The notes below the pieces were generated by a model. The model did no database searches, was not told the origin of the DNA, and saw only the letters and a program-made list of their open reading frames with translations. A stretch of 64,000 bases of DNA from Bacilli bacterium (lineage in GTDB: Bacteria > Bacillota_I > Bacilli_A > RF39 > UBA660). This document shows, in pieces, positions 1-64,000 of the stretch. The stretch is from positions 12,107 through 76,106 of the forward strand of contig JAFRIU010000047.1 of NCBI GenBank assembly GCA_017432645.1, read 5' to 3'. Made by a program: the position numbers and the translations under genes. How positions within the stretch are numbered: the first letter of the stretch is position 1; each line of letters begins with the position of its first letter.

Positions 1-1200
1 TGGAGTGTTGTTGCTTGTGATCAATATACATCGGAACCAGAGTACTGGAAAGAAGTAAATCAAATTGTTGGAGATAGTCCATCTACATTAAAATTAACTT
101 TACCAGAAATCTATCTAGAAGAAAAAGATGTAGAAAAAAGAATTCAAAATATCAATAAAAATATGCAACAAATGTTAGAAGAAAATATTTTTGATGAATA
201 TAAAGATTCTATGTTCTACATTGAAAGAACTCAATATGATGGAAAAATAAGAGAAGGACTAATCGGTATAGTAGACTTAGAGGATTATTCATTCGAAAAA
301 GGATCACAAACATTAATAAGAGCAACAGAAAAAACTGTTATTGAAAGAATTCCACCAAGAATGAAAGTAAGAGAAAATGCCCTACTAGAATTACCTCATA
401 TTATGATCTTAATAGATGATGATAAAAAAGAAATCATTGAAAACCTAAAAAATGAAGTAACGGAAAAAGACCTAGTATATGATTTTGATCTAATGCAAAA
501 AGGTGGTCATATAAAGGGATACCAATTAAGTAAAGGTAGTATCTCAACAATTACTGAAAAACTAGAAGCACTAGCAGATAAAGAGAACTTTGAAAAGAAA
601 TATAATATACAAGATAAAGGAGTTCTATTATTTGCCATGGGAGATGGAAACCATTCTCTTGCAACTGCTAAAGCTTGCTACGAAAAATTAAAAGAAAGCA
701 TGAAGGAAGAAGAATACTTAGATCATCCTGCTAGATATGCTCTAGTAGAATTAGTAAACCTTCATAGTAATGCCTTAGAATTCGAAGCAATCCATCGTGT
801 AGTATTTGATGTAGATGTAGATGATTTCATGAAAAACTTATATGAATACTATGATATAAATGAAGATGGAAATGGTCAAAAATTGGAACTAATTACTAAA
901 GATTTTGATAAAGCTCTTTATATTTCTAATCCAAAATCTAATATTGCCGTTGGTTCCATTCAAATATTCTTAGATGAATATTTCCAAAGTCATCCAGGAA
1001 AAATAGATTACATTCATGGAGAAGAAGTAACAAAAGAATTAGGTAGCAAAGAAAACAATATCGGAATCATTTTAGATGCCATGAAAAAAGAAGACTTATT
1101 CAAAACCGTTATCTTAGATGGTGCCTTACCTAGAAAAACATTTTCTATGGGACACAGTTATGACAAAAGATATTATTTAGAAGCTAGAAAAATCAAATAA
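1..1200 (+). CDS. DUF1015-family protein (5' partial; frame open to the window start)
   Basis: Frame 1 is open from nucleotide 1 (WSVVACDQYTSEPEYW...). The ACDQYTS and FAMGDGNHS motifs are typical of DUF1015. Confidence 0.6.
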   Translation, partial: WSVVACDQYTSEPEYWKEVNQIVGDSPSTLKLTLPEIYLEEKDVEKRIQNINKNMQQMLEENIFDEYKDSMFYIERTQYDGKIREGLIGIVDLEDYSFEKGSQTLIRATEKTVIERIPPRMKVRENALLELPHIMILIDDDKKEIIENLKNEVTEKDLVYDFDLMQKGGHIKGYQLSKGSISTITEKLEALADKENFEKKYNIQDKGVLLFAMGDGNHSLATAKACYEKLKESMKEEEYLDHPARYALVELVNLHSNALEFEAIHRVVFDVDVDDFMKNLYEYYDINEDGNGQKLELITKDFDKALYISNPKSNIAVGSIQIFLDEYFQSHPGKIDYIHGEEVTKELGSKENNIGIILDAMKKEDLFKTVILDGALPRKTFSMGHSYDKRYYLEARKIK

Positions 1201-1217
1201 CCTAAAGAGGTGAAAAT

Positions 1218-2414
1218 ATGAAAGAACGTCCATATAAAAAAATAACTATAACAAAAAAAGCTGAAAATTCGGTTTTACTAAATCATCCCTGGATATATGG
1301 AGAAGAAATAATACAAAAAGAAGAAATCAAAAATGGAGAAATCGTAGATGTCCTAAATAGCAAAGGAAAATATTTAGGAACAGGTTTTTATAATGATCAT
1401 TCTAAAATCACAGTACGCTTACTAAGTAGAAACACAAATGACACATTTGATTATGATTTTTTCAAAAGAAGAGTGAAATATGCTTATGATCTTCGAAAAC
1501 AAACTATTCAAGACTTAAACTCTTTTCGTTTAATCTATGGAGAAGCAGACGGTTTTCCTGGTCTAACAGTGGATAAGTTTAATGATGTCTTAGTTACCCA
1601 AACTCTATCTTTAGGGATAGAAACAAGAAAAGAAATGGTATTTAAAGCACTATTAGAAGTTCTACAAGAAGATCACATAAATATAAAAGGAATCTACGAA
1701 AGAAATGATGTAGATGTAAGAACCTTAGAAGGCCTAGAAAAATATAAAGGATGGTATCAAAATAAATCACTAGAAACCAGAACAGAAATTACAGAAAATG
1801 GTCTTCACTATATCGTAGACTTTGAAAACGGTCAAAAAACAGGTTACTTCTTAGACCAAAAATATAATCGCCTAAAAGTACGAGAGTTTGCGAAAGGAAA
1901 AACCGTCTTAGATTGTTGCACACATACTGGTTCTTTTGCTATGAATGCCTACTTAGGAGGAGCTTTAAAAGTAACGGCTCTAGATGTATCAGAAAAAGCA
2001 TTAGAAGATACCAAAACCAATTTTCAAAAGAATCATATGAATATAGAAACCATTTGCAAAGATGTTTTTGATTATTTAACAGAAATAGAAGGAAAGAAAC
2101 AATATGACTTTATTATTTTAGATCCTCCTGCTTTCACCAAATCTAGAAAAACCATTCATCAAGCACTAAAAGGATATGAAGAACTAAACTATTTAGCAAT
2201 GAAAGCACTACCAAGAGGAGGCCTTTTAGCAACAGCTTCCTGTTCTCACTTTGCAAAAGAAGAACGATTCAAAGAAGCTATCTGGAATGCGTCTAGAAAA
2301 GCAAATGTTTCTCTAAAACAAATATACGTAGCAGGACCTGCCCCCGACCATCCAGAACTAATTGGGGTCCCTGAAACAAAGTATTTAAAGTTTTTCATTT
2401 TTCAAGTAGTTTAA
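1218..2414 (+). CDS. class I SAM-dependent rRNA methyltransferase (RlmI/RlmK-like, PUA + MTase)
   Basis: RBS AGAGGTGA precedes the start. The N-terminal region is PUA-like. DCCTHTGSFAMNA and ILDPPAF match the SAM-MTase motifs of the RlmI family. Confidence 0.7.
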   Translation: MKERPYKKITITKKAENSVLLNHPWIYGEEIIQKEEIKNGEIVDVLNSKGKYLGTGFYNDHSKITVRLLSRNTNDTFDYDFFKRRVKYAYDLRKQTIQDLNSFRLIYGEADGFPGLTVDKFNDVLVTQTLSLGIETRKEMVFKALLEVLQEDHINIKGIYERNDVDVRTLEGLEKYKGWYQNKSLETRTEITENGLHYIVDFENGQKTGYFLDQKYNRLKVREFAKGKTVLDCCTHTGSFAMNAYLGGALKVTALDVSEKALEDTKTNFQKNHMNIETICKDVFDYLTEIEGKKQYDFIILDPPAFTKSRKTIHQALKGYEELNYLAMKALPRGGLLATASCSHFAKEERFKEAIWNASRKANVSLKQIYVAGPAPDHPELIGVPETKYLKFFIFQVV

Positions 2415-2423
2415 GGAGGGTAT

Positions 2424-2846
2424 ATGAATATTGTAAAAAAAGCAGGATGCATCTTAATCCGCCCAAAAGAAAAAACAGTAGCTCTAGTCTATCGGGAAAA
2501 GCAAAAAGATTATTCTTTTCCAAAGGGTCATTTAGAAGAAAAGGAAACACTAGAAGAATGTGCCATACGAGAAACAGCTGAAGAAACAAAAAGAGATTGT
2601 ACTTTTCTAGAAAAAGAGCCAATCTACATAGACCACTACACAACTCCAAAAGGAGAAAACGTAGAACTATATTATTATCTCAGCCAAGATATAGGCCCTA
2701 GTGATAATGATAGTAAAGACACTCATCCAACATTCTGGGTTCCTTTTCAAGAAGTACAAAGCAAACTATCTTATCCAAGTCTTCAAAGCACTTGGAACCA
2801 TGTCAAAGAAAAAGTACAAAAGTATCTAGAAAAGGACAACAACTAG
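2424..2846 (+). CDS. NUDIX hydrolase
   Basis: RBS AAGGAGGG precedes the start. The Nudix box is GHLEEKETLEECAIRETAEETK. Confidence 0.8.
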   Translation: MNIVKKAGCILIRPKEKTVALVYREKQKDYSFPKGHLEEKETLEECAIRETAEETKRDCTFLEKEPIYIDHYTTPKGENVELYYYLSQDIGPSDNDSKDTHPTFWVPFQEVQSKLSYPSLQSTWNHVKEKVQKYLEKDNN

Positions 2847-2852
2847 CAAAAC

Positions 2853-2881
2853 TTGATTTTTCAAGCATTTTGTGGTATAAT
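2853..2881 (+). promoter_or_regulatory. sigma70-type promoter (TTGATT, 17 nt spacer, TGgTATAAT)
   Basis: Consensus-like -35 and extended -10 with exact 17-nt spacing, upstream of a ~150-nt leader. Confidence 0.55.
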
Positions 2882-2964
2882 AAACATCGTTAAATGGGAG
2901 TAGTCCTTAAATGTATTATGTCGTCAAGCGCTATAATATAGCCGATATAATAGAGATTTTCTTG

Positions 2965-3006
2965 GACGAGACTTTAACTATAAAGGTCTCGTCTTTTACT
3001 TTTTAT
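2965..3006 (+). terminator. intrinsic terminator/attenuator hairpin inside the 5' leader of the 3043 gene
   Basis: GACGAGAC, a 13-nt loop, GTCTCGTC, then TTTTACTTTTTAT. It lies between the promoter and the RBS (AAGGAGAG) of the downstream CDS. Confidence 0.5.
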
Positions 3007-3042
3007 CGAGATCTTTATAAAAATTATAAGGAGAGTGATAAA

Positions 3043-3480
3043 ATGGAAAAAGTAACTGTATTTTTAGGGGGAACTTGTGCAGACTCCACTTGGAGAGAAG
3101 AATTAATTCCTCAGTTAGAAGAACACGTTGAAGTTTTCAACCCTCAACTACCTGAAGGAGCATGGAACGAAGAAGCACAAAAAGTAGAAGATTACCATAG
3201 AGAAACAGATGATATCTGTTTATATGTAATCACTCCGGAAGGAGAAGGTTTCTATAGCTTCGTTGAAGTAACAGACGATAGCAATAAAAGACCTGAAAGA
3301 ACAATTTTATGCGTACTAGAAAGTGCAAATGGAAAGACATTTGAAAAGCATGTTAAAAAGTGTGCTTTAAAAACAATGTCATTAGTAGCTAAAAATGGTG
3401 TAAAAGTATTTGACAGTCTAGAAGATGTAGCTGCTTATTTAAACCAATTGCAGTTCGGCGACGAACCTCGTACCAAATAA
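3043..3480 (+). CDS. nucleoside 2-deoxyribosyltransferase-like protein
   Basis: Strong RBS AAGGAGAGTGATAAA-ATG. The N-terminus VTVFLGGTCADSTWR resembles the IYLAGP...W motif of the NDT-like family. The ORF-track start at 2911 would add a non-conserved 44-aa extension. Confidence 0.45.
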   Translation: MEKVTVFLGGTCADSTWREELIPQLEEHVEVFNPQLPEGAWNEEAQKVEDYHRETDDICLYVITPEGEGFYSFVEVTDDSNKRPERTILCVLESANGKTFEKHVKKCALKTMSLVAKNGVKVFDSLEDVAAYLNQLQFGDEPRTK

Positions 3481-3532
3481 AAAATCAATTTCATATGAAA
3501 TTGACCCAAATTACCCAAAAATTACCCAAAAA

Positions 3533-3563
3533 GTAGTAAGCAAAAACTTACTACTTTTATTTT
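3533..3563. terminator. bidirectional intrinsic terminator between convergent genes
   Basis: GTAGTAAG, loop caaaaa, CTTACTAC, then a T-run. The A-rich side serves as the T-run for the minus-strand GNAT gene. Confidence 0.55.
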
Positions 3564-3970
3564 CTAATCCAAAGATAAACCCCGTCTTGATTCTCAGGTT
3601 TATACTTTAATCCACACTTAATATAAAAATCACGATTTTGATGAGTGGGACTAGCCTCTAATTGAAAGCACTCCCCTTCTAAAACACTCTCACTCAAAGT
3701 ATGAATTAAAGAGGTAACGATAAGTTTTCCAACTCCTTGATGTTGATAATCTTTAGAAACCATAATATCTGTAAGCATTCCTTTTAAAGCATGATCCCCA
3801 ACAATTCTACCAACACCAATGCAAAAATCTCCATCAAAAACACTAATATTAATCATAGATCCATCGATTGCCTTCTGAACTAAGGATAAAGGAATATCAT
3901 TCCATTCTAATTCCTTTCGAATTCGAACAAAATCCTCTACTCGAATAAAATCTTTTACTACAAAACCCAT
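3557..3970 (-). CDS. GNAT family N-acetyltransferase
   Basis: The acetyl-CoA motif QHQGVGKLIV and the overall GNAT pattern. Confidence 0.75.
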   Translation of the reverse strand: MGFVVKDFIRVEDFVRIRKELEWNDIPLSLVQKAIDGSMINISVFDGDFCIGVGRIVGDHALKGMLTDIMVSKDYQHQGVGKLIVTSLIHTLSESVLEGECFQLEASPTHQNRDFYIKCGLKYKPENQDGVYLWIRK

Positions 3971-3985
3971 AATACCTCCTATAAT

Positions 3986-5905
3986 TTATGGAAGAAGATA
4001 CCAATAATAATTATTTTCCATAATCAACTTACTAATATTCAATCGATTATTAACCAACTGATTTACTTTTTCAACATATCCATCTTCCACAGTACCATTT
4101 GGTACAAATTCATTACTAGGAGCATAATATATTCCTTTATTAGTAATCCAACTTCTATCAGCTAAAATTGCAATTCCAAATGAAGTAGAGAAAATATCCT
4201 TTCCAGTAAATAATCGAGAATCATAATCTAATCCAAATAAATTATAAACCGTTGGAATAACATCAACAGGCATACATGGCTTGTCGATTGTAGTCGTCTC
4301 TAACTTAGAATTCCAAAGAATTAAAGAATTATGCGTAATACCAATCTCATCTCTAGGATAAGAAGATAACTCATTAATTGCATCAACATCTAATCCATAA
4401 GGATAGTGATCTGCCATCAACACAATGACAGTCTTATCAAGTTTTCCAGCCTCATCCAATCTCTCAAGAAGTCTATTTAATGCCTGATCTAATTCAATTT
4501 GTGTCGCAACATAAGCCTTAGCTCCTTCGGATTTATCCATAGCCTCGACATACTCTCTATTTTTAGAAGAAATAGAATTTCCTACAAACGTATAACCAAA
4601 ATGTCCAGATACCGTCATATAATAAGCTAGAAAAGGCTTATCACTATTAATATAATCATCCACAGTAACCGATATCATTTCATCATCACTCTGAGGCCAT
4701 CTTCCACAATTCATTCGCTTTTCCAACCCGTTATAGCAAGCTAAAAAGTTCGTAAATCCTTGACTGGCAAGATATTGATTTCGATCCTGAAAAACATAAG
4801 AATTATTATGATAAGCATACGTATAATAACCTTCTTTTTGGAACATATTCGCAAGTCCATAAGGGAAAGCATTTCCTCCACTTCTCCAACGAGATAAAAT
4901 AGCATAATCCGGATATAAACCCGTTAAGGATTGAAACTCTCCACCTATCGTAGATAAATTATTAGGCGTATAAAAATTCTCAAAAACAAAACCACTATGC
5001 GTTAAACGATATAGAGTTGGTGTTAAAGACGGATCCACACCAATCTCACTAAAAGCCTCTGCTGTAATATAAATTAAGTTATAATCCTTAAACATTCCTG
5101 TATACTCATTTTGAAGAGTAGCTTCATCATTTTGAACATAAGAATGAATCATTTGAACAGTAGGATTATCTGTCTCACGAAAAGAAAGATCTAACTTATT
5201 CTCCTTATAAGAAATCAATTCTTCTTTCTCTTCTTCTTCAATAGAAACCGCTTTTATGTTTTTAGGAGAAAAACCAAACAAAAGTCTTCTAACCTCCAAC
5301 TGATAACTATTAAGGACTCCTAATCTCTTAATACTTAAAGAAATATTATTAACGTTCTCATAAAGATCATACGTACTATAATTATCATGCTTAGTAAGTC
5401 CAACAAAAAGGAAAAAGGCACCAACTACCAGTAGAAAACTACAAAACAAACAAACAAGTCCTTTCCAAGAAAAACGTTCAAAAGAAATCTTTTTTCTAAA
5501 AACAAGATACAAAATAAAAGGTAATAAGAAAACTAAAATATAAAAACTATTTTTCAAAATCAACCGAATAGCGTCTGACAAGAAATCTTTTAATTGATCC
5601 TGCAAAGCAAAATTATATAGAGAAAAATAAACCTTAAAAATAAGATAAAAAACTCCCTGTAGAGAAAATAATACACCTAATAAAAACAAAACGATAGAAT
5701 GAAAAATAACATTTCCCTTCTCACGAAAGATAAAAGAAATCATAGTAAGTATTTGAGAAATAAGAACCGTAGAAAAAAGAATATTAATACATAATTGCCA
5801 ACTAATCGTCTTTGAAATAAAAAGAATAAACATCATTTCTAAACAAAAAATACAAACAAACCAAAAAAGACTTTTCTTTCCTATATTTTTCAAGTCTAGT
5901 CTCAT
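3986..5905 (-). CDS. LTA synthase family protein (LtaS-like sulfatase-domain phosphoglycerol transferase)
   Basis: Five N-terminal TM segments, then an extracellular sulfatase-type domain (YYMTVSGH, LMADHYPYG). Confidence 0.75.
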   Translation of the reverse strand: MRLDLKNIGKKSLFWFVCIFCLEMMFILFISKTISWQLCINILFSTVLISQILTMISFIFREKGNVIFHSIVLFLLGVLFSLQGVFYLIFKVYFSLYNFALQDQLKDFLSDAIRLILKNSFYILVFLLPFILYLVFRKKISFERFSWKGLVCLFCSFLLVVGAFFLFVGLTKHDNYSTYDLYENVNNISLSIKRLGVLNSYQLEVRRLLFGFSPKNIKAVSIEEEEKEELISYKENKLDLSFRETDNPTVQMIHSYVQNDEATLQNEYTGMFKDYNLIYITAEAFSEIGVDPSLTPTLYRLTHSGFVFENFYTPNNLSTIGGEFQSLTGLYPDYAILSRWRSGGNAFPYGLANMFQKEGYYTYAYHNNSYVFQDRNQYLASQGFTNFLACYNGLEKRMNCGRWPQSDDEMISVTVDDYINSDKPFLAYYMTVSGHFGYTFVGNSISSKNREYVEAMDKSEGAKAYVATQIELDQALNRLLERLDEAGKLDKTVIVLMADHYPYGLDVDAINELSSYPRDEIGITHNSLILWNSKLETTTIDKPCMPVDVIPTVYNLFGLDYDSRLFTGKDIFSTSFGIAILADRSWITNKGIYYAPSNEFVPNGTVEDGYVEKVNQLVNNRLNISKLIMENNYYWYLLP

Positions 5906-5985
5906 TTTTTCACCTTCTCTTCACTATTATATTATAGCACAAGATAAAAAAATAGTAGGAGCTAAAAAAAGAAAAAAATGTCTGG

Positions 5986-6014
5986 TTGCAGATACAATTT
6001 TTGATGTGTATAAT
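5986..6014 (+). promoter_or_regulatory. sigma70-type promoter (TTGCAG, 17 nt spacer, TGtgTATAAT) for the P-type ATPase
   Basis: -35 and -10 hexamers with canonical spacing about 35 nt upstream of RBS AAGGAAGG. Confidence 0.45.
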
Positions 6015-6048
6015 AATACTAGAAATATGTAATAAGGAAGGCGATCAT

Positions 6049-8415
6049 ATGGAGGATGATTTATTTGGACTAACGGAAGAAGAAGCAGTGAAATTAGAAG
6101 AAGAAGGAAAAAACAATTTCTTAGTTTTTCCTCCGTCTAAAACAAAAGAACAAATTATTAAAGAAAATGTATTCACTTATTTCAATTTTGTTTTTGCATT
6201 TCTAGCAATCCTACTAATCTGCGTTGGTTCTTTTAAACATTTAAACTTTTTACCTGTACTAATAGCCAATGCACTAATCGGTATCTTCCAGGAATTAAAA
6301 GCAAAAAAAATACTAGATCAATTACAAATGCTAAACGTACCTATCGCAAAAGTAGTAAGAGAAGGAAAAGCCTATGATATTCCAACTGAAAATCTAGTAT
6401 TAGGAGACATTGTAGAATTCTCATCAGGAAATCAAATCTGTGCGGATGCCATAATTATAAAAGGAAAAGTATCCGTAAACGAATCTCTATTAACAGGAGA
6501 ATCAGATGAAATCAAAAAAGAAAAAGATGATGAACTTCTATCAGGAAGCTACATTGTCTCTGGAAAGTGTTATGCACGTCTTACAAAAGTAGGAGCAGAC
6601 TCTTATATCTCCAGACTTACTCTACAAGCCAAAAGAGAAAAAAATAAAGAACAGTCTGAAATCGTTCGTTCCCTAAATAAAATCATGCGTGTAGCTGGCT
6701 TTGTCATTATCCCTATTGGTATCACCCTATTTTATCAATCCTTCTTTATAAATAAGGAAACCATTCAAGAAAGTGTTCAATCTATGGTAGCTTCCGTAAT
6801 GGGAATGATTCCAGAAGGATTATTCTTACTTTGTAGTGTAACTCTAGCACTAAGTGCTGCTAAATTAGCAAAAAAGAAAGTAATGCTACATGATATGAAA
6901 TCCATTGAAACACTTGCTCGAGTAGATGTTTTATGTGTAGATAAAACAGGAACCATCACAAATAATGATATGAAAGTACTAGACTTTGAAGTACTAGATA
7001 ATACAGATAGAGATGAGGCTTATCAAATTCTTAGTAACTTTGCAAAAGCTCAAGATAAAGACAACATTACCATGAAAGCTTTTCAGGAATTCTTTCACAG
7101 AAGTGCAACCGAAAAGCCGGAAAGTGTTATTAGCTTTTCATCTGAATTCAAATACAGTGGAGTAAATTTTGAAAGCAATAACTATGTATTAGGAGCTCCT
7201 GAATTCATTTTAAAAGAAGATTATAAAAACTATAAAAATCAAATAGAAACATACAGTAAAAGAGGTTATCGAGTAACCGTTTTTGGAACCTATCCAGAAG
7301 AGATAGATGGAAAGAAATTAACTAAAAGCATTACTCCTATGGCACTCATTTTCCTATCCAATCCAATCAGAGAAAATGCCAAAGAAACATTTGAATACTT
7401 CTATGAACAAGGAGTAGAAATCAAAGTCATCTCAGGAGATAATCCTATTACTGTTAGTGAAATTGCCAAAGAAGCCAATATTCATAATGCAGAAAAATAT
7501 ATAGATGCCACAACCCTAACCAGTGAAATAGATATTCAAAATGCAGTAGAAAACTACACAGTTTTCGGCCGTGTTACCCCAGATCAAAAAAGAAAGTTTA
7601 TCAAAGCTCTTCAGAAAAAAGGTCATACAGTAGCAATGACTGGAGACGGTGTAAATGACGTTCTAGCACTAAAAGACGCAGACTGCTCTATCGCCATGGC
7701 AAGCGGTAGTCAAGCAGCCTGTGAAGCAGCACAAGTAGTATTACTAGAATCAGATTTCTCTACCATGCCAGAAGTAGTACATGAAGGAAGAAAAGTAGTA
7801 AATAACCTAGAAAGATCTGGAAGCCTATTCTTAGTAAAAAACATCTTCTCTTTCCTTACTTCTGTATTGGCTATCTATTTTGGAATTAAATATCCGCTAA
7901 ATCCTTCTCAGATAAACTTAATTGGAGTGTTTACCATCGGAATTCCTGCATTCTTCTTATCACAAATTCCAAATAAAGATATCATTCATGGACACTTCAT
8001 CACAAATATTATCCGTAAAGCAATCCCTGGAGGAATTACTGATACCATCATGGTATGTAGTATGACCGCCTTTGGTTTAGTGTTTGGAATCACTTCTGAT
8101 GATATTTCTACTTCATCTACCATCCTACTATCTATCATCGGACTCATGGTATTATTCAGTATTAGTAAGCCAATGAATCGTTACAAATGGGGGATTCTAA
8201 TTGGAAGTACTCTTGCCATTGTAGCATCCTTCCTTTACTTCAAAGATTTCTTTGGCATTTCCGATCATATGACACTACAAGGAATTCTTTTATGCGCAAA
8301 CTTCTCCATTATGACAGAAGCCATGTTTAGATACGTATCAGGAGTATTCAATTTTATAGAAAAATCCGTAGAAAAAATGAAGAAAAAAAGAAATAAGAAA
8401 AAGAAAAAAATGTAG
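6049..8415 (+). CDS. cation-transporting P-type ATPase (HAD-IC superfamily)
   Basis: Phosphorylation motif DKTGTIT, hinge motif MTGDGVNDVLALKDAD, TGES, and 8-10 TM segments. The start is moved to the MEDDLF ATG, which has an RBS. Confidence 0.8.
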   Translation: MEDDLFGLTEEEAVKLEEEGKNNFLVFPPSKTKEQIIKENVFTYFNFVFAFLAILLICVGSFKHLNFLPVLIANALIGIFQELKAKKILDQLQMLNVPIAKVVREGKAYDIPTENLVLGDIVEFSSGNQICADAIIIKGKVSVNESLLTGESDEIKKEKDDELLSGSYIVSGKCYARLTKVGADSYISRLTLQAKREKNKEQSEIVRSLNKIMRVAGFVIIPIGITLFYQSFFINKETIQESVQSMVASVMGMIPEGLFLLCSVTLALSAAKLAKKKVMLHDMKSIETLARVDVLCVDKTGTITNNDMKVLDFEVLDNTDRDEAYQILSNFAKAQDKDNITMKAFQEFFHRSATEKPESVISFSSEFKYSGVNFESNNYVLGAPEFILKEDYKNYKNQIETYSKRGYRVTVFGTYPEEIDGKKLTKSITPMALIFLSNPIRENAKETFEYFYEQGVEIKVISGDNPITVSEIAKEANIHNAEKYIDATTLTSEIDIQNAVENYTVFGRVTPDQKRKFIKALQKKGHTVAMTGDGVNDVLALKDADCSIAMASGSQAACEAAQVVLLESDFSTMPEVVHEGRKVVNNLERSGSLFLVKNIFSFLTSVLAIYFGIKYPLNPSQINLIGVFTIGIPAFFLSQIPNKDIIHGHFITNIIRKAIPGGITDTIMVCSMTAFGLVFGITSDDISTSSTILLSIIGLMVLFSISKPMNRYKWGILIGSTLAIVASFLYFKDFFGISDHMTLQGILLCANFSIMTEAMFRYVSGVFNFIEKSVEKMKKKRNKKKKKM

Positions 8416-8492
8416 ATACCAATCTACATTTTTTATTGGATAAGAATCTTTACTTTTTACCATTGATTTTCTATAATGATAATGGTGGTAGT

Positions 8493-10709
8493 ATGGAAAG
8501 TACAAAGAAGTATTATAAATATCTAGACATATTAAGAGTAATATCTTGTATAGCCGTTTTTGCCTATCATTTAGGCTATTTAAAAGGTGGATATTTAGCC
8601 GTTTGTAGCTTTTTTGTATTAAGTGGTTATCTTTCCTATATATCTGCCTCTAAAAAGGAGAAATTCTCCCTTCTAAGCTATTATAAAGAACGATTCCTAC
8701 ATATTTATCTACCATTTATAATGGTCGTTCTAACAAGCATTGGAATCCTTTATTTTATACCCAATGTAAATTGGTTAAATTTAAAACCAGAAACCACTTC
8801 AACTATCCTTGGATACAATAACTTTTGGCAATTACAAGCAAATCTAGACTACTTCACAAGACATATAGATTCTCCATTCATGCATTTTTGGTACATGGGA
8901 ATTCTATTACAATTTGAAATCCTTTTTCCAATCATCTTTCTTTTATTAAAAGAAACCAAAGAAAAGACAAAGAAATGGACTCCTTGTCTACTACTAGGAA
9001 TATTAACTATTCTCAGTACTTTCTACTTTGGCTATATTGGTGCAACAAAAACCGATCGAATGATTGTCTATTACCATACACTAACTAGAGTATTTTCAAT
9101 TTTTCTAGGAATGTTTCTAGGAAGTATTCATGCTTACTATCATGCTTTCACAATCAAAAGAATAAATCCTAAAATCCCATTCTTCATCTACTTATTCTTA
9201 TTCACGTTAGGATGCTTCTTCATCTCCGCAGAATCTCCATATTTTATAGTAGCAATGATAGGAATAACCCTAATAACAGCAAGACTAATCTCTTATGGAA
9301 CCATGATACCTCAAGATACCATATCAAAAAAAGAAAAAGGAGGGAAAATCTTTGCAAAAATTAGTTACGAAATATATTTATTCCAATACCCAATTATTTA
9401 TATTTTTCAATTCACAAATCTTCAAAATCAATATAAAGTGCCATTAATAATAATAAGTACTATTTTATTATCTGCAGGACTACATTTTGCATTAGACAAA
9501 CAAAAGGAGGGAAAAAAAGAAAAAGCTCAAACAATTCTCTTACTAGCCTTCCTACTATTAGAAGGATTTGGTCTTTACCAATATATCATAGCAGAAGACC
9601 ATACAAAGGAAATTCAAGAATTAGAAAATCAATTAAATGCTAATCAAGAAATTATGCAAAAGAAGCAAAATGAGTATGCAGAAAAATTAAAGCAAGAACA
9701 AGAAGTATTCATGTCTTCTATAAAACTATTAGAAGAAAATGAATCCAACCTAGAAGAACAAATTCATAATCTACCGATTATAGGAGTTGGAGACTCTGTA
9801 ATGTTAGGAGCAGTATCTAGCTTATATAGTCAATTCCCAAATGGATACTTTGATGCCAAAATATCTAGAACAGATTATGAAGCAAATAAAATCTTACAAG
9901 ATTTAAAAAATCAAAATCTCCTAGGAAACCCTATCCTAATTAATCTAGGAACCAATGGACAATGCGGAATATCCTGCCAAAATGAAATTCTAAATACCAT
10001 TGAAAATAGAAAACTATTCTGGATTAATGTAGTAAATGATGCAGAAGTTCATGTAAATCAAAGCTTAAACCAATTTGCCGAAAGTCATGATAATGTCTTT
10101 CTAATCGATTGGGATACCATCTCTGATGGACATCCAGAGTACTTTGCAGTAGATGGCATCCATTTAACAGGAACAGGAAGAGAAGTATACGCAAACGCTA
10201 TCTACCAAAACATCTATGAAAACTATAAACAAGACTTTCAAAATCAAAAAGAAGAAATCCTAAAAAAACAACAACAAAGTAGAGATGAAAAAATTGCTTT
10301 CTATGGAAAAGAAATTTTAATTAGTGCTTATCCGTTCTTAGAAGAAAACATGGCAGAATATCAAACAGATTTCCATACAGAAAAAGGAAAAATAGAAGAT
10401 GTCATAGAACAAATCAAAAAAGATTCTACGAGTGATTTCTCTGCCAATAATATAGTACTAATATTAGATACAAAAGACGACATCACAAAAGAAATAAAAG
10501 AATTAAAGAACATCAAAGCAAATATCTATCTAGTTAATACAAGCCCTATTTCTTATCAAAAAGAAGAAAACATAACCATAATCGATTTCTATAGTGAAAT
10601 TCAAGAACATAAAGATTATATGATGATTGATCAAATTCATTTAAACGATATAGGAAATGAAGCACTATTAAAAATAGTACTAAAAGAAATAAAAGAAAAG
10701 AGCAGTTAA
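8493..10709 (+). CDS. acyltransferase-3 family membrane protein with C-terminal SGNH/GDSL hydrolase domain (OatA-like O-acetyltransferase)
   Basis: N-terminal multi-TM acyltransferase_3 region, a central coiled-coil linker, and a C-terminal GVGDSVMLG SGNH block. Confidence 0.65.
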   Translation: MESTKKYYKYLDILRVISCIAVFAYHLGYLKGGYLAVCSFFVLSGYLSYISASKKEKFSLLSYYKERFLHIYLPFIMVVLTSIGILYFIPNVNWLNLKPETTSTILGYNNFWQLQANLDYFTRHIDSPFMHFWYMGILLQFEILFPIIFLLLKETKEKTKKWTPCLLLGILTILSTFYFGYIGATKTDRMIVYYHTLTRVFSIFLGMFLGSIHAYYHAFTIKRINPKIPFFIYLFLFTLGCFFISAESPYFIVAMIGITLITARLISYGTMIPQDTISKKEKGGKIFAKISYEIYLFQYPIIYIFQFTNLQNQYKVPLIIISTILLSAGLHFALDKQKEGKKEKAQTILLLAFLLLEGFGLYQYIIAEDHTKEIQELENQLNANQEIMQKKQNEYAEKLKQEQEVFMSSIKLLEENESNLEEQIHNLPIIGVGDSVMLGAVSSLYSQFPNGYFDAKISRTDYEANKILQDLKNQNLLGNPILINLGTNGQCGISCQNEILNTIENRKLFWINVVNDAEVHVNQSLNQFAESHDNVFLIDWDTISDGHPEYFAVDGIHLTGTGREVYANAIYQNIYENYKQDFQNQKEEILKKQQQSRDEKIAFYGKEILISAYPFLEENMAEYQTDFHTEKGKIEDVIEQIKKDSTSDFSANNIVLILDTKDDITKEIKELKNIKANIYLVNTSPISYQKEENITIIDFYSEIQEHKDYMMIDQIHLNDIGNEALLKIVLKEIKEKSS

Positions 10710-11041
10710 GAAACTGCTCCTTGACGTTTTTCTCTCATAACTTTTCTTTTACGTTTATCAGAAAAAACACTTTTTAACCCTCTTAGGAGGGTTATTTTTT
10801 TTCTGCTTTGTTGGAAGAAATCTATAAATAATTTATAATATTGCTTTGCACTTTTCATATCATAAATCTTTTCTCCTAAAAAAATTCCCAACGCATCCTT
10901 CACAAAATGATACAAAAGAAGAAAAGAAAAAGCAAAATAAAACGGTTGATGAATCAAATAAACTAAAGCAAAACAAACAAGTACCAAAGAAAGAATAGAA
11001 ACAACTTTTGCTTTATTTTTCATAACTAAGAAAATAAACAA
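10706..11041 (-). CDS. hypothetical small membrane protein (doubtful ORF)
   Basis: Two predicted TM helices. The 3' basic tail is encoded through the terminator hairpin of the upstream plus-strand gene, which argues against it being real. Confidence 0.2.
   Translation of the reverse strand: MFIFLVMKNKAKVVSILSLVLVCFALVYLIHQPFYFAFSFLLLYHFVKDALGIFLGEKIYDMKSAKQYYKLFIDFFQQSRKKITLLRGLKSVFSDKRKRKVMREKRQGAVS
10775..10802 (+). terminator. intrinsic terminator
   Basis: TTAACCCTC, loop tta, GAGGGTTA, then T8. Confidence 0.6.
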
Positions 11042-11062
11042 ATCAATAGATAAATAAAGAAA

Positions 11063-11209
11063 TCAACAAAGAAATAAAAAAGTCATAATAAGATACTTCA
11101 AAATGAAAACAAAATGACTCATTTGAAAACACATCATCATAAAAAATAAAAAGAAAGAGTAAAAAATAAACTCTAAAATATGAAGATATATATTTTTCTT
11201 TTCTTTCAT
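11063..11209 (-). CDS. small hydrophobic peptide (48 aa; not in the ORF track)
   Basis: RBS GAGGTGATAAT-ATG with an extended -10 (TGtTATAAT) just upstream. The peptide MKEKKNIYLHILEFIFYSFFLFFMMMCFQMSHFVFILKYLIMTFLFLC is almost entirely hydrophobic. Confidence 0.3.
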   Translation of the reverse strand: MKEKKNIYLHILEFIFYSFFLFFMMMCFQMSHFVFILKYLIMTFLFLC

Positions 11210-11252
11210 ATTATCACCTCAATAGATGGTTATATATTATAACAGATTTCAC

Positions 11253-11281
11253 AAAAAAAGTAAAGAATCCTCGTTCTTTAC
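11253..11281 (-). terminator. intrinsic terminator of the 11278-11856 gene
   Basis: GTAAAGAA, loop tcctcg, TTCTTTAC overlaps the stop codon, followed by T7 on the minus strand. Confidence 0.55.
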
Positions 11282-11856
11282 TTCTTCATATACTTCTTTT
11301 CTTCATCAAACTCTCTTTTGACATTACAAACCATATCTTCAATAAATTCAATAGGTACTTCCATAACATCCACTAATTCTCTTATCTCAGAAGAGATCTC
11401 CGATAAAGCTTGATCAATATACATGGTTCTCATAGAAAGATTCTTATTCATCACCTGATAAAAATCGATACTTCCTTTAACAGGAGCTAATCTTTCACAG
11501 AAAAATAAATTATCTTCTTCTAAATGATAACCTATTTGAAAAAAGAAATCATCTTTATGAAGAGTATACCCAATCCTATTATCTACTACACTAGGCGCAA
11601 TATAATTTCTTTTTGCATAAGAATCAATTGCTCGAAAAAACAAGAAAAGATCTTGAACATTTTTCTTATCTTCTATACTCAAAGTATCAGAAAATATCCA
11701 ATCATTTTCTGAAAAAATTGGATTTTGTAAAGTGAATTGATCCAACCAATCTACATAATCTGTATTACTAACCATTCCCTGAATTCTTGCTTCATGACTT
11801 TTTTGTTCTTCTATGAATTTTAGAATTTTCTCTTTTTTTTCCTCTTTGCTTGTCAT
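11278..11856 (-). CDS. hypothetical cytoplasmic protein (no recognisable domain)
   Basis: Clean ORF with its own terminator. No motifs recognised. Confidence 0.45.
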   Translation of the reverse strand: MTSKEEKKEKILKFIEEQKSHEARIQGMVSNTDYVDWLDQFTLQNPIFSENDWIFSDTLSIEDKKNVQDLFLFFRAIDSYAKRNYIAPSVVDNRIGYTLHKDDFFFQIGYHLEEDNLFFCERLAPVKGSIDFYQVMNKNLSMRTMYIDQALSEISSEIRELVDVMEVPIEFIEDMVCNVKREFDEEKKYMKK

Positions 11857-11963
11857 AAACTATCTCTCCTCGTAAAATAGTATAAATTAAAAATATCGTT
11901 TGTCAACCCCTCTCATCAATCACAAACTTGCGAAAAAACCTTCTTTTAAGATATAATCAAGCT

Positions 11964-12986
11964 ATGAATGAAGAAGTAGAAGTTTTATTAAATTGGTATG
12001 ATAAGAATAAAAGAGAATTTCCATGGAGAAAAGATAAAGATCCTTACCATGTATGGATTAGTGAAATTATGCTCCAACAAACTAGAATTGAAGCTGTCAT
12101 TGAATACTATAAACGCTTTCTAAAAGAAATACCAAGTATTCAAAAATTAAGCATAATAGAAGAAGATAAACTATTAAAACTATGGGAAGGCCTAGGCTAT
12201 TATAGTAGAGCGAGAAATCTTAAAAAAGCTGCCAAAAAAATCATGGAAGAATATCACGGAGTTTTCCCAGAAGAATATGAAGATATTATAAAATTACCTG
12301 GTATTGGTGAATACACAGCTGGTGCCATTAGTTCAATTTGTTTCCAAAAAAAAGAAGTCTGCATTGATGGAAACGTTATGCGAGTATATGTTAGGCTAAA
12401 CAATTCCAATATGGATGTACAAGATAAAAAAGAGAAAAAAAAGGTTGCCCGGGAAATCAAAAGAATTCTTCCAAAAGAAACAGGAGACTTTAATCAAGCT
12501 TTAATGGAACTAGGAGAAACCATTTGTATACCAAACGGAATGCCAAAATGTTCTATTTGTCCGCTAGAAAGATTCTGTGAAGCTCACAAAAAAGGAAAAG
12601 AATCTTCCATTCCTGAAAAGAAAGGAAAAAAGGAAAAGAAAGAAGAAGAATATACCATTTTTCTAATTCAATATAAAAATCTATTTGCCATAAGAAAAAG
12701 AGACTCTGGTCTTTTAAAAAATATGTGGGAATTTCCCAATAAAAAAGGAATCCTAAAAACTCAAGAAATTAAAAAAATATTTTCCACACAAGAAGTGGAA
12801 AAAGGAATCAAAAATATCCATATCTTTACTCATAAAAAATGGAAAATGAATAGTTTTCTCATCAAAGTATCCAAAAAGAATGAGGAATATACCTGGGTAA
12901 CATTAAATGACTTAGAAAAAGGATATGCCCTACCTACTGCCTTCAAACCATTTTTTAAATATTTAAAAGAAAAATATCCACAATAA
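11964..12986 (+). CDS. mutY: A/G-specific adenine DNA glycosylase MutY
   Basis: HhH-GPD region (LPGIGEYTAGAI), four-Cys Fe-S cluster loop (CIPNGMPKCSICPLERFC), and a C-terminal NUDIX-like domain. Confidence 0.8.
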   Translation: MNEEVEVLLNWYDKNKREFPWRKDKDPYHVWISEIMLQQTRIEAVIEYYKRFLKEIPSIQKLSIIEEDKLLKLWEGLGYYSRARNLKKAAKKIMEEYHGVFPEEYEDIIKLPGIGEYTAGAISSICFQKKEVCIDGNVMRVYVRLNNSNMDVQDKKEKKKVAREIKRILPKETGDFNQALMELGETICIPNGMPKCSICPLERFCEAHKKGKESSIPEKKGKKEKKEEEYTIFLIQYKNLFAIRKRDSGLLKNMWEFPNKKGILKTQEIKKIFSTQEVEKGIKNIHIFTHKKWKMNSFLIKVSKKNEEYTWVTLNDLEKGYALPTAFKPFFKYLKEKYPQ

Positions 12987-13001
12987 TTGTGGATGTTTTT
13001 T
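12976..13001. terminator. bidirectional intrinsic terminator (ATCCACA-loop-TGTGGAT)
   Basis: A 7-bp stem overlaps the mutY stop, with a T-run on the plus side. An A-run precedes it on the minus side for the convergent ASCH gene. Confidence 0.5.
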
Positions 13002-13002
13002 A

Positions 13003-13377
13003 CTAAATATTCCAAATACCAAGCTTCCCTGATACAATTCTTTCATCATGAACTTCCTTAGGATTTTGCAATACCCATGCAAATCCTTCCCTATTTTCCT
13101 CATGACCATAAATAACAGGATCTTCTTTTATAATCTGTTTATGAATATCAGGATCTAATTTAATACAATCAATAATCTCAACTTCTCCAAGTATCTTAGA
13201 GGTAGGAAAATCTAAATGAAAGTGCTCAAATCTTTTTATCGCTTCTTTATCCATTGCTTTTCCTGCATGAATCAATATCTTTCCACGATAATTCGTCTTC
13301 CAACTTCTAAATTCATATCTTTTACGGCCAGTTACAACTAAAGTTGCCCATGGCTGTTTTAAAGTAATTACCTTCAT
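13003..13377 (-). CDS. ASCH domain protein
   Basis: MKVITLKQPWATLVVTGRKRYEFRSW is a typical ASCH/PUA-like N-terminus. RBS GGAGG lies 7 nt upstream of this ATG. The ORF-track extension to 13713 overlaps plus-strand genes and is rejected. Confidence 0.6.
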   Translation of the reverse strand: MKVITLKQPWATLVVTGRKRYEFRSWKTNYRGKILIHAGKAMDKEAIKRFEHFHLDFPTSKILGEVEIIDCIKLDPDIHKQIIKEDPVIYGHEENREGFAWVLQNPKEVHDERIVSGKLGIWNI

Positions 13378-13451
13378 AGAAACCTCCACTGATATTGTAT
13401 CACATCGTTGACTAATCTTCATTTTATGATTACAATGAATATGGTGAGAAT

Positions 13452-13706
13452 ATGAATAAGAAAGTAATAAGAATAACAGGATTAATCTTAATAGCGTGTA
13501 TCTTTCTATTAGGTTTTCAATGGATAAGATATTCTTCGCTACAAGAAAAAGAAAACAAGAAAATACACGAGCTAAACTCAAAAATAGAAAAAACAAAGAA
13601 AGAATTACAAGAAAAGGAGAAACAAAAACAATCTTTAGAAGAACAAAAAGGTTGGAAGATTGAAGTATATAAAACATGGGAAAAAGCAGTAAATCCATCG
13701 GTATAG
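13452..13706 (+). CDS. small membrane-anchored coiled-coil protein (hypothetical)
   Basis: N-terminal TM helix, then a K/E-rich coiled coil. Overlaps the next ORF by 31 nt in a different frame. Confidence 0.3.
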   Translation: MNKKVIRITGLILIACIFLLGFQWIRYSSLQEKENKKIHELNSKIEKTKKELQEKEKQKQSLEEQKGWKIEVYKTWEKAVNPSV

Positions 13707-14602
13707 AAATCATTCTAATCCTTTCTATTATCGCTACTCTATATCTCTCTTATCATATAGAAAATAAAATCTCACTTCAAAAAGAAAAACAAATCAAAGA
13801 AGAACATCTATATAAAGAAAAAGTATCTCTTTTAAAAGAAAAGGAAAAAGAATTAGAAAAAGTAAATGCCACGATTCAAGAATATGAAAACATTGAAGAA
13901 AGTATTGAGTCCAAGAAAAAAGAGTATTTCTCACATATTAAAGAATTGGAAAGTAAAATTCTAAATGGAGAAAGCAATGAAAAAATAGCCTATCTAACTT
14001 TCGATGATGGGCCATATTATAATACTTATCAAGTATTAGATATTCTAGACCAATATAATGTAAAGGCTACTTTCTTTACTATCTCTATGAATGGAGAATA
14101 CTGTTACGATAACAAAAGTCAAAACTGTTTTCTCTTATATAAAGAATATGTAAAGCGAGGCCATACCATCGCAAATCACACTTACACTCATGGTATTCGT
14201 ACTGGGCTTTATAGTAGTGTAAACTCATTTATAGATGCTGTAAATAGACAAGAAGAACATGTAAAAAGTCAAACAGAAGGATACACAACAAATATTCTTC
14301 GTTTTCCTGGAGGAAGTTCCACTGCCAAAGGATTAAAAAATGAAATGATAAATGCTTTAAAAGAAAAAGGCTATGGTTGGGTAGATTGGACTGCTGGAAA
14401 CGGAGATGGAGGACGTTTAGATTCTCTAGAACAAGCTTGGGGAAATCTAAAAAACACAATTGATTCCAATGTAGAAGTAATTTTATTTCATGACTATAGT
14501 TGGATGACTACAGCAATGCTTCCAGAAGTAATCGAGTATTTAAGAAACAATGGCTATCAATTATATCCACTATTCTATGAAAGTGATATGGTTCATAAAT
14601 AA
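13676..14602 (+). CDS. polysaccharide deacetylase family protein (NodB domain, membrane-anchored)
   Basis: N-terminal TM and coiled coil, then the NodB motifs TFDDGP and HTYTH. Confidence 0.7.
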   Translation: MGKSSKSIGIEIILILSIIATLYLSYHIENKISLQKEKQIKEEHLYKEKVSLLKEKEKELEKVNATIQEYENIEESIESKKKEYFSHIKELESKILNGESNEKIAYLTFDDGPYYNTYQVLDILDQYNVKATFFTISMNGEYCYDNKSQNCFLLYKEYVKRGHTIANHTYTHGIRTGLYSSVNSFIDAVNRQEEHVKSQTEGYTTNILRFPGGSSTAKGLKNEMINALKEKGYGWVDWTAGNGDGGRLDSLEQAWGNLKNTIDSNVEVILFHDYSWMTTAMLPEVIEYLRNNGYQLYPLFYESDMVHK

Positions 14603-14606
14603 AATA

Positions 14607-14636
14607 TCCACAGAATCTGTGGATGTTTTTTTGAAA
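14607..14636 (+). terminator. intrinsic terminator (ATCCACAGA-loop-TCTGTGGAT then T-run)
   Basis: Perfect 9-bp stem followed by T7. Confidence 0.6.
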
Positions 14637-14700
14637 CAGAGTTTTTCTTTACAAACTTTCTTTCCTATTATAGAATTTATTTGAAAGACGAGATGATAAT

Positions 14701-15459
14701 ATGAAATTAATATCATGGAATGTAGCCGGCTACCGAGCCTGTCTAAAAAAAGGATTTGTTGATTTCTTTGAGGAAGAACAAGCAGATATCTTTTGTCTAC
14801 AGGAAGTAAAAGCCACAAAAGAACAAATCGAATATATACCAAAAGACTATTTTTCATATCTGAATGTTGCCGAAAAAAAAGGCTATTCAGGAACCATGAT
14901 TTATACAAAAAAAGAACCTCTACAAGTTAGCTATGGAATGGGAATAGAAGAACATGATCATGAAGGAAGAATCATTACACTAGAATATCCAACCTTTTTT
15001 CTAGTTAATGTATACGTTCCTAATGCTAAACAAGAATTAGAAAGACTACCTTACCGAATGGAATGGGAAGACGCCTTCAAGGAATATGTAGGAAAACTAA
15101 AAGAAAAGAAAATGGTCATCATCTGCGGAGACTTAAATGTTGCTCATGAAGAAATCGATATTAAAAATGCTAGAGCCAACGTTGGTCATGCAGGATTTAC
15201 CAATGAGGAAAGAGAAAAATTCTCCAAATTATTAGAAAGTGGATTCATAGATACCTATCGACACTTCTATCCAAATAGAGTTCAATACTCTTGGTGGAGT
15301 TATCTATTCCATGCTAGAGAAAACAATGCAGGATGGAGAATTGACTACTTCCTAGTAGATAAAGACCATATCAATCAAATTAAAGATTCCATTATCTATG
15401 ACAACATTCTAGGTAGTGATCACTGCCCAATTGGTATAGAATTAAAAGAAGAGTTATGA
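14701..15459 (+). CDS. xth: exodeoxyribonuclease III
   Basis: ISWNVAG N-terminus, the catalytic pattern GDLNVAH...DHCP, and 252 aa, typical of ExoIII/ExoA. Confidence 0.85.
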   Translation: MKLISWNVAGYRACLKKGFVDFFEEEQADIFCLQEVKATKEQIEYIPKDYFSYLNVAEKKGYSGTMIYTKKEPLQVSYGMGIEEHDHEGRIITLEYPTFFLVNVYVPNAKQELERLPYRMEWEDAFKEYVGKLKEKKMVIICGDLNVAHEEIDIKNARANVGHAGFTNEEREKFSKLLESGFIDTYRHFYPNRVQYSWWSYLFHARENNAGWRIDYFLVDKDHINQIKDSIIYDNILGSDHCPIGIELKEEL

Positions 15460-15480
15460 AAAACATAACTCTTTTATTTA
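15451..15480. terminator. bidirectional hairpin between exoIII and the MIP gene
   Basis: GAGTTATG, loop aaaaa, CATAACTC spans the xth stop, with T-runs on both sides. Confidence 0.45.
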
Positions 15481-16121
15481 TGAGATATTTTACAAAATAA
15501 ATAAGAAGCAACTACAGAAGCAGACAAATCTGCTAAAAGAAAAACCCATATTTCAGAAAAAGCCGCCCCACCTAAAAAGATTGCAGGTGCTAAACTTCTT
15601 GCAAAAAAGCTAGGCATTCCAATCAAAGGAATTCCAAATAAAAAGAGAAGAAACAAACAACTCCCAATCAAGATATCAAAATATTTCTTCTTCTCCATCA
15701 TTAAAAAGAGAAAAACAAATAAAGTCGTTAATAAAAATTCTACTAGAAAGGCACCAAAACAACTAATTCCACTTACTGACATTTCTCCATAGTAGTTTAC
15801 ACACAATTCTGCTGTACCGAAATTAGTTTCTGATAATAGAAAAAATAACAAAAACATTCCTGTAATAGAACCCAATATCTGAAAAAGAGAATAATAAAAG
15901 CAATCTCTTACAGACATTTTATGAACAAAAGCATGAGAAATAGACACTGCAGTATTCAAATGACAATTACAAACAGAAGAGAAAAGATATCTTTCTAAGG
16001 TATAAAGGACTCCACAAGATAAAGAAGTAAGAAATAAATCTCCTCCGGATACTACTCCAATTCCTGTCCCAAAAAAGACAAATAAAGAAGAGCCAAAAAA
16101 TTCCAATAGATATTTTTTCAT
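15474..16121 (-). CDS. MIP/aquaporin-family channel with non-canonical NPA boxes
   Basis: Six-TM architecture. HLNTAVS sits where the first HxNPAV box belongs. MPSFFARSLAPA sits where the second NPAR...GPA box belongs. Confidence 0.5.
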   Translation of the reverse strand: MKKYLLEFFGSSLFVFFGTGIGVVSGGDLFLTSLSCGVLYTLERYLFSSVCNCHLNTAVSISHAFVHKMSVRDCFYYSLFQILGSITGMFLLFFLLSETNFGTAELCVNYYGEMSVSGISCFGAFLVEFLLTTLFVFLFLMMEKKKYFDILIGSCLFLLFLFGIPLIGMPSFFARSLAPAIFLGGAAFSEIWVFLLADLSASVVASYLFCKISHK

Positions 16122-16237
16122 ACTAATCCCTCACTTTTATCATTTTAAGCATCCTAACTCTCTTTGTCAAATTTTGTCGAATTTTTCCTAAAAATAAGCT
16201 ATAATAATCCTGAAAACAGATCAAATAAGAGGTGCCT

Positions 16238-17137
16238 ATGAACTACAGTAACCTATTAAAAGAATGCCATCTATGCCCCAGAAATTGTGGAATAAATCGT
16301 TATCAAAAGAAAGGATTTTGTGGAGCAGGAAATAGAATAAAACTAGCTCATTATCAGCTACATATGTGGGAAGAGCCAATAATATCTGGTAAAAAAGGTA
16401 GTGGCACAATCTTCTTCTCTCACTGCAATTTACATTGCCTTTACTGTCAAAACAAGAAAATCAGTATAGATGGTTATGGAAAAGAAATATCCAATAAAAG
16501 GCTAGCAGAAATTATGCTAGAACTACAATCAAAAGGTGCCAACAACATTAATCTAGTAACTCCGACACATTATATTCCACAAATTGCTACAGTTTTACGG
16601 AAAATAAAAAATAAGGATTTACATATTCCAATTGTTTATAATACCAGTAGTTATGAAACCGTTGGAGCACTAATCGTTATGAAAGATTTAGTAGATATCT
16701 ATTTAGCTGATTTAAAATACTTTGATGATACCTTAGCTGAAAAATACTCAAAATGTAAAAACTATTTTGAAACAGCTACCATGGCTATCGATGAAATGTA
16801 TAGACAAGTTGGTCAAATCAAAATAAATAAAAAAGGATTATTAGAAAAAGGATTAATTGTTCGTGTACTAATCCTTCCAGAACACACAGAAGATGCCAAA
16901 AACATCATTCGATATTTATATCAAACATACAAGAATGATATTTTTATTAGTATTATGAATCAATATACTCCAACAGAAAAATATCCTTATAAAAATCTAA
17001 ACCGAAAGATAACAGAAGAAGAATATAACGAAGTCATTCAATATGCCCTATCCTTAGGAATAGAAAATGCCTTTATTCAAGAAGGAGATACGGCAGAAGA
17101 AAGTTTCATTCCAAATTTCAACAAAGACTTAATTTAA
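16238..17137 (+). CDS. radical SAM protein (PflX-like / COG1313 family)
   Basis: CHLCPRNC, then the CX3CX2C radical SAM motif (CNLHCLYC). RBS AAGAGGTG precedes the ATG at 16238; the track used an upstream GTG. Confidence 0.6.
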   Translation: MNYSNLLKECHLCPRNCGINRYQKKGFCGAGNRIKLAHYQLHMWEEPIISGKKGSGTIFFSHCNLHCLYCQNKKISIDGYGKEISNKRLAEIMLELQSKGANNINLVTPTHYIPQIATVLRKIKNKDLHIPIVYNTSSYETVGALIVMKDLVDIYLADLKYFDDTLAEKYSKCKNYFETATMAIDEMYRQVGQIKINKKGLLEKGLIVRVLILPEHTEDAKNIIRYLYQTYKNDIFISIMNQYTPTEKYPYKNLNRKITEEEYNEVIQYALSLGIENAFIQEGDTAEESFIPNFNKDLI

Positions 17138-17200
17138 TATTTTACTAGTTTTCTTTCCTTTTTTTTTCATTTGTGTTATGATGAATACAGGAGGTCAAGT

Positions 17201-17740
17201 ATGAAAAATTTAAAATATCTATTCCTATTAGTAATAGCGCTCTTAGTATTACCACTTGCCGTATTTGCAGAAGGTGAAGAAGAAAAAACAACAGAAAGTG
17301 AATCAAAAGAAGTAAAAATCTATTTCTTCAGAGGACAAGGATGTTCTCACTGTGCAGAAGCAGAAGAATGGTTCAAAAGCATTGAAGAAGAATATGGAAA
17401 ATACTTTAAGATTGTAGATTATGAAGTTTGGTATGACGAAGACAACAGCGAATTGATGGAAAGAGTAGCAGATAAAAGAGGAGAAACAGCAGAAGGTGTT
17501 CCTTATATCATTATCGGCAACAAATCATGGTCAGGATTTACAGATGACTATAAAGAAGAAATTCTAGCTCAAATAAAATCAGAATTTGAAATAAATGTTG
17601 CTGATCGTTATGATATCATCAAACTAGTAGAAGTACCAGAAAAAGAATCCAATGATGTTTTAGCACTTGTCATTATCTTAGCTGTTACTGGCGGAATTGG
17701 ATACGGAGTATACAAAGCTAGAAAAAAAGTAAACGAATAA
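17201..17740 (+). CDS. thioredoxin-fold membrane-anchored protein (CxxC)
   Basis: RBS AGGAGG precedes the start. Signal/TM N-terminus, a CSHC dithiol motif in a Trx-like context, and a C-terminal TM. Confidence 0.45.
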   Translation: MKNLKYLFLLVIALLVLPLAVFAEGEEEKTTESESKEVKIYFFRGQGCSHCAEAEEWFKSIEEEYGKYFKIVDYEVWYDEDNSELMERVADKRGETAEGVPYIIIGNKSWSGFTDDYKEEILAQIKSEFEINVADRYDIIKLVEVPEKESNDVLALVIILAVTGGIGYGVYKARKKVNE

Positions 17741-17743
17741 AAC

Positions 17744-17770
17744 CTATATCATATAGGTTTTTTTATTTTA
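17744..17770. terminator. bidirectional terminator between convergent genes
   Basis: AACCTATAT, loop cat, ATAGGTT, then T-runs. Confidence 0.55.
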
Positions 17771-36859: not shown

Positions 36860-36992
36860 ATTTTTTTCTCCTTCTACTTTAATTAGCTTTTCCCAGGAGC
36901 TAATCAAGGTGGGATTTAAATGTACCGATATGAATTATACTAAAAAAATGATGAAAAATCAATAGTTTCCCATCATTTTATAGTGTTTTATA

Positions 36993-37724
36993 TCAATATT
37001 TCACGTCCAACAAGCACAATCCCTCTGGGGGTGCTGTCTTACCAGATTTCGTCCGATCTTTACTCTCTAAAATTTCAGATATCTTTTCTGGTAATATCTT
37101 GCCTTCTCCTACTCGAATTAAGATCCCAACCATATTTCTTACCTGATATCTTAAAAATCCATCTCCAGAAAATAGAAATCGAATCTTTTGATCCTTTTCC
37201 TCTATCAAAGCCTTAGTAATCGTTCGAATACAATTATCTTTCTCTTTGTTATCTGTTACAAAAGCTCGAAAATCATGAGTCCCCAAAAAGAAAGAAATAG
37301 CTTCTTTCATCTTTTCAATGTCTAAAGAATGATTATATTGAAAAACAGTATTTCTTTCCAAAGGATTATATTCTCCCATATTAAGCAAATATTCATATGT
37401 CTTTTCTTTTACCTGATATCTAGCATGAAAAGAATCCTCTACCATTTTAGTTTCAATAACATGAATATCATCCGGTAAATGACTATTTAAAGCTCTCTTT
37501 AACTTTGCTTCTGTAATATTTACCTGCAAATCAGCATGAGCATACTGACATAAAGCATGAACTCCCTTATCTGTCCTTCCTGTTGCAACAGCAATAGTTC
37601 TCTGATGATTATTAACCTCAGTCAAAGCATTTTCTAATCTTTCTTGAATAGTATCTTTTCCCCTTTGTGTTTGAAATCCAGAGTAAGAAGTACCATCATA
37701 AGAAAATTGGATTAAAAATCTCAT
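36993..37724 (-). CDS. truA: tRNA pseudouridine(38-40) synthase TruA
   Basis: GRTDKGVHA catalytic Asp motif. Confidence 0.85.
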   Translation of the reverse strand: MRFLIQFSYDGTSYSGFQTQRGKDTIQERLENALTEVNNHQRTIAVATGRTDKGVHALCQYAHADLQVNITEAKLKRALNSHLPDDIHVIETKMVEDSFHARYQVKEKTYEYLLNMGEYNPLERNTVFQYNHSLDIEKMKEAISFFLGTHDFRAFVTDNKEKDNCIRTITKALIEEKDQKIRFLFSGDGFLRYQVRNMVGILIRVGEGKILPEKISEILESKDRTKSGKTAPPEGLCLLDVKY

Positions 37725-37732
37725 ATTTCCTC

Positions 37733-38509
37733 CTATACATGTTTATAAATATCTTTCATAAGATCTCTTAAATCTCTATGATAATCAATATTCATACCTT
37801 TTTTTCTAAGCAAGTCTGTTAGTTCAACAATTTCTGGTAAAAGGATCTTATTTTTCTTTAAAAAATCCACTTGTTGATAAACCTCCTTAGTCTCTCCCTC
37901 TAATAAAATACCATTTTTTTCAACAATTAAATAATCAGTATATTGGTATAACAAATCTGGTTGATTACTAACAAATAAAATCGTCTTATCATAAAGATCT
38001 TTCATCTTCTGAATCAAAGAGAAAATTCTTTTCTTCGTTTTTCTATCAAATCCTTCTAAAGGATTGATCATAATAATCATTTCTGGATTAAACATTAAAA
38101 CAGAACCAAACTGAATCAGCTTTCTCTCAGAAGAAGACAAATCCTGAATATCACGATTTAAATAAGTAACATCCAATCCCACTACTTTTAAGGTGTCCAT
38201 TACTTTCTTCCTAGGATCTTTTAAAGAAACTCTGTTAGTCCTCATTCTTTGATACAAGTACTCATATACCTTATATCGAAAACAAATAGAATCCATCTCT
38301 TGAGATACCAATCCTATTTTCTGCTTATATTGTCTCATCTCATCACGATTTAATTTCTTTCCATCAAGAGTCATTTCCGTCTCTAAAATGTCTTTTAAAG
38401 AAATCCCATCCACAAGTTCTTCATAATGACTTCCAGTAATTCCATTCACAGCTTTCTCTTGAATAGAAAAAGAGAAAGTCTTATTTTTCGTTTTTATCTT
38501 TACTTCCAT
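37733..38509 (-). CDS. EcfA2-like ABC ATPase homolog with degenerate catalytic motifs
   Basis: ABC fold is alignable to EcfA2. Walker A is missing (GITGSHYEEL), the signature is LSSSE, Walker B is MINPLEG, and the H-loop His is replaced. Confidence 0.55.
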   Translation of the reverse strand: MEVKIKTKNKTFSFSIQEKAVNGITGSHYEELVDGISLKDILETEMTLDGKKLNRDEMRQYKQKIGLVSQEMDSICFRYKVYEYLYQRMRTNRVSLKDPRKKVMDTLKVVGLDVTYLNRDIQDLSSSERKLIQFGSVLMFNPEMIIMINPLEGFDRKTKKRIFSLIQKMKDLYDKTILFVSNQPDLLYQYTDYLIVEKNGILLEGETKEVYQQVDFLKKNKILLPEIVELTDLLRKKGMNIDYHRDLRDLMKDIYKHV

Positions 38510-39270
38510 AAGGCATCCACCATTCTATTCTTATCTAATTCAATACTATCTAAAAGCTTATAATCTTTTAGTTTTACAGATAAATCTATCATAAAAGGCA
38601 AATCTAAACCAATCTTATTAATCTTGGCATCATTTTCTAATACTTCTAACGGAAATCCTTCCAAAGAAATCTTTTTCTCATCCATAATATATAAATAATC
38701 AGTGTATAAACTTTCTTCTAAAACTTGTGTCGTATAAAGAATCGTATTTTCTTCCTTCTTCTGATATTTCTTTAAAAAAGAAAGAATCTTATATAACTCA
38801 TTTTTTTCAAAATAAGAAGAAATATCATCAATCAATAATATCTTTAAAGATTTAACTAGCTCGACAGCAAGCTGACATAAAACAAACTCAAAAGAAGATA
38901 AACGAGAAATATCTTTATGACGAATAGATTTCAAAGAAAGACCTCTCAAGATCCAATCTATTCGCTTAGAATCATTCGTATATAGATATAACTCATCCTC
39001 TAAGCAATTCTCTTCAAATTCCTTTTCTAAAGGAATCACACAACCTACAAGCATAGAATAAGAAGAAATAGAATAGGTATTGATTCTTTCTCCTTCTATT
39101 TCAATGTCACCATCTACAATAACCTCTCTACTTAAAATTCTAATTAATGTTGTCTTACCACAGTTATTTGGACCTGAAAAGGTTACAAACTGATCTTTTG
39201 GAATCAACAACGAAAAATTATCAAATAAATTTTGATAATAGAAATGGCTAATTTTAATAGCATCATTCAT
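38500..39270 (-). CDS. EcfA1-like ABC ATPase homolog with degenerate signature, Walker B and H-loop
   Basis: Walker A is intact (GPNNCGKTT). The signature is LSSFEF, Walker B is LLIDDISS with no catalytic Glu, and the H-loop His is replaced by Gln. C-terminal GLDLP helix. Confidence 0.55.
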   Translation of the reverse strand: MNDAIKISHFYYQNLFDNFSLLIPKDQFVTFSGPNNCGKTTLIRILSREVIVDGDIEIEGERINTYSISSYSMLVGCVIPLEKEFEENCLEDELYLYTNDSKRIDWILRGLSLKSIRHKDISRLSSFEFVLCQLAVELVKSLKILLIDDISSYFEKNELYKILSFLKKYQKKEENTILYTTQVLEESLYTDYLYIMDEKKISLEGFPLEVLENDAKINKIGLDLPFMIDLSVKLKDYKLLDSIELDKNRMVDALWK

Positions 39271-39304
39271 TTTACCTCTTCCCCCATTTGAAATGAAAAG
39301 CCAA

Positions 39305-40063
39305 CTATTTGCTGGCTTTTTTCTTTTGAATTCGATATGTCATCTTTAATAATGTTTCATCAGATAAAAATCTTTCAAAAAATTTTACAAGCTTCATTTT
39401 TGTTCCTGGAATAATTAACATCTTATTCCGAAACATCTGGTCAATAGCATACTTTGCTACAAAAACACTAGATAGTGGTTTCACAGAAAAATGAACTCCA
39501 GCTACCTCATTAAAATTCGTCTCTACTGGTCCAGGACACAAAACAGAAACATGAACTTTAGTCTTCTTTACTTTTTCCTCATAATATAAGGCTTCTGTTA
39601 ATTGATATACATAAGACTTTGTAGCATAATAAGTACTCATTAATGGTCCTGGTTGAAAAGCAGCAGAAGAAGAAACATTCAAAATATAAGTATCGGTATC
39701 TCTCTTCTCCATATCTTTCGCAACATATTTTGTAAGAATATGCAAAGCCTTAATATTCGTATTAATCATTTCTAAATCTTTGTTTATATCCGTATCTGTT
39801 AAGTAGCCAAAATCTCCAAAACCAGCATTATTAATCAAAATATCTACATTTTCTTTCTTAGCAAGTACATATAATTCTTTTACTTTTTGCTCATTCGATA
39901 AATCCGCAACGATAATCGTTACTTTTGTTGGTAATTGTTCCTGAATCTGTTCTAGTTTCTCTTTGTTTCTAGAAACTAAAACAAGCTCACATTTTTGACT
40001 AGCAAGATATCTGGCCATATCTAAGCCAATTCCTGAAGATGCTCCAGTAATTAATGCTTTCAT
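39305..40063 (-). CDS. SDR family NAD(P)-dependent oxidoreductase
   Basis: TGASSGIG Rossmann motif and a Y...K active-site context. Confidence 0.8.
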   Translation of the reverse strand: MKALITGASSGIGLDMARYLASQKCELVLVSRNKEKLEQIQEQLPTKVTIIVADLSNEQKVKELYVLAKKENVDILINNAGFGDFGYLTDTDINKDLEMINTNIKALHILTKYVAKDMEKRDTDTYILNVSSSAAFQPGPLMSTYYATKSYVYQLTEALYYEEKVKKTKVHVSVLCPGPVETNFNEVAGVHFSVKPLSSVFVAKYAIDQMFRNKMLIIPGTKMKLVKFFERFLSDETLLKMTYRIQKKKASK

Positions 40064-40148
40064 CCAACCACCTACTTCTAGGACTATTATATCAAAAAAA
40101 TGTTTTATTTTCTACAAAAAACAAGTATTTTCATACTTGTCCTTTTGT

Positions 40149-40610
40149 TTACTGTGTTTCCTTTTCCTTTTTTTCTTTTTTTGCAGGTTTTGCAGGCTTC
40201 TTTTCAGCCTTTTCAGTCTTAGCTTTTTTCTCTTTCTTTTCTGGTTTTTCTTCTTCTTTTTTTGGAGATTCTACTAATCTTAAAATAACCATTAATGCAT
40301 CGTCTCCACGTCTCTCTGTTAATTTTAAGATCTGAGTATATCCACCATTACGATTTTCATATCTTTTAGCTAAATCACTAAATACTTTTTCAACAGTTGC
40401 AACATCATTGTGTAAAAAAGCTAATGCTCTACGACGAGAAGTTAAATCGCCCTTTTTACCATAAGTAATCATCTTCTCTACTGTCTTACGAACTTCTTTC
40501 GCTCTTGTTTCAGTAGTAGTAATACTTTCATGATTAATTACTTGTTTCGTCATAGTAGCTAGCATACTTCTTCTATGCTTATTATCTACACCTAATTTTC
40601 TATATGCCAT
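40149..40610 (-). CDS. rplQ: 50S ribosomal protein L17 with Lys/Glu-rich C-terminal extension
   Basis: L17 core followed by a ~37-aa [13 protein letters not shown]... tail. Confidence 0.9.
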
Positions 40611-40626
40611 CGTCTATACCTCCTTA

Positions 40627-41577
40627 TTAATCATCGTCACGTAAAACTAAGCCCATATCTCTAATCTTATCTAATACTTCCTTTAGAGACTTCTTGCCTA
40701 AATTACGAATTTTCATCATGTCAGATTCACTCTTATTAACAAGATCTTGTAGTGTATGAACTCCTGCTCTTTTTAAGCAATTATAAGCTCTTACAGAAAA
40801 ATCCAAATCCTCAATAGAAGTCTCTAAAGCTTTTACCTTAGGATCTTCTGTCTTCTCAATCATCATGCCACTAACATCAGCAATAGCAGATAAATCGGTT
40901 ACGATTTGTAAGTGTTCCATTAAAATACGAGCTGCCAAAGCAATGGCTTCTTCTGGTTTAATAGAACCGTTGGTCCAAACATCTAAAATTAATTTATCAT
41001 AACTTTCATCTTGTCCAACACGAGCGTTTCCAACTTCATAAGATACTCTTTCAATTGGAGAATATAAAGAATCGATAGCGATTTCTCCAACTTTCTTAAT
41101 ATCATGAATTCTCTTATTATCTTCACTTCTAACATATCCACGACCATTTGTAACAGTCATTTCCATATCTAAAGTAGTTCCTTTTGATAAAGTACAGATT
41201 ACTTTATCTGGGTTAATGATTTCTATATCAGCATCATGTTCAATATCTCCTGCCGTGATTTCCCCTTCTTTAGTAGTATGAATACGTACTACCTTTGCCT
41301 CACTGGAATGATTTTGAAATACGATACCTTTTAAATTCAAAATAATAGTTGTTACATCTTCATAAACTCCATCAATTGTTTGGAATTCGTGAAGAACACC
41401 ATTTATTTTAACACTACTAATTGCACTTCCTGGTAAAGAAGATAACATTACTCTTCTTAAAGCATTACCAATAGTAGTACCAAAACCTCTTTCTAATGGT
41501 TCTAATTCAAATCTTCCATAAAAATTATTTTCTATAGAGTCTGTTATTTTATAAATTGGTTTTTCAAATTGTAACAT
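40627..41577 (-). CDS. rpoA: DNA-directed RNA polymerase subunit alpha
   Basis: Conserved NTD and CTD blocks, 316 aa. Confidence 0.95.
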   Translation of the reverse strand: MLQFEKPIYKITDSIENNFYGRFELEPLERGFGTTIGNALRRVMLSSLPGSAISSVKINGVLHEFQTIDGVYEDVTTIILNLKGIVFQNHSSEAKVVRIHTTKEGEITAGDIEHDADIEIINPDKVICTLSKGTTLDMEMTVTNGRGYVRSEDNKRIHDIKKVGEIAIDSLYSPIERVSYEVGNARVGQDESYDKLILDVWTNGSIKPEEAIALAARILMEHLQIVTDLSAIADVSGMMIEKTEDPKVKALETSIEDLDFSVRAYNCLKRAGVHTLQDLVNKSESDMMKIRNLGKKSLKEVLDKIRDMGLVLRDDD

Positions 41578-41643
41578 AAAACTAACCTCCCTTTACTTTT
41601 TTTATGAACTATTTCTTTATTATCCACTAACAGAGTCCTCCTA

Positions 41644-42027
41644 TTATCCTCTTGGACGTTTTGGTGGACGACATCCGTTGTGTGGAATTGGTGTTACATC
41701 AACGATAGATGTAACCTCTAGTCCTGCTGTTTGTAAGGAACGAATTGCGGTTTCACGACCTGGTCCTAATCCCTTTACATGAACTTCTACTTTACGCATT
41801 CCCATATCATATGCAGCTTTTCCTGCTGCTTCTGCAGCCATACCAGCAGCAAATGGAGTTGATTTCTTACTTCCTTTAAAACCAATTGCACCAGATGATG
41901 CCCAGCTAATGACATTTCCTTCTTGATCCGTAACGGTTGTGATTGTATTGTTAAATGTTGAATGAACATGAGCCATACCTTCTGGTACATTTTTCTTTAC
42001 TTTTTTCTTTCTTGTCTTATAAGCCAT
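41644..42027 (-). CDS. rpsK: 30S ribosomal protein S11
   Basis: Conserved sequence. Confidence 0.95.
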
Positions 42028-42052
42028 AAGTCTTACCTCCTTTTCTTTTCAA

Positions 42053-42421
42053 CTAAACTTTCTTCTTATTTGCTACAACTTTTCCTTTACCCTTACGAGT
42101 ACGAGCATTACGATTAGTTCTTTGTCCTCTTACAGGTAATCCTTTTTTGTGGCGAGTTCCTTGATAAGAATTGATTTCCATCTTAGTCTTAATATTCATA
42201 TTAACTTCACGACGTAAATCACCTTCAGTTAAATGTTTATTAATCTCATCACGAAGTTTTACTAAATCATCTTGTGATAAGTCTTTAGTCTTTGTAGCTG
42301 GATCGATTCCAACTGTTTCACAAATCTGTTTACCTAAATTTCTTCCGATTCCATAAATATAACTTAAAGAAACAAAAATCTGTTTATCATTTGGAATATC
42401 TACACCTTTTATACGTGCCAT
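42053..42421 (-). CDS. rpsM: 30S ribosomal protein S13
   Basis: Conserved sequence. Confidence 0.95.
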   Translation of the reverse strand: MARIKGVDIPNDKQIFVSLSYIYGIGRNLGKQICETVGIDPATKTKDLSQDDLVKLRDEINKHLTEGDLRREVNMNIKTKMEINSYQGTRHKKGLPVRGQRTNRNARTRKGKGKVVANKKKV

Positions 42422-42440
42422 TCAATATACCTCCTAAATT

Positions 42441-42554
42441 TTATCCTTGAACTTGTTTGTGCTTTGGATTGTCACAAATAATTCTTACTTTTCCTTTACG
42501 TTTTACCACTTTACATTTTTCGCAAATTGGCTTAACAGATGCTTTTACTTTCAT
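42441..42554 (-). CDS. rpmJ: 50S ribosomal protein L36 (not in the ORF track)
   Basis: The reverse-complement translation is [47 protein letters not shown] precedes the start. Confidence 0.85.
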
Positions 42555-42566
42555 ATTTCCCTCCTA

Positions 42567-42782
42567 TTATTTACGATAGGTTATTCGCCCACGTGTTAAG
42601 TCATAAGGAGAAAGTTCTATCATTACGGTATCCCCTGCTAAAATACGGATATAATTCATTCGTATTTTACCAGAAACGTGAGCTTCCACAATGTGTCCAT
42701 TTTCCAGTTGTACTTTAAATTTCCCACCTGGAATAATCTCAAGAACTTTTCCTTCAATTTCAATTGTATCTTCCTTAGCCAT
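42567..42782 (-). CDS. infA: translation initiation factor IF-1
   Basis: Conserved S1-like sequence. The start is set at the [11 protein letters not shown], which has RBS AGGAGAG. Confidence 0.9.
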
Positions 42783-42869
42783 CTCTTCACTCTCCTGTGT
42801 AAGATTTTTGCGTATCATCAAAGAAGACAGAAGATAACTTCCCTCTTCTTACGATACATTGTGATACAT

Positions 42870-43523
42870 CTATTGTCTAACAATTTTATCAATCTTTGAA
42901 AAGATATTTTCGACAGTATCATTTCCATCTACTTCTACTAATACGTTCTTTTCACGATAATGATGAATAATTGGTTCTGTTTTTTCTTGATACATAGCAT
43001 ATCTGGTTTCAAAAGCCTCTAAATTATCATCACTTCTTTGATATAATTTTCCTCCGCAATTATCACATACGGATTCAACCTGTGGAGAATTCTTTGGATC
43101 ATTAATATTATAAATCGTATTACAATTCTCACAAATTCTTCTTCCAGTAATTCTTTTCTCCAACGTCTTCTTATCAATATTAATATAAATAACATGACCG
43201 ATATCATAACCTAGCTTAGCAAGAATCTTATCATATTCATGAGCTTGCTCGATATTACGAGGAAATCCATCAATAATATAACCATTCTTACAATCTTCTC
43301 TTTTTAAACGATCTTCAATCAATTGATAAGTAATTTCATCTTTTACTAATTGTCCACTTGCTAAAGTTTCCTGAACATATTTTCCAATTTCACTATCTTC
43401 CTTAGAGATTTCTCTTAAAATATCTCCTGTAGAGATATGTGGAATTCCATATTTCTCAACCACTAATTCTGCTTGAGTTCCTTTTCCAGCAGCTGGTGGC
43501 GCAATAAACATAATATTTTTCAT
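42870..43523 (-). CDS. adk: adenylate kinase
   Basis: P-loop GPPAAGKGTQ and a Zn-finger lid (CxxC...CxxC). Confidence 0.9.
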   Translation of the reverse strand: MKNIMFIAPPAAGKGTQAELVVEKYGIPHISTGDILREISKEDSEIGKYVQETLASGQLVKDEITYQLIEDRLKREDCKNGYIIDGFPRNIEQAHEYDKILAKLGYDIGHVIYINIDKKTLEKRITGRRICENCNTIYNINDPKNSPQVESVCDNCGGKLYQRSDDNLEAFETRYAMYQEKTEPIIHHYREKNVLVEVDGNDTVENIFSKIDKIVRQ

Positions 43524-43524
43524 T

Positions 43525-44796
43525 CTATCTCCTACTATATCCTTTTGCGTAACTTCTTGTTAGTAAACTTCCCTCTAATTGTTTATAGGTCTCTAATGCA
43601 ACACCTACTACAATGAGTAATCCCGTTCCTCCAATTGATACAGAAGTTGGTAAACTAGTTAATTGTGAAAAAACAATTGGAAGAGAAGCAATAATTACTA
43701 AGAATGTTGCTCCTAAAACTGTTAAACGAACCAAAATCTTGCTAAGATATTTCTTCGTTTCATCGCCAGGTCTAATTCCTGGAATATATCCTCCATTTTC
43801 CTGTAAATTCTTTGCAAATTCCTCTGGTTTTAATTGAATAAACGTATAGAAATAAGCAAACAAGAAAATAAGAATTACATATAAACAAAATCCAACTGGT
43901 GTTGTATATGTCAAATATTTTTGAACAAACAAACTAAATCCTTCTTTTTTAATTACCTGAGCAATAATACTTGGTACAGATAACAAACTAGAAGCAAAAA
44001 TAACTGGCATAACACCGGCAGAATTAATCTTAATCGGCATAAAGCTCTGAGAAGCCCCATAAGCATTCGTTGACTTATTAGCATATTGAATAGGAATTCT
44101 TCTTTCGGATTCTTCTACAAAAATCATTCCAATAACAATAGCAAAATAAACAATCACAAACAAAATAAATTTAATAATTCCTAAGGCTATTACTTGCGAA
44201 GTTCCCTCAAATGATATAAAACTAGTAAATACCGTAATAAACATTTGAGGAAGAGTGGCAATGATACCTGCCATAATAATTAAACTCATTCCGTTTCCAA
44301 TCCCTTTTTGAGTCATCTGATCTCCCATCCATAGCAATAAGGATGTACCTGCCGTCAATACAGTTGCAATATACATATATTGCATTGGATTTCCAGTCTT
44401 ACCAATAAATGCAAAGGCAAAAGCATATCCTTCGATAAAAGCTAATGCAATTCCCATATAACGAGTAATTTGATTAATCTTTTGTCTACCAGTATGTCCC
44501 TGCTTAGCAAGTTCTGCAAAATATGGAAGAATATCCATCTGCAATAATTGAGTAATAATAGATGCCGTAATATAAGGCATTACTCCTAATGCAAAGATAG
44601 AGAAGTTCTTAAGAGCTCCACCACCAATAGTATTAATTAATTCCAAGAATCCTAAACTCTTGGTTAAATCTTCTGTACCAGGAACTTTAATAGAAATTCC
44701 TAGTGTAAAGACTGCAAGACAAAACAAAGTAAAATAGATTCTATGACGTAAATCTTTATTTCCTGAAGTAAATAATTCCTTCATTACTTTAAACAT
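43525..44796 (-). CDS. secY: preprotein translocase subunit SecY
   Basis: Ten-TM SecY sequence. Confidence 0.95.
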   Translation of the reverse strand: MFKVMKELFTSGNKDLRHRIYFTLFCLAVFTLGISIKVPGTEDLTKSLGFLELINTIGGGALKNFSIFALGVMPYITASIITQLLQMDILPYFAELAKQGHTGRQKINQITRYMGIALAFIEGYAFAFAFIGKTGNPMQYMYIATVLTAGTSLLLWMGDQMTQKGIGNGMSLIIMAGIIATLPQMFITVFTSFISFEGTSQVIALGIIKFILFVIVYFAIVIGMIFVEESERRIPIQYANKSTNAYGASQSFMPIKINSAGVMPVIFASSLLSVPSIIAQVIKKEGFSLFVQKYLTYTTPVGFCLYVILIFLFAYFYTFIQLKPEEFAKNLQENGGYIPGIRPGDETKKYLSKILVRLTVLGATFLVIIASLPIVFSQLTSLPTSVSIGGTGLLIVVGVALETYKQLEGSLLTRSYAKGYSRR

Positions 44797-44797
44797 C

Positions 44798-45241
44798 TTA
44801 GATCACCTCAGCTTTACTTCCAGCCTCTTTCAACTTTTCCATTGCGCTAGATGAAAACTTATTAGCTTGAACAGTTAACTTACGCTCAACTTTTCCCTTA
44901 CCTAATACTTTTACACCATCACACTGTTTCTTTAATAATCCAGCATCTTTTAATAATGCAGGAGTAACTACGGTTCCATCTTCAAAATGATTTAAATCTT
45001 CAACATTAATAACTGCATAAACCGTTTTAAACTTATCATTCGTAAAACCTCTTTTTGGAAGTCTACGATATAGTGGTAATTGTCCTCCTTCAAATACAGG
45101 ATTGATACTACCACCACTACGTGCTTTCTGACCCTTTTGTCCGCGACCACTTGTTTTACCAATACCACTACCTGGTCCACGTCCTACACGCTTTTTACTT
45201 TGAGTAGCTCCGATATTTCTTTGTAATTCATGTAACTTCAT
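44798..45241 (-). CDS. rplO: 50S ribosomal protein L15
   Basis: Conserved sequence. Confidence 0.9.
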
Positions 45242-45750
45242 TATCCTAATATCTCCTCTACAGTTTTTCCGCGAAGTGCAGCTACTTGTTCTGGAGTCTT
45301 AATAGACTTCAAAGCAGTAATAGCAGCTCTCGCCATATTTAATTTCGTTCTTGCTCCTAGTGATTTAGAGACAACATCACGAACTCCTGCTAATTCTAAA
45401 ATAGCACGAACAGATCCTCCAGCAATGACACCTGTACCAGCAGCAGCAGGCTTAATGATTACTCTAGCAGCTCCTGCATGACCTTCAGCCTCATGAGCTA
45501 CCGTTCTACCATCAGCTAGAGGGATAGTAATCATATTCTTATTGGCATCTTGAAGGGCTTTTTTAATGGCATCTGGTACTTCATTTGCTTTTCCGATACC
45601 TAATCCAACTTTCCCTTTACGATCTCCAATAACAACAGTTGCAGAATATCTTCTCTGACGTCCACCTTTGTTTACTTTAACAACACTCTTAACGTCAATG
45701 ACTAATTCTTCATATTGTTTTTCTTTAGAGTCTTGAGTTTTCTTTTGCAT
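45241..45750 (-). CDS. rpsE: 30S ribosomal protein S5
   Basis: Conserved sequence. The stop overlaps the rplO start. Confidence 0.9.
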
Positions 45751-45762
45751 ATTACCCTCCTA

Positions 45763-46125
45763 TTAGAATTCTAATCCATTTTCACGTGCAGCTTCTGCTA
45801 AAGCCTGTACACGTCCATGATAAAGGTATCCACCTCTATCAAATACTACTTTTGTAATTTTGGCTTTCTTTGCTTTGTCAGCAATAGACTTACCAACTAC
45901 TTTTGCTGCTTCAACATTTCCACCATTTTTGATTTTTAAATCCTTATCCAATGAGGAAGCAGATACAAGAGTAGTCTTCGTTTCATCATCAATGATTTGC
46001 GCATAAATTCCATTATTAGAACGGAATACACATAATCTTGGTGTTTCACTTGTTCCCATTAAAGTCTTACGAATTCTTTCATGACGAGAAATACGCATAC
46101 TATTACGAGATTCTTTTTTTATCAT
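45763..46125 (-). CDS. rplR: 50S ribosomal protein L18
   Basis: Conserved sequence. Confidence 0.9.
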
Positions 46126-46149
46126 ACTTTTCTTCTCCCTTCCTACTTA

Positions 46150-46680
46150 CTAAGCAGCTTTCTTTCCTTCTTTACGACGAACATGTTCATCTTTATAACG
46201 AATTCCTTTTCCTTTGTAAGGCTCAGGACTTCTAACTTTACGAATATTAGCAGCAAATTCTCCTACTAAAACTTTATCGATTCCTTTTACTGTAATTTCC
46301 GTATTACTTTGAGATTCTACAGTAATTCCTTCTGGAATTTCCATATTTACTAAATGTGAATATCCTGCACTAATAACTAATTTTTTACCTTGTACATTAA
46401 AACGGTATCCAACACCAATAATCTCTAAAGCTTTTTCATACCCCTTTGTTACTCCAATAATCATATTATTTAATAAAGAATTAATCGTTCCATGCATTGC
46501 TTTTGCTTCTTCATTCTTACGTTCTAGAGTAACTTTATCTTCTTCTACCTTAATTGTAATTTCTCCTGGTAGCTTTTGTTTTAACTCTCCCTTAGGTCCT
46601 TTTACAGTAATAATACCTTCTGTTTCTTCAACAGTAACTCCTGCAGGAATAGTCAATAAACGATTTCCTATACGGCTCAT
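46150..46680 (-). CDS. rplF: 50S ribosomal protein L6
   Basis: Conserved sequence. Confidence 0.9.
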   Translation of the reverse strand: MSRIGNRLLTIPAGVTVEETEGIITVKGPKGELKQKLPGEITIKVEEDKVTLERKNEEAKAMHGTINSLLNNMIIGVTKGYEKALEIIGVGYRFNVQGKKLVISAGYSHLVNMEIPEGITVESQSNTEITVKGIDKVLVGEFAANIRKVRSPEPYKGKGIRYKDEHVRRKEGKKAA

Positions 46681-46748
46681 AACGACACCTCCTATATCTC
46701 ATTTTAAATTTACCATGTCTCCATGGGTTTCAAACTTCTTTGCCTTAT

Positions 46749-47150
46749 TTACCAAATATAAGCTAGAACTTCCCCACCTATATTCTCTTTACGAGCTTGC
46801 TTATCTGTCATAATTCCCTTTGAAGTAGAAATAATAGCAATTCCTAATCCATTTAAAACTTTTGGAATTTCTCCACTTCTTGCATATACTCTTAATCCTG
46901 GTTTGGAAATTCTTTTTAATCCAGTGATAACTCTTTGCTTCTTATCAGCATATTTTAATGTCAAAACGATTGTCTTTTGAACATCTTCACTATTTACTTT
47001 ATAATCCTTAATAAATCCCTCTTCTTTTAAAATTTTAGCGATTGCTTCTTTTTCTTTTGAAGATGGAACTTCAACTTCTTCATAACGCATTGCATTTGCA
47101 TTACGAATTCTTGTTAGCATATCTGCGATTGTATCAGTTACTACTGCCAT
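46749..47150 (-). CDS. rpsH: 30S ribosomal protein S8
   Basis: [19 protein letters not shown]-terminus. RBS GGAGGA precedes the start. Confidence 0.9.
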
Positions 47151-47170
47151 AATAAATTCCTCCTTTCCAA

Positions 47171-47356
47171 TTACCAACTTGATTTCTTAATTCCTGGTAT
47201 TTGTCCTCTATAAGCTAATTCACGGAAGCAAATACGGCAGATTCCGAATTTACTCATAACTGCGTGTGGACGACCACAACGAGAACATCTAGTATATTCT
47301 CTTACTTTATACTTTTGTGGTCTACTAGCTTTTACTATCATACTTTTCTTTGCCAT
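47171..47356 (-). CDS. rpsZ: 30S ribosomal protein S14 type Z (zinc-binding)
   Basis: 61 aa with CxxC...CxxC. Confidence 0.9.
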
Positions 47357-47371
47357 AATATTCCTCCATTA

Positions 47372-47911
47372 TTACTTTCTAAAAGGAATTCCAAGTCCAT
47401 TTAATAAGTCGAATGCTTCTTCATTTGTTTTTGCTGTTGTAACAAATACGATATCCATACCACGAACTTTTACAACATCATCATAATTAATCTCTTGAAA
47501 GATTAATTGTTCTTTAATTCCCATTGTATAATTTCCTCTACCATCAAATGCTTTTGGACTTACACCACGAAAATCTCTTACTCCTGGAAGAGCAATTGCA
47601 ATTAACTTATGCATAAAGTTATACATATTGTCTCCTCTTAGAGTCGCTTTGCAACCAATAGATTGACCCTCTCTAACCTTAAATCCAGCAATGGATTTCT
47701 TTGCTTTAGTAACTACTGGCTTTTGTCCAGCAATCTTAGCTAAGTCTGCTGCTGCTGCTTCAATCAATTTTGAATTTGAAGTAGCATCACCAACACCCAT
47801 ATTGATTACAATTTTTTCTAATTTTGGAACTTCCATTATTGACTTATAATTATATTTTTCCATTAAACTTGGAACAACTTCTTTTAAGTATTTTTCTTTT
47901 AGGCGGTTCAT
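47372..47911 (-). CDS. rplE: 50S ribosomal protein L5
   Basis: Conserved sequence. Confidence 0.9.
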
Positions 47912-47928
47912 AAATACCCTCCTTCCAA

Positions 47929-48240
47929 CTAATCAATTTTCTCGTTTGATTTTTTTGCAATTCTTATTTTTTTACCTGTTTTTTCTTCTGTTGTATATCC
48001 CACTCTAGTTCTTTTCTTTGTTTTAGGATCTAGTAACATAACATTTGAAGCATCGATTGGTGCATTTCTATCAACAATTCCACCTGTTTCTTGAGCAGTT
48101 GACTTTTGATGCTTTTTTACAACATGAACACCATCTACAATAACTTTATGTTCAGCTTTAAATGTTCTTAATACTTTTCCTGTTTTTCCTTTATCAGAAC
48201 CAGCAATGACTACAACTTCATCTCCTACTTTAAAGTTCAT
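47929..48240 (-). CDS. rplX: 50S ribosomal protein L24
   Basis: Conserved KOW sequence. Confidence 0.9.
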
Positions 48241-48251
48241 AAATCCTCCTA

Positions 48252-48620
48252 TTATAGTACTTCTTTTGCTAAAGACACAATTTTCATATAATCTTTATCA
48301 CGAAGTTCTCTTGCTACTGGTCCGAAAATACGAGTTCCTACCGGACTCTTATCATCACGAATGATAACACAAGCATTGTCATCAAACTTAATATATGATC
48401 CGTCATCACGATGAACGCCTTGACGAGATCGAACGATAACAGCTTTTACAACTTTTCCCTTTGCAATTGGTGAGTTCGGAATAGCACTTTTAACAGTACC
48501 TACTACAACATCCCCAATGTTACCTGTTTTTACTTTACTTCCTCCCAATACACGAATTACTAATAATTCACGTGCACCAGAGTTATCTGCCACTTTCATG
48601 CGGCTTTCTTGTTGTAACAT
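48252..48620 (-). CDS. rplN: 50S ribosomal protein L14
   Basis: [19 protein letters not shown]-terminus. Confidence 0.9.
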
Positions 48621-48646
48621 AATATTCCTCCTTCTTCATCTTAGCG

Positions 48647-48907
48647 TTAAACAATAACAGCTTCTTTTACGATTTCTTTTAAATAAAAATGTTTTGTCTT
48701 GGATAATGGTCTCGTCTCAACTATACGAACTGTATCTCCAACTTTTGCGATGTTCTTTTCATCATGTACACAATATTTCTTAGAGCTTTTAACTCTCTTG
48801 TGATATTTAGGATGGTTTTTATAAGTTTCAACCAGTACACTAATTGTTTTATCATTAACGTTGCTTACTACTTTTCCAACTAGCTCTTTACTTAATCTCT
48901 TTTCCAC
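48647..48907 (-). CDS. rpsQ: 30S ribosomal protein S17
   Basis: Conserved sequence. Confidence 0.9.
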
Positions 48908-48920
48908 TTTATAGTTCCTC

Positions 48921-49115
48921 CTATTCCTTCTCTTCGCGTTCTTTTAGAACGGTCTTCATTCTCGCAACAGTGTGTCTCAAATCTCTAATTCTAGAAGGCT
49001 TTTCCAAATTACCCGTTGCTTGTTGAAAACGTAAATTAAATAATTCTTCTTTCGTTTCCACTAACTTCTTGTTAATATCCTCTGTTGATAATTCTCTAAT
49101 TTCTTTAACCTTCAT
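48921..49115 (-). CDS. rpmC: 50S ribosomal protein L29
   Basis: [19 protein letters not shown]-terminus. The start is trimmed to the second ATG. Confidence 0.85.
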
Positions 49116-49536
49116 TTGACTCACCACCATTTTCTTTTGTTACAAATTTAGTTGTGATTGGTAATTTGTGAGAAGCAAGTCTTAATGCCTCACGTGCCGT
49201 TGCTTCATCTACTCCAGCAATTTCAAACATAATCTTGCCTTCTTTTACAACAGCAACCCATCCTTCCACATTACCTTTACCTTTACCTTGTCTAGTACCA
49301 ATTGGTTTCTTTGTTAAAGGCATATGTGGAAAAATATTAATCCAAACTGTTCCTCCACGCTTCATATAACGTGTCATAGCAATACGAGCAGCCTCGATTT
49401 GATTAGCAGTAATCCAAGCACCTTCTTTTGCTTGTAATCCATACTCACCAAACGTCAACTCTCTATTACCACGTGATCTACCTTCGTGAGGTAATCTATG
49501 AACACGACGATATTTTGTTCTTGACGGTATTAACAT
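49105..49536 (-). CDS. rplP: 50S ribosomal protein L16
   Basis: Conserved sequence. Confidence 0.9.
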
Positions 49537-49538
49537 AA

Positions 49539-50210
49539 TTAATTACCTCCCTTAGCCTTATTTTCTTCTTTGTTGTTCTTTTTATTTAGGATTTCTCCTT
49601 TATAAATCCAAACCTTTACACCAATTTTTCCGAATGTAGTATCAGCTTCACTCATTGCATAATCTACATCAGCACGTAAAGTATGTAGAGGAATGGTTCC
49701 TTCTGTATATCCTTCACTACGAGCCATTTCAGCTCCTCCTAAACGTCCAGATACACTTGTTTTAATTCCTTTAGCTCCGGCCTTCATAGCATTACGAATA
49801 GCACGTTTTTGAGCCATACGGAAAGATGCTCTATTGGTAATTTGATTTGCGATAGAATCAGCAACTAATTGAGCATTTAAATCTGCATTCTTAACATCTA
49901 CAATTGAAATTTGAACATTTTCATCAGCAATAGATGAAAGTTGTTTTTTCAATTTTTCTATTTCTTCTCCACCATGTCCAATCATAACACCTGGTTTTGA
50001 AGTATGAATAACAACTTCTGTTCTCTTAGCACTTCTTTCAATTTCAACTTTAGCAATTCCAGCATTTTTTAACTTTTTAGCTAAATATTCACGCATTTTT
50101 ACATCATTATTTAAGTATTTAGCAAAATCTTTCTTATTACTGTACCATTTTGCTTGCCAGTCTTTATTGATACCAAGTCTTAGTCCATTAGGATCTACCT
50201 TTTGTCCCAT
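49539..50210 (-). CDS. rpsC: 30S ribosomal protein S3
   Basis: Conserved KH-domain sequence. Confidence 0.9.
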
Positions 50211-50225
50211 TTTGTAACCTCCTTA

Positions 50226-50561
50226 TTAGTTTTTCGTAGCCACTTCTATATAAATGTGACTAGTTCTATGATCTCTGTGTCCTATGTGTGAACGTGAATC
50301 AAAAAAGTGACGTTTCATAACAGGACCAGCATCTACTCTTGCTTCTTTAACGTAAAGTGTATTACGATCAGCACCATTATTATTAACGGCATTAGCAAGG
50401 GCAGATTCTAATACTTTTTGTGTATATCTAGCTGATTTATTATTAACATTACTTAATATGGTTAATGCTTCGGTTGCGCTTTTTCCACGTATCATATCTA
50501 CCACTAATCTTGCTCTAATAGGTGATATTCTTAAACCTTTTGCAATTGCTCTTGCTTCCAT
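50226..50561 (-). CDS. rplV: 50S ribosomal protein L22
   Basis: Conserved sequence. Confidence 0.9.
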   Translation of the reverse strand: MEARAIAKGLRISPIRARLVVDMIRGKSATEALTILSNVNNKSARYTQKVLESALANAVNNNGADRNTLYVKEARVDAGPVMKRHFFDSRSHIGHRDHRTSHIYIEVATKN

Positions 50562-50584
50562 ATTTTTACCCTCCTAGTCATTTT

Positions 50585-50854
50585 TTACTTATTTTTTTCT
50601 GAACCATGTCCACCAAATTTACGTGTTAATGCAAATTCTCCTAACTTATGTCCAACCATATCTTCTGTTACATACACAGGAATGAATTCTCTTCCATTAT
50701 GTACAGCAAATGTATGTCCAATAAAATCAGGAAAAATAGTGGAACGGCGTGACCATGTTTTAATGACTTCTTTTTTTCCAGATTTATTTAATTCTTGAAC
50801 CCTCTTTAGTAATCGATCAAATACATAAGGGCCTTTCTTTAAGCTTCTTGCCAT
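50585..50854 (-). CDS. rpsS: 30S ribosomal protein S19
   Basis: Conserved sequence. Confidence 0.9.
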
Positions 50855-50871
50855 TTTACAAGTCTCCTTTC

Positions 50872-51702
50872 CTATTTACCATTGCGACGACGTACTATGA
50901 ACTTGTCAGATTGCTTTTTCTTACGTGTCTTTAATCCAAGTGCTTTCTTACCCCATGGAGTCATTGGAGCCTTACGTCCAACAGGTGCACGTCCTTCTCC
51001 ACCACCATGTGGGTGATCGTTTGGATTCATTACAGAACCACGAACAGTAGGTCTTACTCCCATATGACGAGTACGTCCTGCTTTTCCTACTTTAACAAGG
51101 GATGAGTCTTCGTTTCCAACAACACCAACCGTTGCTATACAGGTTCCTAATATTTCTCTTTGTTCTCCACTTGATAGACGAACCATAACATAATTACCTT
51201 CACGACCAAGAATCTGAGCAGAGCTTCCTGCACTTCTTACTAATTCTCCACCTTTTCCAGGTCTTAATTCAATGTTATGAATCATGGTACCAACTGGAAT
51301 ATTCATAATTGGTAATGCGTTACCAGCCTTGATATCAGCATTTTCTCCAGCCTCAATAACAGCACCAACTTCTAATTCTTTTGGAGCCAAAATATATCTT
51401 TTTTCTCCATCTAAATATTGAATTAGCGCAATATTTGCTGTTCTGTTAGGATCATATTCAATGCTTACTACAGTTCCAGGAACGTTAAGCTTATTTCTTT
51501 TAAAATCGATAATACGATATTTTCTCTTTTCTCCTCCACCATGATGACGAACCGTGATCTTACCTTGATTATTACGTCCACCATTTTTCTTCATAGTAAC
51601 GGTAAGAGATTTTTCTGGAGTACTAGCAGTAATTTCTTCATTTACTAAAGTACTCATTTTTCTACGTCCTGGTGTAGTCGGTTTATAATTTTTGATTGCC
51701 AT
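50872..51702 (-). CDS. rplB: 50S ribosomal protein L2
   Basis: Conserved sequence. Confidence 0.95.
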
Positions 51703-51716
51703 AATATTCCCTCCTT

Positions 51717-52001
51717 CTAACCAAGATCAATTGTTTGTCCTTCTTTTAAGGTAACAATTGCTTTCTTCGTACGATTCGTTAATCCAGTATAACGACCAAC
51801 TCTTTTTTTCTTAGGTTTTACATTTATTGTACGAATAGATGTAACCTCTACTTTAAATAACTTTTCAATAGCTTCCTTAATTTCTAACTTATTTGCTTTA
51901 GGATCTACTTTAAAAGTATATTTTCCATCTGCCTTAGCAGTCTCTGATTTCTCCGTAACAACGGGTGCCTTGATAATCTCTAAATATTTTGTGTCTTTCA
52001 T
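51717..52001 (-). CDS. rplW: 50S ribosomal protein L23
   Basis: Conserved sequence. Confidence 0.9.
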
Positions 52002-52627
52002 TATTTAAGCACCTCCTCAATATATTGAATAGCCTCTTCTGTTACAACCATCACATCTGTTCCTACAATATCTAATACATTGATTTCATCTGCTAAAATG
52101 AAGATTACATTTTGAAGATTTCTAGAAGCAAATATCATATTATCATCAAATTCTTTTACAACTAATAATACTTTCTTATCAGCAATTTTTAATGATTCTA
52201 AAATATTTACCATTTCCTTTGTTTTAGGAGTCTTTACTTCCAATTGATCAATTACTATCAATTCTTTAGCAGCTACTTTTTCTGATAATGCAGAACGAAG
52301 TGCCAATTGTCTTTCTTTTCTATTTTGCTTAATACTGTAATCTCTAGGTACTGGAGTTCCATAACGACCTCCACCTACCCATTGAACGGCTCTAATTGAA
52401 CCTTGACGTGCACGTCCAGTTCCTTTTTGTCTCCATGGCTTTTTTCCACCACCAGAAACCTCTGAACGAGTTTTAGTTTTATGTGTTCCTTGTCTCAATG
52501 ATGCCATTGATAAAATAATTGCATCATTCAAAACATTTTTGTTTGGTGTAATTCCAAATATCTCTTCGTTTAAATTAATGTCCTTTACTTTTTCACCTTT
52601 AAGATTTAAAAGTTCTACTTTTTTCAT
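52001..52627 (-). CDS. rplD: 50S ribosomal protein L4
   Basis: Conserved sequence. Confidence 0.9.
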
Positions 52628-52686
52628 CTATGATTCCTCCTTTCATCACTTATCCATAAATTTCTTATTCTTTTATTGTGATGATT

Positions 52687-53469
52687 TTACTCTTCAACGG
52701 CTGTTTCTTCTGGTGTTGTTTCTTCTGTAGAAGTATCTTCTACTGGCTCTGCCTCAGTTACTTCTACTACTTCTTCTGCAACTTCTTCAACTACTGGAGC
52801 CATTTCTTCATAAACTACTAAATCAGCAGCTTCTCTCTTTTCATTTGGCTTTCTTGCAGCAGTATGAATCATAACGAATGATTTCTTTGCACCTGGAACA
52901 TTACCTTTAACTAAAATTACACTATTTTCTGTATCAATAGATACAATCTCCAAATTTTGAACAGTTCTTTTTACATTACCCATTTGACCAGGCATTTTCT
53001 TTCCTTTTAGTACATGCTTTGGTAAATGAGTTCCTAAAGATCCAACACCTCTATGATATTGAGATCCATGTCCTTTTGGACCAATATGTTGATTATGTCT
53101 TTTAATAACACCTTGGAAACCTTTTCCTTTTGAAGTTCCCGTGACATCAACAATTTCCCCAGCCTCGAAAATGTCTACACTAATTACTTGTCCTAGTGTG
53201 TAATCATTAACATTTACTCCTCTGATTTCTCTTAAGAAGCGCTTAGGGGTTGTTTGAGCTTTTTTTGTATGACCCATTTCTGGTTTATTACTCAATCCTT
53301 CACGAATTGAATCTGTAGCTAATTGAATAGCATCATAACCATCTTTTTCTACTGTTTTGATTTGAGTAACCACATTTGGTTCAACTTCAATAACAGTGAC
53401 TGGAATTAACTTACCATCCTTTGTGAAGACTTGAGTCATTCCAATTTTTCTACCTAAGATTCCTTTCAT
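52687..53469 (-). CDS. rplC: 50S ribosomal protein L3 with acidic C-terminal extension
   Basis: L3 core plus a ~50-aa E/V/T-rich tail (…[40 protein letters not shown]). Confidence 0.9.
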
Positions 53470-53483
53470 TTTTTATTCCTCCA

Positions 53484-53795
53484 TTATTTTGTTTTAATTT
53501 CGATATCTACTCCGCTTGGTAAATCCAAATGAGCTAATGCATCAATGGTCTCCTTGCTTGGATTTTTGATATCAATTAATCTTTTGTGTGTACGCATCTC
53601 GAATTGTTCACGTGAATCTTTATATTTATGAACAGCTCTTAAAATCGTAAACTTTTCAATTTCTGTTGGTAGTGGTACTGGACCAGAGATTTCTCCACCA
53701 GAACGTTTAACAGTTTCTAAGATTTTCTTTGCTGCATTATCAAGAACTCTGTGATCATAACCCTTAATTCTGATACGAATTTTTTCTGTTGACAT
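53484..53795 (-). CDS. rpsJ: 30S ribosomal protein S10
   Basis: Conserved sequence. First gene of the cluster. Confidence 0.95.
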
Positions 53796-53918
53796 TCTAA
53801 ATCCTCCCTTCGCCTATATCTAGTATAGACTTGCTCCGAACGAATAACCCGATAACCAATTAGCAACCCAACCTGGTGTATCGACAACCTCGCACATCTA
53901 AGCAGTCACACATAGTTC

Positions 53919-53947
53919 ATTTTAACATAGAAATATAAGGAAATCAA
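53919..53947 (-). promoter_or_regulatory. candidate S10-operon promoter (TTGATT, 17 nt spacer, TGtTAAAAT) with a ~115-nt GC-richer leader
   Basis: The minus-strand reading gives consensus-like -35 and extended -10. The downstream 5' UTR is unusually GC-rich for this genome. Confidence 0.4.
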
Positions 53948-54042
53948 TCTATTTTTAATTTTTTTTCAGTTTTTTCCATCTTGACGGAGTCCTACTTTTT
54001 GAAGTACAATAAACATAGAAAAAATAGGAATGGGATGATTAT

Positions 54043-54876
54043 ATGGTGACAAATAATGAATTAAATTTAGAAAACGTTAAAAAAGGATTAAAAAATAAGA
54101 AAATAATAATTGCAATCGTAGTGATTCTAATACTAATCGCAATTATTGTTTATATTCTATCAAACAGTAAAGGAGCATTTGAATCACAACTTAAGAAAAT
54201 GGGCTTCACCAGTCTAGAAAATGAAGGATTTATATGCGATGCCATCAAAAAAGACAGTAAATTAATGATGTCTACTAGAAAGTATTCTTTTATAGCTATC
54301 AATGGAGAAGTTTATGATATTACTTTCAACAAGCAAGAAAACAACAAACAAAACTGTGAAAAAAGAGATTTCAGTACAAAAATTAAATCTTACATTGATA
54401 ATATTGTAGTAGGAGAAGATGGAAAATATTACGCAGTTTATGATAATCTTGCACAAAAAGAAGATGTAAGCTTCAATTTTGGTATAGATGATGTTGTACA
54501 AAAGAATTATCAATTCTTCTTAAAGAAAGATGGAAATATCTACTTCCAAGAAAATCCAGAAGATGAAAACATAGTACTAAAATATAAGAAACAAGATGTA
54601 AAAGGAACAATTCAAAGTTTCTCTATTATCAATTCAGACTATACGGAAAATGAAGAAAGAAAAATTGTAATCTTAACAGATAAAGCAGTTTATTATACAA
54701 GAGCAACCAACAAAGAAAAATGTAAAAACTATGCTGATGTTAAATGTGATTATCAACTAGTAAAAGATAAAGCACTTTCAAAATTCCGTAAATATATTTT
54801 ATACGTAGATGATACCGCAATCATTACAAAAGATGGCAAAGTATTATACGTAAATGATTATTTCGATAAAAAATAA
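54043..54876 (+). CDS. hypothetical membrane-anchored protein (N-terminal TM, extracytoplasmic domain)
   Basis: One TM helix near aa 20-40. No recognisable domain. Confidence 0.4.
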   Translation: MVTNNELNLENVKKGLKNKKIIIAIVVILILIAIIVYILSNSKGAFESQLKKMGFTSLENEGFICDAIKKDSKLMMSTRKYSFIAINGEVYDITFNKQENNKQNCEKRDFSTKIKSYIDNIVVGEDGKYYAVYDNLAQKEDVSFNFGIDDVVQKNYQFFLKKDGNIYFQENPEDENIVLKYKKQDVKGTIQSFSIINSDYTENEERKIVILTDKAVYYTRATNKEKCKNYADVKCDYQLVKDKALSKFRKYILYVDDTAIITKDGKVLYVNDYFDKK

Positions 54877-54878
54877 AA

Positions 54879-54906
54879 AAAGGATGAGTTTTCATCCTTT
54901 TTTATT
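54879..54906. terminator. bidirectional terminator
   Basis: AAGGATGA, loop gttt, TCATCCTT, then T-run. It spans the stop of the convergent Y-family polymerase gene. Confidence 0.6.
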
Positions 54907-56091
54907 TTTCTTCATAGATGCAGGAATCACCGCAGTATGACCAAAACGATTATTAATATGATCAATAATAAACTGAACATGATCTTCTTTTGAATCGCTA
55001 GTATTAGAATCAAATAAACTTATCTGATCCGTTTTAAACTCTTCTAGATTAGATAATTTAATACCTATCAAACGAATAGCATCCCCCTTCCAAGTATCCT
55101 CCAGTAATTTTTTTGCAACACCATATATTTCTTCCGTCTTACAAATAGAAGAAGATAACTTTTCTTGATGCTGATAAGTACAAAACTGATTATTCTTTAG
55201 TACAATACCAACCGTATTGGCATACAATTTCTGATTCCTCAATCTTCTTCCAACTTCTTGAGATAAATCCAGTAATACTTCCCCTAATTGATCAATATCC
55301 TGATAATCATGAGGTAAAGTAGTAGAAATGGAAATACTTTGATTCTTCTCTCTATCACTAATTACTTCACTATCATCTATTCCATTTGCTTGATTCAATA
55401 AGAATTGTGCCTGATTTTTAAAATATCTCTTCAAAAGAGCTTCATTGGCATGAGCCAAATCCCCAATCGTCTGAATTTTCAAACTTCTTAAAACCTTAGC
55501 AGTCTCTCGTCCCACCATATAAAGCTGATCAACCGGTAAAATCCACATCTTATCCGGAATCTCTTCCATCCAAAGAGTGTGTACCCTATTAGGTTTTTCA
55601 AAATCAGATGCCATTTTTGCACACAACTTATTATTCGCAACACCAACATTTACTGTATATCCAAATTTTTGATAAATATCATCTTTTATATGAGTCGCTA
55701 AAGCAATTAAATCATGATATAAAAACTTCATACCCGTCATATCTAAAAAACATTCATCAATAGACAACTGTTCTAACTTAGGACTATATTGAGATAAATA
55801 ATTCATGAGCTCTCTCGATTTTTTAGAATACCACGAATAATCAGAAGGAAACACTTCTAACTTAGGGCACTTCTTCCTAGCAGAATAAATAGTCTCGGCC
55901 GTTACAATACCATATTTCTTTGCAACAGGAGATTTTGCTAAAACAATTCCTCTCCTACTCTTTTCATCTCCACCAATAATAGAAGGAACCATACGAATAT
56001 CTTTAGAATAACCATTTTCTAATAAAGAAACTGCTGTCCAAGAAAGAAAAGCATTATTCACATCAATATGAAATACAACCTTCTTCTCCAT
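54892..56091 (-). CDS. Y-family DNA polymerase (DinB/Pol IV-like)
   Basis: VFHIDVNNAF N-terminal motif, SIDECFLD catalytic D-E pair, and little-finger domain. The start is trimmed to MEKKVVFHID. Confidence 0.75.
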   Translation of the reverse strand: MEKKVVFHIDVNNAFLSWTAVSLLENGYSKDIRMVPSIIGGDEKSRRGIVLAKSPVAKKYGIVTAETIYSARKKCPKLEVFPSDYSWYSKKSRELMNYLSQYSPKLEQLSIDECFLDMTGMKFLYHDLIALATHIKDDIYQKFGYTVNVGVANNKLCAKMASDFEKPNRVHTLWMEEIPDKMWILPVDQLYMVGRETAKVLRSLKIQTIGDLAHANEALLKRYFKNQAQFLLNQANGIDDSEVISDREKNQSISISTTLPHDYQDIDQLGEVLLDLSQEVGRRLRNQKLYANTVGIVLKNNQFCTYQHQEKLSSSICKTEEIYGVAKKLLEDTWKGDAIRLIGIKLSNLEEFKTDQISLFDSNTSDSKEDHVQFIIDHINNRFGHTAVIPASMKKNKKG

Positions 56092-56216
56092 AACAATCAC
56101 CAATTTTATTATAGAACATTTTTTCGATTGTTTCAAATAATAAAATTATGTAGCCTTTCGGTTTACATAATTTTATTTTCTTTTCCGTCATAATGATGAT
56201 GAAGGTGATAGAAATG

Positions 56217-56465
56217 AATAAATATGAAATCAACATCTATGAACAGATTGCAAAAAATATTAAGAAATATAGAATGATAGCAGGAATAACACAAGCAGAA
56301 TTAGCAGAAAAAATCGGTGTATCTCATGAATTCATTAGAAGAAATGAATCCAAAAAAGGAAAGAAATCCTTCTCCGTAGACACCATATGGAAAATTTCTC
56401 TAGCTCTCGATATTAATCCAGGAGTATTATTTGAAATTGACATGGACGAATTAATTCATCAATAG
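56217..56465 (+). CDS. XRE-family HTH transcriptional regulator
   Basis: RBS GAAGGTGA precedes the start. The HTH is AGITQAELAEKIGVSHEFIRRNE. Confidence 0.6.
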   Translation, partial: NKYEINIYEQIAKNIKKYRMIAGITQAELAEKIGVSHEFIRRNESKKGKKSFSVDTIWKISLALDINPGVLFEIDMDELIHQ

Positions 56466-56466
56466 C

Positions 56467-57744
56467 TCACATTCTGTTTTCATTCAAGCAGAAAGTAGCA
56501 TAAATAGGGATGTATCTTACATCCTTTTTTGTGGAAAAATTATTTTCTGTAATACGATAAGCTTGCGTCACAGTAAACTTCTTCATCAATACAGATAAAG
56601 ATTTTGCCTTAGAGTTGCTCTTAATTGTAAGCTCTATAGGAATGATATACCCCATTCTATTTTGAACAACAAAATGAACTTCTGCCTTTCCCTCAGATTG
56701 ATAATAATACAAGCTGTAACCAGCCTCAGCTAATACTTTCGCAATATGATTCTCATATAGAATTTCTCGAATCGTCTCATCTGTTAAGAATTGCTTACGA
56801 TTTAAATGAAGCATAGAATACAATAAACCATCATCACAAGCATATAGCTTAAAACTATCCACTTCACGACACCCACTTAACGGAGACTTTAAATTAGATA
56901 TTTTATAACTACGATAAACCAACTGATTATTTACTAAATATTGAATGGTACTCTCATATTCTTTTGCTCGTTTTCCAGTACCAATTAAACCATACTGAAA
57001 TTTTTTGTTTTCTTTACGCAATTGATTAGGAAGAGAATCTAAAACTTCTAATCCACGAGAAATATCAATCAAATTATGATTCAATGCTACTTCTTTTTTA
57101 TAAATATCCAATATCTTTTGTTTGATAGCATCTAACTCATAATCACTTTTTCCATCCAAACTAGCCAAAACAACTTCAGGGAAACCTCCAGTAACTAAAT
57201 ATTCCTGGAAAAGATCTAAAGCCACCTTATGAAAAGCACAAGTCTTTCTCTTAGAAAAAGATTCCTTAATTAATTCAGATAAGCTTCTTTCCTCTCTAGC
57301 CCATAAGTATTCTTCAAAATCCATTCCACTCATACTCTTAAATTGAAGCTCTTCTCCCTTAAATTCAGATAGTTTCTCTTTCTTAGATATAATTGCTATA
57401 AAATGATACTTACTATGATCACTACCAAAAATCTTCAAGCCCTTAATAATATCATTTTCTAAAACATTATCTAAAACTACCAAAGTATCTTCCTTTAAAA
57501 TTGTTTCTCCAGAAAATAAAGATAATTTTAAAATAATCTTCTCAATCGATCTCTCTTTCTGAAAAAGTTCTAATATATTAGAGTTGTTCTCCGTATTAAA
57601 ATAAACCAAGTTTTTATACTCTTTTTTTCCAAACTCTAAGACAGAGAAAGTCTTCCCAACCTGTTTAGGTCCATATAAGATAAGTGGTTTACGAATAACA
57701 TCATTTTTCCATTTATGATAAAATTCTTCTATTTTACGTTCCAT
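56467..57744 (-). CDS. AAA+ ATPase with C-terminal DUF4143-like domain (COG1373 family)
   Basis: Walker A LILYGPKQVGKT, 425 aa. Architecture is typical of AAA_14 plus DUF4143 proteins. Confidence 0.6.
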   Translation of the reverse strand: MERKIEEFYHKWKNDVIRKPLILYGPKQVGKTFSVLEFGKKEYKNLVYFNTENNSNILELFQKERSIEKIILKLSLFSGETILKEDTLVVLDNVLENDIIKGLKIFGSDHSKYHFIAIISKKEKLSEFKGEELQFKSMSGMDFEEYLWAREERSLSELIKESFSKRKTCAFHKVALDLFQEYLVTGGFPEVVLASLDGKSDYELDAIKQKILDIYKKEVALNHNLIDISRGLEVLDSLPNQLRKENKKFQYGLIGTGKRAKEYESTIQYLVNNQLVYRSYKISNLKSPLSGCREVDSFKLYACDDGLLYSMLHLNRKQFLTDETIREILYENHIAKVLAEAGYSLYYYQSEGKAEVHFVVQNRMGYIIPIELTIKSNSKAKSLSVLMKKFTVTQAYRITENNFSTKKDVRYIPIYATFCLNENRM

Positions 57745-57831
57745 AAATTGTATCCTCCTAACATATTTTCTACATTAAGTATACTTTTGATCTGTTTATT
57801 TGTCAACAGAAATAAAAAAATAAGATCTCTC

Positions 57832-58233
57832 TTACTCTTTCACAGTCTTGCAAGATCCTCCTGTACTAGATTGAAAAGAATCTTGAAATGCTTTGATATA
57901 CTTTTGAACGCCCATCTTCTTAGCACTTTTTTGTTCCTGAAAAAAATCATAGGAATACTTCTTAGAAGAATAACCAATCAAGCCAACCTTGTCATAGATA
58001 ATAGTAATACTAGAATATTCTGACTTACAAACAAGCCTTTTTGAATGTAGATAAAGCATACATAAAATTCCAGCCAAAAAAAGGATAAGTCCTACTACAA
58101 GAATTCCTAGAAAAGCTAATCCAAAAGGTAATTTAGAAGATCTTCCAATCTGATGATGAAGAAAAGGATTAGAAAGATTAGCCTCTTGAAACCGATCTTG
58201 AATTTCATTCGTTTTTAAATTTTTCTTTGCCAT
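57832..58233 (-). CDS. hypothetical membrane protein
   Basis: One or two TM helices. No recognisable motifs. Confidence 0.35.
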   Translation of the reverse strand: MAKKNLKTNEIQDRFQEANLSNPFLHHQIGRSSKLPFGLAFLGILVVGLILFLAGILCMLYLHSKRLVCKSEYSSITIIYDKVGLIGYSSKKYSYDFFQEQKSAKKMGVQKYIKAFQDSFQSSTGGSCKTVKE

Positions 58234-58305
58234 TCTCTACACTTCCCTATCTAAAATAAATATAGCAAATGATTTTCCTTCTGTAAAGAAATAAAAACTC
58301 CTGAC

Positions 58306-59076
58306 TCAATTAGTAATCAGGGGCTTAGAAAACTCTAATCGAAGCTTATCTGCTATCGTAACAATAAATTCTGAATTAGTAGGCTTTGCCTTATCAATAT
58401 CTACACTATGTCCAAATATTTCTTCCATCAAATCCCAATTTCCTCTATTCCAACTCACTTCAATAGCATGACGAATAGCTCGTTCTACTCTTGATACTGT
58501 AGAATCATACTTTTTAGCGATTTCTGGATATAACTCTTTTGTGATACCACCAATCATATCAGGTCTCATATAAACCAAAGTAATTCCCTCTCGAATATAC
58601 TGATAACCCTTAATATGGGAAGGAACACCTAATTCATGCAAAGTCTTAGTAATAGATATTTGTAAATTATTATGAAAGATATCAATAACCTCTCCTTTAT
58701 GAACCTCACTTAAACTTCGAATTTTATCTTCTAGATCAGCTAATTCAAAAGGCTTTAATATAAAATAACTAGCCCCTAAAGAAGCAACCTTTCGAATCGT
58801 ATCTTGAGTATTATAAGAAGTTACCACGATTACCTTCTTATCTACTCTATTTTGATACAAATGCTCTAAAACATGTAGACCATCCTTATTTGGCATAACC
58901 AAATCCAACAAAATAACATCATAATCATCCTTCTTTTGATCAACAAAGAGAAGTCCTTCTTTACCATCTTTGGCTTCCAACACAACATCAATATCTGGAA
59001 TTTCTTTGAAATACTCCTTAATCATATCAATCAAACTCTGATTATCATCAATGACAAATAATCTTGTCTTTTCCAT
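58306..59076 (-). CDS. spo0A: sporulation master regulator Spo0A
   Basis: N-terminal receiver domain (DD...D, VMPNKDG). The C-terminal Spo0A-specific domain carries [19 protein letters not shown] and [31 protein letters not shown] precedes the start. Confidence 0.8.
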
Positions 59077-59174
59077 TTTTCTCCTCCTATCATTTACCAC
59101 GCATTATCATTATATAATAGATAAAATAAAATGGAAAGAAAAAAAATGGACAATTTTTGTCGACTGTCCATCTC

Positions 59175-64000: not shown

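Follow-up and report, generated by a model that had tools for sequence, protein, structure and literature searches.

An EcfA1/EcfA2-derived, predicted pseudo-ATPase pair under purifying selection at the ecf operon position

ATP hydrolysis is considered indispensable to ECF modules, the motors of vitamin uptake in Firmicutes, which are also regarded as antibiotic targets. Degenerate nucleotide-binding sites of the heterodimeric type are known from ABC exporters such as TM287/288, and also from TAP1/2 and CFTR. The group II ECF ATPases EcfA1 and EcfA2, e.g. those of L. delbrueckii ECF-FolT2 (5JSZ, 8BMS) and L. brevis (4HUQ), are encoded between rpoA-rplQ and truA in the ancestral order of the ecf operon (PMC8046335). 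Their Q-helix motif (XPD/EXQphi) directly follows the Q-loop and is described as essential for transport and for contact with the T component, and an acidic residue of the groove, D105 in LdEcfA1, contacts an Arg of EcfT (PMC6828968). The degenerate site of the exporters binds nucleotide but does not hydrolyse it and holds the NBDs together; a change of the Walker B Glu to Asp in such sites blocks hydrolysis while the nucleotide stays bound (PMC3971661).

A Q-helix change has been described in ABCI11 (NAP14), an ECF-like ATPase of plants and cyanobacteria. Here the Q-helix Gln is replaced, which the authors read as a failure to dock properly on the T component, and the standard ATPase motifs are retained (PMC6828968). 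In an Alicyclobacillaceae species, i.e. also within the Bacilli, the same ancestral operon has lost its ECF function by deletion of ecfA1, ecfA2 and ecfT (PMC8046335). In our literature search we found no report of a degenerate site in ECF modules or importers, and none of an NBD pair with both sites inactivated.

The subject of this work is a pair of adjacent minus-strand ORFs, termed ABC1 and ABC2, which are homologues of EcfA1 and EcfA2 and lie in a 64-kb stretch of DNA (the window). The pair is similar to group II EcfA1/EcfA2 in its top-scoring models, in its full-length fold, in its operon slot and in a conserved groove acid, and it shares a 10-nt overlap with the ecfA1/ecfA2 genes of near-canonical relatives. 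Unlike the group II proteins, ABC1 and ABC2 score 3-4 times below the curated cut-offs, have no catalytic Glu, H-loop His, Q-loop Gln, LSGGQ or Q-helix motif, and are not accompanied by EcfT; moreover, ABC2 has no P-loop. The pair differs from ABCI11, which belongs to an unrelated lineage and context and is not part of a paired, doubly degenerate heterodimer. It also differs from the Alicyclobacillaceae case, since ecfT alone has been removed and the ATPase genes are kept under selection.

Position and family of the pair

The order of the ORFs in the window is rpoA-rplQ-(SDR)-ABC1-ABC2-truA-rplM-rpsI, in other words the ancestral position and order of the ecf operon except for the absent ecfT. 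The upstream landmark is rplQ, with which the alpha operon ends (40149..40610, on the minus strand like all features given below), whose product is recognised as Ribosomal_L17 in syntenic loci. It is followed by a gene for an SDR oxidoreductase (39305..40063; adh_short, 137 bits), by ABC1 (38500..39270, 256 aa) and ABC2 (37733..38509, 258 aa), and by truA, which lies downstream in the ancestral ecf operon too (36993..37724; TIGR00071, 216.5 bits, above the cut-off). ABC1 and ABC2 overlap by 10 dual-coding nucleotides (ATGGAAGTAA, 38500..38509), which encode the final W K and stop of ABC1 and the initial M E V of ABC2. The same overlap is found in L001-L010, in most of L029-L108 and in L109, L111 and L112, and the invariance of the terminal LWK of ABC1 and the N-terminal ME(V/I) of ABC2 is at least partly due to this dual coding.

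The stop codon of ABC2 is overlapped by a Shine-Dalgarno-like GGAGGA, and only 8 nt separate it from truA (TAG gaggaaat ATG; 37725..37732), which leaves no room for ecfT. The first-pass annotation was right that no ecfT lies between the second ABC gene and truA; its distance of 9 nt is the position of the ATG, the spacer itself being 8 nt long. A scan for promoters and terminators was uninformative: it gave 25 promoter-like sites where 28 would be expected. A TG-extended -10 candidate was seen at 40114-40086, in the gap between rplQ and the SDR gene.

Both proteins match the Pfam model ABC_tran (PF00005, cut-off 25), ABC1 with 51.8 bits and ABC2 with 29.4 bits. The best NCBIfam models are the equivalog models for EcfA1 and EcfA2, respectively, i.e. 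ECF_ATPase_1 (TIGR04520) for ABC1 with 82.5 bits and ECF_ATPase_2 (TIGR04521) for ABC2 with 103.6 bits, both below the curated cut-offs of 315 and 330. The near-canonical relative L109 reaches 230.8 and 255.4 bits with the same two models. The match of ABC1 extends to the end of the model, and the PDB sequence matches of ABC1 and ABC2 include EcfA1/EcfA2 chains. The best PDB fold matches of an AF2 model of ABC2 are the ECF ATPases 4mki, 7nnt and 8bmr (E ~1e-11), and the Foldseek alignments to EcfA chains cover 278-290 columns, the C-terminal helices included. This model was built on a 5-sequence alignment and is of low confidence (pLDDT 62), so it was used for the fold only and never for site geometry. 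The best models and the alignments thus bear out the earlier view of an EcfA1/EcfA2-derived pair at the ecf operon position. Annotation pipelines call the family merely 'ABC transporter ATP-binding protein'.

Motif conservation in ABC1 and ABC2

The motifs were aligned with L. delbrueckii EcfA1 as the reference, and the residues in each column were counted over 66 distinct ABC1 and 76 distinct ABC2 sequences of the family. Of the full set of ECF ATPase catalytic motifs, Walker A and the Asp of Walker B are all that ABC1 retains, and ABC2 retains nothing save a modified signature and the D-loop Asp.

In ABC1 the Walker A motif (P-loop) is intact (GPNNCGKTT, aa 33-41; 39148..39174). It reads xxxxGKT in 66/66 sequences, and among the 15-aa stretches of the protein it ranks second in conservation. 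The former Q-loop and Q-helix (39016..39039) read VIPLEKEF for the canonical VFQNPDNQF, i.e. the Gln of the Q-loop has become Pro, as in 54 of the 66 sequences, and the Q-helix motif is lost, its position never being occupied by Gln (0/66). The Q-loop change adds to the losses listed in the first-pass annotation. The groove acid equivalent to LdEcfA1 D105 is E93 (within 38989..39006), and its column holds Glu in 62/66. The signature is degenerate (LSSFEF for LSGGQ; 38884..38901), and this part of the alignment is hypervariable in the family, with more than 40 variants. The Walker B and D-loop region (ILLIDDISSYFE, 38806..38841) has ILLIDD in place of hhhhDE: the Asp is kept, the catalytic Glu has been replaced by Asp and the D-loop is lost. 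All 66 sequences have the Walker B Asp, and the residue after it is D, N, S or Q, seldom E. At the H-loop position (LYTTQV, 38722..38739) the His has given way to Gln (TTQ for THD), and the canonical column contains no His across the family. The C-terminal helices (GLDLPFMIDLSVKLKDYKLL, 38551..38610), i.e. the dimerisation region of group II ECF ATPases, form the top 15-aa stretch for conservation (mean frequency of the top residue 0.89) and are shared with the near-canonical relatives L109, L111 and L112.

In ABC2 the former P-loop (NGITGSHYEE, 38417..38446) has GITGSHYE in place of GxxGxGKT, the Gly-Lys-Thr of its relatives (GITGxGK[ST]) being replaced by His-Tyr-Glu; a P-loop is kept only in a subclade that also carries a reduced T gene. 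The X-P-D/E-X-Q-phi motif is found neither in ABC2 (EMDSIC) nor in ABC1 (PLEKEF), and the Q-helix columns hold no conserved Pro or Gln in the 66 ABC1 and 76 ABC2 sequences. The groove acid E83 (38255..38272) is invariant in an 11-sequence alignment and is Glu or Asp, offset by one column, in 69/76; both proteins thus retain the acid through which canonical ECF ATPases contact EcfT. The modified signature LSSSERK (for LSGGQ; 38120..38140) follows the pattern LSxSE in about 90% of the sequences, and its final Glu is found in all 76 (76/76). The remnant of Walker B and the D-loop (MIIMINPLEGFD for hhhhDEPTxxLD; 38045..38080) has Ile for the Asp and Asn for the Glu. The D-loop Asp is kept and occurs in every D-loop variant that the census lists; Walker B is variable. 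The H-loop His is replaced by Asn (FVSNQP, VSNQ for THD; 37958..37975). The C-terminal helices (LLPEIVELTDLL) and the tail (IDYHRDLRDLMKDIYKHV; together 37736..37843) are the most conserved stretch of ABC2 (0.91). We note that the invariant tail is not a novelty of the degenerate pair, since near-canonical EcfA2 relatives have the same motif (..DLIKDIYK/R.., e.g. ..DLIKDIYR..). The C-terminal helical extension, which serves A-A' dimerisation in group II ECF ATPases, is present in both ABC1 and ABC2.

The EcfA1-based alignments confirm the motif losses read in the first-pass annotation: in ABC1 a retained Walker A with an LSSFE signature, no catalytic Glu and Gln for the H-loop His; in ABC2 a lost P-loop, LSSSE and an altered Walker B. 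The C-terminal GLDLPF.. and LLPEIVEL helices reported there are also present. Its description of the pair as catalytically dead holds as far as the catalytic motifs are concerned, but the P-loop and Walker B Asp of ABC1 and the LSxSE and D-loop Asp of ABC2 are conserved. By contrast, the signature and D-loop of ABC1 and Walker A and B of ABC2 are variable. This asymmetry points to one site that would bind ATP and not hydrolyse it; ABC1 is thus probably not fully 'dead' but predicted to be a non-hydrolytic ATP binder.

The predicted site is similar to the degenerate sites of heterodimeric ABC exporters such as TM287/288: a Walker A and a Walker B Asp are present, the next residue is not Glu, there is no His, and the partner contributes a non-consensus signature. 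The exporters, however, always retain a consensus, catalytic site next to the degenerate one, as well as their membrane domains. In ABC1-ABC2 the second site, composed of Walker A, Walker B and the H-loop of ABC2 and the signature of ABC1, is abolished, so that the pattern of one degenerate and one consensus site is not found in the window, and there is no membrane partner at the locus.

Relatives of the locus and selection

The absence of ecfT downstream of ABC2, noted in the first-pass annotation, was confirmed at several levels. There is no ORF at all between ABC2 and truA, no match to CbiQ (PF02361) among the ORFs of the window and no match to EcfT or T-like HMMs in its six-frame translation. 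Genes for EcfT, T-like proteins or S-components were found neither in the 64-kb window nor in the flanking stretches of about 10 kb each (~84 kb in total). In other words, no T component is encoded with the ATPases at this locus. When canonical ecfA was sought in the family loci retrieved (~873 kb), only ABC1/ABC2 pairs scored, with at most 76 bits.

The relatives form a graded series. It begins with near-canonical ecfA1-ecfA2-ecfT loci (L111 and L109), which have a gene recognised as CbiQ by Pfam. In L112, ABC1 carries E->K and H->N beside a canonical ABC2 and a full-length EcfT, i.e. one site is degenerate and the other is consensus. Loci of the L113 and L008 type have a T-like ORF of about 200 aa (183-217 aa) and retain the P-loop of ABC2. 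The window, with no T-like ORF and no ABC2 P-loop, stands at the far end. As judged from these sequences, the loss came about in steps that relatives still show, the state of the window being the last of them, and not in a single event.

The T-like ORF occupies the operon slot of ecfT. No search at the sequence level identified it as EcfT: Pfam gave no CbiQ match, neither phmmer against the PDB nor a profile search turned up a relevant hit, and a database search yielded no more than 16 family members, all lacking a Pfam domain. An HMM of the T-like family recognises the ORF of L113, which serves as an intermediate (E 1e-10), and the C terminus of the L111 EcfT (E 2e-3), where AMEVRLF lies opposite EFEKRLFF. 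The hhalign comparison of T-like and EcfT sequences is colinear (P 0.011-0.016), and the only PDB match of the T-like protein with a Foldseek probability >0.5 is a CbiQ (5x3x_Q). The individual statistics are weak; together with the operon slot, they suggest that the T-like ORF is a reduced EcfT.

The SDR between rplQ and ABC1 looks active by its motifs (TGxxxGIG, YxxxK) and is 64-93% identical across the clade. The first-pass annotation had described it as an insertion after rplQ. Its location is as stated, and it predates the decay: it already lies between rplQ and ecfA1 in relatives with a Pfam-recognisable EcfT, so the insertion is older than the degeneration, and a link between the two was rejected.

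Another 16 MAG and metagenome contigs (L001-L011, L024-L028) carry this gene pair with the same motif states, as do 80 more loci from metagenomes. The same synteny (SDR-ABC1-ABC2-truA) and uninterrupted reading frames are thus seen in about 100 independent loci, and the dozens of independent assemblies that share the motif states come from rumen and from human, mouse and sloth gut. In a neighbour-joining tree of SDR and truA, which is based on these two proteins and has no support values, the state with neither T nor P-loop forms a large clade, within which truA diverges to ~63-67% identity to the window. Among the best 120 hits of a truA homologue search only members with at least 72% identity were found; the outgroups came from a representative-library search and from cluster and contig look-ups.

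The dN/dS ratios (NG86) were 0.07-0.095 for ABC1 and 0.05-0.076 for ABC2 in comparisons with relatives 91-93% identical, with dS of 0.44-0.68 for both genes, and about 0.14 for the pair at 77% identity. The values are comparable to that of truA (0.093), and the SDR gave 0.08. Neither broken frames nor an omega near 1, as expected of pseudogenes, were found: there are no frameshifts or stops in the ~100 loci, at a divergence down to ~30% identity, and dN/dS stays within 0.05-0.15. Over long distances the ABC pair is 29-36% identical and truA 58-64%; the rate at which the pair evolves is 2-3 times that of the neighbouring genes, which means that constraint is relaxed relative to a housekeeping enzyme. 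ABC1 and ABC2 are kept by purifying selection and are not decaying. Of the two possibilities named in the first-pass annotation, decaying genes are therefore refuted by the intact ORFs and the low dN/dS, and pseudoenzymes kept for a putative other role are the reading that survives.

Possible roles of the pair

We consider it likely that ABC1-ABC2, in these uncultured Bacilli of gut and rumen, is the remnant of a stepwise-dismantled ECF module, kept under selection as a pseudo-ATPase that binds ATP and is no longer a motor. In a first step EcfA1 would have lost the catalytic Glu, the His and the Gln while EcfA2 and EcfT were still canonical, giving one degenerate site. In a second, the EcfA1 signature would have disappeared, both Q-helices decayed and EcfT shrunk to ~200 aa. 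In the third, the clade of the window would have lost the T gene and, in EcfA2, the P-loop, the Asp of Walker B and the His. ABC1 and ABC2 are co-translated via the 10-nt overlap, and their products probably still form a heterodimer through the conserved C-terminal helices. A single composite site is probably kept, made up of the P-loop, Walker B Asp and A-loop Tyr of ABC1 and the LSxSE and D-loop Asp of ABC2; ATP-Mg could bind there, with no residue left for hydrolysis. The pair may then act as an ATP-dependent clamp, scaffold or sensor, with no transport powered by hydrolysis. Since the groove acid is conserved in both proteins, the heterodimer may yet bind a helical, Arg-bearing partner whose gene lies outside this locus, and it may yet serve a membrane complex.

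A more specific proposal, which we regard as possible and put forward tentatively, is that ABC1-ABC2 is a soluble, ATP-sensing pseudo-ABC protein with a non-transport role in these abundant Bacilli of the gut and rumen, e.g. a nucleotide-dependent regulator or assembly factor acting on a new Arg-bearing partner.

It is rather unlikely that the pair is still an ECF energiser which docks on T and S-components encoded elsewhere and drives transport either by taking up and releasing ATP or by hydrolysing it very slowly at the one site that is left. The acids that would receive the coupling-helix Arg (Glu in 62/66 ABC1, Glu/Asp in 69/76 ABC2), the conserved ABC1 P-loop with the signature-like motif of ABC2, and the reduced T-like membrane protein of the sister subclade are all in keeping with such a role. 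However, the Q-helix motif and the catalytic Glu, His and Gln are gone from both proteins, and no EcfT, T-like or S-component gene is found in the window or the ~10 kb flanks. Moreover, the loss of the T gene coincides with that of the ABC2 P-loop, which looks like a release from transport and not like a relocation of T.

Somewhat less probable again is a new non-transport module in which the pair has been recruited to the SDR, TruA or ribosomal proteins as an ATP-sensing regulator or assembly factor. The invariant SDR-ABC1-ABC2-truA adjacency in ~100 loci, with short or overlapping junctions, could be taken in this sense, as could the SDR being more conserved than truA. The adjacency is, however, identical in relatives with a normal ECF module, i.e. 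it is inherited operon structure and no sign of a new partnership, and insertions part the SDR from ABC1 in L010 and L035.

That the genes are decaying remnants whose ORFs survive through recency or a need for operon spacing is very improbable: the loss of all catalytic motifs, the faster divergence over long distances and the complete deletion of ecfA1A2T in another lineage of Bacilli (PMC8046335) would agree with it, but dN/dS is far from 1, no frame is broken in ~100 loci, particular residues are 95-100% conserved and the state endures through a large radiation. A sequencing, assembly or frameshift artefact masking canonical motifs can be dismissed, since up to 6 independent contigs encode identical ABC proteins, dozens of independent assemblies share the motif states and no alternative frame has canonical motifs.

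If the pair is indeed a soluble pseudo-ABC protein with a non-transport role, the series of relatives has naturally preserved the steps by which an ABC transport motor became a pseudoenzyme. This lineage offers a module with one degenerate site (the L112 type), a miniaturised T-like protein of ~200 aa, and a T-less, doubly degenerate AA' pair that is still under selection. Should the pair have a new function, it would show cleanly, in a bacterium, how an ABC motor evolves into a pseudoenzyme; should it still serve transport, the need for hydrolysis and for the Q-helix would be challenged. The finding also bears on vitamin acquisition by abundant, uncultured gut bacteria with reduced genomes.

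The ABC pair at the ecf position

On the minus strand of the window the gene order is secY-adk-infA-rpsM-rpsK-rpoA-rplQ-SDR-ABC1-ABC2-truA-rplM-rpsI. Here rplQ (40610-40149) is followed by an SDR gene (40063-39305), the EcfA1-derived ABC1 (39270-38500), the EcfA2-derived ABC2 (38509-37733) and truA (37724-36993). The ABC1/ABC2 junction (38500-38509) is a 10-nt dual-coding overlap in which ..TTA TGG AAG TAA is also read as ATG GAA GTA. These 10 nt (ATGGAAGTAA) encode two invariant ends, ..LWK at the C-terminus of ABC1 and ME(V/I) at the N-terminus of ABC2, whose conservation is therefore in part a dual-coding constraint.

Both proteins pass the Pfam ABC_tran cut-off of 25 bits (ABC1 51.8, ABC2 29.4). 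The best NCBIfam models are ECF_ATPase_1 for ABC1 (82.5 bits, cut-off 315) and ECF_ATPase_2 for ABC2 (103.6 bits, cut-off 330), and PDB sequence searches had EcfA1/EcfA2 chains among their matches. The best full-length fold matches of the ABC2 AF2 model (pLDDT 62) were the ECF ATPases 4mki, 7nnt, 8bmr and 4huq (E ~1e-11). By position, fold and best model the pair clearly derives from the ECF ATPase family, i.e. it descends from ecfA1/ecfA2.

The motifs were read from an alignment to L. delbrueckii EcfA1. Walker A (GxxGxGK[ST]) is intact in ABC1 (GPNNCGKTT) and lost in ABC2 (GITGSHYE); the Q-loop Gln is Pro in ABC1 and is retained in ABC2 (VSQ), at a column that varies in the family. The signature (LSGGQ) reads LSSFE in ABC1 and LSSSE in ABC2, Walker B (hhhhDE) reads ILLIDD and MIIMIN followed by PLEGFD, and the H-loop (THD) reads TTQ and VSNQ, respectively. 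Judged by these motifs, the pair has lost all its catalytic residues. Four features set it apart from functional ECF ATPases: the curated score, the catalytic motifs, the Q-helix and the lack of an adjacent T gene. The motif statements of the first-pass annotation all agree with this alignment, and its reading of a dead EcfA1/EcfA2-type pair at the ecf position is supported by position, fold, best model and motif loss.

Only 8 nt (gaggaaat) separate the ABC2 stop from the truA ATG, which leaves no room for ecfT, the gene of the membrane partner. A Pfam scan of the window's non-ribosomal ORFs revealed no CbiQ/EcfT, S-component or further ABC ATPase, HMMs of related EcfT and T-like proteins matched nothing in the six-frame translation of the window, and the sequence read on related contigs showed no ECF genes in ~10 kb past either window edge. 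The gene is thus lost locally, as had been noted from the sequence. The main rival to the non-motor role proposed below has ABC1 and ABC2 still in use by S-components and a T or T-like protein encoded elsewhere in the genome; we consider this rival unlikely.

Distribution and selection

Proteins identical to ABC1 and ABC2 were found on several independent contigs, under the NCBI names 'ABC transporter ATP-binding protein' or 'ATP-binding cassette domain-containing protein' ('Bacilli bacterium' MAG). The order rplQ-SDR-ABC1-ABC2-truA-rplM-rpsI is present in the GTDB species representatives L003-L011, which come from rumen, mouse and other guts and are labelled variously Erysipelotrichaceae, Tenericutes, Clostridiales or Bacilli. 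The ENA contigs L001, L002 and L024-L028 also have it, as do at least 199 stretches from metagenomes, some of them human-gut contigs as long as 580 kb; 80 of these stretches were fetched for comparison.

Across relatives, identity to the window ranges from 94% to 77% for rpoA, from 93% to 64% for the SDR, from 85% to 58% for truA, from 78% to 29% for ABC1 and from 76% to 34% for ABC2. Since identity drops further in the ABC pair, it is under weaker long-distance constraint than its neighbours. Close relatives reveal strong constraint: in NG86 comparisons of the window with L024-L028 (91-93% identical, dS 0.44-0.68) dN/dS was 0.07-0.095 for ABC1, 0.05-0.076 for ABC2, 0.093 for truA and 0.08 for the SDR, and the ABC genes gave ~0.14 against L001 (77% identity). 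ABC1 and ABC2 are under purifying selection. No frameshift or premature stop was found in them in any locus compared. Of the two options raised from the sequence, decaying genes or repurposed pseudoenzymes, the first is refuted by the low dN/dS and the intact frames and the second is favoured; the function set out below is one that we infer. A sequencing or assembly artefact is rejected because the same proteins occur on independent contigs with frames intact across loci. We note that dS is uneven along the operon (37733-40063, against L024-L028), at 0.23 for the SDR, 0.41-0.43 for truA and 0.44-0.68 for ABC1/ABC2; recombination or differing codon usage could account for this.

The SDR carries TGxxxGIG and YxxxK; it looks like a generic classical SDR and is apparently active. 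Its best NCBIfam match, mycolate reductase, is sub-threshold. It had been described as inserted after rplQ, and it is indeed there, but near-canonical relatives also have it between rplQ and ecfA1, so it is older than the degeneration and its position does not speak for a new partnership. The SDR holds this place throughout the order-level group and is more conserved than truA. Between rplQ, SDR and ecfA lies a hotspot for insertions, among them an 869-aa pilin-like, Ig-repeat protein (L008:5622-8231), a Fic protein along with further ORFs between SDR and ABC1 (L010:3943-4641), and MurT/GatD-like genes (L111:1882-3863).

Directly downstream of rpsI are two neighbouring HTH_3 proteins (34434-35801, minus strand); both have transmembrane segments at the C-terminus, and one also has a Cys-rich, zinc-ribbon-like tail; the pair is conserved in the close relatives L025 and L027. 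Further away, a 1525-aa FHA and FtsK/SpoIIIE (EssC-like) protein (26403-30980, minus strand), with three small ORFs coming after it (25701-26391), points to a locus for type VII secretion. A Spo0A homologue (Response_reg and Spo0A_C; 58306-59100, minus strand) adjoins tpiA and pgk and shows that the organism descends from spore-forming Firmicutes and is no mollicute, despite its ~30% GC and the 'Tenericutes' labels of some related MAGs.

A series of states in relatives

Searched with a profile, 1.84 billion representatives gave 124 proteins at E <= 1e-30. The top ~70 have LSxSE and the KDIYKHV tail in common and are without P-loop. Just below them are EcfA2-like proteins with a related tail (..DLIKDIYR..), in which Walker A, Q-helix (VFQNPEEQF) and the Walker B Glu are intact, as is the H-loop in most; one cluster is annotated 'Clostridium sp. 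CAG:1193', and others are from Bacilli or Lactobacillales MAGs.

In L111 and L109 both ABC proteins are near canonical (ECF ATPase model scores of 230.8 and 255.4 bits in L109) and T is a Pfam CbiQ gene of 247-251 aa. In L112, a rumen Bacilli MAG (5219-7537), the catalytic Glu of ABC1 is Lys (Walker B D-K), the His is Asn and the Q-loop Gln is Pro, with LSGGE kept; ABC2 has canonical Walker A, Walker B and His, departing only in LSNSE, and a full 245-aa EcfT is present. By its motifs, L112 is in effect an ECF module in which one ATP site is degenerate and the other consensus. L112 and the window, despite their differing ECF states, have in common an Abi_2 (abortive-infection-like) gene next to an HtrA-type protease (window 22557-23528, minus strand; L112:11787-12713, downstream of the ecf operon). 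In L113 and L008-type loci the ABC1 signature and the Q-helices are lost, ABC2 keeps P-loop and DEP and in some (e.g. L113, L008) the H-loop His, and a T-like ORF is present. The window clade has ABC1 in the same state, the ABC2 P-loop lost and no T gene. In an NJ tree of SDR and truA, which carries no support values, loci in the window-type state group in one large clade, L009 and L010 are a second, independent T-less lineage, and L007 is T-less yet P-loop-positive.

The T-like ORF of the sister subclade (L008:10731-11384, L062:10788-11393, L094:2812-3363, L099:10743-11321, L113:2797-3408) encodes an 8-helix membrane protein of 183-217 aa in the operon slot of ecfT, and its presence goes with a retained ABC2 P-loop. 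It had no Pfam match and no PDB sequence match. It carries an E-x-R-L-F motif, and the family HMM, which matches the L113 ORF (E 1e-10), also matches the C-terminal coupling-helix region of L111 EcfT (E 2e-3), with AMEVRLF aligned to EFEKRLFF. The hhalign alignment is colinear (P 0.011-0.016), and by eye the N-terminal NPYFTITQFILLF is similar to NPFYKIICTLIF of L109. The AF2 model (pLDDT 76) has two long helices and then a terminal TM helix, and its sole Foldseek PDB match with probability >0.5 is CbiQ 5x3x_Q (E 0.76, TM 0.47/0.43). Each of these lines is weak by itself; taken together, they make the ORF probably a reduced (miniaturised) EcfT.

Asymmetric conservation and a possible role

The distribution of conserved motifs was recorded for 66 distinct ABC1 and 76 distinct ABC2 sequences. 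In ABC1, Walker A xxxxGKT and the Walker B Asp are present in 66/66, the residue after the Asp being D, N, S or Q and rarely E; the Q-loop is without Gln in all 66 (Pro in 54), the signature is hypervariable and no sequence has His at the H-loop column. In ABC2, LSxSE is found in ~90% and its final Glu in 76/76, all D-loop variants listed contain the Asp, Walker B is variable and the P-loop is limited to a minority subclade. Among 15-residue stretches, conservation is highest in the C-terminal helices LPFMIDLSVKLKDY and the P-loop of ABC1, and in the C-terminal tail YHRDLRDLMKDIYKH of ABC2. The ECF-specific Q-helix motif X-P-D/E-X-Q-phi is lost from both.

Each ATP of an ABC dimer is sandwiched between the two subunits, one contributing Walker A and the other the signature and D-loop (PMC3971661), so the conserved elements (ABC1 P-loop and Walker B Asp, ABC2 signature and D-loop) make up one composite site. 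In the other composite site every element is lost or free to vary. Conservation is thus asymmetric, covering one composite nucleotide site and the C-terminal helices. The retained site resembles in anatomy the 'degenerate' sites of heterodimeric exporters, where a Glu->Asp change following Walker B prevents hydrolysis and the NBDs are held together by bound nucleotide; such sites are described as frequent among ABC exporters (PMC3971661). Acidic groove residues equivalent to LdEcfA1 D105, which contacts an Arg of the EcfT coupling helix (PMC6828968), are also conserved in both proteins.

We propose that ABC1 and ABC2 would still heterodimerise via their C-terminal helices and bind one ATP-Mg without hydrolysing it. 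Rather than as a motor, the heterodimer may serve as a clamp, scaffold or sensor, and its acidic groove residues might let it dock on a partner that is encoded off-locus and offers an Arg-bearing helix. In the literature searched, ecfA1A2T is wholly deleted in one Alicyclobacillaceae species (PMC8046335), and we came across no account of ECF ATPase pairs that are degenerate or doubly degenerate, nor, for ECF importers, of the one-degenerate/one-consensus asymmetry of the L112 type. The pair is of interest to ABC and ECF specialists and for the evolution of pseudoenzymes.
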